From contig OX597815.1 of the NCBI GenBank assembly GCA_951406725.2, forward strand, positions 61,752,001 to 61,816,000: a DNA stretch of 64,000 nt. The letters are read 5' to 3'. This document shows positions 1 through 64,000 of this stretch, in pieces. A model generated the notes under the pieces. That model did not search any database. It was not told the DNA's origin and saw only the letters and a list, made by a program, of their open reading frames with translations. The stretch is from Octopus vulgaris (taxonomy: Eukaryota). Each line of letters starts with the position of its first letter. Within the stretch, counting starts at the first letter, position 1. The position numbers and the translations under genes were made by a program.

Positions 1-268
1 AAACATTGACAGTTGTAGACACGTACTTTGACTTCCATAGGTTTCGTCAGCACACCAATTGTTCTGCCTTATCTTGAACAGACCAGACATTTAGACACAT
101 TAACCTCTAGATAATTTGCATAAGTGAATGGAATGTGAGATTAGAGAAAGACCTCAGACTGGATAATATATTGAGTTATACATCATTTCTGCACTGCGGA
201 AAATACATTTTAATATACTTTACAACTTATACATTTCGACATATGTGTCTGAGTACGTGTGTGTGAGT

Positions 269-361
<93 letters not shown>

Positions 362-597
362 ATGGCTGGTCAATATATATCTATATTTACACATGTACAA
401 AAATGGATAATCAACAATGAAATCTATAGGAAGAAAGTACATACAGTGGAAATAATCGGCAAAGTATCTGCCTATTGCACGTAGCACGTAGCTGTTATAT
501 TTGTCTCGGAAAGAAATTGCACATACTGCAATAGCCAGCTATATTCCTCAATCAGGAGTCCAACCTCTCCGTTTGCAGTCAGTGGTACAGTTGTCAT

Positions 598-982
598 TAC
601 TCTTTTACTTGTTTCAGTCATTTGACTGTCGCCATGCTGAAGCACCGCCTTTAGTCGAGCAAATCGAACCTAGGACTTATTCTTTGTAAGCCTAGTCGGT
701 CACCTTTGTCGAATTGCTAAGTTACGGGGACGTAAACACACCAGCATCGGTTGTCAAGCGATATTGGGGGTGGGGGGACAAACACAGACACACAAACATA
801 TATATATATATATACATATATACTACGGGCTTCTTTCAGTTTCGACTACAAAAATCTACTCACAAGGATTTAGTCGGCCTGAGGCTGTAGAAGAAGACAC
901 TCAAGGTGCCTCGCAGTGGGACTGAACCCGGAACCATGTGGCTGGTAAGCAGGCTACTTACCACACAGCCACTCCTACGCCT
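598..982 (-). mobile_element. tRNA-derived SINE family A (CORE-like), near full length
   Basis: Minus strand starts AGGCGTAGGAGTGGCTGTGTGGTAAG (A box) ... GGTTCAGTCC (B box). It has an internal (TA)/(CA) tract and a 3' hairpin CAGTCAAATGACTG before an AAGTAAAAGAG tail. More than 10 homologous copies occur in the window. Confidence 0.9.
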
Positions 983-1332
983 CTGGATAATTTTAAACAA
1001 CTGCCACTAACAATTATTTCTTTATTATCCATAAGGATTAATAACATAGATGGGGACAGTACAACTGCCACTAACAATACCACCACAGTTCCACTATCAC
1101 CATATCCACATTCTGCCACATGATGACTTCTCGATACTACTTATGAGGGAGCTGCCAGATGATCGTTCAAACTGCCAGAAATGGCAGCCAAAGCTCTCTC
1201 AAGTGACAACTTAATACAGACACAGATATTGTAGTTTTAAACGCTTTTAACAGATTGGATGGCCACAAATGGATTGGCTTTGATTGTAGGTTTGCCGAAT
1301 GATGGTTGCTCTGGGACTAAACAACAATACAA

Positions 1333-1679
1333 TCACCACCACCACGACCACCACCTCCACCACCACCACCACCACCACCACGACCACATCCACCACCACC
1401 ACCACCACCACCACCACCACCACCACCACCACCACCACCACCACAACAACAACAACAACAACAACAACGACAACAGCAACAACAACAGCAACAACAAAAA
1501 GAACTTCCAACCACTAATACCACCACCATCATCACTGACAGCGCCATTTTCAGACTACCATCTCCGTGAGGACCATCACAATCACTACCACAGTCTTTTA
1601 CCATCACCTTCTTTACCACAACCGCTACAACCACTACCACAGCCGCCAATATCATCACCACCACCACCTCCACCACCAC

Positions 1680-1747
<68 letters not shown>

Positions 1748-1757
1748 ACGACAACAA
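1333..1757. repeat. Compound trinucleotide microsatellites (CAC/CAA; CAC/CCG/CGA/CAA)
   Basis: In-phase runs are directly visible and explain the poly-H/N/P/T ORFs. Confidence 0.95.
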
Positions 1758-2461
1758 TGCTGTCAGTGTATGTTATTGACGTTAATATGATAATGCGGAC
1801 AACTTGCTTTCAGTGGGTGGGAGGTGACCCCCACCTGAGAGGGGTCAATCCATGTCGGGGCTGGCTTGTCACGCCGACTGACTCCATTTGTTTAGCCACC
1901 TCCTCTCCCATTTACACTTTTGTCTACTAGATTGTGGACGATGGACGAAAGACGAAAGGAGAGTGTTTGCGTGTCTGTCTGTGCGAGTGTGTGTGTATGT
2001 GTGTGCATGTGGGTGTGCGTACGCGCGTGTATATTTGCGTGTGTGCGTGTGTATGTGAGTTTGTATGGGTGTGTATGTGTTTGTGTGCATGAGTGTGTGT
2101 TGTGTGTGCGTTTGTGTGTATGTGTGTGAGTTTGTTCTTGCATGCATGTGCGTGCGCGTGCTTCCGTGTGTGTGTGTATGTGTGTGTGTGTTGTAGAAAT
2201 AGCGTGTGAGGATGTTTGTGTGAGCAAGAGAGAGAGAGAGAGAGAGAGTGAGGGAGGGTAAGAAAGGAGAATCTATGACTATATACAACAGAGGTTCTCA
2301 ATCGGGGTTTATGTGACGCTTGGAGGTCCATATGTGCAATAGACTGGCTAGAGACCACATGGTTTCGATCTGTGCTGGATCTCCTCGGTACTTGGTCCTC
2401 GTTCGGCAGGCATGGCAGCAGTTTAACCTCGCTTACACTCTTTCTCATAATATCTAAATAC

Positions 2462-2640
2462 AAAAAGCCGGCGAGCTGGCACAATTGTTAACGCGATGGG
2501 CAAAATGTGTTTCACGACATTTTGACCGTCTTTGTTCCGGGTCCAAATTCCGCCGAGGTTGACATTGATCATCATCCTTTTGGGGACCGATAAATAAGTA
2601 CCCCCTGAAATTGCTGCCCTCGTACCCAAAATTTGAAACT
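2462..2640 (+). mobile_element. SINE family B (Meta-domain-like)
   Basis: GGCGAGCTGGCA head, then CAAATTCCGCCGAGGTTGAC...CATCCTTTTGGGGACCGATAAATAAGTAC; homologous to the copies at 54358-55283. Confidence 0.8.
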
Positions 2641-2654
2641 GATATTTTTCTTAT

Positions 2655-3017
2655 TTACTTTTTTCCGTCATTTGATTGCAGCCATGCTGGAGCATCATCT
2701 TAAAGGGTTTTTTGTCCAACAAGCCGACCTCAGGACTTATTTTTAAGCCTAGTACTTATTTTATCGGTCACTTTAGCCGAACCGCTAGGTTACGAGGACG
2801 TAAACACACTAACACCAGTTGTCAAGTGGTGATGGGGTGGTGGACAAAGACAGACACAAAGACACACACACACACACACGACGGGCTTCCAAATCCATTC
2901 ACAAAGCTTTGATCGGCCCGAGGCTATAGTAGAAGACATCCAATGTGCCAAGCAGTAGGACTGAACCCGGAACCATGTGGTTGGGAAGCAAGCTTCTTAG
3001 TACACAGCTACACCTGT
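2655..3017 (-). mobile_element. SINE family A
   Basis: Colinear with 598-982 (GGACTGAACCCGGAACCATGTGG etc.). Confidence 0.88.
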
Positions 3018-3756
3018 AAATACAAAAATATTATAAAATTTTTTAAAACATCGAAAGGCTATAAGGGTTCATCCGCGTAAAAGGGAATCATTGGGGTCCG
3101 TACTTAAAAAGTGGCTAAGAACCACTAATATATATCAACCCCACCCCCATACATACACACGTCAGGCTTGCATGGACGAAAGTGGCTAACCTGTCACGCA
3201 GTGGGATTGAACACGAAACGTCGTGTTTTTAAATTGAACATAACAATCCAATCACACCCGCACCTCGGTTTCATTTCATAATATGTGGCCAAGATGGAGC
3301 ATCGTCTCTGAAGGCTTTAATCTATCACAGCACCCCCAATACCTACTTAAATGAGGTACTTATTTTATCATTCTCTTATTATCGAATTGCAATGTTATAG
3401 ACAGACATAGGTTAAAATGTTTAATTATGATGGTATAGATGACGGTGATGATGATAGCGATGATGATGGCGATGATGTGAGAATGACAAAGACGGAGATG
3501 AAGACGATTGTGATGATAATGGGGTGATGGTACTGATAATGATGAGCGTGAAGCAGAGGAGAACGATGAAAACAAAAATGAGGAAGCGGAGGACGGAAAG
3601 AAGGAGATAAAAGAGGAAGAGGACACAGTGGAAGTGAAGGAGAAGGAGGACTCAACCGGAAACCATGTGGTTGCAAAGTGAAATTCGTAACCACAGCCCA
3701 GGCCTTCATAAATACAGATCCATCCATCCATCCATCCATCCAGCCATCCATCCATC

Positions 3757-3799
<43 letters not shown>

Positions 3800-3809
3800 T
3801 TATACATAC

Positions 3810-3980
3810 ATAGTACAAGGCCCACAATTTCGGGAGTACTTAACTGGTACTTATTTTATTGACCCTGAAAGGATAAAAGGTAAAGTTGACCTCGGTGGAA
3901 TTTGAACTCAGAACATAAAGACAGACGAAATGCTGCTAAGCATTTTGCCCGACGGTCTAACGATTCTGCCAGCTCGGTGT
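3810..3980 (-). mobile_element. SINE family B
   Basis: AACTGGTACTTATTTTATTGACCCTGAAAGGATAAAAGG...GAACTCAGAAC...CTGCCAGCTCG. Confidence 0.85.
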
Positions 3981-4057
3981 CTGATGTTTCTCAGTATATT
4001 GACATACGTAGACAATAAGATATATAAACACTTGTGCACATATGCAAAACACGCACG

Positions 4058-4107
<50 letters not shown>

Positions 4108-4496
4108 TACACACACACACACATACACACACACACGTATACATATACATATTATCATATATATACATCTATATTATATTGTTTTACTTACACACACACA
4201 TACACACCCACAAACAATTTCTTAAATATATTTACGGACACATACGCACACGTACACACATGCATACGCGCGCGCGCAGTGTGAGTCATACGAGTGTACA
4301 AATACCATGGAATATACATTGACACATTTCGTCAGTGTTGTGGTGTGGTGATGTGCATCCAAGTGAAACAGGAGAGAACCAATATTGCAATAAGTTTGAT
4401 GTCTTTTGAGGTGTTTACACACTTACCCACCCCCTCTCGTCTCATCTATTTTATATTTCTTCAACGCCTTTCAGTTATTGAACTGTGACTATGCTG

Positions 4497-4770
4497 AGGT
4501 ACGTGGTTTGCTGATTAGAATCTTCGGCTCACAATCGTAAGGCCGTGAGTTCAATTCTCTGCAGTTCATTATATCTTTGAGCAAGACATTTGATTTCTCT
4601 TTTCTCCACTCCACTTAGCTGATAAGCACGAGTTGTACCTGTATAGTTCAAAGAGGCAGTCTTGTCACTCAATCCGACCCCGAGAACTACGTTAAGGGGT
4701 ATGCTTATCTCTGGAGTGCTCAGCCATTTGCATGTCAAGTTGACGAACACAACTGGCACAGTCGTCATCG
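4497..4770 (+). mobile_element. Old tRNA-derived CORE-like SINE (family D)
   Basis: Degenerate tRNA head (GAGTTCAATTC B box), then TTGAGCAAGACATT...CCACTCCACTTAGCTG. Confidence 0.55.
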
Positions 4771-4869
4771 TAACTTAAAATGACATGACATATTTGTAGG
4801 TTTAATAAAAGCAACAGAAGAGTAAAGGACGAATAAAAAACAGATCGATATAATAAGTACCAGAGCTAA

Positions 4870-5707
4870 AACGAAAAAAGTGTTTTCATTTTCGAAATGT
4901 ACATATAATGCCATTTTATTTCACTTGGTTTTAAAAATTAAACCAGTCAAATGGGTGCTGTTATTGTCCACACACTGTCGAAAGGCATTCACGAAAGTTG
5001 TCCATAACATGACGTGTCATTTCATGTGGAATGGCAGCAATTTCTTGATGAATGGCATCTTTTAATTGTTTAATAGATCGAGGGCAATGAGTGTATACCT
5101 CTGCTTTCAGGTATCTCACAGAAAAAACTGCATGGGTTCAAATCGAGTGATTGGGCAGGCTAACTGATGTCACCACACAATGAGATCAAATGACCGGGGA
5201 ACATCTCCCTCAAAATCCCCAACATATATCAGTGTGGACTGCTGCCCCATCCTGTTGAAACCAAACACTCTCCCTTCGTCAAGTTCTTTCAATCTGGGTT
5301 TCAGAAAATTCTCTAGCATCACACAATATTGATCAGAGTTCACAGTCACTGTAACATTGTCTTCTTCGAAGATGTACAGACCCCAAATGCCAAATTCTAC
5401 TGCTGTAGAATTTCAAGTAATTATGGGATCATGATGACCAAGCCTTAAGTGCATATGGAACAATCTTCATGTTGCAGCTACAGATCCGTTGTCCTTGATA
5501 AACATTTCCCCAATGAAAGTGCAATGCTCACTCGTCCAATGCATGTTAACAGCTGAAAGCAAAATGAAACAAAATGTCACAAAATTGCACCTATTGAAAC
5601 AAAATGGCATTATATGTACATTTCGGAAAAAAAAAAAAATTTCATTCTTTTCTCTATTTCACTTTTATTAAACCTATAAATGTGTCAAATCATTTTGCCG
5701 CACCCTG
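4870..5707 (-). mobile_element. Decayed Tc1/mariner-superfamily transposon (DD37D/DD41D-type)
   Basis: Minus-strand remnants GLYIFEEDNVTVTVNSDQY..MLENFLKPRL, WFQQDGAA and a degenerate ARSLDLNPCSFFL. The terminus reads TA-CAGGGTGCGGCAAAATGA at 5709-5690. Confidence 0.8.
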
Positions 5708-5724
5708 TAAATATGTAAGTGAAT

Positions 5725-5938
5725 TCTGCCTGTGTTTGTGCTTGTCTTCCACCGCTTGTAACCGGCGTTATTTTGTTTATGTCTCCTCAACTAAGGGGTT
5801 CGTAAAAAAAAACGAAAAACAGACTAAGTACCAGAATAAGTACCAGAGCTAAAAAAAAAGTACTGGACGTCATTTGTTTGACCCTTCAAAGTGGTGCTCA
5901 TCATGGCCGCAGCTCAATGTGCGAAACAAACAAAAGAA
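5725..5938 (+). mobile_element. SINE family A, 3' half
   Basis: CCACCGCTTG...GTTTATGTCTCC...CATGGCCGCAG...GAAACAA. Confidence 0.7.
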
Positions 5939-5956
5939 AAAAAAAAAATATATATA

Positions 5957-6402
5957 TCATCATCATCATCATCATCGTTTAACGTCCGCTTTCCATGCTA
6001 GCATGGGTTGGACGATTATGACTGAGGGCTGGCGAACCAGATGGCTGCACCAGGCTCCAATCTTGATCTGGCAGAGTTTCTACAGCTGGATGCCCTTCCT
6101 AACGCCAACCACTCCGAGAGTGTAGTGGGTGCTTTTTACATGCCACCGGCACGGGGGCCAGTCAGGCGGTACAGGCAATGACCTCGCTTGAATTTTTTTA
6201 TACGTGCCACCGGCACAGGTGCCAGTGAAGCTACGTTAGTAACGATCACGCTCAAATGGTGCCCTTTTACATGTCACGGGTACGGAAGCCAGTTGGCTGC
6301 TCTGGCAACGATCACGCTCGGATGGTGCTCTTGGCACCCTACTAGCACATGCACAAGTGCCAGTAAGGCGACGCTGGTAACGATCATACTCGAATGGTGC
6401 CC
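5957..6402 (-). mobile_element. (ATG)n-tailed retroposon fragment with internal ~65-70 bp tandem repeats
   Basis: (CAT)n tail, the GGATGCCCTTCCTAACGCCAACC motif, and four degenerate GCCAGT..AACGATCACGCTC units at 6137-6402. Confidence 0.65.
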
Positions 6403-6597
6403 AAAGAAATCATTGCTATTATTCCTGTGGGAATAAAATTATGTAATTTTACATCATTGTAAAACAATGTAATCATCTTGTCGGGGAAAAAAGAGAATCA
6501 AAGCACATCAATAAGCCATTTTAACCGAAAGTGAATACCGTGCATATGATTGAAGGGATGATGATGATGATATATATATATATTTTTATTATTTTGT

Positions 6598-6847
6598 TCT
6601 TTTACTTGTCTCAGTCATTTAACTGCAGCCATGCGTGACCACCACCTTGAAAGGGTTTTTTAGTCGAACAAATCGACTCCAGGACTTATTTTTTAAGCTA
6701 AGTATTTATTCTGTAGGACTCTTTTGTCGAAGCGCTAAGTTACGAGGACGTAAACACATCAGTACCGGTTGTCAAGCAGTGATGGGGGACAAACACATAC
6801 AAAAACACCCACACACACGTAGCTACACAAACACCCACACACACACA

Positions 6848-6915
<68 letters not shown>

Positions 6916-7052
6916 TATATTCTTTCTTTCAGTTTCCATCTACCAAATCCACCCGCAAAGCTTTGATTGGCCCGAAACTATAGTAGAAGGAACTTACTCA
7001 AGGTACCACACGCACTGGGACTGAACCCGAACCATGTGGTTGAGAAGCAGAT
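6598..7052 (-). mobile_element. SINE family A
   Basis: Colinear with the other copies; expanded internal (CA)n. Confidence 0.85.
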
Positions 7053-7659
7053 TGCGCGTGCGCGCGTGTTATGTATGTGTATGTGAAGGTGTATGTGTGT
7101 GTGTGTGTGTGTGTGTGCATATTATAGCTGGCAATGGGCTTTTGTTAGTAGCCACAAACTGTCATCTCATTTAGGAGAGAATGGAATGACTTGACAGTCA
7201 CAGATGCTCAGTCCAGGTGAAGAAGAGGGAGAGAATTACAACTAGGGTGAGATGTGGTTAGGGGACAACTATTTCTGGAGTAGTAGGTAGTTTCATCAAA
7301 GTGAGACTGCGAATGTTCCTCATAAATTTTGCAAGAAATATATTTTCATTTAATTTCATACTTTATATTGAAACAGTGGTCGTGGTAGTGGCGAGAATGA
7401 ATATGAATTGAAAATAAAACACAACATAATGATTTTTAAATAATAGAAATACACACACACACACACACACACACAAAGCACTTACACACACACACACAAA
7501 CTCACTTACACACACACACACTTACACAAATAATATAACTTTTCCTGACAATCAATCATTCACTCATAAAATACATCGTCAGTTGTTTTAGAAGAAATAC
7601 TTTTAAAGAATTGTAAGTTTAATATTTAATTTCAATTATCTATCAATATATCTATCTAT

Positions 7660-7775
7660 CTAGCTACCGAGCGAACTATTTCTCTCTCTCCCTCCCCTTC
7701 TCTCTCTCTGTCTTACATCTGTTTGTTGTCTACACCACCTGTCTTCGACTTTGGTTTTTCTTGTGAATGAATTCT

Positions 7776-7780
<5 letters not shown>
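7660..7780 (+). mobile_element. Short TA-associated element family E, partial
   Basis: ACATCTGTTTGTTGTCTACACCACCTGTCTTCG matches 63724-63757. Confidence 0.7.
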
Positions 7781-7834
<54 letters not shown>

Positions 7835-7896
7835 GTATATGTGTGTGTGTGTGCACGCACGCACGTGTGAGTGTGTGTGTATGTATAGATACATAC

Positions 7897-7947
<51 letters not shown>

Positions 7948-7951
<4 letters not shown>

Positions 7952-8128
7952 GGAAAAGTTTACGAAAATAAACAAAAGACGAGGGCAGGTGGAGTACAAA
8001 CAAACAGATTTATCAGTATAGCGCTCAGGAATAGAAAAAGTCTTTTACGTTTCGAGCCTACGCTCTTCGACAGAAAGATATTCAGAAAAAAACAAGGAGA
8101 GAAAAAAATGCGTGTAGGAGCTAACGTT
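7948..8128 (-). mobile_element. Family E element with minimal hammerhead-like motif
   Basis: Reverse-complement homolog of 63605-63780. It contains CTTT-CTGTCGA-A-GAGC(GTAG)GCTC-GAAA-CG-TA-AAAG. Confidence 0.75.
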
Positions 8129-8559
8129 CTACCATGGCGTCATATGTATATATATATATACGCACACACATAAAGATAATATATATATATATATATTTAT
8201 ATACACATATATATACGAATACATACGCACACAGACATTCAAACATATATACAAACACATACACACACATATACTCATATACACACATATACAAATGTAT
8301 ATGCGTGCGCAAGCGTATATGCGTCAGTTTGTCTATCTGTCTGTCTGTCTCTATGTATGTATGTAACGAAAAAGTACAAAGCGTTTAGGTAAGAAATTTA
8401 TCAATATTTTTCTCTTTCATTGATTTGAATGTATTCGCCATTTTCTATCACTAACAAACTGTCATCATTATTGAAGGCACGAATATGATGGTGCGTGTGT
8501 GTGTAAATGTGTGTGTACCTGTGTGCGTGTGTATGTGTGTGTGCGTGCGCGCGCGTGTG

Positions 8560-8733
8560 TTTGTCCCTCAACACTGCTTGACGACCGGTGTTCTGTGATA
8601 CGTCCCTGCAAATATGTATCTACTTAAAAAAAAAATACTAAGTACTGGTTTCGAGTCATTCGACTAAAAATTGTTCAATGTGGTGCTCTAACATGGCCGC
8701 AGTGTCACCACTGAAACAAGCAAAAGAAAAAAG

Positions 8734-8735
<2 letters not shown>
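8560..8735 (+). mobile_element. SINE family A, 3' half
   Basis: CTGCTTGACGACCGG...GGTGCTCTAACATGGCCGCAG...CTGAAACAAG. Confidence 0.7.
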
Positions 8736-8783
<48 letters not shown>

Positions 8784-8804
8784 TACACACACACATATGT
8801 AATC

Positions 8805-9203
8805 TTTTATTTGTTTACTCTTTTATTTGTTTCAGTTATTTGACTGCGACCATGCTGGAGCACCGCCTTTAGTCGAACAAATCTACCCCAGGACTTATTC
8901 TTTGTAAGCCTGGTACTTATTCTATCGGTGTCTTTTGTCAAACCGCAAACACGGGGAAACAAACACACCAACATCGGTTGTCAAGTGACGGTGGTGGAGG
9001 GGTGATAAGCAGAGTCACAAAGACACACAAACATATATATACATATATATACATTCGACAGGCTTCTTTCAGTTTCCGTCTGCCAAATCAACTCACAAAG
9101 CTTTGGTCGGCCCGAGGCTTTAGTAGAAGACACTCGCTCAAGGTGTCACGCAGTGGGACTGAACCCGGAACCATGTGGTTGTGTAGCAAGCTTCTTACCA
9201 CAG
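8805..9203 (-). mobile_element. SINE family A
   Basis: Colinear, near full length. Confidence 0.9.
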
Positions 9204-9734
9204 CTATCTTATATGTTCTCGCCGCAACCACTCATCCACTTCTCCTAATACTCCTTACTCTTCGTCTACTGTGTAATCTTCTCCTTGAACCGACGTTAAA
9301 CATTTCCCTTCATGTTTACTCCCCTATAATATAATATTATAAAACTATGATTCTCTAGAACTATGGAATCCTGAACATCAGCCGCATCAATCTCAGAAGT
9401 ATGGAAGACCTGTGGATGTGGTGGGCTTGTCCCTCCTCCCAAGTCTGGATATTTTTGCTACTTAAACAAAATAACAAAGTAACACCTCTTTGACAGTCTT
9501 GCTTCACTTCTTTCATGCATCGTTTCACGAAAAACGAAATGCGCAAAAAAATGGAACCTAGAATAAATATATAATATAAAATTAAATCTAAAACATATTT
9601 AAATATTTGTGGGAAATATAAAAAAATAGAGGAATCTAGTTCGGAAACTGTTTTGATTTTAGCTTCAACTTACTTGCACTATTGCTATGACGAGCAAGCA
9701 ACAAGAAGAACAACAATGACGACGACGATTTCTA

Positions 9735-9945
9735 CTTCGGGCACAAGGCCAACAATTTTGGGTGGAAGGAGAGTAGTGGATGCTATCGATTCCAGTACGT
9801 GACTGGTCCTTTATTTTATTGATCTTCGAAAGGAAGATAGGCAAAGTTGATTTCAATGAGATTCAAACTCAGAGCATAAAGAACCTGAAGAAATGTAGTA
9901 AAGCATTTGTTCCAACGCCGTAACAGTTCTGCCAACCCACCACTC
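9735..9945 (-). mobile_element. SINE family B, degenerate
   Basis: GGCACAAGGCCAACAATTTT...ACTGGTCC..GGCAAAGTTGA..AACTCAGAGC. Confidence 0.7.
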
Positions 9946-11256
9946 CGACAACAACAACAACAGAAAGAAATTGGCATGAACGCCACAGTTTACTTCTTCA
10001 AAAAACAATAGGGTGTCTCTTGTACCTGGTAAAAATAAATAACTAAATAAAGGTAAAAAAATAAAAGAAAATAAAAAAGCTCAATAATGTAACGTGTGTC
10101 CAGAGTCGGCGAGTGAAGAGATAATCTAGAGGTAGATTAACTCATTAATCTGCTCTTCCCTCTCTAAGATCTCAGGTTTCAGACTAAGAAGTTTACGGTA
10201 AACAATGGATCAACTCTAGACAGTGAGGTTAAGCTTAAGTCCCGTAATCCTTTGCGTCTAAGAGGCACCGCCTGAACGATAAATCTGGTTATTCATGTGA
10301 AATTGACTTTGGAGGAGTTTTGATCAGTTGTATGCCTGGGGTGTGGGGTGGGGGTGGGATTGAAGTGTGCGGATGCAATTTAACGTTTAAGGTCTTCACC
10401 CTTGGTTTGAGAGAGAGAAGGGGGAGAGAAAGAGAGTAAGTGGGTGATGATGATGACGATGTGGCCTTAATGTTGGCTAGCAAAGTGTAGTCCTTGAATT
10501 GTGGGAGTAGTGCTGAGAGGAGAGGAGAAGAGGGAGAAAAAGGGAGAGAAAGGGAAGAAAGAGAAAAGAGAGAGAAGCGAAGAGAGGGAGAAACAAAAGT
10601 GAGCGGTAATGTGAGAAGGTTAAAAATCTGATGGTAGAAAGAGCCGAAGACTAAAGCCAAGAATAAGACATTGGGGTTTACGTTTTATCAAAGAAAATGA
10701 TGGGCTGGCGGGAGGGTGGAATAATTTCAATTTTCCTGTTTAGGTGGAAAAGTCAATTACTTACAGATCATGTTTCGGTTGTATTATAATCTCATCAGCG
10801 AAACTTCCTTTCCTTCTGGCATTGGTTAGTGGCCAGATGTTTATATACGTCGGAAAATTGTCACTGAAATTTTTGTCCAGTACAACTCATACTTTTATAT
10901 AAAGTGGGCTAAGGGAAATAAGTCAAAGTATGAATATAGATAATTCACTTCGATGATGATGTATAAAATGACGTAAACAACTTCAAAAATGAAAGTGGAA
11001 TTTACCTCTCATCTAGAGGAAATATTACAATAATTCTAGTGGCAATTGTTTGAAACTGTCAAAGAGAAGGGGAGATAATTGAATATTTTGTTTGGCGAAA
11101 AAAACTGAAAATTTGCTAGCAGTCATGATGACATCTTGACGTTGGTCTTACTAGACGTCATGAACGATTCATAGTGTTCTCTATCCTGGTTTAATCAGTG
11201 GGCAGACAAGAGGTAAGGATAATTTTGACTAATATAATTTGCATAATGAAAGAAAC

Positions 11257-11475
11257 AGACGTAACTGAAATGGAGTCAATGTCAAGAAATTAAATAATTC
11301 GAGCAGATGATGTACCTAATGATGTGAACTAAAAAGATTTCACTGAATAAAAATTAGTCCCTTGGTTGAAGAATGACACAGTTTTTATTCAGTGAAATAT
11401 TTTTAGTTCACATCATTTGGTACATCATCTGCACGAATTTAATTTCTTGACATTGACTCTATTTCAGTTACGTCT
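11257..11475. repeat. Fold-back palindrome / MITE-like (~97 bp arms, ~27 bp spacer)
   Basis: AGACGTAACTGAAAT...ACTGAATAAAAA is mirrored by TTTTTATTCAGT...ATTTCAGTTACGTCT with few mismatches. Confidence 0.9.
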
Positions 11476-11690
11476 TTTATCTATTTCAGTCATTAAACTG
11501 CGGCCATGCTGGAGCACCGCCTCGAAGAACATCCTAGTACTTACTTTTTTAAAGCCTTATACTTATTCTGCCCGCTCCTCTTGTCGAACCATTAAATTAC
11601 AGGGACGTAAACAAGCCGACACTGGTTGTCAAGCAGTGGCGGGGGACAAACACAGACATGAAGGCTGACACACAGATACAAGCGCGCGCA
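11474..11690 (-). mobile_element. SINE family A, 3' half (5' half at 13502-13662)
   Basis: TTTCAGTCATTAAACTGCGGCCATGCTGGAGCACC...GGACAAACACAGACA. Confidence 0.85.
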
Positions 11691-11780
11691 CACACGCACA
11701 CACAAATACATACATACATACATACATACATACATACATACATACATACATACATGCATACATGCATACATACATAATAC

Positions 11781-11930
<150 letters not shown>

Positions 11931-12050
11931 ACAATAAAGGAACGGCCATAATAGGCCATTCACCCACTAGAAATAACAGCCAAAGCTTCAACCGCAAATA
12001 AAAGTTAATTCAGTAAACCAGGAGAAAATTTAAAAAACATTTACCCTGTA

Positions 12051-12157
12051 ATTTCTTATACGATATACCGTTTCATCTGCTGATTAATGGTAAACTAACC
12101 TGATTAAATTAAATCAAGCCAATCTTCCACAGGCCCTCAGATTCTTCAGTAAGAAAT
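12051..12157 (-). ncRNA. Type I hammerhead ribozyme (monomer copy 1)
   Basis: Reverse complement of the motif at 12596-12702. Confidence 0.85.
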
Positions 12158-12595
12158 AGCCCAAGACGGAACAGATATTTTCACGAGGCATTTCCGACGT
12201 TGCCAAGTTAATATCTGACCTAAAATTTTCAAATCGTCGCACTCGCGCCAAATTTATCGGCAGCAAATAAATATAAGCCGTCGATTCCATTACGGAATTA
12301 ACCAGAAAATTCATAATTAATCAATATAGGGTGGCAAAAAAAATTTTGTAGAATTCTTTTGCCACCAGCGGCCTAGTAGGAAAAAATTAAAATAGTCATA
12401 GACCATTTTTAAGTTCAACATCAACAATAAAGGAACGGCCATAATAGGCCATTCACCCACTAGAAATAACAGCCAAAGCTTCAACCGCAAATAAAAGTTA
12501 ATTCAGTAAACCAGGACGATTTGAAAATTTTAGGTCAGATATTAACTTGGCAACGTCGGAAATGCCTCGTGAAAATATCTGTTCCGTCTTGGGCT

Positions 12596-12702
12596 ATTTC
12601 TTACTGAAGAATCTGAGGGCCTGTGGAAGATTGGCTTGATTTAATTTAATCAGATTAGTTTACCATTAATCAGCAGATGAAACGGTATATCGTATAAGAA
12701 AT
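12596..12702 (+). ncRNA. Type I hammerhead ribozyme (monomer copy 2)
   Basis: Stem I ATTTCTTA/TAAGAAAT; core CTGAAGA; stem II ATCTG/CAGAT closing a long insert; GAAA; stem III A-CGG(TATA)TCG-T; GUA cleavage after 12694. Confidence 0.88.
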
Positions 12703-13087
12703 TACAGGGTAAATGTTTTTTAAATTTTCTCCTGGTTTACTGAATTAACTTTTATTTGCGGTTGAAGCTTTGGCTGTTATTTCTAGTGGGTGAATGGCCT
12801 ATTATGGCCGTTCCTTTATTGTTGATGTTGAACTTAAAAATGGTCTATGACTATTTTAATTTTTTCCTACTAGGCCGCTGGTGGTAAAAGAATTCTACAA
12901 AATTTTTTTGCCACCCTATATTGATTAATTATGAATTTTCTGGTTAATTCCGTAATGGAATCGACGGCTTATATTTATTTGCTGCCGATAAATTTGGCGC
13001 GAGTGCGACGATTTGAAAATTTTAGGTCAGATATTAACTTGGCAACGTCGGAAATGCCTCGTGAAAATATCTGTTCCATCTTGGGCT

Positions 13088-13194
13088 ATTTCTTACTGAA
13101 GAGTCTGGGGGCCTGTGGAAGATTGGCTTGATTTAATTTAATCAGGTTAGTTTACCATTAATCAGCAGATGAAACGGTATATCGTATAAGAAAT
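13088..13194 (+). ncRNA. Type I hammerhead ribozyme (monomer copy 3)
   Basis: Same fold. Stem II is GTCTG/CAGAT, where an A-U to G-U change keeps pairing. Cleavage after 13186. Confidence 0.88.
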
Positions 13195-13420
13195 TACAGG
13201 GTAAATGTTTTTTAAATTTTCTCCTGGTTTACTGAATTAACTTTTATTTGCGGTTGAAGCTTTGGCTGTTATTTCTAGTGGGTGAATGGCCTATTATGGC
13301 CGTTCCTTTATTGTTGATGTTGAACTTAAAAATGGTCTATGACTATTTTAATTTTTTCCTACTAGGCCGCTGGTGGCAAAAGAATTCTACAAAATTTTTT
13401 TTGCCACCCTATATTGATTA

Positions 13421-13497
<77 letters not shown>

Positions 13498-13501
13498 TAC
13501 T

Positions 13502-13662
13502 ACGTGCTTCTTTCAGTTTTCGCCTCCCAAATTCACTCACAAGGCTTGGGTTGGCCCGAAGCTATAGTAGAAGACACTTGCCCAAGTTGCCATGCAGTAA
13601 GACTAAACCCAGAACCATGTGGTTGGGAAGCAAGCTTCTAACCACACAGCCTCGCTTGCGCT
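13502..13662 (-). mobile_element. SINE family A, 5' half (tRNA head)
   Basis: GCTTCTTTCAGTTT...AGAAGACACTTGCCCAAG...ACCACACAGCC...GCGCTT. Confidence 0.85.
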
Positions 13663-14024
13663 TATGTTAATTATTTTTTCTTCATAAAACATCCACTTCT
13701 AAATTGGTGTTCGAGAGAACGTCGTATACACCGGCAAATACGATATACAATATATATATACTCAAGGGCGGCAGGGGTTAACTGCCTTGAGTACTTAAAC
13801 CCTGTCGCCGTGTAGCATTCACCACCAAAAATGGTTATTTCCACGGAATTAACCAAATTTGTTGAATGGTGCTGAGTCAAACAGATATCAAATAATTTAC
13901 GAAACTCCTACCAAATGTTGTGAGAACCACATTCTCTCATTTGTCCATCACAAGTAACAGCCAAGGGTGAAAATCGGAATAGACAGTCAAGTTATTATGT
14001 AATATACATATATTCATACATACA

Positions 14025-14344
14025 TATGTAGAAAATACCTTCGCTGAACTATTGAGGAATCTACAGTTACCTTATTCAGATTATAAATTCAGGTTTATAC
14101 CTGTAATTATCGGAGCACTGAGATATGTAACACACTGCCTAAATACCAATCTTGAGAAATTAGGCTTCTCAAAACCAGAAAGGAGGAAACTAATTAGAAG
14201 ACTACAGATCCAATCAATCAGTGGAATTGTAAAAATCTGTAAAACTTTCCAGAAGTTTATCATTTAAGCAAACATGAGCATGTATAGACATGCAACTATA
14301 TGCATGAGAATATATCATAAAAGAAAACATACAAATCTGCACAT

Positions 14345-14387
<43 letters not shown>

Positions 14388-14523
14388 CATACATACATAC
14401 ATACATACATACATACATACATACATACTTACTAACAAAAATAGCCTGTTGATGTTGAAATTCCAAAGAAGGACCCTTGGATCTAGGTTAGAAACCGGCT
14501 CTTTCTCTATTGGCAAGATATCT
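14025..14523 (+). mobile_element. R4/Dong-like (restriction-like endonuclease) LINE, 3' fragment
   Basis: YKFRFIPVIIGALRYVTHCL...LQIQSISGIVKICKTFQKF plus a 3' UTR homologous to 29510-29965. Confidence 0.8.
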
Positions 14524-14625
14524 TTCGACTCAACACTCTGTCCCCTACCTACTTTCTTTTCTTTCTATCCCTCTATTATCCGCTATATTTCTTTTCTCCC
14601 CTCCTTCTCTGCAGTCACCTGTCCT

Positions 14626-14683
<58 letters not shown>

Positions 14684-14704
14684 TTCCTTCCTCCCTTCTT
14701 CCCG

Positions 14705-14735
<31 letters not shown>

Positions 14736-15167
14736 CGCTCTTTCTCCACACTTCCTCTGTTTCTTTCACTCATCCTCTCTCTTGTTCCGTTTCCCCATTG
14801 CCTGTTGCTCACACGTGACTAAAGGTAATTTTTCTTGTCTCTGTTTTCTGGATACGACGGCCAGCCAGACTGACGTCATTTCTTTCGTCTCTCGATATTT
14901 TTTCTCTTCAAGTATCTATTCTATATCCTTTCAAAATTTCTCCCAGGCGTCACCCATTACAATTCGTCTTGGCCTAACGGCCCTTAATGTCTTCCTTTGT
15001 TCGTTGATTTCTTATGTCCATTGATTTCTTATGTTCGAAGCCCTTACCCTCCACAAATTTTACGTTTTCAAAATTTCTGGATGCTGCTGTCTTATGAAGT
15101 TTTCCTGTCTTGTCCCTAAAAGCACGAAACAGGAAGTAGTATCACAGTTGCCCCACGCCTATAATAG

Positions 15168-15262
15168 CGATTTCAAATTTTACACAAGACTAGCAATTTC
15201 GGAAGAGCTGTTAAGTCGATTACATCGAGCCCAGTGCTTAACTGGTACTAATTTTATCACGA
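15168..15262 (-). mobile_element. SINE family B, 3' fragment
   Basis: AAGTCGATTACATCGAGCCCAGTGCTTAACTGGTAC. Confidence 0.7.
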
Positions 15263-15358
15263 CTGATGAGGGGTTAGATTTATTTTGGCATTTTGTCCCG
15301 TACTTGTCTCTCGTTGAGTTTACGTATTTTTCTCTCGTTAGTGATGACCTGTTCTTAA

Positions 15359-15418
<60 letters not shown>

Positions 15419-15441
15419 GTATATATATATATGTGTGTGTG

Positions 15442-15535
<94 letters not shown>

Positions 15536-15671
15536 ATATATAAATATATATATATATAAATATATATATACTCAACTCAATATATCAGTGACAGTTTGAA
15601 CTTAATAATATATATATATGATATACTTTACAAATTTGACATTTAGATTTGCATTTCTGTGTATGTTTCGG

Positions 15672-15730
<59 letters not shown>

Positions 15731-16087
15731 GTGCAATTGTGTATATGTACATGTATACATGCGCGCGCACTCACGCGTCCGCACACACAAACTATTTGTA
15801 TACACTTATGTGTATGCATATGTATATATATAAGAATATATATGTGTACGTTTGCGTGTGTGCGCGTTTGTGTGTGTACGTGTATGTGCGTGTACGTACA
15901 TGCGAGTGTGTGTGTGTGTAAATTTGTGTGTATGTATCAGCTGTTCTTTATTTTATGTATATTCCTTTTTATTATGTTCCGTCTACAAGCCGTTCGAAAA
16001 ACAGAGATCGGTAAAATGAGACTTGGTATCGACTAGGCCTTTTAAAGCGGTGCTCCTGTATGAGCACATGGTGATACAGCTATATAC

Positions 16088-16189
<102 letters not shown>

Positions 16190-16199
16190 TATATATGTA

Positions 16200-16244
<45 letters not shown>

Positions 16245-16387
16245 CAGCCGAAATTGCGAGGATGATTCGGTTCTTGACTGAAGATTGAAGGCTTCGAATG
16301 TCCCGTCCGTGTTTTTTGTATCGTCTTCTAAATGTTTTACGTTCTTGTCCCAGTTTGTATTTTTCTACATATATATATATATACATA

Positions 16388-16449
<62 letters not shown>

Positions 16450-16519
16450 TATACATGTAATTTAATTTTTGGTATATACATATATATATTTATATACATA
16501 TATATACATATATATATAC

Positions 16520-16550
<31 letters not shown>

Positions 16551-16574
16551 CATATATATAACATATATATATAT

Positions 16575-16621
<47 letters not shown>

Positions 16622-16672
16622 GTGAGGGAAGAAATGGAGCTGAACGAAGATTTTACAAAATTCCTTTTTATT

Positions 16673-16758
16673 ATTTTCTACATATGTTTCAAAGGCTGCA
16701 AATTCCCCAATTCGGATTGAATAAGGAGACCATTTTGCAGCTTTCTCTTCAGGAAAAT
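16673..16758 (-). ncRNA. Type I hammerhead ribozyme in a ~260 bp TA-flanked insert (16619-16878)
   Basis: Minus strand: ATTTTC-CTGAAGA-GAAAGCTGCAAA...TTTGCAGCCTTT-GAAA-CATATG-TA-GAAAAT. Stem I is 6 bp, stem II is 12 bp with one mismatch, and stem III is the palindrome ACATATGT. Confidence 0.88.
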
Positions 16759-16917
16759 CCAGGAACTTAAATCTCCAAACAAATGTGCAGCAAGCTTTTC
16801 AACAAACGCTCCCTAGGAGCCCATGGTATGAATGGCACAAAACTGTCTCTCAATATGCGTTGACGTCAGGGTGGGTGAAGGCCGACGAAAAAGTCCGTAT
16901 ATATATATATGCATACA

Positions 16918-16951
<34 letters not shown>

Positions 16952-17019
16952 TACATGAATACATATATATGTCTATATATAGATACGTATCTGTCTATCT
17001 CTCCCTCTGTGTGTGTATA

Positions 17020-17065
<46 letters not shown>

Positions 17066-17311
17066 TATGTGTAAACACACAGAGACACATATACATGTGT
17101 GTGTGTTTCTGTGTGTATGAGTGAGTATGCTTGTGTTTGTGTAAATGTTGTCCGGCAACATTATATATTAAATATAACACCCAACTAAAAGCTTCTGCAT
17201 CTCTTAAAGCAGAAATAGATGTATGCTAATGAATCTCATAACATAACCATTATTTACCCTGCCATCTCTTTTTCTTGTTCTCGCTCTATACTCGTCTAAC
17301 TCTTAATTCTA

Positions 17312-18742
17312 GGATCTTTTATGCTTGGCTTCACCTGTCGAAATTTTAAAGTTTATTGAAATTTTCAAATTTGATGTAATTTTCTACGCTGAAACTCGGG
17401 AGATAATTCACCTTTCCCAGAAAAATTTTGGAAAGAAGTTACAGGGATTTAAAGTTTAATAATTTTTAACCAGTCAGAAAACAGGAATTTGAAGCTTTCC
17501 ATTTGAGCGTGACAGCACGTGTTGCCAAATGTAAATAAATTAAATTTGATCGGAATTCTCCTTTACGCACGCCATTTAACCCCACATAACTTTTCGGTTT
17601 TTTTTTTTTTTTTTTTAATTTCCAGAAAATTTTTGCGAATTTGTATTCTACACACAGAGATTCATGAAACTGCAAAAACCAAGGAAACATTCGTCTCATA
17701 CCGCATGTATTTCAGGCATTTAAAAAGCGACAAAAAGAACACGTGGTAATCAGTCTCGTAACAGCTGGGCTTGTTACTGTGGAAACAGGCACTTATATAC
17801 CTATAGCTTTCCGGTTGGCTAAAATTACCCAAAATTTGTAAACTTAAAAACTATTAAATCCTTATTTATTGATTTATGGCGAAAATGAATTTCATTTCAA
17901 TGATTGCTTTACAAAAACACACCAATACACCAAATACTTAATCAATTGAAACAAAAGTTGAAGAAATTGAGAAGTGGCTGCCAAACTGAAAAGATCTGTG
18001 AGATGTGCTAAAAATAACAACTAAATAGGCTGTAAATCACGTACCAAAATTATAATTTAAAACAAAAAAATTACATAATCACATGAATTTCCGTGTGCAG
18101 GATGCAAATTCGCAAAACTTTTCTGAAAATTCCAAAAGAAAAAATTATGAGGGGTAATATGGCGTGTGTAAAGCAGAATTCCGTCGATTTTTTTTTTTTT
18201 TTGCATTTGTTTACAGTTAACAGCACATGCTGTCACGCACAAAATCCTGTTTTCTGACTGGGTAAAACTTATCAAACTTTAGATTTCTGTAACTTTTTTA
18301 AACAATTTTTCTGGAAAGTGTTAATTAGCCGATCGATGAGATTCAGCGTGGAAAATTACATCAATACATTAAATTTTTAAATGTTCAATAAGCTTTGAAA
18401 TTTCCACAGGTGGAGCGAAACAGAAAAGATCGCATTGCACGACCACCTCATATCTCATGTATTTTAAGCATTTAATAAGCGAAAAAGGACCACGTGAATA
18501 AGAAGCTCGGTGACCGCTTGGGTTGTTACTATGGAAACAGGTAGGAATGTCTGTGGCTTTCGATTGGTTAAAATGACACATTTGCAAACTTAAAAAGCTA
18601 TTAAGTCGTTTTTCATTGATTTATGGCGAAAATGAATTTCATGTCAATAATTACCATACAAAAATACATCATTACACCAAATATGAAATCAATTGGAACA
18701 AAAATGGAAGATATTGAAAAGTGGCACCAAACAGAAAAGATC
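17312..18742. mobile_element. Two diverged copies of a non-autonomous TIR element (GGATCTTTT... termini), the second with its left arm inverted
   Basis: 17312-17670 is the reverse complement of 18083-18430. 17700-17996 is a direct homolog of 18455-18742. Ends read GAAAAGATC. Confidence 0.75.
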
Positions 18743-18814
<72 letters not shown>

Positions 18815-19744
18815 GTGTGTATGTGTGCTTGTGTATAAACACACACATACATATTTATATATTATATATATATATATATGCATGCATACACAGACGTAAG
18901 CATCCCACAGTCTTCTCAGTAGATACGTGCATGAGTGTGTATATGTGAGCATACGACGTCCAACTCTGCCTCCCTTGCTACAAGTAATATCTCGCAAGTG
19001 TATATAACAGACTGTCTCTATATACTATTGTTGGTGGTGGTGCTTTTGCTATATGTGTGCGTATTGTGTGTATGTTCCTGTGTACGTGTTTGTATGTGTG
19101 TGTGCGTGCGTGCATGCGTGTGTATGTGCGTGTGCTGGCGATTGATGGAAGGTGAGGGCTATAATCCCAGCTGAATGACGGCTAAATACATGGATTAACG
19201 GCTTATTGTGAACGGGAGATGGTGGGGGTTGTGGTGGTGGTGGTAGACGTGGAGTGGGGTGATGGTAGTAGTAGAAGTAGTAAAGGTGGTGGTTGTGGTT
19301 TTGGCGGTGTCTGTGTAACAGCGGTGTTGGTGGTCGTGATCGTAATGGATTCGTGGAAGGTGATATTGATGATAGTGATGATGCTAACGGTGGTGTTGAT
19401 GGCAGTGGTGGTCGTCGTCATGTTAATGATGTTGGCAATGGTAGTGGTGATGTTGATGTTGGGAGCGATGTTGATGATGGTGGTGGTGACGTTGACGGCT
19501 TACTTCGGGTCGTCGTTGAAAATACAACAAAATATATTAAATTTCATGTCGTAGAGTCAGAATGACTTCTACCTTTACACTAAAAAAAAACAACTTGAAC
19601 CTCTATGAGGCCGCCCAACCACTAGAAATAGAAACCAAATTTATCTTAGGCCGAGATAGTCAAGGCTTGATCGCCGTTGATCATGACTCCTACCAATAAT
19701 AACCCACACCAAAATATATTCTTATTTAAAAAATTTCTCCACAA

Positions 19745-19972
19745 GCGTGGCTGTCTGGCAAGAAGCTTGCTTCCCAATCACATGGTTCCGGGTTCAGTCC
19801 CACTGCGTGGACATTGGACAAGTGTTTTCTACTATAAACTCGGATCGACCAAAGCCTTGTGAGCGGATTTGGTAGACGGAAACTGAAAGAAGCCAGTCGT
19901 GTATATACACACACACATATATATATATATACACATATATATATATACACACATATATATATATATATATAT

Positions 19973-20012
<40 letters not shown>

Positions 20013-20328
20013 TTATGTGGAGACACATGGCCTAGTGGTTAGAGCAGCGGACTCGCGGTCGAGGGATCGCGGGTTCGAATTTCAGACGGGGCGATGTGTG
20101 TGTTTATGAGCGAAACACCTAAGCTCCACGTGGCATCGGCAGAAGGTAATGGCAAACTTCTGCTGACTCTTTCGCCACAACTTTCTCTCACTCTTTCCTC
20201 CTGCATCTTGCAGCTCACTTACGACGGACCAGCGTCCCGTCCAGGTGGGGAACCCATACGCCAAGGAAACCGGGAAACCGGCCCTTATGAGCCAGGCATA
20301 TATATATATATTTATACACACACACATA

Positions 20329-20361
<33 letters not shown>

Positions 20362-20520
20362 TCATCGCTTGACAAACGGTGATGGTATGTTTATGTACCA
20401 GTAATTTCGAGGTTCGGCAAAATTGACCGATAAGTATTAGGCTTAAAAAATAAGTAAATCTCTTCAAGGCGCTCGGCATGGTCACAGTTAAATGAGTGAA
20501 ACAAGTAAAAGAATAAAAGA
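19745..20520 (+). mobile_element. SINE family A interrupted by SINE family C in its internal microsatellite
   Basis: 5' half at 19745-19901, 3' half at 20355-20520. Confidence 0.8.
20019..20299 (+). mobile_element. tRNA-derived SINE family C with V-domain-like 3' part
   Basis: TGGCCTAGTGG A box and GGTTCGAATT B box; 3' GGACCAGCGTCCCGTCCAGG...GAAACCGG. Confidence 0.85.
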
Positions 20521-21392
20521 ATATTGTTTCCATCTGATGAGGTCTTTCGTTGATAATTTATTTTGTTAGTACCTACTGTCTAGCCTGAAAATTTATTAAG
20601 ACACGTGCTTTGAAATCACATGATCAAACAACTTTTACTGTAAAGCCTAGCTCTCCTTCGTGACATGGCGAAATCAATCGTACTTACAACGGCTCAGTCC
20701 ACTTTGCTGTAAGTATGTCTCACCTGACGAAGACTCACTCGGTCGACCAGGCTGTAACATAACGAACAACGACTACTACTGCGGCTACAACAGCACAATA
20801 ATACCACCACTTCTACTCCACCACACTCACACCCCACCATACAATACTACTAACGCTTGTTATTAATCCCCCTCCTGCACCGTCACCATCTGAATTCATC
20901 TCCTCCATCACCGTCCTTCCTCATCTGAAATCATTATCACTACTACTACTACTACCACTACTACTGCAACTACGACCACCACTACAGCTAGAACTCTCAG
21001 ACTAACATGTCGTCGTGCTAAAAATTTTCCCAGAGTTTTGTTGTTTTAGTGTCGCAGGTGCAGTAACAGTTTGGGGTAGAGTAGTGGTGGTAGTGGTGGT
21101 GGTGATGGTAGAGGTAGTGGTGTGGTTGTGCAGTTAGTGTGATTGTGGTGGTGTGATGGGTTGTGTTCGCTGTGGTGAGGGTGGTGGTATGGTGTTATTG
21201 TGCTACAGTGGTTGTGGCGGGTGGGGATGGAACTGGTGGTACGGGATGGGTTATGCCTTGGTTGGTAAGAAAAGTACTCTAACAGGGGTTGAGAGTATGA
21301 TGTGGGCGTGATGGCGGGAGTGTGTGTATGGGGGAGGGTGAGGAATTGTTGGTAATGAAGGTGATGATAATGATGGTGTTGATAATGAAGGA

Positions 21393-21434
<42 letters not shown>

Positions 21435-22039
21435 AGTGAGGTTGGTGACGAAGGTATTGGGCGGGGTATTTTAGTAATCCCTATACAATTAATTGTTGTA
21501 ACTACCGAAACTATAAGGGTAGATTGTGCTGAAACAGAATAGGGTAGGGAACATCGAAATGGTGTAGACGGGTTGTTATAATTACAAGGATGGTGTTGTT
21601 GTGGTGGTGGTGGGTGGTGTTTGGCGGGAAAGTAGACATTTGTAATACTATATGCTATAATAGGAATGGTATTGGCATGGCAAAATTTCCCAGAGATGCC
21701 TTCTGCTAGGCGTTTATGCAGTCAAGTGCAATGTAACGTACTACCTCTTCGCTTAGCCAATGTTTAACCAACCAATATTTCACGAATAATAAATTGAAAA
21801 ATCATTAGCGCTAACGACAATTATTGTCAACGAAAACAAGGGTGACAACTCTGATAATTACAGATGAAATTTAATTTAAACATTCTTTTTTGTGGTCTCA
21901 TTTCAAGAAATATTTGAGCCCTCAATTAACTCATATGTTCCTCTTGCTGACGGCAGCCCTGGCAACTGGTTACTGCAAGATGATATTTCACTAAGACAGA
22001 AACATGCCTGCAGTTGTCCACCCCCCCCGCACCTATAAT

Positions 22040-22250
22040 ACCGATTTCAAATTTTGACACAAGGCTAGCAAGTAAGCTGGTAAGTCGATTACATCGATCC
22101 CAGTGCTTAACTGGTACTTATTTTATCAACCCCGGAGGGATGAAAGATAAAGTTGATCACAACGGAATTGGAACTCAGAACGTAAAGCTCGACGAAATGC
22201 TGCTAAGCATTTTGCCCGGCGTGCTAATGATTCTGCCAGCTCGTTGCCTT
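22040..22250 (-). mobile_element. SINE family B
   Basis: Colinear with 3810-3980. Confidence 0.85.
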
Positions 22251-22671
22251 CCCGTCATCCATAACATCAAAGAACAAACTCGCTCCTCATTGCATGTTGT
22301 TGTTTAGGTTTTAATTTCGAATTTAGAGTTGCCTCCCTTGTATTTTTCATACGTATTATCATTAGCAAGGGCTCATTAAATTTTATGTCAATCTTCATTC
22401 TTCTATAAAAAAAAGGTGTCACCATAAATGTCGCTGTTTGGAACTAATATCACAGGTGTTCCAACTGTAGCCATCATATCTGTACTTTAGGCATGGTTCG
22501 TCTAGGACTACATTACCAAATCTCTCCTTTGTTTTTTTAGGCTCTACGTCGCTTATTTAAGGGATATATGGCTGGTATTTCTAGTTGGCCGAGTTACCAC
22601 GAGGAGGTCCCTCCTCAGCTCGCATTCTATCATCCTGGATAGAATTCGAACTCGAGACTTGAAGGGAGATT

Positions 22672-23079
22672 ACAGGTGTTGCTGTGTGGTAAGTAGCTTG
22701 CTTACCAACCACATGGTTCCGGGTTCAATCCAATTGCGTGGCACCTTGGTCAAGTGTCTTCTACTATAGCTTCGGGCCGACCAAAGCCTTGTGAGTGGAT
22801 TTGGTAGGCGGAAACTGAAAGAAGCCCGTCGTATATATTTATATGTATATATATGTGTGTGTGTGCGTGTTTGTGTGTCTGTGTTTGTCTCCACAACATC
22901 GCTTGACAACCGATGCTGGTGTGTTTACGTCCCCGTAACTTAGCGGTTCAGCAAAAGAGACCGATAGAATAAGTACTAGGCTTACAAAGAATAAGTCCTG
23001 GGGTCGATTTACTCGACTGAAGGCGGTACTCCAGCATGGCCGCATTGAAATGACTGAAACAAGTAAAAGAGTAAAAGAG
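22672..23079 (+). mobile_element. SINE family A, full length
   Basis: GCTGTGTGGTAAG...GGTTCAATCC...GGCACCTTGGTCAAGTGTCTTC...GACTGAAACAAGTAAAAGAGTAAAAGAG. Confidence 0.92.
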
Positions 23080-24545
23080 TACTACCCAGTTGTGATGGTG
23101 GTGGTTCTGTGTATGGTTTGGTGGTGGTGGTGATAATGGTGATGTTGGTGGCGATGGTAATGATGTGGTGGCGGTAACGGAATTAGTTTTAATAGTTTTC
23201 TCAGTTTTAACGGTGATAATTGTAATGGCGGACGTTGTGTTGTTTGTTGCTGTTTTTATATTTTTATATATTTTTTTCTTTACCCAATGCTGCTATTGGT
23301 GTTTATGATAAGTGTTTGAAGCAGCTGTTATTCCTATTGTTGCTGCAGCACCACTACCGCCACAACCGCCTCAACCGCCGCCGCCGTCACCACCGTTGTA
23401 GCAGCTGCTTATAAAGGCTAAAGGTCTCGGTGGCCAATATGAATAGATGAATGTGTTGAGCATGTCATGTAGGTGGCGATACTGTATATGTGTATGTGTG
23501 TGGAGTATGGCGGCGGGCTGGGCGCTGGTGGGGGTTTGGTCGAAAAAAAGACGAGGAAAACAGGTTGAATAGTGAAATAAAGACGAGGAATAAGGAATAG
23601 AGGGTGGATCGGGGTGGATGAATAGGAGAAATAAACAAATAAATAGGTGAATAAATGAAAGATGGCGGCATGTCGTTTGTGTGAAGGAGTAGCGGTGTGA
23701 GTGTGTGTTTGTGTGGAGGGAGGGAGACTGCAGTGGTGTTCATTGTGAAAAGGTTAGAGTAGCAGTAGTAGTAGTAGTAGCAGTAGTAGTAGTAGTAGTA
23801 GTAGTAGCAGTAGTAGTAATACTAATATTAGTAATAGTGGTTGTAGTGGTTGTGGTTGTTGTAGTAGAAGTTTAGCCACAAGTCCAGCCATTCTTATGAC
23901 GAAAGGCATTCTAACCGTGACAATCACGTCATTTTGTTTTATCCAGGATTACAAAGGGTGATAAGAGTTAATCTGTCGCCCGGTTTAGCACCACCACCAC
24001 CACCACCACCACCACCACCACCATCATCACCACCAGGTACCTTGGATGCTTTCAGCTGAAGGGTCCACTCTGTTGCAAGCACTGGAGCCAGGTTTCCGGT
24101 TTGAGGATACTGTCATCCTTCCCATCCTCCTTCCTCCATACCTCCTTTCTCTGCTCCCTACACCATCCCTCCTCCTCCTTCCTCTTTCCTCCCTCCTCAC
24201 TCTCTCCCTCTCGTGAAGAGTCACGACTACTGGCTTTTATAAAAATAATGTCCAATGTTTAAAGAAACTTAGGTGGAAATTGGGGGAGATTTCGCTTTTT
24301 TATTTGGCTGTTCAATCAAACGTGAAGAATTTCCATCAGTTGTCTGTAGTGATGAATGTTGTTGTTTAGCTGTAGTTCAATCCTGATAGAGAAGACATGA
24401 TTAAAGATGTTCGAGCCATGATCATCCCACCTTCTTCAAAAACAGAATCTCAGATCACGTTATTGACTATGTCCTTCTTTCTGCAGAACAGTTGGACGCG
24501 ATTTGAGAGAGATTTGGTTGTTAATTCAAGTAAGTTGAAGGGCCA

Positions 24546-25414
24546 GGCGCAGGCGTGGGTATGTGTTAAAGAATTTCCAACCATATGGTTCAGGGTTCAG
24601 TCCCACTATGTGGCACATTGGGAAAGTGTCTTCTACTGCATCGGGCCAAATAATGCTTTGTGAGTAGATTTGGTAGATGGAAACTTAAAGAAAGGATCTT
24701 TGTGATTATCGCCATTGTTTACAATTTTGTTCCAATTGTTTTCAAATTTGGTATATGGATTAAGTTTTGTATACTAAATATGAAAATGAAATTCATTTTC
24801 CCCATAGATTCATAATTAAAAAGTTATTAACCTTTAAAATTTACAAAATTTGGGTATTTTAGCCGATCAGAAGCGAGTATTTTACACACCACTGTACAAA
24901 ATTTGATATTTTAGCCAATCAGAAGCGAGTATTTTACACATCACTGTGAAGTTCTGTTAGCATAGTAAGCAAAGAAACACCACGTGTTCCATAGCTGGTT
25001 GCAAAAACACTGTTTCCATTGTAACAAAAGATGCTGCGCATAACCAAAGATGCTGCGCATGCGCACAAGAAGTGTAACCACTACTTGTTCTATAATTGTT
25101 TGTCTTCATAGCAATAGGAATTCGATAGAGTATTGCAAACTTTCATTCTTGAATTCTTTAAACTAATAAATGTCTGTTTTAAGCATTGTTTGTTTGTGTG
25201 TGTATGAGTGTGTGTGAATGCTTGTGTCTTTGTGTCTGTGTTTACATCCTCGTAACTTATCGGTTCGACAAAGAGAGCGATAGAAAGAGTAGCAAGCTTA
25301 AATAAAGTAAGTAAGTACTGCGGTCGATTCCTTCGACTACAAAAGATTCTTGCAGGCGGTGCCCTCAGCATGGCCGCAGTCTAATGACTGAAACAAGTAC
25401 AAGAGATAAAAGAG
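24546..25414 (+). mobile_element. SINE family A split by a GGATCTTT-terminated DNA-element fragment (24693-~25190)
   Basis: SINE halves at 24546-24693 and 25195-25414. The insert is a reverse homolog of 17800-17996 and has a ~52 bp tandem duplication at 24843-24946. Confidence 0.75.
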
Positions 25415-25667
25415 ACCACATGGCGGTCTCTTCACTGGTTTCATTTCGAGCAGATCAAATGATCTCTTAGATTCCCACTTTGCTTGATTTGAAGGAGATT
25501 TGACCACTGGTTTAAGGAACCAGCTACACGTTTCCTCATTGATTTCCACTCCATCCCCAACACCATTGCTGCTGATGGTGTTGGTTGTCGTATAAAAGAG
25601 GTGGGGGCTGTGGCGACAGAATGGGCATAGGTAGCAGTGGTGAAGACTTAATGGTTATCTTTCAGGC

Positions 25668-26005
25668 CTGGGCACAAGGCCAGCAATTTTGAGAAAAGGG
25701 TAAGTCATTTGCATCAACCTCAGTATTTAACTGGTATTCATTTTATTTTCTCGATCCATAAAGGATGAAAGCCAAAGTCGATTTCAGTGGATTGAAAAAG
25801 AAAAAAAACATAATAAGCTAGAAGAAAGATCGACTTCAAATTTTGACACTCGGGCAGCAAGATCGGAGAAGTGGATAAGTCGATAACATTGACACCAATG
25901 TTCAACTGGTACTTATTTTATCGACTCCGAAAGAATGAAAGGTAAAGACGACCTCGGCTGCATTTGAACTCAAGACGTAAGGACGGACGAAATGCCGCTA
26001 AGCTT
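25668..26005 (-). mobile_element. Two tandem SINE family B fragments
   Basis: AACTGGTA..AGGATGAAAG..GTCGA occurs twice. Confidence 0.75.
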
Positions 26006-26012
26006 CATACTG

Positions 26013-26060
<48 letters not shown>

Positions 26061-26524
26061 TTGAAGTGTGGTGGTGGTGGTAACAACTTAAAAGTACAGC
26101 AGATGGGGTACTCGGTGAGTAGGTGGGTAACTGGGGTAGAGGTGTGAGGTAGTACCGGTGGAGGCGTTAGTAATGGACAATGGTGGCGGTACGTCGGGGA
26201 TGGGGTGTGTGCTTCAGGAGGTGGTGGGTGGTAGGACGGGCTGGAGCATACCAGGGTGGCGGTGATTGAGGGGTTAGTCGGGTGTATTGAATGATGGTGG
26301 CGGTGGGCGCTTTAATACCGTTCAAGGTCCGTATTTAACACGGTTTAATGAGAGTGGTGGAGTTAGGGGAGGTTGGGTGTGAGTGGGGAACATTTACGGA
26401 AACTACAAAATACGGGCTGCTACCGTGGTGATCATCATGGGAATAGTAAAGGGGTGGTGGTCGTAGATATGTAGTAGTAGTAGTAGTAGTAGTAATATAT
26501 ATGTGCGTGCGTGTGTGTGTGTGT

Positions 26525-26738
26525 GTGTATGTTTGTGTCCTTGTGTCTGAGGATGTCCCCCACCTCCGCTTCACAACTAGTGTTACATCCCCGTAAATTA
26601 GCGGTTCGGCCGAAGGGTCCAATAGAATAAATAACAGGCTTTAAAAAATAAGTACGGGGCTCGATCCATTCAGCTAAAAAGTCTCTAAGGCGCTGCCTCA
26701 GCATGGCCGCAGCTTGCTGACTGAGACAAGTAAAAGAT
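26525..26738 (+). mobile_element. SINE family A, 3' half
   Basis: CCCCGTAAATTAGCGGTTCGGC...CAGCATGGCCGCAG...ACAAGTAAAAGA. Confidence 0.75.
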
Positions 26739-28496
26739 ACCAAATGACTGGAGATACATTAATCTCAGAGTCTTTTTTGCTTTTATTTAAGTTGATAAAG
26801 TTGGATTCGAAGGAAATATGGTTGCTATTTCTAGCAAGCTTGGCAACCACCTATATATTTTCCCATAGGTGCAAGTGATTGACGTTGTTGATGTTGTTGT
26901 GGTGGTGGTGGTGGAGATAGGTTTACTAATGATACAGACAGTTCGCTGCAGTGGAGATGGCGACGGTGTTAATACATCTGGGGTTAAGGGCGGGGGTTGT
27001 AGTAAGAAATTATAAGCCGTGGTGACGTTGGTGGTGGTGGCAGTGGTGCTGAAGCAGTATTTTGGGGTGGGAAGGACCCAAAAGGGTTGGAGAGTCGATC
27101 GTCTGGATGGCGAGGGAGATTAATAAAGGGTTAACGAGGGATTAGACACGCCTACCTATCCACATACCCACTTATCTATCAACCCATCTAATTCTAATTA
27201 CCTAACTACCCACCCGCCCATACTTCCACCCATCTTTTCCTCCTGCTTCTCCTTCTCTTCCTCCTCCTTGTCGTTCTCTTCCTCCCTCTTATCTCGCTTC
27301 TACTTGTACTACGTCTCTCACGCCACTGTCACTGGATCCCACCCAATTACCTTACCTACCCAAGCATACTAGCGTATGTACCCGACTACCTATCTATCAC
27401 CTGGTCTTTTCTCCTCTCCTGTCCCTACCCCCGCCACCACGTACTTGCCAACCTCTCTACTTATCTACTATCGGACCACTATCCTCGACACTCGGTCTAT
27501 CTACTTACCTACTTCACCATCTACCTACCTTTACACCTTGCGCACCCTGCCATCTACCGACTCCTCTACCTAACACCACAACTACTGCTTAGATCAATCT
27601 TGCTACCTTCACACTACCATTACTACTTCCACAATTACTGAACCCTCTCCCACCACACCAATCATTGTGACTTCGACCTGTTGAACATAACAGTCAAATT
27701 ACATTTAAATCAAACCTAATTGTATTAAACCAGGATATATTTAATATAGTCTGTCGTTCGTTTTAGAGAGCGAAAAAGACAGGTTGGTCACAACTGGAAA
27801 GTTTTGCCTTATAGATCGGCTCAGTCAGGACTAATATCGAAATCTTTCAAAGCTCACATGTACCTGAGGACACAGGCCACAATAGCTCTAAAATGAAATA
27901 ACGTCTTTGTACATTGTCCATATTTGTTAACAAATTGCAACCAGAGCCCCCACTCCAACCACCTCACTTCTTCCCTTCTCAATAACCCAATATCTTGTTC
28001 AGATTACCAAGTACGTGTGAAATAGATGGGGGGATTTAGGTTTTTTCATCGCAAAATATGCATTTTTTAAAAGACAGTAAAAAATTTGAAAATCGGCTAT
28101 AATAATGTAGCCTTCCAGTCTCATTGCTTTGAAGGTATGATGTTGTGGAGAAAAAATTGGAGAAAAAAGTTACAGAGGTTTAAAAATAGAAAAAATCTGT
28201 ATAATTTTAGGTAAAAGTGAGACAAATTTTCTGCGTTTAGCGGAGCGGTGTCAACTTTAAGGTTCTTTTGTCTCTTTATTGATTGTATGGTTTTATTATT
28301 CTTTTTAATTTGTTATATCAATATATTTGTCTGTATGTGTTTACTTTATGCGTATTTCAGCATTATGTATACCTGTCATGTATATGTGTACACCATTAAT
28401 ATATAAGTGCATTTTGATGTATGTATTCATATATAAGTTTATATGTACATTTATACATTCGTGTGTGTGTGTATGTGTATGTGTGTGTATGTGTGT

Positions 28497-28567
<71 letters not shown>

Positions 28568-28899
28568 GAAGGCGTATGTCTCTAAAACTTCAAAGGTGAG
28601 TAATATTTTCATACTTGGATTTGTAAACTACGATAAGAATAATACTGGTCCCAAGAATACCCGTATCTTATATGTTTTTACTTGCAGAATTTAAAAATAA
28701 TGTCATATTATCTGAATCACCCACAGTTTCCAAAATGCCTTTGAATGTCGCATCATATCCCTTCAGCAACATCTTTTTACCACCAAGTGTCGAAGTGCAT
28801 CCCTTGACCAAGTTTGCATACATAAGGCTGATAACATCATAAGACTTGGACGGCAGCTCCTTGAGCAACACTCATTGTCTGATAACCTAGAATACATGC

Positions 28900-29970
28900 C
28901 AAAAAAAAAAAGTCGCACGACTCTACCGCAACGTATCATCAGTTAAAAGGATGAGCCTATATGAGCAGAAGACTATGCATGAATATGTTAGTAGAAAGCT
29001 CCGTGATGCTAGTAACATCGATCATCAAAGCAGTTTGTCATGGACCAATAGCCGGATTACTATTTCCCACTTTAAAGGGTATGCGTTTGAAACAGGAAAA
29101 TGAACCAAGTACCTGATACACAAAAGGGATAGAGATGCAGGAAAAGCCGTGAAATGTGACAACAGACGCAGACTTTGTGGAGTTAACACTGAAGATATCA
29201 CCCACATCATAAGCAGCTGTCCGAAAATGTCATCGCGGTACTCTCTACCGATGAGACATGAAGTTATGGCCAGGACACTCTGCAATGAAATCCGTTGGAA
29301 GGATAACCCTGAGGCCAAAAAAATAAGAAACTGTAGTATTGTAAAAGCCTTAGCCACTCGTAGTAAGGAATACTGATGGGATGTCCCAGTGAAAACCTCA
29401 GTAAAATGTAAGCACAAAAGACCTGACATAGTAATTTGGTACAGAGAAGAGAAACTGCGTACTGTTGTGGAAATTAGCTGCCCAGCGGATAATAACATAT
29501 ATCTGAAGATCAGTAAAAATACCTATACTGAACTATTGAGAAATATGCAGTTACGCTATCCAGATTACAAGTTCAGGTTTATACCTATAATTATTGAGGC
29601 ACTGAGATATGTAACATACTGCCTAAGTACCAATCTTGAGAAATTAGGCTTCTCAAAAGCAGAAAGGAGAAAGCTGATTCGAAAGTAACAGATTCAAGTA
29701 AAAATGTAAAACTGTAAAAATCAGTAAAACTTTCCAGAAGTTTGTAAGTTAAGTATATATAATCATGTCTAGACATACAAATATATGCATGAGAATACAT
29801 AGAAAAAGTAAAATATGCAAATCTGCACATGCACTAACTCCAAATTCTGCACATATACAAACATAAATGCAAAAAATACCGTGTTGCTACTGTTGAAATT
29901 CCAGTGAAAGAGCCGTAGATGATCTTGATTAGAAACCATGTCTTTCTCTATTGGCAAGGAATCTTGAATG
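28900..29970 (+). mobile_element. R4/Dong-like REL-endonuclease LINE, 3' fragment (pseudogene)
   Basis: Decayed CCHC knuckle (RLCGVNTEDITHIISSC), RHE motif, and the PD-(D/E)xK-type endonuclease HKRPDIVIW...VVEISCP; stops and frameshifts present. Confidence 0.85.
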
Positions 29971-30639
29971 AAAACTGAACTAGCTTGAAAGCCGCCCAAT
30001 AACGCAGCTTTTAAGCTAGCTCCGGTGGCGGGATCTTCATTAGGCCTTGGGTCCAACAATGACACTTCATGCAAACAGTATATATTACATTTTATTACAC
30101 TTGACCAGTATTTTTCAAGTAATACATACAGAGATAGTTCGTAGAATCAGTTCCGGCTCCTGGAGATATGTAAAGACAATTGTCAGATCCCCTTATTTCC
30201 TTACAATAAGTATGTCGTTTTCATTAATGGCAAGTCAACTTTTGAGTATTCTTGTTTCTTGAGATTATTTCCCCTTCTCAAGTGTAACTGGTCTCAACTG
30301 TCATTTAGTAATTATGATATATCCTTACGGGGCGAAGATAATTTATAGAAATCAAGAATTTATTTGACCGTACTTGTATATCAAAATACTAAATGTTCAA
30401 GAAAAATATGGCGTAAAATATATCTAAAAGTACTTTTTTTCCTTTTCTATAATTATAATATCTAATTTCATGTATATAGAAACGTGATGGTATTCAGTTT
30501 TACATATATTTTGATTTTGATTCGTTTTTGAATGAACATAGTATTTTCTTCAATGGCCAATCATATTCATCCAAAGGATTTCTATTAATGTTGACAAGTA
30601 ATAAACACCATCGTATATATATATATATATATATATAGT

Positions 30640-30783
30640 ATATACATATATGCATATATACATACATAGTTGTATATACCTACATATATATATATATATA
30701 CATGAATATATGGGTACAGGATATAAAAAAACGTAGACAGAATGAGAAACAAGAACATAAAAAACAAAAACATAGAAAATATG

Positions 30784-30790
<7 letters not shown>
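30640..30790 (-). mobile_element. TA-associated family X, fragment
   Basis: TGGGTACAGGA...AATGAGAAAC is shared with 46123-46170 and 51622-51670. Confidence 0.65.
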
Positions 30791-30824
<34 letters not shown>

Positions 30825-30826
<2 letters not shown>

Positions 30827-31012
30827 TTGTGTGTCTGTGTTTGTCCCCAACACCACTGCTTGACAGCCGATGTTGGTGTGTTTACGTCCCCGTAACTTCA
30901 CGGTTCGGCAAAAGATACCGATAGAAAAAGTCCTGGGGTCGATTTCTTCGACTAGAGGCGGTGCTCCAGCATGGTTACAGTCAAATGACTCAATCAAGCA
31001 AAAGAATAAAAG
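30825..31012 (+). mobile_element. SINE family A, 3' half
   Basis: GTGTTTACGTCCCCGTAAC...GGTGCTCCAGCATGG..CAGTCAAATGACT. Confidence 0.85.
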
Positions 31013-31163
31013 ACTATATTGAGTATACTATATAATTTTACTCCTTTACACGTTCCAGCCATGCGGCCGTGGTCATCTTGGAGCACCACCATACAAACAT
31101 ACACACACACGCACACACACATACGCACACACACATACATACACACACACAGATGTATATATA

Positions 31164-31860
31164 CAGTACTGTGCAAAAGTCTTCGGTCACTTTAAACTAT
31201 TGTAAAATTCTACTAATTGTTAACTTATAACTGGATGTTTCACGTTGCGTTTTTTTGCAAATGAAACATTAGCTGTTGGAGTCATTTTCATACCTAATCA
31301 TTATATTATGTAGTTGGAGTTCTCAATGAGAAGGGAAGATGCGAGAATTTGTGACAAGGCCTCCAGGAAAGCGAAACGACCCACGTTACAGGAGGAAACA
31401 AGTGTAGTTTGGAGGTAAGAGTTTGATGCTTCGGGGATACGTAAAAAGTGATGGTTCAAGAAAGCTGGTTAAAATTGACGGTGACTTGAATAATGCCAAA
31501 TACAGGCAGTTGCTGAAGAATAATTTGATACCATACTTGGATGAAGTTGAGCTTTTTCATCATGACAGAGCTTCATGTAACAGATTGCATGCAACACAAC
31601 AGGGTCTGGCTGATGAAGGTGTTACTGTATTGAAAGATTGGCCAGCTCAGAGCCCTGACTTAAATGTCAACGAGGAAATGTGGACAGAACTAAAGAGAAG
31701 AGTTCGTCAGAAGAATCCACGCAATCTTGAAGTGTTGTGGGTGCTTAGCCATAGAGAATGGCATCTCATACCTGTAAAGATGGGGACAAATTTGTACGTA
31801 TCTTTTCCCAGGCGCATCGAAGCAATTATTCAAGCTAACGGAAGCCACACGAAATACTAA
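31164..31860 (+). mobile_element. Internally deleted Tc1 element with transposase C-terminal half (ORF 31423-31860)
   Basis: TA-CAGTACTGTGCAAAAGT TIR; FHHDRASC and WPAQSPDLNVNEEMW (DD34E-type); RIEAIIQANGSHTKY end. Confidence 0.88.
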
Positions 31861-32125
31861 CACTGTACAGTAATTTCTTGAAATGAACATTATGTAATAA
31901 ATTTTAATTATAGACATTTTTCTTTTTTAAAACACTGTGTCTTGATTCAGAATAATAAAAGAAGCACTAGTCAGAAATATGTAATGGAGTCTCTCTTAGC
32001 GGTTAAACCCTCACTGATATTACCCCAGTATGGTCGTATGGTCGTATCTAATCATTGAAGACTATATGCATCTGTGTTTGTGTTTATTTATATATATATA
32101 TATATACCACATATATATATATACC

Positions 32126-32291
32126 AAAGTGATGGTTCAAGAAAGCTGGTTAAAATTGACGGTGACTTGAATAATGCCAAATACAGGCAGTTGCTGAAGA
32201 ATAATTTGATACCATACTTGGATGAAGTTGAGCTTTTTCATCATGACAGAGCTTCATGTAACAAATTGCATGCAACACAACAGGGTCTGGC
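32126..32291 (+). repeat. Near-identical local duplicate of Tc1 segment 31445-31610
   Basis: ~166 bp with a single visible substitution (AACAGATTG vs AACAAATTG). Confidence 0.9.
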
Positions 32292-32462
32292 ACCGTGCAT
32301 TCGTCGTCGCATTTTGAATGTGGCTAGGGACAGGGCAGGGCGGTGGGGGTGTTACTGATGCATTTAGCCCCAGGCGATCATCAACGTCACCAGATAGGCT
32401 GACACCATCACGGTGTCCTCTATCCTGCAAAGGGAGATCATTCCCCGAAGAAGCGGATGCCA

Positions 32463-32506
32463 CATACGGACCCAGGTTTCAAGGTATTTGCCTATCGTCA
32501 ACGTAT
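32463..32506 (-). ncRNA. Minimal type I hammerhead (U3 variant)
   Basis: Minus strand: TATACG-TTGACGA-TAGG(CAAATA)CCTT-GAAA-CCTGGG-TC-CGTATG; GUC cleavage triplet. Confidence 0.6.
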
Positions 32507-32529
32507 ATATATATATAAGTTGTTGGTTG

Positions 32530-32564
<35 letters not shown>

Positions 32565-32571
32565 CATACAT

Positions 32572-32619
<48 letters not shown>

Positions 32620-32752
32620 ACCAACAACTTATTATGTTATTTATGTTTGTTTTGTTTTCCGTTTGTGCCTTTCGTTGTTCGAAAGAATAGTTCATGTTCC
32701 ATGTACTCGTGCTTCGTACTTTTTTGTTGTACACGTTTCATGACGTCCTCTG

Positions 32753-32839
<87 letters not shown>

Positions 32840-32923
32840 TGTATACCCAGACACACACATCCTCATATGTGCATATATACACACACATATACATATACAT
32901 ATGCGTTGTTTATATATACATAT

Positions 32924-32973
<50 letters not shown>

Positions 32974-33339
32974 GTATATATATACATACTATTATTCAAC
33001 AGACCTCACAAGTCTTTTTCCTCACTTTCTCGTTTCCCTTCTGTCTTTCCCACTCCTATCCTTTCTCACCTTTTAGTTTTCTTGTTCCCCTCCTTCTACT
33101 TTCCCTTTTCCAGACAACGGGAGTCTTTCACTATTGGTTGACTCCCAAAGGTCACGTGTTACTCTCATTCCATTGCTAAACGTTCCGATATTGGCCTCAT
33201 AAAACGAACGGCAACGAGCATTAATTAAACTTCCGGTTACCATTCATCTTACCTTCGACTTAAAGCGGAAGAAATTCCATTTCCGTCTTCCCTCCCAAAA
33301 TTGTTAAATAATGTTGCTTCAGCTACTGTAATGACAGTA

Positions 33340-33348
33340 TCATCATCT

Positions 33349-33427
<79 letters not shown>

Positions 33428-33438
33428 CATTATTATTA

Positions 33439-33530
<92 letters not shown>

Positions 33531-33592
33531 GCTGTTGTTGTTATTATCATCATCATCATCATTATTATTATTGTTGTTCTTACTGTTGTGTT

Positions 33593-33630
<38 letters not shown>

Positions 33631-33928
33631 TTACTACTACTATTATTATTATTATTAGTAGTAGTAGTAGTAGTTGTAGTCGTGGTGGTGGTTGTTGTAA
33701 TAGAAGTAGTGGTTGTAGTAGTAGTAGTGTGGTGGTGATGGTAGTGGTAGTAGTTATAGTATTAATAGTTGTAGAAGTAGTAATAGTTGTTGTTGGTAGA
33801 ATTATTTTGTTGTTGGCATCGTGTTGTTATTGGTGTTGTAGTTGTACTACTGTTACAGTTTCTCTTGTTGTTACTGTTGTTGTTGTTATTGCTGTTGTCG
33901 CTGTTATTGCTGCTGCCACTACTACTAG
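33340..33928. repeat. Compound trinucleotide microsatellite (TTA/TTG/TCA/CTA/GTA)
   Basis: Directly visible. Confidence 0.95.
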
Positions 33929-34261
33929 AACGCACCAATTTTAATGGCGGCCATACCATTGCAAAGGTTGAGGTTAAAATATAGTGACGTCACGTTAAGT
34001 GAAGTAAAACTTAAAACCAACAGTGTTGTTATTGGATGTTGAAGTTTATTGCACAAAACACTTAAGCACGAGGTCTTTGAGCGCGCGCGCACGTATGTGT
34101 GAGTTAATGAGAAACCAACAAGGAAAACATTGTGCTAAATCTATACAAGCAATCACATCGACACACATGTACAAAGACGATAAATAATGTTTCGCAAATC
34201 TAATATCGTTGTGGATATATATACATGAACATGCGCTGGAAAACGTGACACTTATTTAACA

Positions 34262-34319
<58 letters not shown>

Positions 34320-34400
34320 TTATCTATCTATTCATCCATCCATTCATCCGTCCGTCCTTCCGTCCGTCTAACTGTCTGTCTGCTTGTCTCTGTGTGTGTA

Positions 34401-34474
<74 letters not shown>

Positions 34475-34479
34475 CCTAC

Positions 34480-34543
<64 letters not shown>

Positions 34544-34699
34544 TGATCTGTCTGTTCTGCCTGCCTGTCTGTCTGTCTACATGTCTATCTGTCTGTTTAT
34601 ATATCTCTGTCTCCATCTCTTCATCCACCTATCAATCAGTCTTCTCCACCGACTATTTCTGAGAGGTTCGTGGGGTTTTGGTCCTTTAGACTTTCCTGC

Positions 34700-34925
34700 T
34701 GGATACCCAAGCGTGAACAACTGAAATTATGTATATAACCCAACCATATCTTTCTTGTTCTACTCCCAGACATCCTATCGGTTGCTTTGGTTTGTAATAC
34801 CGGAGGTGTGATCTTTTAATGTGGTGATGTTGCGGCTCAACCTGGAGAAACAACCTGATCTCAGAGTTATTCACCCTGGCGAGTAACGTCACTCCAGAGA
34901 GCCTTAGGAGGAACACCATTTTGGC
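34700..34925 (-). mobile_element. RTE-clade LINE C-terminal relic
   Basis: LRLSGVTLLARVNNSEIR..LQVEP..IKRSHLRY resembles the RTE post-RT region. Confidence 0.55.
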
Positions 34926-35373
34926 TGCTTCTATTCGTGATTGTACTCTATTGGTCAGTACCTAACATTGCTCACCAGAGAAGAGAATCGAAGCTTTGTA
35001 GATAGCAAGTTTGGCTTTTTAGTGAATCTTTCCCCTTCTGAGTATCGAATACTGGAGCTGGCGTATTACGGTTGTTTGTTTGTTTATTTATGCGCGTGTG
35101 TGTGTGTATGAATGTGTATGAATGTGTTTGTACGAGTGTGTGTATATGAGTGTGTGTGTATGGGTGTGTGTGCATGAGTGTATGTGTGAATGTGTGTGTA
35201 TGAGTGTGTGTATGTATGAGTGTGTGTGTGCATGCGTATAAGTGTATGTGTGTGTATATGAGTGTGTGTATATATGAGTGTGTGAGTATGAGTGTGTGTA
35301 TGAGTGTGTGTATGAGTGTGTGCATGTGTGTATACATGAGTGCGTGTGCGTATGAGTATGTGTGTGTATATGA

Positions 35374-35411
<38 letters not shown>

Positions 35412-35984
35412 ATGTTTCGTTGTCGACGTCGCCTGTTTGTCAAGCCTCTCCACTTGTTGAATGAAATAGCAAAAAGAAAAAAAATATGATGTGGATTTGT
35501 TTACGGTAGATGTCACCTTTGCTACAGAGTGCACCGTATACTCTGGCATCAGGACCATCCTCTGTAGTACAGTGAAACAATATCGGTGGTGAAAATGCAA
35601 CTGGCCTTAATTCGGTTTTAATCTCATGTGGCATCTTCTTAGCCAACCCATCTGGTGTTGCCCTCTTCAAGTTCTCACGTTATTCACATCAACTTGCTCT
35701 ACGATTTAGATCTTCAAGTGGCCGTTATCCAGTCTTGGTTTCTGTCACCTTGCCACTTTGGTTGGCTCTTAAAACTTTACTAGACTACTGACAGTATTTC
35801 TCTCAGCGTTATTGGAGCACGCAAACGCTTCACCATGACTAAGAACGACCATCAAAGGATCGTTCAGTTGTTGTATGTGTGCCTCTGTGTGTATGTATGT
35901 ATTTGAGTATACATGTACTTATGTAAGGACACGTATGGGCGCATGCACCGTTGCGACCCATCTCTGCATCCACCATTTGTCAGC

Positions 35985-36341
35985 ATTTGCTCAGGTCGTC
36001 CCGAGCAACCCTCCGAGCAGTGTCTCAGTCAATCCCTATTTCTGCAACATACTTTCATTGGCCGTGACCACGTTGTTGACAACACAAGCTGTCATCCCAT
36101 CAGAGAAGGGAACAAGGTACACAGGATCTAACTCAGAAAATTGAAAATATGACCAAACAGTCTAAGTTGATGATCCTTAATCATACATGTAACAGGATAC
36201 ATCACAGTTTCTGAATATAGTTGTTGGTTGAATAGCAGATCTAGCCAATGGTAACCCATAATCCTCTTAAGCAGCCCGGAACCAAAGGAGTTCAGGCAGC
36301 TCCTAAGGGCTCCAGAGAGTGTCCAAGTCTTGCAACTATAT

Positions 36342-36342
<1 letters not shown>
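35985..36342 (-). mobile_element. RTE-clade LINE 3' fragment
   Basis: YSCKTWTL...LKRIMGYHWLD..N..LY...QLRLFGHI. Confidence 0.8.
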
Positions 36343-36384
<42 letters not shown>

Positions 36385-36515
36385 TATAAAGTACACCCCC
36401 ACCAAATAGGTGTATTTATAAAATAACGCTGGTTAAATTCAAGACTATTATTCAACTGTAGTTTCACCATTTGATTTTTCAGAAATATTGCGTTAAAGAA
36501 ATATTGGTAATATAT

Positions 36516-36928
36516 TCTTTTCTACTCTAGGCACAAAACACGAAATTTTGGGGGTGGGGGCCAGTCGATTAGATCGACCCCCAGTATGCAACTGGTACTT
36601 AATTTATCTAACCCGAAAGGATGAAAGGCAAAGTGGACCTCGGCGTAATTTGAACTCAGAACGTAAAGACAGACGAAATACAGCTAAGCATTCACCTGGC
36701 GTGCTAACGTTTCTTATTTCTTTATTGCCCACAAGGGGCTGAACATAGAGGGGACAAACAAGGACAGACAAAGGGATTAAGTCGATTACATCGACCCCAG
36801 TGCGTAACTGATACTTAATTTATCGACCCCGAAAGGATGAAAGGCAAAGTCGACCTCGGCGGAATTTGAACTCAGAACGTAACGGCAGACGAAATACTGC
36901 TAAGCATTCTGCCAGCTCGCCGCCTTAA
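36516..36928 (-). mobile_element. Dimeric SINE family B
   Basis: Two monomers joined by a CCCACAAGGGGCT..GGGACAAACAAGGA linker; same architecture as 54890-55283. Confidence 0.88.
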
Positions 36929-37539
36929 TATTGGCAATATATCAACTTAATGAGTTAGATGGTGGTGGGAAGAATGGCTATTGAAAGAGGGGCAAGGGGT
37001 GGTGGGTGAAGGATATGTTGTAGTGAGAGAGATGTTGATGTGAGTGGGGGTGATGTGAGGTTGTATAAAGTACGAAAAGGGATAGAGAGAGAGAGAGAGG
37101 GGGGGAGAAAAGAGGAGTGGGTAATGCGGAACATTCCATTCCATGAAAGATGGGATTATCAATCAAAATAATTCGAAATGAAGTAATCCAATGGGTCAAT
37201 CCTTTAAATCTTCATAATCGTCTCTATGACTACAAAGAATTTCGAAACCCATTGATTCCAGACTTTCGAATTTTTAAAGTTTTTAAAGTGTAAGACAAAG
37301 AAAAGAAAGATCCCCAACTGAGTGGAGACATTTGTTTGTTTTGTGAGTTACTTTGTGACATCACCGGGGCCGGTATTACGAAAAAGTACCCACCATATTC
37401 TGTAAATGACCGACATTGAGAAGGGTACCCGGCCGTCTTCAGGCATCCTGAAATCTTCAGAATACAACAAAAGTGAATGTTACATTTTGAAAAAATACTA
37501 ATGAAAGAGAGGTTTAACCATTCAGGTGTACATGAGTAA

Positions 37540-37635
37540 ACTTGCAACGGACTGGTGTCTCGTCCAGGAGGAATGTTGTCATCTAAGTCACTTATAGTCC
37601 ATAGACACACAGTAACAGGCCCTATGAATCCTGGG
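37540..37635 (+). mobile_element. V-domain-like SINE 3' fragment
   Basis: GCAACGGACTGGTGTCTCGTCCAGG...GGCCCTATGA is similar to 20222-20293. Confidence 0.55.
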
Positions 37636-37667
37636 ACTTATGATAGTAATACTCAGAGGTTGATAAT

Positions 37668-37698
37668 TATGATGATGATGATGATGAAGGAGAAGAAG

Positions 37699-37774
<76 letters not shown>

Positions 37775-37985
37775 TGTAGTAGTAGTAGTAGTAGCAGCAG
37801 CAGTAACAGTAGCAGTAGCAGTAACAGTAGCAGAAGCAGTAGTAGTAGCAGTAGTAGTAGTAGTAGTAGTAGTAGAAGAAGAAGAAGAAGAAGAAGAAGA
37901 AGAAGAAGAAGAAGAAGAAGGACGATGACGACGACGACGACGATGATGATGATGGTGGTGGTGGTGGTGATGATGATGATGATGC

Positions 37986-38020
<35 letters not shown>

Positions 38021-38072
38021 GTGATGATGAGGATGAGGATGATGGTGATGAGGATGATGATAATGAGGATGC
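37668..38072. repeat. Compound trinucleotide microsatellite (GAT/GAA/GTA/GCA/GAC/GGT)
   Basis: Directly visible. Confidence 0.95.
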
Positions 38073-38215
38073 AGTAATCTCACCTATGAAGAAATATTCT
38101 ATAAGAAAACTTTTATCCAATACAGTTTTACACATAAACGTCAATAAAATTTACTCGCAATTAACAATATTTCATTTATTGTGTTTATCAAAAACTTTGC
38201 AGAACAATTCATGTA

Positions 38216-38295
<80 letters not shown>

Positions 38296-38348
38296 AGATG
38301 TACTCGCATAACAAGTAATTTGATCTGAGATCGTGTGCTGAAACGAAA

Positions 38349-38627
38349 ACAATTGCAGCGTGGATGGTGTTTGTAAGCCATTTAAGAAACACACAAAAGC
38401 CGTTCGATTCACTTCAACATTTAAGTTTAATTTGTCAAAATATTTTCGTCGCTAAAATCCGCGACCTGTTCACTGACAAAAATCAAATGCAGCACGGGTT
38501 TTTGTCAGTGAACAGGTCGCGGATTTTAGCGACGAAAATATTTTGACAAATTAAACTTAAATGTTGAAGTGAATCGAACGGCTTTTGTGTGTTTCTTAAA
38601 TGGCTTACAAACACCTTCCACGCTGCA

Positions 38628-38632
<5 letters not shown>
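38349..38632. repeat. Fold-back palindrome (134 bp arms, 16 bp spacer) in a TA-flanked insert (38292-38632)
   Basis: 38349-38482 is the reverse complement of 38499-38632 with one mismatch. Confidence 0.95.
38501..38550 (+). ncRNA. Minimal type I hammerhead with G3:C8 core (mirror copy 38431-38480, minus)
   Basis: TTTGTCA-GTGAACA-G-GTCGC(GGATTTTA)GCGAC-GAAA-ATAT-TT-TGACAAA. Confidence 0.65.
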
Positions 38633-38718
<86 letters not shown>

Positions 38719-39026
38719 CGCACAAGACTTATACAAAAACTTGTTTTAACAAAACACTTTAACAAAATGCAAAATATTTTAACCGACGTCGAATAATTTG
38801 AAATAGTTCTACGTTTGTAGTATTAAGGAAATACACCAAAATATATTTTATCTATTCTTCTGTCTGGGCTACATTTTGTATCACGGTATATTCCATTCCA
38901 CGCACTCCGTATTACGACTAAATAGTTTCAATTTGTATAAAATCCTGAAAACTACCGTTTTGCGATTATAACTATATTCTTGACTAAAAAAGTCTGTTAG
39001 TCTGAGAGCGTTCTCATATATATATA

Positions 39027-40760
39027 CTAGCATTATGACCCCTCGTTGCCGGGTCATAGTGCTAGTGCATGTATGTATGTGTATATATATGTGTACATAT
39101 TACATGTACATCTATATATATACATCTACACATAAAATACAAAATACAAAGTTATATCTTAATATCGCTAGTGATAACAATACTCAAAATATATAACAGA
39201 CTGGAATTGTAGGCCCGTCTCTTGCAATTTCGATCAATTGTATCTTGTCCTCCCTCTTGTATAGAAGTGTGACTACAATCCAGCCTACCTCTACTTCTGG
39301 GGTACATTTTTATTTTTTATCCGGGACGTCCTACGTCCCAGATATAAAGGTAAAAATAAAATATTTCCACTTTGCAAGGTTCGAGTCGAGTACTCCCTTG
39401 CACGCTCCGTTGACTCGAACCTTGCTTCTATTGTGGCGAATTTACCGCCTCTCGTTAGATATCTTTCATAGTCGCACCAAGACTGCTTTCCTCCAGGTGT
39501 TCAAATATTTTTTCCTCTCTACATTGTATACTTTATAGACAATAGTCTTTTCTTTAATTTAATTTTTTATTTCGTTTGGTGATGTTATCCTATATTCAAC
39601 GTCTTTGTCGGTGATCAATCCGAAATAGGTTTGTATTTCTTCCATTTTAATTTTAATGAATTTGCGCCCGCCGACGGCTGCAGCGAAATTCAATTTTGGA
39701 CTTTCTTCTATCGAAGGCATTCTAACAAAAATGCTTCCGTGTAAACGGTGAAAATATTGTTAATTTCCCCAAACAGGGACACAATTCAATTTTTAAACAA
39801 TAACCAAAGCTCCTTCTCCCAAAGGGGGAGGGTTACAGTTTACAATTATTTAACAAATGCAACACAACAACGTTTCCCTTACGAGGAACCAACAAACGCG
39901 ATAACAATAGTTAAACAGTAATAATAATAATAACAACAAACCTTACGGTAAATCAAAAAGCTGTACGCAGTTGAAGCTATAGTCCTTTGTGTATAAGAAA
40001 TAAACCAACAGCAGTACTCAATAGAAGCGGCTGTTCGAAAAAACAGACATTACATACAGCCAAACTTCATATAGATACTTAATGCTAGCTAATTAGCAGA
40101 TAATCTAATGTAAAAGCCGTGGTAAACTGTATGTGCAGACCTCCATCTGGACTATTCCATTTCTGCACGCTAATTTTATTTTTTATTTATTCCCATTCAT
40201 GTGATATTACTTATTCAAGTTCAAGTCATTGATGCAATTTTATACCAATTGCTATTTTTACTTTTGTTATGTTACGATTATATTATACTTTAGTTTGATT
40301 TTAATTATTACTTACTACATATAATTCAATTGTTATTATTATCTCTAATTTTTATTGTTAAAGTGAAGGTATCTGACATAAAATAGAGAAATGTTTTTGT
40401 CTCACTTTTAACACGTAATACTGAAATAGTGGAGAAGATATGATATTGCTATGGGCTCGCCCTAGGCAAGAAGTTGAACATTTTTTGCCCATCAAACTAC
40501 ATGGACGCTAAGTAAGGCATGTGTAAAATTTGAATGAAATTGGTTGTGTAGTTCTCAAGTTTTAGGGAATCGTAGTGGAGAAGATATGATATTGCTGTGG
40601 GCTCGCCCTAGGTAAAAAGTTAAAAAATTTTTTTCCGATGACACTCCCCAGACCCTAAGTAAGGCATGTGTAAAATCTGAATGAAATTGGTTGTGTAGTT
40701 CTTCAGTTTTATGGAAACACACAGACAGACAGACACGCATTCTCAGTTTTATATATATAC
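39027..40760 (-). mobile_element. Non-autonomous Helitron
   Basis: The 5' end TATATATAAAACTGAGAATG.. is shared with the adjacent Helitron. A 3' hairpin plus CTAG|T lies at 39027, and there is a ~145 bp internal tandem duplication (40428-40570 / 40575-40715). Confidence 0.85.
39215..39720 (-). pseudogene. Captured fragment resembling LINE (L1/Tx1-type) ORF1 N-terminus
   Basis: MPSIEESPKLNFAAAVGGRK...KEKTIVYKVY...YLTRGGKFATIEARFESTERARE...PLYLGRRTSRIK, broken by stops and frameshifts. Confidence 0.5.
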
Positions 40761-40761
40761 A

Positions 40762-40831
40762 CTAGCAGAGATACCTGGGGTTGCCCGGTTACATTCAATT
40801 GAGGAATTAGATTTTTCTGTTATATATATAT

Positions 40832-40913
<82 letters not shown>

Positions 40914-43900
40914 ACATACACACACATATATATGTATATTAATATAAATACATGAAAGTACATGAAGTTTGTTAAAAAAAAGGGGATCATGTATATACCT
41001 CCTGGCTGTTGAGATTATAACACCTCGTTGTAAACAATGTTCCTTGTTTTTCCTTGTGGAGCATATACAAAAAGGTTTCTTTTGGTTCCTACTCTTGAGC
41101 AGCCAACATACAGTTGCCTATGCGAGAAGCAGGGCTCTTCCAAGAGAAGACCAGCTACAGAGAGGGTTTGACCCTGAGATTTGTTAATGGACATGGCAAA
41201 GCTGACACGAAGGGGGAATTGCAGTCTTCTGAATGTAAATGGAATTTCTGCTCCTGGTGGAGTAAGAGGAATTCTTGGAATAAAGACGTCATCACCTTTT
41301 CCACATCCAGAAAGAATGATCGTCTCGATAACGTGTGACATCATTTTCATTATCACCAGTCGTGTTCCATTGCAAAGTCTTGGTGGTTCCAGATTGCGAG
41401 TAGCATTACAAGAGTTCCAACATTAAGTGCTAATATGTGTGGAGGTAGTCCAGGAGGCTCCAGTGAATTGAGAAATTCAGGAGGATAGTTCACAACTTCA
41501 TTTATATCTGGAATTGCATCAACAGACTTGTAAGTGTGTATAGTGCCGGGAAGAGAATGCATTAGCTGTTGATTAATTTTGTTAACAGCGACGTTTTTTT
41601 GAGCATATATTGATCTTTCACACAGCCAATTGTGATTTTGGTAGTTTTGTGTGAAGTTGGGAAAGACTTTGTTTTTGAGGTCATCTACAGAATTAACAAG
41701 AGAGGAAAATGATCACACTTCCATTTGTCCCGCAGCATCGAGAGGCATCTTGCCTTCACCAAGTGTCAAAATGTCCTGTGCAAACTTTGTGGACATTTTG
41801 TCGCCGTGTAGCTGAGCTCTCATGTTAGTGGTGAGACTGAGGATTGTAACATGATGCCACAGGGTAAAGGACTTTAGGCATCCTTGGACTTCATCTGCTC
41901 TAGTGCCTTTCGGAATGACAGGAAGAGTTTGCCTGAAATCACCTGACAACAGAAGCGTTACACCTCTCATTGGAGCCTGACAGTCTCGGATGTCTTTCAG
42001 GGCTGTATCTAATGCTTCCAAAGCTCCCCTGTGAGCCATAGTGCACTCATCCCAGACAATTAGATGACACATTTTAAGTACTTGTCCCTGATCTGAGCTT
42101 TTGTTGATGTTGCATGAAGGTATTTCGGATGCTGCTAAATTGAGAGGGAATTTAAAAGTTGAGTGTGCTGTCCTGCCACCGGATAACAAAGTAGCTGCAA
42201 TGCCAGAGGAGGCTACAGCTACTGCAATGTCCTGATACTGCCTTACTTCTGCAAAGAGAAGCTTTGTAATAAATGTTTTTCCTGTCCCTCGCGTTGGCGT
42301 ACACTGTAAAGAATAATTCTGTAGGCCTGCAGCTGGTCTGGAAGTAATTTAGGCTTATTTTCAACAATGTACTTTGAAAGCGCTTGAGTGTCGTAGGTTG
42401 TTTCACGAATGACAGCAGTGGGAAGGCTATTTGACCCTGATCTGAATACTTGTGGCAGGCCATAGTCGACAATTCATTTCCACCCAGTTTAGCAATTCTG
42501 TCTTCAATGTCAATGAGTGTTTTGTTATAGATTTCATTGCTGATACCCTTTATGTTAGGATAGAGCAGTTGAGCTTGGCGCTGAAAGTCTTCAGCCAGGT
42601 TGTCTCTATATTTGAGCCATAGAGTGGCCGGATCACACAGTTCGCATGCCTGTAGTAATACTGCAAATAGTGCCCTGAGACTTTTAGGTGATTGTGATAA
42701 AGCAGCCTCTCCTAAAGTTACATCTTATTGTGCACCATCTTCTAACAGACCTTGTCGATAGCAGGCTTCTCTGTATGCTGTGCAGACATGTCCATGAACG
42801 GTTTTTAGGGTCTGGAAAGACGTTGGCCCTCTGACCTCATGCAGTAGTAGACGAAGGTAGAAGCACTCTTGTTGAGTGGGATGCACTTTGTATACTCGCC
42901 CAAGGCAAATGTGAAACTTAATGCCAGGGTATCCATGAACATTTAACCTGCTTTCCGTGGGGCCCATTTTTTTCCATTCCAAGTGTAGTACAATGGAATC
43001 TGTGGATACAGCAAGGTTTGAGCGAATGGATCCACTTGAGAAAGCTTGGAGAATGCAGTGAGTGTGCTATCCCTTGGTTCCTCTGCCAACAGAGAAGCAT
43101 TAGCATCGGTGAAGTACACTCTTTGATCATTTTCCAGGTGCACTGCAAGCTGTTGAATGGCGGGGTGTCGTTGGTGAATTGGAAAGCCAAAGATGCGCCA
43201 GAAAGCCTCGTTGCTACTTATGTACCGTCCCACCTGATAATGCGTCACCTCATCCTGGCAGTATTCTTTTTGAAGTCCAAACATTGCAGCGTCAGAACCT
43301 TTGTTTACATATTTGCAAACGTACTTGATGGATTTAACGGAGTTGCAAAACTCAACGTTGATGTGGGCATTGAAAGTCTTTGACAGTATGGAACAATCCA
43401 TCTATTAACAATATCGTGCTGTCCGATAGTTGCTGTGAAACCTCCGTCTTCTGGTTTTCTGCGTCTGTATGATGGATACCCATCAACACCTGTCTGAGTT
43501 TCTTGTTGGAACCTCCTTGGAAATCTTTTTGAACATATGCTGTCCTTCAAGCATGGTGAGTTTATGTTGAATCCACGCCCACATGGACCATGTACCATGT
43601 TTGCTTTAACTATTTCGTATAGTTCTTTGTCGATGTCATTGGAATTGATCTTCGCTGAGAGCCAAAGCAGGATACGAGCATGTGGAAGGCCCCTTTTTTG
43701 CCACTCGATTGTGTACATGTCACATTGTATGGGCCCAAAGACTTGCCCTTTTTGTATGGGCTCCATGAGAGAGATTAACTTCAGATGGAAAACTCGGGCG
43801 AGGAGGTCATGCCTGCCTTTCGGCTTTTGACCGAAAAAGAGTTCGGCCTGAATCTCCTTCCACTTGGGATTGCATGTGAAAGTTATGAATAGGTCAGGTC

Positions 43901-45258
43901 TGCCGTAATGGCGGACAAAGGTCATTGCATCCTGTGTTCTTTCATGTATGTATCGGGGACTTCCAGTGAATGTAGAAGGCAAGATGCAAAGTCTTCCTAT
44001 GTTTGTTGGAGCAGCATCATTGTTGATGGCATCTCGGAGATGGATGTAGCTGTCAGATGGCAATATTTTTTTTATGTAACCTGATGAAACAAAATCTCTC
44101 TGATTCCATTTTTGCGCACATATCGACTGCAAATTGATGAAACAGCTCTCGAGACTGGTGGTGGTGATTACAGCAGTTGTTTCGGGTCATAAATCTGTAT
44201 GAGTAGAAGTTCATGCAGGATATTGGCTTGTTGAGATGTTCATTAACATTTTGAGGATGTTGCTGTAGTAGACCGATGTGGTAGCCATCCTCACCGTTAA
44301 TAAACAGAAGTGGGTATTGGAGTGAATCGTATGATCTGTGTGTTTCACTAATTCGTTGGAGGGTGGTGTCACGTCGCCTGAGGACAATGTCTCTGGGATT
44401 GTCCTGTTCACCGTGAAGGAGTACAGCTATTTCATTGCATGTGGGTGCACTGTAACGGCCGGATTGTTCCCTAGCTGGTCTTTTCTGGGCATCAATGATA
44501 ACATTAAAATTTGATGAAACTTCTGTTTCCAAGGTATACTTGAAGCTACGTACGTAGATGTTTTTCTGGTGCAAAAGGTCTTGCAGTTGCATTGTCAATT
44601 TCCCCAAACAGGGACACAATTCAATTTTTAAACAATAACCAAAGCACCTTCTCCGAAAGGGGGAGGGTTACGGTTTACAATTATTTAACAAATGCAACAC
44701 AACAACGTTTCCCTTACGAGGAACCAACAAACGTGATAACAATAGTTAAACAGTAATAATAACAACAACAAACCTTTTTAATTTATCCCCATTTATGTGA
44801 AACCACTTATTCAAGTTCAAGTCATTGATGCAATTTTATACGAATTGCTAATATACACGCACACACATAATAAGGGTGAAAAAATGAATATTAATATGAA
44901 TTGAAAACCAGTGGTGTAGCATATAAGACCATAGCGGATCTTCTTCTAGCACAATGGATGACCACTGTTAATGGTTCATCCCTGTTATATAATACTTTCA
45001 CTTTAATAGTTTCAGTATTAAAGTGAAAGTGTCTGCATTACAATAGAGAGATGTTTTTATTTCACTTTTAACACGTAATACTGAAATAATGGAGAAGATA
45101 TGATATTGCTGTGGGGTCGCCCTAGGCAAAAAGTTAAAATGTTTTGCCGATGACACTTCCCGGACCTTAAGTAAGGCATGTGTAAAATTTGAATGAAATT
45201 GGTTGTGTAGTTCTCAAGTTTTAGGGAAAAACACAGACAGACACACACACATTCTCAG

Positions 45259-45293
<35 letters not shown>
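40762..45293 (-). mobile_element. Helitron (decayed autonomous)
   Basis: 5' A|TCTATATA at 45293; 3' CCGGGCAACCCCAGG hairpin plus CTAG|T at 40762; RepHel coding remnants inside. Confidence 0.92.
41015..44596 (-). pseudogene. Helitron Rep/PIF1-helicase (RepHel) pseudogene, frameshifted and 5'-deleted
   Basis: HUH Rep motifs PDLFITFTCNPKW, IEWQKRGLPHA and KYVCKYVNKG. PIF1 motifs GGRTAHSTFK, IVWDECTM, GDFRQTLPV, FAMSINKSQGQTL and QLYVGCSRV. Confidence 0.95.
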
Positions 45294-46039
45294 TATATAT
45301 ATGTGTGTGTGTGTGTGTATGTATGTATATATATATATATATATAACACAAGGCATGAATAATATTCATTATATATTTTTCTTTATTGTACTAAATACGC
45401 GGTTTTCTTTACTAATCTGAACAATAACGTTAGCCCGGAGTACTAATAGAAAGCTTATAACGTATTGTGAGCCGATTGATAATCCCTCAGTAATAACTCT
45501 GTTGCACACACACACACACATTCGCATAATTCGCATATACACATATGTAGAAAAGACAAGACAGAAAAAAGATGAATGTTTGCATACGCCAGTCGAACCT
45601 GGTGCCCGTGCCACCCAGTACACCGAAACCTCATTCCCCTAATTTAGAAGCGTAAGACTAACTAGATAGAATTCTTTATGCCAGTAGTCTAACAAAGGGA
45701 ACTCAGTCCGCACAGTTTCGAGGTATAGTATAATGAATATAGTTAGTACATAAAAAGTTCTATAAAATAGTTCTTCTTACAAAAAATATAAATCATTAAC
45801 TCAACAAACACCTGTAGAAATAAATATGATCGTTCAACCCTCGGGTCTTTCAATCTTTTGACTCTTGAATTTTGTCCACTTGCACCTACCTAGCACCCTT
45901 TATTTTGCAGTTTAAATAACCAAATTCCAAATTGACGCTGATTGTTTGACTAAAAGTTTCACATATTCAGTGGCTTCATATAGATATACATAAAACATGC
46001 AATTCATAATATGCTTATATATATATATAGTGTAATAAA

Positions 46040-46560
46040 TAAAATATATGCATACATACGAACATATATGCACGTACCTACATCTACATGTATATATACA
46101 TGCATATATAAATATATATACGTGGGTACAGGACACCACAACTAGACGTAGAACTCAATGAGAAACGAAAACGGAAAAACGAAAACGGAAAAACAAGCAT
46201 GGAACAAACTATTTTTTTACAACAGAAAAACAGAGTACAGGACAAACTACACAAGGAAAAATCCCCTTCATCAGGTGTCTCTAGTTGAATTCTAGCGTGT
46301 TTCGAAGTAAGACAGAACACGACTCGTTAAATTAGTCCTTCCTGCGAGAGAATTAAAATAAAATTACTTCGCAGAGGGGTAAAAACAAGAAAGAAAAAAA
46401 TGAGAAAGAAAAAATGTAACACAAACAGGACTTGAAAACGATACAAATAAAAATACAAAATAAAATACAAGATAAAAATAAAATACACGATAAAAATACA
46501 TGTACAAGAAAATACAATACGAGAAATAAAAATAAACAAGAAAACAAACGAAAAGGCCTT
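46040..46560 (-). mobile_element. TA-associated family X element
   Basis: Colinear with 51505-51960 (GAGTACAGGACA, AAGGAAAA.TCCCC.TC.TC.G, GCGT.TTTCGAAG, GAGGGGTAAAAA). Confidence 0.75.
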
Positions 46561-46594
46561 ATATATATATATATATATATATATATCTATATAT

Positions 46595-47062
46595 ATATAA
46601 ATTAAATTAGAGATAAAACCACTATTAGGCAAATCAAACAGTGAAAAACATAAACCAAAACATAAAAATGAATATTAGTATAATATACAAAATATATAAA
46701 ATATAAAGTTTAAAATTTAAATTATTTAAATTTAGAATTTTTAATTTATATTTATATATAATTTTTTATATTTCTTAATATTTTTTAAATTTTAAATTTA
46801 TAAATTTTTAAACTTTTAATTAAAAAATTGAAAAATTAAAAGTTAAAAAACTTATAAATTTAAAATTAAAAAATAATAGAAAAATAAAAAATTATATATA
46901 AATATAAATTAAAAATTTTAAATTTAAATAATTTAAATTTTAAATTTTATATTTTATATATTTTGTATATTATATTAATTATATTTATTTTTATGTTTTG
47001 GTTTATGTTTTTTCACTGTTTGATTTGACTAATAGTGGTTTTATCTCTAATTTAATTTATAT
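46595..47062. repeat. Very AT-rich fold-back palindrome (~230 bp arms)
   Basis: AAATTAGAGATAAAACCACTATTAG... is mirrored by ...CTAATAGTGGTTTTATCTCTAATTT with scattered mismatches. Confidence 0.92.
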
Positions 47063-47130
47063 TTATACTGTGAAATTTGATTTAATCCTAAATCTAATTT
47101 TTCCCTGTAAGTTTGGATTTACTCCCTAAT

Positions 47131-47162
<32 letters not shown>

Positions 47163-47224
47163 TGTATGTATGTATGTATGTATGTATGTATGTATGTATG
47201 TATGTATGTATGTATGCATGTATG

Positions 47225-47295
<71 letters not shown>

Positions 47296-47839
47296 CTAAT
47301 ATAGGATTAAATTTTATCAAAACAAAGCTTATTAAAAAATAACTTTAAAGGTTAAATTTATAAACAACTTGTAAACAAGGGCAAAAGAAAAAAATTTCTA
47401 ATATCAAATATGCCGAAACTAGACACATCGTCCATAACCATATAATTCATCTCTATAAGCACGCGTCTCGAAGAAAGCCGATAGAAATTTCTTAAAAATT
47501 CCGTTATTACCATATCGGACCCGATTTCAGAGTTAATTCATAAGAACCTTCTCTTCGTCAGTGATAAATGCGGCAAAGAAATAAATGAAATACTTATACC
47601 CATGGAAGAAATATATATAAGTTGTATATATATATATACATGTATACATATTATATAGCTCTGCACGGACATGTAGACACTACATACACAAACATACACA
47701 CGCACGCACACACACACACACATACACACACACATATGCACACGTGCATAAACATGCAAATATCTACATTTATTTATCAATCTGCCCATGTCTGTCTTTT
47801 TGTGTCAGACTGTCATCCGGTGTATCTGTTTCTCTGTCT

Positions 47840-49046
47840 CATCCCATAAATAATGCGGGGTTTTTTTAATGCTTCTTTTATTTTTCAAAATTAAGATAAA
47901 CAAAGTTCTTTTTTTACTCTATTACATACTCTACTTTATTTTCTAAAATGTTCTTCAATCTATCTTGTAGACTTGCAAAGCCCTTTTCGAAAATTCTCTT
48001 GTTCTGAGCTCGTCTACAGAATCTGTATTTTCCCGTCCAAATGATTTTGAAGACTGCAGAATTAATAATAACCACATGGAGCAATGTCTGGCCAATATGG
48101 TGGGTGGGGCATCGTTTCCATTCAAACTTCTCCAGCCTTTGGAATGTCATCCTTTCGCCTTCAAACCAAACATGGTCGTTTTTCTTCTAGCGCTGACTTA
48201 AGACGCTCAAGCTGCTCGCAGTAACCTTTGTTATCGTTTAGTTTGGGTTTAAAAGTTCAAAGTGGACTAAACCTTTTATATCCCACCAAACAGATAACAA
48301 CACCTTACGTGGGTGAAGACCTACTTTAGCTTGGGATGCCGATGTTTCTTCTTTCTCTACCAACTGTCTTCGGCGCTTGACATTTTTAGAGAGAATCCAT
48401 TTCTCGTCACCAGTCACTATTTTGTCCAAAATAAAAAAGTTGTGAGATGTGATAGCAAAGAAGATCACGCATTCATTCTCTACGCGCGATTAGACTCGGA
48501 AAGTTTGAGGAACCCATTGACCCAATTTGTTGACTATTCGATTGCACGCAGGTGTCGATGAATGGTTGAATGACCAAATCCAAGCTTCTCTGCTAATTCC
48601 TCAATAGTTACGATGGGATTTTGTTCCACCAGGGTTTGCAGGACATCCTTGTCGAGCTCTACAGATATTCCAGGACGAGTCTCATCTTCTAGGCTGTAGT
48701 TTCCGGCTCTGAGTTTCTAGAACCACCGTTGATACTGGCTTACACACATTATCCAATCCCCATATACTGCATTAATATTCCTTGCACTTTCCGTTGCGCT
48801 GTTGCTTTTATCGAACTCATAAAGCAAAATATGCCGAATATGCTCCTTTGTCACTTCCATTACAGCTTTGAAAAAATAACTGTTAAAATCGAACTACACT
48901 CTTTAAAACTTGCACTAAGAATAAATACAAGGTAAAATTACTACCTGCTTTTATAGCAAGTTGATACAGGTAGTTTATCCCATCCCCTCCGAATTTTAGT
49001 TCATGCAGTTGAAAAAAACCCGCATTATTTATGGGATGCCCCAATA
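47840..49046 (-). mobile_element. Near-full-length decayed mariner (DD34D-type) element
   Basis: TIRs CATCCCATAAATAATGCGGG / CCCGCATTATTTATGGGATG. Protein remnants MEVTKEHIRHILLYEF, IVTGDEKWI and LHPRKVLLSVWWD. Confidence 0.92.
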
Positions 49047-49604
49047 TATTTATATATATTATATATGTATATGTGTGTGTGCATGCGCGTGTCTGTGTTT
49101 GTGTGTGTGTGTGCGTGAATATGTGTGCGTGCCTGTGGTGTGTGTGTACATGTGTATATGTACGCACGCACGCGCGTGTTTGTCTTTGTGTTTGTGTTTG
49201 GTAGTGAAATATATCAATGTTAGCTGAGTTCTTCAGTGGTAAACTACTAAAAAGAGATTTTAAGCATTTAATGTGTAATATAATATCGGAATATTCTTTA
49301 AAATGCACCAGCATTCACACTAATATGAAGACCACCTACTGAGGTAACGGATCAAATTTCAAACCAAATTTACTTTAATATTCTTTGATTCCAAACTTTA
49401 TCATTTTAGTTTAACCTTAACCATTTCAATATGAAGTCACACTATTTATTTCACATTATACCAGTAAGATAAGTTTATAGTTGTGTACTTAACCGTTAGG
49501 TTTAACAAAGTAGGGTAGATTAATTTGAAATTGTCTGGAGCCATAAAACGGTCATGACTATCCCCCGCCCTCACCCGCTTCTATATCACACCTTATACGT
49601 ACAT

Positions 49605-49910
49605 AGGTGCAGCTGGATTGCATAGTGAGAAATTTGCTTCCCAACCATTTGGTTCAGGGTTCCATTCAACAGGATGGTACCTTGGCAAAGTGCCTTGTGA
49701 GTGGATTTGGTTGACGGAAACTGAAAGAAGCTCATTCTACCCATATATATGTGTGTGTGTGTCTTTCTACTTGTAGTTGTCCCTTGTCTCCGTTTGCCAA
49801 CCGGTGTTGCTGTGTTCACGTGTTTTTAACGGTTCGGCATAAGAGACTGATAATATAAGTACCAAGCTTAAGGTGGTGTTCCAGCGTGATCGCAGTCCAA
49901 TGGCTGAAAC
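49605..49910 (+). mobile_element. SINE family A, degenerate
   Basis: GCCTTGTGAGTGGATTTGG..GACGGAAACTGAAAGAAGC. Confidence 0.8.
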
Positions 49911-49945
49911 ACACGCTCGCACACACACACACTCATACTCACACA

Positions 49946-50030
<85 letters not shown>

Positions 50031-50249
50031 TACATCTTACGACATCCCTTTTACTCTTTCTTCCACTATTTAACGCTATACCACTTTCTTATCTCCACTC
50101 GGTTCAAGGAATAAATTACATTTTTAGCATCCACTCTGATCCTAATCGCTTGTAACTGTAACCAACGAGGATCAAAACAGAATTAATTCTACAATCAAGT
50201 TTCCAATATAATAACACACTTTCCAAGTGTGCAGTACTTTGTTTTGTAT

Positions 50250-51125
50250 GCCAAAGCTTTGTTTTTACCTATAAACATTCAGTATTATTGATTAGCTTCC
50301 CCAATATGAAACAATTTACTTGGAAATGCTGTATCTGATGCTATACAAGACGCATTCTCCCCTTCCCTCAGATTTCTCAAAATGTCACTCCAGGTCCTAT
50401 GTGTAAAGTTGAACCTCTCATATGCTTTAATGCAATAAAAAGTTTTTTCCTGAATATGTGTGTCCAATATGTCTGTGCGTCTAATATGCGCGTGAGTCTT
50501 TTATGACATCAAATACGATTATTATAATGTAGAAATAACAACAAAAGAAATATCCCCATCCTCAGAAACATCTTCATGCTCTTAGATTAACGAGCAAAAC
50601 TTCATCGATTCGTCTATATTCTACAATGAAGCTCTGCCAGACAAATGTTTTGGAGAGGAGTGCCACACGAGTAGATCAAGCATAGAAATGAAAATAGAAA
50701 CAGGAAAAGAAATATTAACTGGTTTGACCCTGTAAACCAACAGATATTTTATTTGACAGTGCTCACTTCCGCAACCGAAATATTTGTGAAACTACAAAAG
50801 CAATATTTCACAGGATACTTAAATGTTGCCAAACTTCGTTCAAACCATCTTTCTCTAAACAGAAAACACATGCACCTTATTAACAGATGCAATTGTCATG
50901 ACTCGAATACATTTTCACTTCCATCCAAATTCCTCGCAAAAACAGAGTTTAACTTTGTTTCATACAAATTAACCAATCGACCAAAGTATATGTAGTCTTA
51001 CTGCTAATTCCTTTAAGCACCACTATAAGCACATTCACAGATTTCGAAATGACAGGAGACAAGACTACGTTGTCAATCTATATCTGGAAACATCCCATAG
51101 AATCTGAGATGAAACATATCCATTG
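50250..51125 (+). mobile_element. Decayed Penelope-like element (RT C-terminus, linker, GIY-YIG endonuclease)
   Basis: Remnants RNRKRNINWFDP, CNCHDSNTFSLPSKFL, KVYVVLTANSFKHHY and TTLSIYIWK, in the order expected for Penelope-like ORFs. Confidence 0.7.
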
Positions 51126-51129
51126 AGAA

Positions 51130-51172
<43 letters not shown>

Positions 51173-51176
<4 letters not shown>

Positions 51177-51285
51177 GTTGGACAAAATAATGGAAACACC
51201 TAAAAATTTCTAACAAATTTAATTTAATATGGAGTAGGACCACCTTTGGCAATAATTATAGCTTGAATTCTACGAGGTGTGGACT
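51173..51285 (-). mobile_element. Tc1 3' end fragment
   Basis: TIR AGGGGTTGGACAAAATAATGGAAACACC; PRRIQAIIIAKGGPTPY*. Confidence 0.8.
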
Positions 51286-51504
51286 GTCTTTCTGTGCTGC
51301 CTGTCTAAGTAGTTAAGGTGCATTGAATTTATAGTGATGGTTATGCCCAGAAAGAGGCGCTCCAAAAGATGAAGTTCCTTTTGGAGCCTCTTCCATGCGA
51401 AGGCTTTGAAGGTCAGATTTTTTCGATCATGTGGGTAATTTTCTTGCGAATCGCGATATCAGATATATGCTGAATATTCCTGCTACAGTCTTCTCACTCA
51501 TAGT

Positions 51505-52130
51505 ATACATACATAATACATACATACATACATACATAAATTAATAAATAAAATAAAACATATGCATATATACATACATACATGTACGTACCTACCTCTA
51601 CATGAATATATACATGCATATATGGGTACAGGACACCAAAAAACCTCGAACACAATGAGAAACGAAAACATAAACACAAAACCAAGGAAATGGACATTTT
51701 TCTTAAAAAACGCAAAAAATAGAGTACAGGACATACAATACAAGGAAAATTCCCCATCTTCGGTCGCCTTTGTTCCATCTACTCCGCGTTTCGAAGGTCA
51801 AGGCGAGACACGACTTTAATGAAACTTTCCTTCCCGCGAAAAGCAAATTAAATAAAATTTGAGATTTTTTTGCGGAGGGGTAAAAATGGTAACAAAAACA
51901 GGACGGTAACGACGGTACAAAATATAAACAGTAAAAGACAGGACAAGGAGAATAACAGTAACACAGACAAGAAGGGCTGTTAAGCCGAACGAGATAAAAT
52001 ATTACGAACGCTATTTTTGAGAACGGCACAGGAGCCACAGAAAATATCGTCTACACTTGAAGGAAGCCAGGTCAGAAAGACAGTAGCAGAGTTCTCGTCG
52101 CGGGTCAACGACGGGAGGGAGGAGGAGGAG
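51505..52130 (-). mobile_element. TA-associated family X element
   Basis: Homologous to 46040-46560. Confidence 0.7.
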
Positions 52131-52187
52131 CAAGAGAAAGGGAGAGAAAAAAGGGAATGGTTGTAGAGAAAACCAGAAAGAATGAAG

Positions 52188-52238
<51 letters not shown>

Positions 52239-52372
52239 GAGAGACAGAAAAGGAAACCCGAAAGAATGAAGGCTGAGAAAGGGAGGGGACAGAAAGGTTA
52301 AGAGTGCACATATACATACATACATACATACATACATACATACATGCACGCATACATACATACATACATACA

Positions 52373-52406
<34 letters not shown>

Positions 52407-52439
52407 CATCTACCACAAGTAGTCTTAAATACAGATCAG

Positions 52440-53300
52440 TAGCTACATACGTCCCGCAGATGCTTTGGAAAGGCGTTAAATAGCTGCAGGCTCTTGAATC
52501 TCAAACTATTGAAGTACATGGTTCTCGCCTTAGATGAGACAGCTGGGACTTTTGGAACAGTGCAGTGGCATCCAGTTCGAGGTCTGGTATATCTTTCGAT
52601 TCCAAAGTTTGGTGCCAGCCCCTCCAGTATCTTCCACACATATATGATTGCATATATCTCTCGTCTTCGCTCCAGGGAGTAAAGTCGTAGCTCTTTCAGT
52701 CTCTCCCAGTAGCTCAGCTGTTCTATTGATGCAATCTTCCTCGTGTAGCATCGCTGAACCGCCTCAAGTTCTGCTATTAATCCTACACCGAAAGAGAGCA
52801 GTAGTTCAGACAGTTGAGGACACATGTCCTCCATAGGACCAGCATAGCTTCCTGGTTCCTTGTTCTGAAGGTTCTCAGAATCTATCCAGCCATTCGTCTG
52901 CACACTTCCACCATCTTGGTGATATGTATATGAAACGATGCATCATTGCTCATATCAATCACAAGATGAGGTACTGTATGTGATTCTAGGATTGCCGCTT
53001 CTTTGGTCTAGAGTATTGTTGTTGTGATTTCTGAGCACAAATTAACTGGTAACGGAGGTCTTGGAATTTGCCTGCATTAAACTGCATGTTGTTGTCCTCA
53101 GCCTATTTATATATGACATCTAGTTCTTTCTGTTGAAGATTAGCATCAGAAGGTTCCTTGACTGCTTGTACTACTTTTGTGTCATCGGCATAGCTAGTAA
53201 GTGTGGCTGTCTGTGTAACTGATTGCATGTCTGAAAGAGTCACCATGAACAGCAGTGACCTCTATACGGTTCCCTGGAGCACTCCACTTTCTATTACTGC

Positions 53301-53302
<2 letters not shown>
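52440..53302 (-). mobile_element. CR1-clade LINE RT fragment (pseudogene)
   Basis: SGVLQGT, SYADDTKV and LEAVQR..TRKI...LSYWERLKELRLYSLERRR. Confidence 0.9.
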
Positions 53303-53362
<60 letters not shown>

Positions 53363-53471
53363 AATATTTACACGCTATTGTTTATAGCTTTATCTGATTC
53401 GAGTTTCGTCGTTACAAAAAAGAATTATTCCATGTCCTCCCGAAGTTTCTAAATTCTTATGGTGTCATCTA

Positions 53472-53531
<60 letters not shown>

Positions 53532-54357
53532 CGAGTGCATGTGTATGTATAAAGTGGTACATAATTATACATATTTATGCTTGTGTGTGTTGCGTATATA
53601 TATGTGTCTGTATATATAGACAGACATACACGCGCAACATATGCAGTATATTGTTATAATCAAGCACAGTTTCTTAAAAGTATGTGTGATACCTGCATAT
53701 TTTTGAATGTATTCATACACACACACACACACACACACATACACACACAGTCGCACACGCACACATACATACTCACACACACTTTTTATGTGTTTATTTT
53801 TGTTTGCCACTTCCAGATATTTCTCTGATATTTCTAAAATAAACTCGTCAAGATTCAAGTGTCTTGAAATTCCACTTAGAATATTTGGCATTATTAAACT
53901 CAACTTAAACGGAATTATTTCAGAGAAGTTCTTCAATTGACGCAATTACTTATGTTACTAGAGCATCTCCTTTAATTATTCCAGTTAATTCTATGAATTC
54001 ACTTTCAGACAAGTAACGCAACATTTGGGAGCAATTAAGGATCCACCGAAGCACGCTTTTAGCATACTTACATGAATTTGTATATGTGTGTCTGTGCATT
54101 TGTGCGTATGTGTGCGTGTGTTGCGTTGTGTGTGTGAGTGTGCATGGGTGCGTGCGTGTGCTTATTATATCATATATTGACAGTCCTCACAGAGTATCAT
54201 TTCTCTCTGTTCCCGACTGACATGAACAGCCCATCCACGGTTACAAATCTGACAAGACTCGACTTCTTATACATAGCTACCCAAAGTATAGAGTTCTTTA
54301 TCAGAGATAATATTTGCTCTGAACAAAACCTATTTTTAAATATATCTTACAACGTTT

Positions 54358-54830
54358 AAAGGCGGCGAGCGGGCAGAATCGTTAGGACGCCTGGCAAAAT
54401 GCTTAGCCGCATTTCGTTCGTCTTTATGCTTTAAGTTTAAATTCCGCCGAAGTCGACTTTGCCTTTCATCCTTTCGGGGTCAATAAACTAAATACCGGTT
54501 GAGTAATGGGGTCGATGTTATTGACTTAAATCCACCCCACCGAACTTGCTGGCCTTGTGCCAAAATTTGAAACTAATATTTACTTTTTTTTCTTTTTTTC
54601 TTTTTCAAGGCAGCGAGCTGGCAGAATCATTAACACGCCTAGTGTGTGGGGGTGCATAACGCCACTTCGTCCGTCTTTACATTCTGAGTTCAAATTCCGC
54701 CGCCGAGGTAGACTTTGCCTTTCATGCTTTCGGGGTCGATAAAATAAATACCAGTTGACAATGAAACTCAATGTAATCTACTAGTCCCCTAACCCAAAAT
54801 TTCGGACGTTGTGACAAAATTTAAAACCAA
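54358..54830 (+). mobile_element. Two tandem SINE family B monomers (54358-54575, 54607-54830)
   Basis: AAGGC(G/A)GCGAGC heads; GACTTTGCCTTTCAT..TTTCGGGGTC domain. Confidence 0.88.
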
Positions 54831-54889
54831 TATATTTTACAAATCTTGGCGCTATGCATGGCTACCCGTGACTAAAAAAAATTAATATC

Positions 54890-55283
54890 TCTTTTATACT
54901 CTAGGAACCAGGACCGAAATTTTTGGGGCGGGGTTAGTTGATTAGATCCTCCCCAGTACGCAACTGGTAATTAATTTATCGACCCCGAAAAGATAAAAGG
55001 AAAAGACCACCTCAGATGAATTTGAACTCAGAACGTAAAGACGGACGAAATACCTATTTCGTTACTACCCACAAGGGGCTAAACACAGAAGGGACAAACA
55101 AGGATAGAGAAGAGGATTAAGTCGATTATATCGACCCCAGTGCGTAACTGGTGCTTATTTAATCGAACTCGAAAGGATGAAAGGCAAAATCGACCTCGGC
55201 GGAATTTGAACTCAAAACGTAACAGCAGACGAAATACGGCTACGCATTTCACCCGGTGTGCTCACGTTTCTGCCAGCTCGCCA
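54890..55283 (-). mobile_element. Dimeric SINE family B
   Basis: Same dimer and linker as 36516-36928. Confidence 0.88.
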
Positions 55284-55491
55284 CTGAAATAAATAGAAAC
55301 AACATTAGATATATCTTCTATGCATTTTCTGCGTTACGATTCGATCAAAAATTCAAATTTCTAATCCTGCCATGATGTATCGGAAGTGAATATCACTTAA
55401 GTACACACATGTACACACACACAGACGCGCAGGTATGCGCGCGCACACACACATACATATATATGTACATACATGCATATATATATGTATG

Positions 55492-55547
<56 letters not shown>

Positions 55548-55577
55548 CATATATATATATACATATACATATACATT

Positions 55578-55619
<42 letters not shown>

Positions 55620-55763
55620 TGTATATATGCATATATATACCTATATATATGTATATATGTTTATGTATACACATAAATATGCTCACATACATATACATGT
55701 ACATACACCAGTATATATGTATGCATGTCAGTACGTATGTATGCATATATACATGTATGAATG

Positions 55764-55808
<45 letters not shown>

Positions 55809-56009
55809 ATTTATGCTTACACAATGTTCTTAAGGTAACCCTAAAAAGGCTATATTCAAAGTCAACGTTAAGAAAAAATTTTATATTTTTAGAAAAACCG
55901 GTTTAGTATATAAAGAAAGAATAAATATAATCATAGAAATTCTGTGTAACGACATTTAGATATCTAGCTATTTATGTAATCTATAAAATTAAAAAAAATT
56001 ATGATCATT

Positions 56010-56289
56010 AGGCGCAGAGGTGGCTGTGGTAAGTAGCTTGCTTACCAACCACATGGTATACATATAAATCTGTGTGTGTGTTTGTTTGTGTGTGTGTGCA
56101 TTTGTGTGCTTGTGTGTCTTTGTTTGCGCCCCTACTTTTGCTTGACAACCGATGTTTGTGTGTTTACGTCTCCGTAACATAGCAGTTCGGCAAAAGTGAC
56201 CAATAGAATAAGTACTAGGGGTCGATTTGTTCAACTAAAGGTGGGGCTCCAGCATGGCCACAGTCAAATGACTGAAACAAATAAAAGAA
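56010..56289 (+). mobile_element. SINE family A with internal deletion
   Basis: The head GGCTGTGGTAAGTAGCTTGCTTACC is joined directly to the microsatellite and 3' half. Confidence 0.8.
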
Positions 56290-56349
56290 TTAGATTATAG
56301 GAAAGGCTGTTATATTAAATGTTTTATTTACTATTGAAATCTTTAACTG

Positions 56350-57335
56350 CTTTTCTATATTTATGGGAACATTCCAACGTAAGATTTGTTCGACAATTTC
56401 GGAAATCTAATTTTACTTCTATCCAAAAACATTCCGACCTCATTCTCCTCATCGAAATCACTTGATTTGTCTCAAATCTTTCCCAACAAATGCGTTATTA
56501 ACAATAAATACTGACCATCTCACTTAGTTTATTTTTATTAAAGCATTTATAACCATTATATCTACACTTTGACGAAAAACCTTTCACCATTTCTATAAAA
56601 CTATATCTATACCGTTTGTTAAATACAATATTAATTATACTAAATATACCTTCTTCACTCTTTTCAAATCATGTTTAGTATACAATGTAGGAAAATCATA
56701 AACATGCATGGGTCTAACTTACTCTAATTCTTCGCAGTTTCTCTTAAAAATGTGTTACTGGACATTTTACTCCAAAATAAGCTTACCCTAGAATTCCAAG
56801 ACTTTTTACACACTACCCGATAAAAGACGACCTAATAACATTTGATGCTTCAGTAGGTGACAGAGATAGCTGTTTGCTTGTACATTTTCTGGCACCTGCA
56901 ACAAATCAACTTTTATAAGGCGACCTTGTGTTATTTTGAAATCCAAAAACGTCCAGAATAACCTTATCTTTTCTTCCATGCTGAAACTTCAGGTAATAAT
57001 TTTCGTAAAGTAATGATCTTCTTATCATCTCGTTAGTATTGTCAGGTACAACTATGTATGTACAATTACATGTGAAGTTAAAGTCCCTACCTAATCCCAA
57101 CCTTGTTATGATAATAAAATTCCATGGTGCTTTATCCGCCAGTACTACTACGTTCTTATTACGCAACACACTATATTATACTCCTTAACTTCTGACTTAC
57201 TGATTTACTTCCTGTCATATCATTCATCCTTTCAATACGTTCCAGTGAGAAACTTAGTTGCACTTTTTCTCTATTTCTTAGTTCACTTTTTCTCACGTTT
57301 TCAAATTCGTCCACTTTAGCTTTGTTTTTAAGACT
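56350..57335 (-). mobile_element. Highly decayed Penelope-like RT, N-terminal region
   Basis: Remnants VFGFQNNTRSP and NKNVVVLADKAPWNF (cf. the PLE 'ADK' motif); many stops. Confidence 0.5.
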
Positions 57336-57376
57336 TAACTTATATACATGTATCAATACACACACATATGTACACA

Positions 57377-57414
<38 letters not shown>

Positions 57415-57608
57415 CATATAAATGTGGGATGGATAAAATCAGTCATTTGAAGACCTGTGCAATAAATGTCAAAATTTTCTCTAATTACATCTGTTCTCTG
57501 AAGAAATCGAGGGGTTCTTCGCTTGAGAAATGAAATCATTGGTTCGATATAATCTACTGCAGCTCGACTGCTATCAAATATATTTACACAAGCACACACA
57601 GACACACA

Positions 57609-57691
<83 letters not shown>

Positions 57692-58313
57692 TTAGTGTCA
57701 TTTATGTAAATATGGCATACATTTATGCTATATATAGTGTGTTATATATGTCATGCATGTATGCTTGTGTGTATGATGTTATCGCGATATTAGAGTCATC
57801 CACGACCCTTCTTAGTTAAATCGTCTTTAAATTTTGAAAACTTAAAAATACGGAACACATTGAGGAGCTACAGATTATGGTCGAATATTGCCATATTCCT
57901 CAACCTCGGTGGAACCTGTACGTGTCTCCACGCAATGAAATGGATTCTGTTCAGATTCATGGCAAGCATTCTTTCGCGAAGAGACACGTTTGTGGTAGAG
58001 TTGAATCAACCAATCGACACTGAGTCGGTTGTTAATTGTGTTTGCTGAGTGAAACCCTATTCCTTCTTGTAAACAGTTTGGCAAGAGTAGAATTTAATAT
58101 GCTTTGTCTGACTACAGACTGGTCTAACTGACTTCCTCTCCCTTCTCTCCCTCTCTCTCTTTCAGTACTTACATACAAACATACACATATATTCATGCAC
58201 GTACGTATATTAATTATACACACACACACACAAACACACGCACAAACACACAAACACACACACGCACACAAACATACAGACATATATATGCATACATATA
58301 TTTATACATATGT

Positions 58314-58348
<35 letters not shown>

Positions 58349-58364
58349 ACATGCACACACACAT

Positions 58365-58420
<56 letters not shown>

Positions 58421-58566
58421 GCATATGCACATATACATACATACACCCACCCACACACACATTCACACATTTGAGTGAAAAATTGTACAGAAGGAACACA
58501 CGGAAAAAATCACACACAAGACATGGGCATGCGCGCGCACGTATACATATGTGAGTGTATGTGTGA

Positions 58567-58606
<40 letters not shown>

Positions 58607-58829
58607 GTGCATGTGTGTGCTGGCGCGCGTGATATGTGTGTGTGTGTGTTTAAAACCTCCGGGTTTTGGAACGACAGTTGACTGATGAAATAGGTTTACC
58701 CGGGCCTGTCTTTTGTTCTTTCTGTTAGTTTGTCGTACGTCTTTCACCATCATTTTGTACAGAAATCCATAGACGCATACATTCTTGTATATACACACAC
58801 ATACATATATAAATACATACATGCATACA

Positions 58830-58880
<51 letters not shown>

Positions 58881-58966
58881 TCACTCTCTCTCTCATTCAC
58901 TCACTCACTCACTCACTTACTCACTCAAACGCACGAACATACACACACACACACGTATATATATAT

Positions 58967-59284
58967 AAAGGAAATGAAGAAAATGCTGACAAAATAATTT
59001 AAGTAAGGGAGAGTGTATTTAATTAGGTGAAAGTTCTTTTTACCGGTTGCGCATTTGTTATGGTTATCAAAATATATTTTTTAAGAGAGATAGAGTTCCT
59101 TTCTGATAGATTTTTTCTCTTATCTGATAAGAGAAAAAAATCTATCAGAAAGGAACTCTATCTCTCTTAAAAAATATATTTTGATAACCATAACAAATGC
59201 GCAACCGGTAAAAAGAACTTTCACCTAATTAAATACACTCTCCCTTACTTAAATTATTTTGTCAGCATTTTCTTTATTTCCTTT
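58967..59284. repeat. Near-perfect palindrome (~158 bp arms, 1 nt spacer at ~59125)
   Basis: ...TTCTCTTATC-T-GATAAGAGAA...; the arms differ by about one substitution and one homopolymer indel. Confidence 0.95.
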
Positions 59285-60305
59285 TTTTATATATCACAAC
59301 TCGTGTTCCACATCTCCTTTTTTAAATATATATATATATATTTTACATCTGCTCATGGTTGTCCATTCGTGACCAAGGAAAATCATCACTGACCATTAAA
59401 AACATTCTGCACTCAAACAAATTCCTGCCTTACATTCGTTGCTCCACTTGGGAGCCCTTGATAAACATAAACGTCCGCAGATATCGCAGTTCAAGCTTTC
59501 ACCACACTGGTCGTGCATTTTCGAGCAGCTCACTTGAATTCAGCATGAAAAATGCCAGTTTCTTTTTCGGAAACACTCTTTCCTTTCCTTGTTTCCACCA
59601 TTGGCGGTCGAGTGAACAGATATAAGAAACCTAACACACCGCTGAATTCTAGATCCGAAATTTTCAGCGGTTGTAAGTATATGGCTAAGTTTCTGTTGAC
59701 GAACTGGATAGTGCTACCCTCTCCGAATTGAACAGCTCTACCACAGATTTTAGGCCACTTTCTTTTCAGCCTTATATTTTACGGTCGAACAGAAAATACC
59801 TCTAATCCCCCAACTCCATCTACTTCTTTTTCACCTTTTCTCGCTTTTTTCTCATTCTATCGTCCCATTTTTAGTTTCTTACGCCATACGGACAGTGCCT
59901 GATGATTATGCTAGGACAACAGACGTGTTAAAAAATACTGTCTGGCATGCTCTCATCACATGGAACTAATAATAGCGCATAAAAATATATACTGTGTTTA
60001 ATAAATAATATTTATCTCTCAGCAGTTGGAGTACTTTTTGTTGATATTACCATCACAGAACAGTACGCTACACACACACACACACGCGCGATCGCGCGCG
60101 CGCAAATGATTCTTCTTTTGCTCAGTTATAATAAAATCAATGGGTTACTCTCTAATTATGTTGAGTACAAATGTATAATCATTATACAAGAATGTTGTTG
60201 ACAGTAACCTAGAAGTTTTGCCTAAGAAGTCGAACGATGGGTTAGCTGGCCGAAACTTCGAAGTCACTTTCAACAACATTCTTGTATGTGAATATATAAT
60301 TATAC

Positions 60306-60343
<38 letters not shown>

Positions 60344-60908
60344 ATTGTATGTATTTTTCGGCATTTATGTATGTATGTGTGCACACACAAACACACACAC
60401 GCATGAATATATATGCATATATGTACGTAATTGTGCGAGTATCAATGTATGTGTGAATGCATGCAGTGTGAACGCTTTCCATTTATGTAAATTTTATTTA
60501 CTCTCCTGCCTCCAGACTCGTTTAATTTCATGGCGTCTTAGAAAAAAACGAGCAGCACTCCCCACCACCAAAATAAAATACCAATACATATTTATAGTAT
60601 CATAGTGACTAGGGTAGGGTTGTGGGGTTAAAATAAAATATATTTTAAATATTGAGAAGAAAAATAAAGAAAATATGAATGACAGGAAGAAAATTTTGTT
60701 TGGGGACTAAAATAAATTAAAACTAACTATATTATATATAAAACATAATTTACATACATTACATGCATACACACATACACTCACACATGCGCACACGCAG
60801 AGGCATTCACACACGCGCTCGCATGCATATATAGATAAACCATAACACATACACAATTATATATTAATATATATATCTTTACATACATACATGCACGCAT
60901 ACATATAC

Positions 60909-60941
<33 letters not shown>

Positions 60942-61074
60942 CATATAGTTACACATACATACATACATATATTTTTTTTTATATGGATTTGTTATCGTAC
61001 CTATCTGTCTGCCTCTCTTTCTGTCTCTGCCTATTTAGCTATCTATCAATCCAACACAAGCCTACATACTTATA

Positions 61075-61133
<59 letters not shown>

Positions 61134-61500
61134 GTGTGTGTGTGTGCGTACACACGCATATATAAATATATATATATATATATCCTTACAGGTGTGTGTA
61201 CTTATATATATATATATATATATATATGTGTATCAATATATGCACATATAAGTACATACAGACACACGCACGCACATATACATGTGTGTGTGATTGCGTG
61301 TGTGTGTATGTGAGCGTAATCATGAACACAGATATACATACATAGACAGAAGCAAATAAACATATAATACACAAATAAAATAAAGCGAGATGCGTCGTCC
61401 GCTGTTAATACGCATTAAAAATTGGTCTATCCTGTCTCTCATACATCTCTCCCACTGCGTCGTTCTCCATCCTCATCATATGCATATACAAGTATGCACG

Positions 61501-61534
<34 letters not shown>

Positions 61535-61883
61535 TGTATGTATGTATGTATGTATGTATGTATGTATGCATGTAAGTATGTATATATATGTGTGAGTGTG
61601 TGTATATATGTATATATATACATGAACATCCGCACACAGACATTCACACACACGCACACACACATACGCACAGACGCCACACACACACACACACACGCCA
61701 CACACACCACTCAATTATATGCATACAAATGGCCCATAGACATGGCGTCTTGAATATTTTGTGCGCATGCGTATACACCCACTTACACAGATTGGAATAA
61801 ATTCCTCTATCACCGCCATACTATGGTACACATATGAGTATTATCTATCTATCTATCTATTAGATAAATAGATAGATAGATAC

Positions 61884-61930
<47 letters not shown>

Positions 61931-62326
61931 TATAGATAGATAGATCCATAGATAGGGAGATAGATAGATAGATTGATGTTTGTATGTATTTTACAAATAA
62001 ACGTGTGTATATATATATATACGTGTCTCTTCTGTATTTAATCATTTAAATTCTTCCTCTGAAAAAGGGTCTGGTCTCAACAAAAGTACAAAGCTTCATC
62101 TTTGGAATGTAGGTAACAAAAACAAGAAAATAAACTACTTGGACTTGTTATTTTGAAAGATGCAGGAATTCGTTGCTCCTGGAAAGGAAAAAGTCATTTT
62201 AAAATAGTACACCATGCAAATCCTGCACTAAAGATAACGGGAGTTGTGACCACTTGGAAGATGTTTCATCACTAAAGAAGAATTAAATAACTCGGAAAAC
62301 CCTTATTTCGAGAATAACTCATGTCA

Positions 62327-62357
<31 letters not shown>

Positions 62358-62667
62358 CATCACGTGATCACGTGACCGACCAGACCATCAGATGTTGTTA
62401 CACATCGCTGGTCACAATGCGTTCGCATTGTTTTAGCCTTCGAATGACGCCCACCCCCCGCTGGCTAAGCGAGCAGGCCAACAGAAGAAAGAGTGGTAGA
62501 AAGAGTGGTGAAAGAGTACAGCAGGGATAACCCCCCCCTGCCGGAGCGTCGTGGAGCTTTTAGGTGTTTTCGCTCAACAAACACTCACAACGCCCGGTCT
62601 GGAAATCGAAACCGCGATCCTACGACCGCGAGTCCGCTGCCCTAACCACTGGGCCATTGCGCCTCCA
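62358..62667 (-). mobile_element. tRNA-derived SINE family C-related (same head, different tail)
   Basis: GGAGGCGCAATGGCCCAGTGGTTAGGGCAGCGGACTCGCGGTCG...; ends GGTCACGTGATCACGTGAT; TA-flanked. Confidence 0.85.
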
Positions 62668-62676
62668 CATACACAC

Positions 62677-62762
<86 letters not shown>

Positions 62763-63604
62763 ATATACGCACGCATACATACAGCTCATACAGAGTGAGA
62801 GACAGACAGACAGACTCCAAGAGTGGTGGAGAGAAAAAGTCCTTGCGCATCATTAATCATTTACTCGAAAAACTTTACTCATTCAATAGACAAGCAATCT
62901 TTATGTCATCTGCTCTTTCGGTCATATGAGGCATCGTTTACTTTTATTTTCACTTTTTCTCTTATAGCACCAACTCATTGACGGCCAGTATCATCACTGA
63001 CATTCTCATTTGATACACTGAGCTATTTACAGATTTTTGTAATGACTCAGCCAACTCATCATTTTTAAATACCCTTTTATTCTTTAAGTTCTCTTATCTA
63101 TGAATTTGCCGTTTTTGTAATATTTTGCTTATCTTTACTTGTGTTATTTCATTCAATTTCTTGCTATCTTTCTTAAATTGAGGACTGCAATATCTAAAAT
63201 ATATTTTGCGTGCGTTGACTTAATTGATTTGAGTGCATTCAGAGAAGAAATTCTGAAAAGAATATCACAATACAAGTCCATTTTACTGTTATTTCCTTTT
63301 ACTGACCAAATTACTGTAAACTGGTCCAATTCTGGTCTTCCATACATTGTACATTATAAAGGGTGAATTTTGTGTGTATATTTAGAGCTGAATTGTAGAT
63401 GTAACCATGATGTGCTGTGATCTGATGCGTTAACTTTCTTTATATACATTAATTTGTGAATGTACAACTGTATTGTATAATGCTGAGCATTCATATAAGC
63501 ATGTACGTATAATTTTATATACTGTAATTGATAATACTACATGATGAAGGTTATGAAACGGCCGTAATCATAAAGAAGCCATATGAAAAAATGAATTTAT
63601 CTTC

Positions 63605-63882
<278 letters not shown>

Positions 63883-64000
63883 TATATGCAGAGAAATATA
63901 AGCATATATATATACATTTACACATAGATAGATACGCAAGTAACTATAAGCATGTGTGTGTCCGCGCGCGCGTGTGTGTGAGTGAGTGTGTGAGTATGTA

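Follow-up and report, generated by a model that had tools for sequence, protein, structure and literature searches.

The minus-strand insert at positions 16619..16898 of the window (the whole 64,000-nt stretch of Octopus vulgaris DNA that was analysed) is very probably the 5′-truncated 3′ end of an autonomous, Hydra-like Penelope-like element (PLE), likely integrated at a nick made by a GIY-YIG endonuclease in a (TA)n array and carrying a hammerhead that is predicted to act only as a pair. The insert and its surroundings comprise:

16619..16898, minus strand, 280 bp: read as the 5′-truncated 3′ end of a Hydra-like PLE (pLTR lacking the tail of ~150 nt); over 283 nt, it shares 94% identity with the 3′ end of the full-length copy L061
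16369..16618, no strand: (TA)n array at the 3′ end of the element (family end 1), a junction that recurs in 19 of the 30 loci sampled
16899..17068, no strand: (TA)n array where the 5′ side of the element is cut off, presumably the second half of the target

The original prediction had placed a TA-embedded insert of ~260 bp at 16619..16878; TA arrays do lie on both sides, but the insert extends to 16898 and, at 280 bp, is 20 bp longer. Its assignment to a PLE family was borne out, since other copies run upstream into a 3′ UTR of ~620 nt and an ORF for an RT and a GIY-YIG domain. The 5′ end of the insert lies 220 nt upstream of the predicted cut, and most sampled copies are shorter. No ORF remnants were found in the window by tblastn with the family ORF. 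Having neither an ORF nor a partner in cis, the window copy is probably an inert, dead-on-arrival passenger. The TA array 5′ of the insert holds a 13-bp direct repeat (window 16910-16961), a possible target-site duplication or slippage product.

The hammerhead motif

Positions 16758-16673 of the minus strand form a complete type I hammerhead with its open end in stem I and a core of the form CUGANGA...GAAA...NUH. Its parts, all on the minus strand, are:

16758-16753, minus: stem I 5′ arm AUUUUC, six Watson-Crick pairs with the 3′ arm
16678-16673, minus: stem I 3′ arm GAAAAU, paired with AUUUUC at 16758-16753
16752-16746, minus: catalytic core CUGAAGA
16745-16734 with 16702-16691, minus: stem II, 11 pairs and one A·C mismatch
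16745-16691, minus, 55 nt: stem II region with its apical hairpin
16690-16687, minus: GAAA
16687-16680, minus: stem III 8-mer ACAUAUGU
16679, minus: cleavage nucleotide A of the triplet GUA, with the predicted cut after it
16768-16761 with 16665-16658, minus: distal stem Ib, which closes internal loop 1, with predicted pair probabilities of 0.68-0.99

Every part of the canonical minus-strand hammerhead that had been predicted (CUGAAGA, GAAA, GUA and a 6-bp stem I) is present, and the stem III described as self-complementary is indeed a perfect palindrome over its 8 nt. The proposed 12-bp stem II does span 12 positions and has an apical hairpin in its loop, but it consists of 11 pairs plus the A·C mismatch. 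The motif is also, as stated, unrelated to the first hammerhead family of the window (11929-13423), where the best blastn match is 19 nt long (E 7.3).

A strict descriptor matched the whole window once, at 16758-16673, and gave 0 matches in 200 dinucleotide-shuffled windows. By folding prediction, a hammerhead-shaped fold lies at most 0.2 kcal/mol from the minimum energy, with a predicted probability of only ~0.4 for stem I and only ~0.3 for the three basal pairs of stem II; the folding z-scores are unremarkable (−1.2 and +0.95). Rfam yielded no family at gathering score in the window, and no Rfam hammerhead model was found at E up to 10 in 16500-17000, with only TA-repeat artefacts appearing by E-value. 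The 55-nt stem II region may be longer than the Rfam models allow. The hammerhead motif is confirmed as genuine.

Family copies and the full-length element

A search of the octopus genome with the insert returned 1886 candidates, and with 40 of them scored, at least 42 matches besides the window copy span nearly all of the 280 nt at 93-98% identity. A 22-mer of the core has 857 exact genomic copies and a second 22-mer has 1,325, with 0 occurrences of the reversed 22-mer controls. Of 29 further top loci, which were selected because they cover the query, 28 extend upstream of the 5′ end of the window copy into the family UTR.

Loci picked by the 5′ end of the ORF reveal the order of the full unit: a pLTR with hammerhead, a tail of ~150 nt, the ATG, an open RT-EN ORF of ~900 aa, the UTR and another hammerhead, which follows the first at a distance of 3,682 bp. 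An inverted 5′-truncated partner is often present as well. L061 exemplifies this order, with a 5′-truncated pLTR and its hammerhead, the ~150-nt tail, the ATG, an open ORF of 902 aa, the UTR and a hammerhead 3,682 bp later; it has two direct pLTR hammerheads and an inverted 5′-truncated copy in front. ORFs open from Met were found in five loci (902, 900, 904, 895 and 895 aa), the hammerhead lies ~270 nt upstream of the ATG, and CUGAAGA is intact 0.5-0.8 kb past the end of the ORF in 19 of 20 loci, most of which were picked by ORF similarity. The family thus has the partial-tandem pLTRs, the inverted 5′-truncated partner, the optional tail and the hammerhead within the pLTR that characterize EN+ PLEs. 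L064 carries an internal deletion that leaves its hammerheads ~1.75 kb apart, possibly a step to a non-autonomous derivative. Contigs of four runs that are only guessed to be RNA cover 29-30 of 30 element bins; such contigs are blind to strand, ends and level.

The original prediction had favored a solo monomer of a second retrozyme/PLE family. Read as a retrozyme, the insert would be a single unit of 170-400 nt from a non-autonomous tandem family that spreads as a small circular RNA. The length of 280 bp, the type I hammerhead and the short palindromic stem III fit what is described for retrozymes in PMC7229834, and a genuine tandem family of such kind (493-bp period) is present in the same window. 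However, the unit length is not fixed, the 5′ ends of copies being spread between +16 and points past −1475 as counted from the cut, and the insert sequence is collinear with the intact PLE 3′ UTR. When the first 100 of the 857 sites were counted by eye, there were 0 same-strand neighbours within 1 kb, against 13 divergent opposite-strand pairs. The tandem copies sought elsewhere in the genome did not appear, as these 100 sites include no short head-to-tail arrays; the window itself has no short head-to-tail tandem of the insert sequence. The retrozyme monomer is therefore largely refuted in favor of a variable-length end of a coding element, and we regard it as highly improbable.

Other repeats in the window

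The first hammerhead family occupies window 11929-13423, with hammerheads at 12059-12149 (minus strand), 12604-12694 (plus strand) and 13096-13186 (plus strand) and a period of 493 bp. Genome-wide, its arrays are 96-99% identical and reach seven units or more, and inverted 5′-truncated parts occur as well; its two 3′ ends, ~100 nt apart, and its TA flanks are a PLE-type insertion signature. This family is a young non-autonomous tandem retrozyme. A third hammerhead-like motif (47561-47513, minus strand), with CUGACGA and a stem III around AUCGGGUCCGAU, lies in window 47295-47620, which belongs to a TA-bounded repeat family of ~310 bp with 3571 candidates at 86-95% identity, often arranged in inverted pairs, and which is possibly another PLE end. 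Window 40427-40716 holds a two-copy tandem of 147 bp with 86% matches.

Insertion into TA arrays

Thirty loci were sampled following genome order, and each of their 30 3′ ends falls in at least (TA)5, compared to a background of 3.6-4.6% of positions, while the element itself supplies at most three TA units at end 1. Nineteen of these ends are at end 1, as in the window copy, ten are at end 2 after the tail and one is inside the tail; this two-ended pattern matches the two start sites of reverse transcription described for PAc (PMC11167929). Inverted partners are present in 18 of the 30 loci, corresponding to 16 distinct insertions, 15 of which have the tail at one end only, and an inverted partner with a one-sided tail is what the legend of Fig. 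2 in PMC8557442 describes for PLEs. Most "solo" rows in the comparison of 5′ flanks reflect alignment limits of diverged subfamilies and are uninformative on pre-existing TA.

Of the 30 copies, which were chosen by a motif 3′ of the cut and some of which are two arms of one insertion, 27 extend 5′ past the cleavage site and one starts at +1. Hence, the template was likely uncut or re-ligated. A pile-up of 5′ ends at the cleavage site was not seen (1 of 30 at +1, two at −5 and −7); 5′ ends cluster instead at −140 to −185 (12 of 30) and at −53 to −58 (5 of 30) relative to the cut (L136-L165). The truncation clusters lie near a small hairpin and inside stem II and may mark sites of RT stalling or strand switching.

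Conservation of the ribozyme and the role of stem III

Stem III is self-complementary, with G·U allowed, in 90 of 94 distinct copies, which carry ACAUGUGU (41), ACAUAUGU (38), ACACGUGU (11) or a broken stem (4). Across ACAUAUGU, ACAUGUGU and ACACGUGU, the central pair changes as U-A, U·G and C-G, and in a tree built without the eight stem III nucleotides, the U-A and C-G lineages fall within the U·G ones. The calculated energy of the intermolecular duplex is −7.0 kcal/mol for U-A, −6.0 kcal/mol for U·G and −10.3 kcal/mol for C-G, versus −2.9 kcal/mol for the rare UU. For mixed pairs, the calculated values are −7.0 and −8.5 kcal/mol when the U·G allele meets the two others and −3.0 kcal/mol when U-A meets C-G. 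Since the two central bases of stem III are unable to pair within one molecule, the series points to selection on the intermolecular duplex. As a comparative argument, it supports selection for dimers through stem III, with few independent events that are all transitions. The change of CG to UG is the ordinary route of CpG decay.

The dimer idea of the original prediction thus gains comparative support, but its claim of efficient cleavage does not hold up, as PLE hammerheads are described as cleaving weakly in vitro even as dimers (PMC4209133). One of them, from the anole (PAc), needed its protein to cleave (PMC11167929). It is imaginable that the hammerhead of the same element works as a monomer through a 2-bp stem III and a tetraloop, aided by loop 1-loop 2 contacts or a PLE protein, with the palindrome being incidental. 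The hammerhead fold within 0.2 kcal/mol of the minimum is in line with this, a 2-bp stem III costs only ~1.1 kcal/mol more, and the two hammerheads of the full element are 3.7 kb apart; furthermore, a coral retrozyme monomer is described as cleaving efficiently (PMC7229834), and the anole PLE hammerhead is a protein-assisted one (PMC11167929). In a monomer, however, the central nucleotides of stem III would be loop residues, and yet the lineage-fixed U-A, U·G and C-G variants all keep the intermolecular duplex, so we consider a monomeric ribozyme somewhat unlikely.

Covariation is seen outside stem III as well. In a set of 22 rows, stem pairing reaches 90.5%, compared to 38-51% in slid controls, and six pairs are changed on both sides; these rows are related, which inflates pairing, and were picked by a pattern that fixes the core and the outer stem III pairs. 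Across subfamilies, stem II has changes on both sides at 4 of its 12 positions. Between a distant subfamily and L061 (19 of 20 loci), the UTR is 32-54% identical, compared to 89% for the stretch from GAAA through stem III to the cut site, 83% for loop II and 77% for the 3′ flank, with the 100% conservation of CUGAAGA being given by construction because this core was the alignment anchor. Conservation thus extends to loop II and the 3′ flank and is not specific to the ribozyme.

This touches on another possibility, namely, that the hammerhead-shaped region persists mainly because it offers a structured platform on which the RT-EN protein binds or primes and that cleavage is dispensable for mobility. 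The conserved loop II and 3′ sequence would fit, as would the intact cleavage site in 27 of 30 copies and the report that catalytic mutants of PAc left insertion in vitro unaffected (PMC11167929). On the other hand, the cleavage triplet varies only between GUA (86) and GUC (8) in 94 rows, with G at that place excluded by the search pattern, and CUGAAGA stays intact in the 19 of 20 loci mentioned above, mostly picked by ORF similarity. A mere platform is in our view rather unlikely, and it is compatible with the identification of the insert as a PLE end. The three natural stem III alleles offer a ready-made test of dimer-dependent cleavage. The flanks of L037, L084, L104 and L052 contain more hammerhead-like families, one of them with a ACAUAUGU stem III and an unrelated stem II; cross-family dimers are conceivable.

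The protein and the missing linker

The family ORF has the motifs DKT (SDKTRN), QFD and YRDD (GLYRDD) and a C-terminal AIY...YIG domain, in which R, H, E and N align to homologs and, by eye, to the GIY-YIG pattern of Fig. S7 in PMC8557442. A predicted model (mean pLDDT 53.5, from an alignment of nine) has telomerase RTs as its top five Foldseek matches (E 4.5e-7 to 1.8e-6), and an Atlas cluster near the C-terminal domain, taken as a lead only, has GIY-YIG in 11% of its members. Pfam gave no significant RT, GIY-YIG or other family in four and then seven proteins, and a PDB sequence search with alignment A1 gave 0 matches. Between subfamilies (five pairs, where dS is unsaturated), dN/dS is 0.06-0.14 in the RT and 0.06-0.24 in the EN, and it is 0.5-1.2 in two low-complexity inserts of the ORF (five pairs). 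By these ratios, the RT-EN ORF is under purifying selection, and the family would accordingly have long relied on its own protein for mobility. A public fragment 89% identical to the family protein (P0077, Octopus sinensis) is named "probable serine/threonine-protein kinase dyrk1" at NCBI, and P0014 from Argonauta hians ("GATA zinc finger domain-containing protein 14-like") is a piece of the family or of a relative; both names are likely misannotations. PLE-like ORF pieces also stand beside a family copy at L031:3813-4352 and L031:999-1940, one bearing RWK and one resembling a canonical PLE thumb-EN by eye.

Hydra PLEs are defined by RWK, DKT, an EN without CCHH, a CxCX5C linker, CxxC/CxH, canonical hammerheads and (TA)n insertion, and they are generally shorter than 3 kb (Craig et al. 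2021, PMC8557442). The octopus family has DKT, an EN without CCHH and, in most copies, CxxC (CNLC or CALC) and CxH (CPH) around a conserved E and N, from which single copies deviate; at the aligned position of RWK it has RWL, and its period of 3,682 bp is above the Hydra range. The CxCX5C linker is absent in all six aligned family ORFs, which are 74-85% identical to L061, in P0001 and in the public fragment P0077. A conserved cysteine-free segment, preceded by an Asn-rich insert, takes the place of the linker and has a dN of 0-0.15 versus a dS of 0.2-2 across subfamilies, where computable. A CxC-type linker is kept in 58 of 59 homologs with an EN (of 75 homologs), and CxCX5C occurs in nine of nine Hydra rows of Fig. 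S7 in PMC8557442. In an unrooted RT tree of 54 rows, from which 24 of the 75 homologs were dropped for missing anchors and which has no named reference families, the family forms a group with a partial Argonauta protein and two homologs that bear CxC (SH-aLRT 100). This grouping with linker-bearing relatives makes loss of the linker on the family branch the simplest reading. We class the family as a Hydra-like PLE and not as a textbook Hydra member.

Craig et al. tie (TA)n targeting to the cysteine linker (PMC8557442). How, then, does a family with a cysteine-free segment reach TA arrays? Another Hydra family with its CxCX5C linker still in place could provide the targeting in trans. The retention of a CxC-type linker in 58 of 59 EN-bearing homologs would allow for this, a linker-bearing Hydra family from octopus is described in the supplement of PMC8557442 (Hydra-1_Obim), and a second, RWK-bearing PLE ORF is present in L031. 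The purifying selection on the EN and on the cysteine-free segment of the family argues for mobility by its own protein instead, and help in trans appears distinctly unlikely. A possible, though tentative, reading is that the lineage is Hydra-derived and lost its linker, that TA targeting comes from the EN or from AT-rich RNA pairing, that stem III records selection for dimers and that the RNA is a re-ligated circle. If this is true, microsatellite targeting is independent of the linker and stems from the endonuclease itself or from AT-rich RNA start sites that pair with the nicked target; dimers then join sites 3.7 kb apart, and the unit RNA, once re-ligated, is a circle on which reverse transcription begins at two start sites. 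As a natural case of linker loss with intact ORFs, the family makes the linker-targeting hypothesis of PMC8557442 directly testable.

A model for mobility

In our model, the GIY-YIG EN of the element would nick a (TA)n array, and reverse transcription would start at one of two internal sites that lie 3′ of the cleavage site, at ~60 and ~210 nt, and the first of them would have served for the window copy. The RT would copy through the intact cleavage site, with uncut or re-ligated RNA as the template. Early stalls of the RT would give short ends, and the window copy presumably stopped after ~280 nt. Two hammerheads in full-length or read-through transcripts would pair via the palindrome and cut out unit-length RNA, perhaps aided by the protein of the element. 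Cutting of multimeric transcripts to unit length is a role proposed for PLE hammerheads (PMC4209133).

Comparison with known systems

A hammerhead in a PLE pLTR is already known, and the window copy itself is ordinary: roughly a thousand or more such truncated ends exist. In the literature, we found no description of the octopus family or of a linker-less Hydra-like PLE, PMC8557442 being the only relevant source; Repbase or Dfam may catalogue the family. The Hydra clade as described by Craig et al. (2021, PMC8557442) shares with it a single ORF with RT and C-terminal GIY-YIG, DKT, GLYRDD, the absence of CCHH, CxxC/CxH, a type I hammerhead near the 3′ end, (TA)n insertion and inverted 5′-truncated partners. 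In contrast to the CxCX5C linker and RWK of that clade, the octopus family has the cysteine-free segment and RWL, and it measures ~3.7 kb with ~900 aa compared to <3 kb. Its stem II has 12 positions and a 31-nt apical part, whereas the stems in File S2 of PMC8557442 have 3-7 bp and short loops. From Hydra-1_Obim, it differs by the N-terminal sequence and the hammerhead seen in the supplement of that paper.

The PAc Poseidon PLE of Anolis (Frangieh et al. 2024, PMC11167929) is described as having an optional tail set by two internal RT start sites, AT-rich targets and genomic copies with the hammerhead intact, all of which resemble the octopus family. The tail is ~150 nt in octopus and 30-40 nt in PAc, and the hammerhead lies ~270 nt before the ATG in octopus but overlaps it in PAc. 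The ends of the octopus family adjoin short AT-rich stretches that could pair with the target, whereas PAc is described as initiating without homology (PMC11167929).

Animal non-LTR retrozymes (Cervera and de la Pena 2020, PMC7229834; bioRxiv 10.64898/2026.07.22.740005) likewise have a type I hammerhead and a short palindromic stem III, and their size is similar to that of the window copy alone. They are described as non-coding fixed-unit tandem repeats, whereas the insert derives from a coding element that has a hammerhead period of 3.7 kb and whose copies are truncated to variable lengths (PMC7229834 for the retrozymes). The PLE pLTR hammerheads of Cervera and de la Pena (2014, PMC4209133) are, as in octopus, mostly single truncated copies or opposite-strand pairs 100-700 bp apart, with a long helix II and a palindromic helix III. 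Compared to the minimal form given there, the octopus hammerhead is more canonical, having a 6-bp helix I with a distal extension and an 8-nt palindrome, and to the hammerheads described in that paper the family adds the series of U-A, U·G and C-G across its subfamilies.

Follow-up and report, generated by a model that had tools for sequence, protein, structure and literature searches.

A folded-back Penelope-like end repeat from Octopus vulgaris carries a putative hammerhead with a natural G3:C8 pair

Positions 38293-38632 of the analysed stretch of 64,000 nucleotides (hereafter referred to as the window) hold a short end repeat (pLTR), inverted at its 5' side, which stems from a Penelope-like retroelement (PLE) and lies within (TA)n; each arm of this fold-back carries a minimal hammerhead motif with a natural G3:C8 pair. 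It appears probable to us that this motif, predicted from its sequence, is a slow and conditional ribozyme which would cut only as a dimer or in the presence of the element protein. An earlier note on this DNA had described a duplicated hammerhead within a palindrome without invoking a retroelement; the palindrome turns out to be the folded-back end fragment of a Penelope-type element.

Results

Structure of the locus

The locus is an inverted repeat between two (TA)n tracts (Table 1). Its arms, 38349-38482 and 38499-38632, comprise 134 nt each and are 99% complementary to one another. The palindrome is asymmetric in that a 56-nt tail (38293-38348) is present on the left arm and absent from the right one. 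Relative to the predicted cut, the left arm, which is 97% identical to the 3' end of the long copy L064, starts at about -47 and has the tail, whereas the right arm starts at -57 and lacks it. The head-to-head duplication emphasised in the earlier note is real inasmuch as both arms carry the motif, but there is nothing special about it, an inverted partner being present for 58 of 101 sampled arms as the usual product of PLE insertion.

Besides this locus, the window contains broken frames at 41713-44667 (-) which, by eye, we take to be Helitron-like (Rep/helicase with GTGKT and DEC motifs), a fragment at 31408-31860 (+) presumably related to the C-terminus of a Tc1/mariner transposase (WPAQSPDLN motif) and a fragment at 52436-52942 (-) which we assume to resemble the C-terminal end of a CR1/L2-type LINE ORF. 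Two-copy direct repeats are located at 40427-40716 (spacing of about 146 nt) and at 36563-36909 (about 216 nt).

Table 1. Features of the folded-back end repeat and its flanks (positions of the window).
Feature	Position	Strand	Remarks
Left (TA)n tract	38218-38292		insertion target; target-site duplication unresolvable
Optional 56-nt tail of PLE end repeat	38293-38348	-	left arm only
Left arm, pLTR of PLE family A	38293-38484	-	element sense on minus strand; start about 47 nt upstream of predicted cut
Hammerhead motif copy 1, minimal type I	38431-38480	-	G3 38473, C8 38468; predicted cut 38438/38437
Inversion junction, two letters outside both arms	38485-38486		from sequence and alignment to L064
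Right arm, inverted tail-less pLTR copy	38487-38632	+	begins 2 nt past the inferred transcript start
Hammerhead motif copy 2, minimal type I	38501-38550	+	G3 38508, C8 38513, extra G 38515; predicted cut 38543/38544
Right (TA)n tract	38633-38718		insertion target

The hammerhead motif

On the plus strand, TTTGTCA (38501-38507) and TGACAAA (38544-38550) form a stem I of 7 bp which leads into the core GTGAACA (38508-38514) and an extra G (38515). Stem II (GTCGC/GCGAC) consists of 5 bp closed by an 8-nt loop, and on the 3' side of the motif GAAA (38534-38537), ATAT, U16.1 (38542) and U17 (38543) follow. The 7-bp stem I, the 5-bp stem II and the GAAA reported in the earlier note were all located in the arm sequence, and the core GUGAACA indeed has both partners of the 3:8 pair exchanged, G3 being found at 38508 (+) and 38473 (-). 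The stem III given there is palindromic as claimed; the proper helix III, however, is the 6-nt stretch from A15.1 to U16.1 (AAUAUU), while the 8-mer originally proposed takes in A14 and U17. The extra G in front of stem II and the UUU triplet, both put forward as caveats, have been described as normal for PLE hammerheads (PMC4209133).

Helices I and II, G10.1-C11.1, an extra nucleotide after A9, GAAA, a palindromic helix III and an NUH site are thus all present. The core deviates from the consensus CUGANGA, as it reads GUGAACA; its remaining positions are intact and 3:8 is still a Watson-Crick pair. Because of this departure from CUGANGA we class the motif as a hammerhead variant, and the G3:C8 core likely represents a new, putative ribozyme variant of the PLE hammerhead. 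A single arm folds into helices I and II with z = -3.2 compared to shuffles. With positions 3 and 8 left free, a hammerhead scanner recovered both copies of the window plus one weak match lacking a 3:8 pair, and in 40 shuffled windows, searched on both strands, no match with a Watson-Crick 3:8 pair scored at least 13, the one match of equal score being unpaired at 3:8. None of the 42 Rfam matches obtained at E <= 10 for the region 36000-41000 is a hammerhead.

Folding predictions let G3 pair with U17 at a probability of 0.67, which extends helix I and likely corresponds to an inactive fold. In a dimer, pairing of the longer palindrome AAAAUAUUUU could make A13, A14 and U17 unavailable. For the hairpin of a read-through RNA, the predicted folding energy amounts to -234.6 kcal/mol versus -29.0 kcal/mol for one arm. 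Since such an RNA would form a perfect hairpin, the window locus itself is, by this prediction, unlikely to be a source of active ribozyme unless a single arm is transcribed alone.

Identity of the element

Starting from the window repeat, a genome search yielded 406 candidates, 40 of which were scored. The dispersed copies are 95-100% identical to the window repeat, its left arm included. They share the outer end beside (TA)n, which directly adjoins most of the copies displayed, while their inner ends vary and in many cases turn into an inverted copy. The longer copy L031 joins the motif to an ORF end that encodes a GIY-YIG domain (Pfam match on the C-terminal 230 aa of the ORF, E 3.8e-5). 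The open frame of the copy L063, 839 aa long, comprises RT motifs, a CX3CxxC linker and an endonuclease; the motif follows it at a distance of about 1 kb in the same orientation. Inspection of its translation by eye reveals two Cys within the GIY-YIG core as well as two His (CCHH, as defined in the portion of PMC8557442 on which we draw). The RT assignment is based on the source names of relatives and on the best RT stretch of L063, which is 35% identical to the protein P0111, annotated as PF00078; a Pfam search with the whole ORF and a PDB sequence search returned no match. In L064, direct repeats are present at both ends and the ORF starts inside the upstream repeat; in both L064 and L065 the tail region continues into the 5' part of the ORF. 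All 15 ORF loci of this family, designated family A, have the motif in sense orientation about 1 kb behind the RT and GIY-YIG ORF.

The tail is optional: 57 of the 101 sampled arms end with it and 36 end without 52-60 nt, resulting in two 3' ends approximately 56 nt apart. The pLTRs are arranged as direct repeats (L064) or as inverted copies (L031, the window and the above-mentioned arms with an inverted partner). Given its single ORF, in which RT precedes GIY-YIG, its pLTRs and its tail, the element is a C-terminal EN+ Penelope-like element. The CX3CxxC linker suggests the Neptune or Nematis type, the tree calculated here comprising relatives without named reference elements.

The 3:8 pair within family A

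Searching the genome with the core plus GAAAATATTTTG and with stem II left free gave 7,666 matches, which fall into two subfamilies with different loop II. The exact stem II of the young subfamily, with positions 3, 7, 8 and 9.1 free, gave 1,917. Both numbers count arms rather than loci, and the reversed-pattern control was 0 in either case. G3:C8 is present in 98 of the first 100 matches listed (counted by eye; the other two show single changes), in 27 of 30 arms of another family-A count and in 176 of 178 aligned arms. No copy in the genome was found to have C3:G8 within family-A stems, and in four runs under four species labels no other letter at position 3 or 8 reached at least 3%. G3:C8 is fixed in family A.

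The majority sequences of the two subfamilies differ in 3 of 8 columns of loop II plus an indel and in 4 of 153 columns outside the motif, yet in 0 of 42 structured columns; 12 of the old-type loci used in this comparison had been chosen for a stem variant. The ratio of 0/42 to 4/153 is suggestive, although the differences are too few to show selection. A minor variant of stem II resembling a register shift comprises 30 arms only and was treated as noise.

The 3:8 pair in related families

The same genome harbours a sister family, B, whose protein is 54% identical to that of family A and whose frames reach 1,312 aa. Many frames of 1,310-1,312 aa were seen, for example in L109 and other loci of the family (such as G000:C12:54616579-54621198). 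At the same place as in family A, its core reads CUGAUGC plus G in all 47 motifs found and hence combines C3:G8 with C9. Helix I is bulged, helix III is not palindromic, 40 motifs have U at H17 and the other 7 have C, and stem II differs by one compensatory pair (A-U compared to G-C in family A). In family B, too, the 3' end occurs at two places, 158 or 215 nt from the core and hence separated by 57 nt. A second outside probe, its matches being judged by places and open frames, listed only A and B again, the first look having been stricter. In L018 a family-A copy lies directly beside a family-B 3' end with (TA)12 in between, as fits a shared (TA)n target; L020 is also flanked by (TA)12.

Among 21 metagenome loci of relatives, the strict scanner detected a canonical motif behind the ORF in two. 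A relaxed descriptor with positions 3, 8 and 9 free, which was written after the candidates had been looked at, was run on 16 of these 21 loci, five with tails shorter than 100 nt being excluded. It found a motif in four of the 16, with C:G in L067, L068 and L069 and U:A in L066. All of these matches are in sense and none in antisense orientation; shuffled tails gave one match in 1,200. The motif of L066 combines U3:A8 with C9 and that of L068 has U15.1:A16.1; they follow the ORF match at distances of about 127 and about 89 nt, respectively. Most of the 12 loci in which no motif was found have short tails or incomplete ORFs, but the tails of L072-L075 are long. In L072, a CUGAAGA core, a short hairpin, AAAA in the place of GAAA and a CUAG palindrome occur about 130-170 nt after the ORF match; unscored by the scanner, this is possibly a degenerate hammerhead lacking G12.

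In the tree, families A and B are sisters with a support of 100/99 (the row of L072, a wrong frame of 266 aa on a long branch, is to be disregarded). All six families compared have kept a Watson-Crick 3:8 pair, and G:C occurs in family A alone. The covariation at 3:8 that the earlier note had proposed to look for is thus absent between copies, in which the pair is fixed, and present between families (C:G, U:A, G:C). Together with the family-A counts this supports the natural exchange to G3:C8 in a hammerhead homologue, as originally claimed. From the sisterhood of A and B it is likely that G3:C8 derives from C3:G8, and the G:C state is a single event among the six families. Replacement of A9 is expected to lower hammerhead activity. 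The same is expected of the U15.1:A16.1 variant (positions 15.1 and 16.1 according to the part of PMC3088659 used here). The occurrence of C9 in family B and L066 and of U15.1:A16.1 in L068 suggests that the core tolerates change and is under loose constraint.

5' ends of the copies and transcript start

For the survey of copy ends, a 32-mer located 22 nt downstream of the predicted cut served as anchor. It has 3,275 matches in the genome, the first 100 of which listed, all on contig C1, correspond to 87 loci and 101 arms. The 5' ends of 58 of these arms are located at -63 to -41, those of 14 at -40 to -4, of four within 3 nt of the cut and of four at +4 to +22; five are found at -140 to -64 and 16 further upstream, some of the long calls being likely inflated by microsatellite matches. 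The 5' ends do not pile up at the cut, as the four arms found there compare to about 2.4 expected from the local background (22 arms over 63 nt). The two arms of an inverted locus do not count as independent observations, but 17 of the 43 non-inverted arms fall into the same cluster at -63 to -41. This location of the ends, away from the cut, makes it likely that the inserted copies derive from uncut RNA.

Within the cluster, 26 arms end at A -59. The letter preceding it is G in 15, C, which is the templated one, in nine, A in two and T in none. After removal by hand of five G which the inverted arm could have supplied and of one duplicate, nine G remain versus two A (p = 4e-5). An untemplated G is expected from the copying of an RNA cap. 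The extra G at -59 therefore leads us to infer a capped transcript start at about this position, approximately 16 nt in front of helix I.

Splicing would be another conceivable cause of the cluster, since the start resembles a splice acceptor. Immediately in front of the inferred start, L031 shows at about 605-650 (-) a CTAAC resembling a branch point together with a pyrimidine run and CAG, reminiscent of the intron end next to helix I in Drosophila Penelope. The copies, however, have no upstream sequence in common beyond one G, as would be expected of an exon, and for this reason the capped start is preferred. For Penelope, an internal promoter with an initiator is described in the part of Schostak et al. 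(PMC2377424) considered here.

Discussion

According to the mechanism we propose, transcription of the element would begin some 59 nt before the cut site and yield a capped RNA. Using a nick in (TA)n for priming, the RT would begin at one of two sites 56 nt apart, thus including or omitting the tail, and would copy uncut RNA up to its 5' end, which would give rise to solo pLTRs of about 190-250 nt. A second copy joined in inverted orientation near the 5' end would create the palindrome, and the fold-back would therefore be a by-product. The C3:G8 pair of the sister family would be ancestral, and family A would have passed through an unpaired intermediate before the swap re-established pairing at 3:8. 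Cleavage, if any, would serve to process tandem or read-through transcripts and not to make the insertion template. Our best reading is that the G3:C8 motif of the source elements acts as a slow, conditional putative ribozyme. The predicted pairing of G3 with U17 and the lack of enrichment of copy ends at the cut speak against cleavage, and the argument of the earlier note that a compensatory change implies selection for cleavage is not borne out, as the copy ends bear no sign of cleavage and two related families have C9.

Tentatively, these observations might be combined into a wider picture, which we regard as possible but rather doubtful as a whole. An active natural G3:C8 hammerhead would have reached fixation in a family which has been mobile in recent times and numbers thousands of copies, the PLE clade to which it belongs having explored three Watson-Crick states of 3:8 as well as C9 and U15.1:A16.1. 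The attenuated core would be tuned such that capped, uncut RNA serves as insertion template while cleavage is held until a dimer forms or protein is bound, and PLE clades considered to be devoid of hammerheads may hide swapped cores missed by cuganga-based searches.

A different reading, in our estimation unlikely albeit a serious contender, accepts the same element and ancestry and assumes that the motif no longer cleaves. A hammerhead-derived structure would then be kept for protein binding, as a promoter, for RNA folding or by inertia, with G3:C8 arising under relaxed constraint. The absence of an end signal at the cut site and the predicted G3-U17 pair agree with this, as does C9, which is fixed in sister family B, a family still having 1,310-aa open frames. 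Cleavage is, moreover, dispensable for insertion in vitro according to the part of PMC11167929 at our disposal, and the minimal hammerheads of PLEs are weak in vitro and may have other functions (PMC4209133). It is less easily reconciled with two transversions landing on the Watson-Crick complement, with a 3:8 pair in all six families and with the retention of U4, G5, A6, A9, G12 to A14, A15.1:U16.1 and a non-G at position 17. Furthermore, the core has remained unchanged while loop II has changed (3 of 8 columns plus an indel). We thus prefer the slow, conditional ribozyme.

That the head-to-head pair is itself a selected device, such as two mutually acting ribozymes or a switch sequestering the fold, is very improbable. 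Both arms do contain an intact motif and fold-back copies are common. Yet the junctions vary between copies and many inversions cut through the motif, which largely refutes the idea; besides, inverted 5'-truncated copies are a described product of PLE insertion in the portion of PMC8557442 used here, and the read-through hairpin is predicted to be far more stable than one arm (see above). Least credible of all is a MITE or foldback DNA transposon that resembles a hammerhead by chance. The long inverted arms, the TA flanks and the missing Rfam hammerhead match might suggest it, but the linkage to the ORF refutes it, as long copies run into RT and GIY-YIG. Moreover, the 3' ends are fixed and the 5' ends variable, whereas such a transposon would show terminal inverted repeats with both ends fixed in every copy; an inverted partner is missing from 43 of the 101 arms, and relatives carry hammerheads at the same place.

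G3:C8 has been known as a laboratory rescue mutant, and a family in which it is naturally fixed would supply the piece still missing from the evolutionary evidence for a tertiary pair at 3:8. The sister families A and B, with differently weakened cores and both with long open frames, provide a direct test pair for the purpose of PLE hammerheads. At the scale of a genome, the copy ends support what had been found in vitro, namely insertion of PLEs from uncut RNA, and also indicate where the transcript starts. Finally, thousands of motifs within a single animal genome escape both Rfam and the usual CUGANGA descriptors.

Comparison with known systems

Among the texts covered by our literature search, no published natural G3:C8 hammerhead was found; provisionally, we consider it new to the literature, an earlier description being possible. 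Natural covariation at 3:8 is reported by Perreault et al. 2011 (PMC3088659), the text of which, as far as it was available, gives U3:A8 only; the U15.1:A16.1 variant of that study, cited from the same part, also occurs in our relative L068.

Cervera and de la Pena (PMC4209133) name an extra nucleotide after A9, G10.1-C11.1 and a palindromic helix III as hallmarks of PLE hammerheads and report frequent U17, U3:A8 and a low, dimer-dependent activity. Family A shares with these hammerheads the location in the pLTR, the extra nucleotide between 9 and 10.1, G10.1-C11.1, the palindromic helix III, the frequent U17 and the close proximity of motifs on opposite strands. In contrast, the legible rows of their alignment show C3:G8 or U3:A8 only, whereas family A has G:C, and stem I is longer in family A (7 bp).

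Of Frangieh et al. 2024 (PMC11167929) and Craig et al. 2021 (PMC8557442), excerpts form the basis of what follows. In the PLE hammerhead studied by Frangieh et al., cleavage is lost with C3G or G8C alone and returns in part when both changes are combined; it depends on the element protein, and it is uncut RNA that serves as insertion substrate. The PAc Poseidon PLE of Anolis investigated there resembles family A in its two RT start sites which define an optional tail, in an ORF beginning in the pLTR, in AT-rich targets, in the use of uncut RNA as substrate and in the absence of RNA ends at the cut. It differs in that C3G/G8C is an engineered rescue mutant in PAc Poseidon and the natural, fixed state in family A; in addition, the tail comprises 30-40 nt compared to 56 nt in family A, and the CX3CxxC linker of family A constitutes a further difference.

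Craig et al. describe C-terminal EN+ PLEs as being truncated at the 5' side and arranged in partial tandems, with an inverted 5' copy and with a tail at one of the ends. As their searches for hammerheads relied on cuganga-based descriptors, a GUGAACA core would likely have escaped them. With the Neptune/Nematis-type PLEs of that study, family A has in common the succession of RT, CX2-5CxxC linker and GIY-YIG, the bias towards (TA)n, 5' truncation, the inverted 5' copy and the tail at one end.
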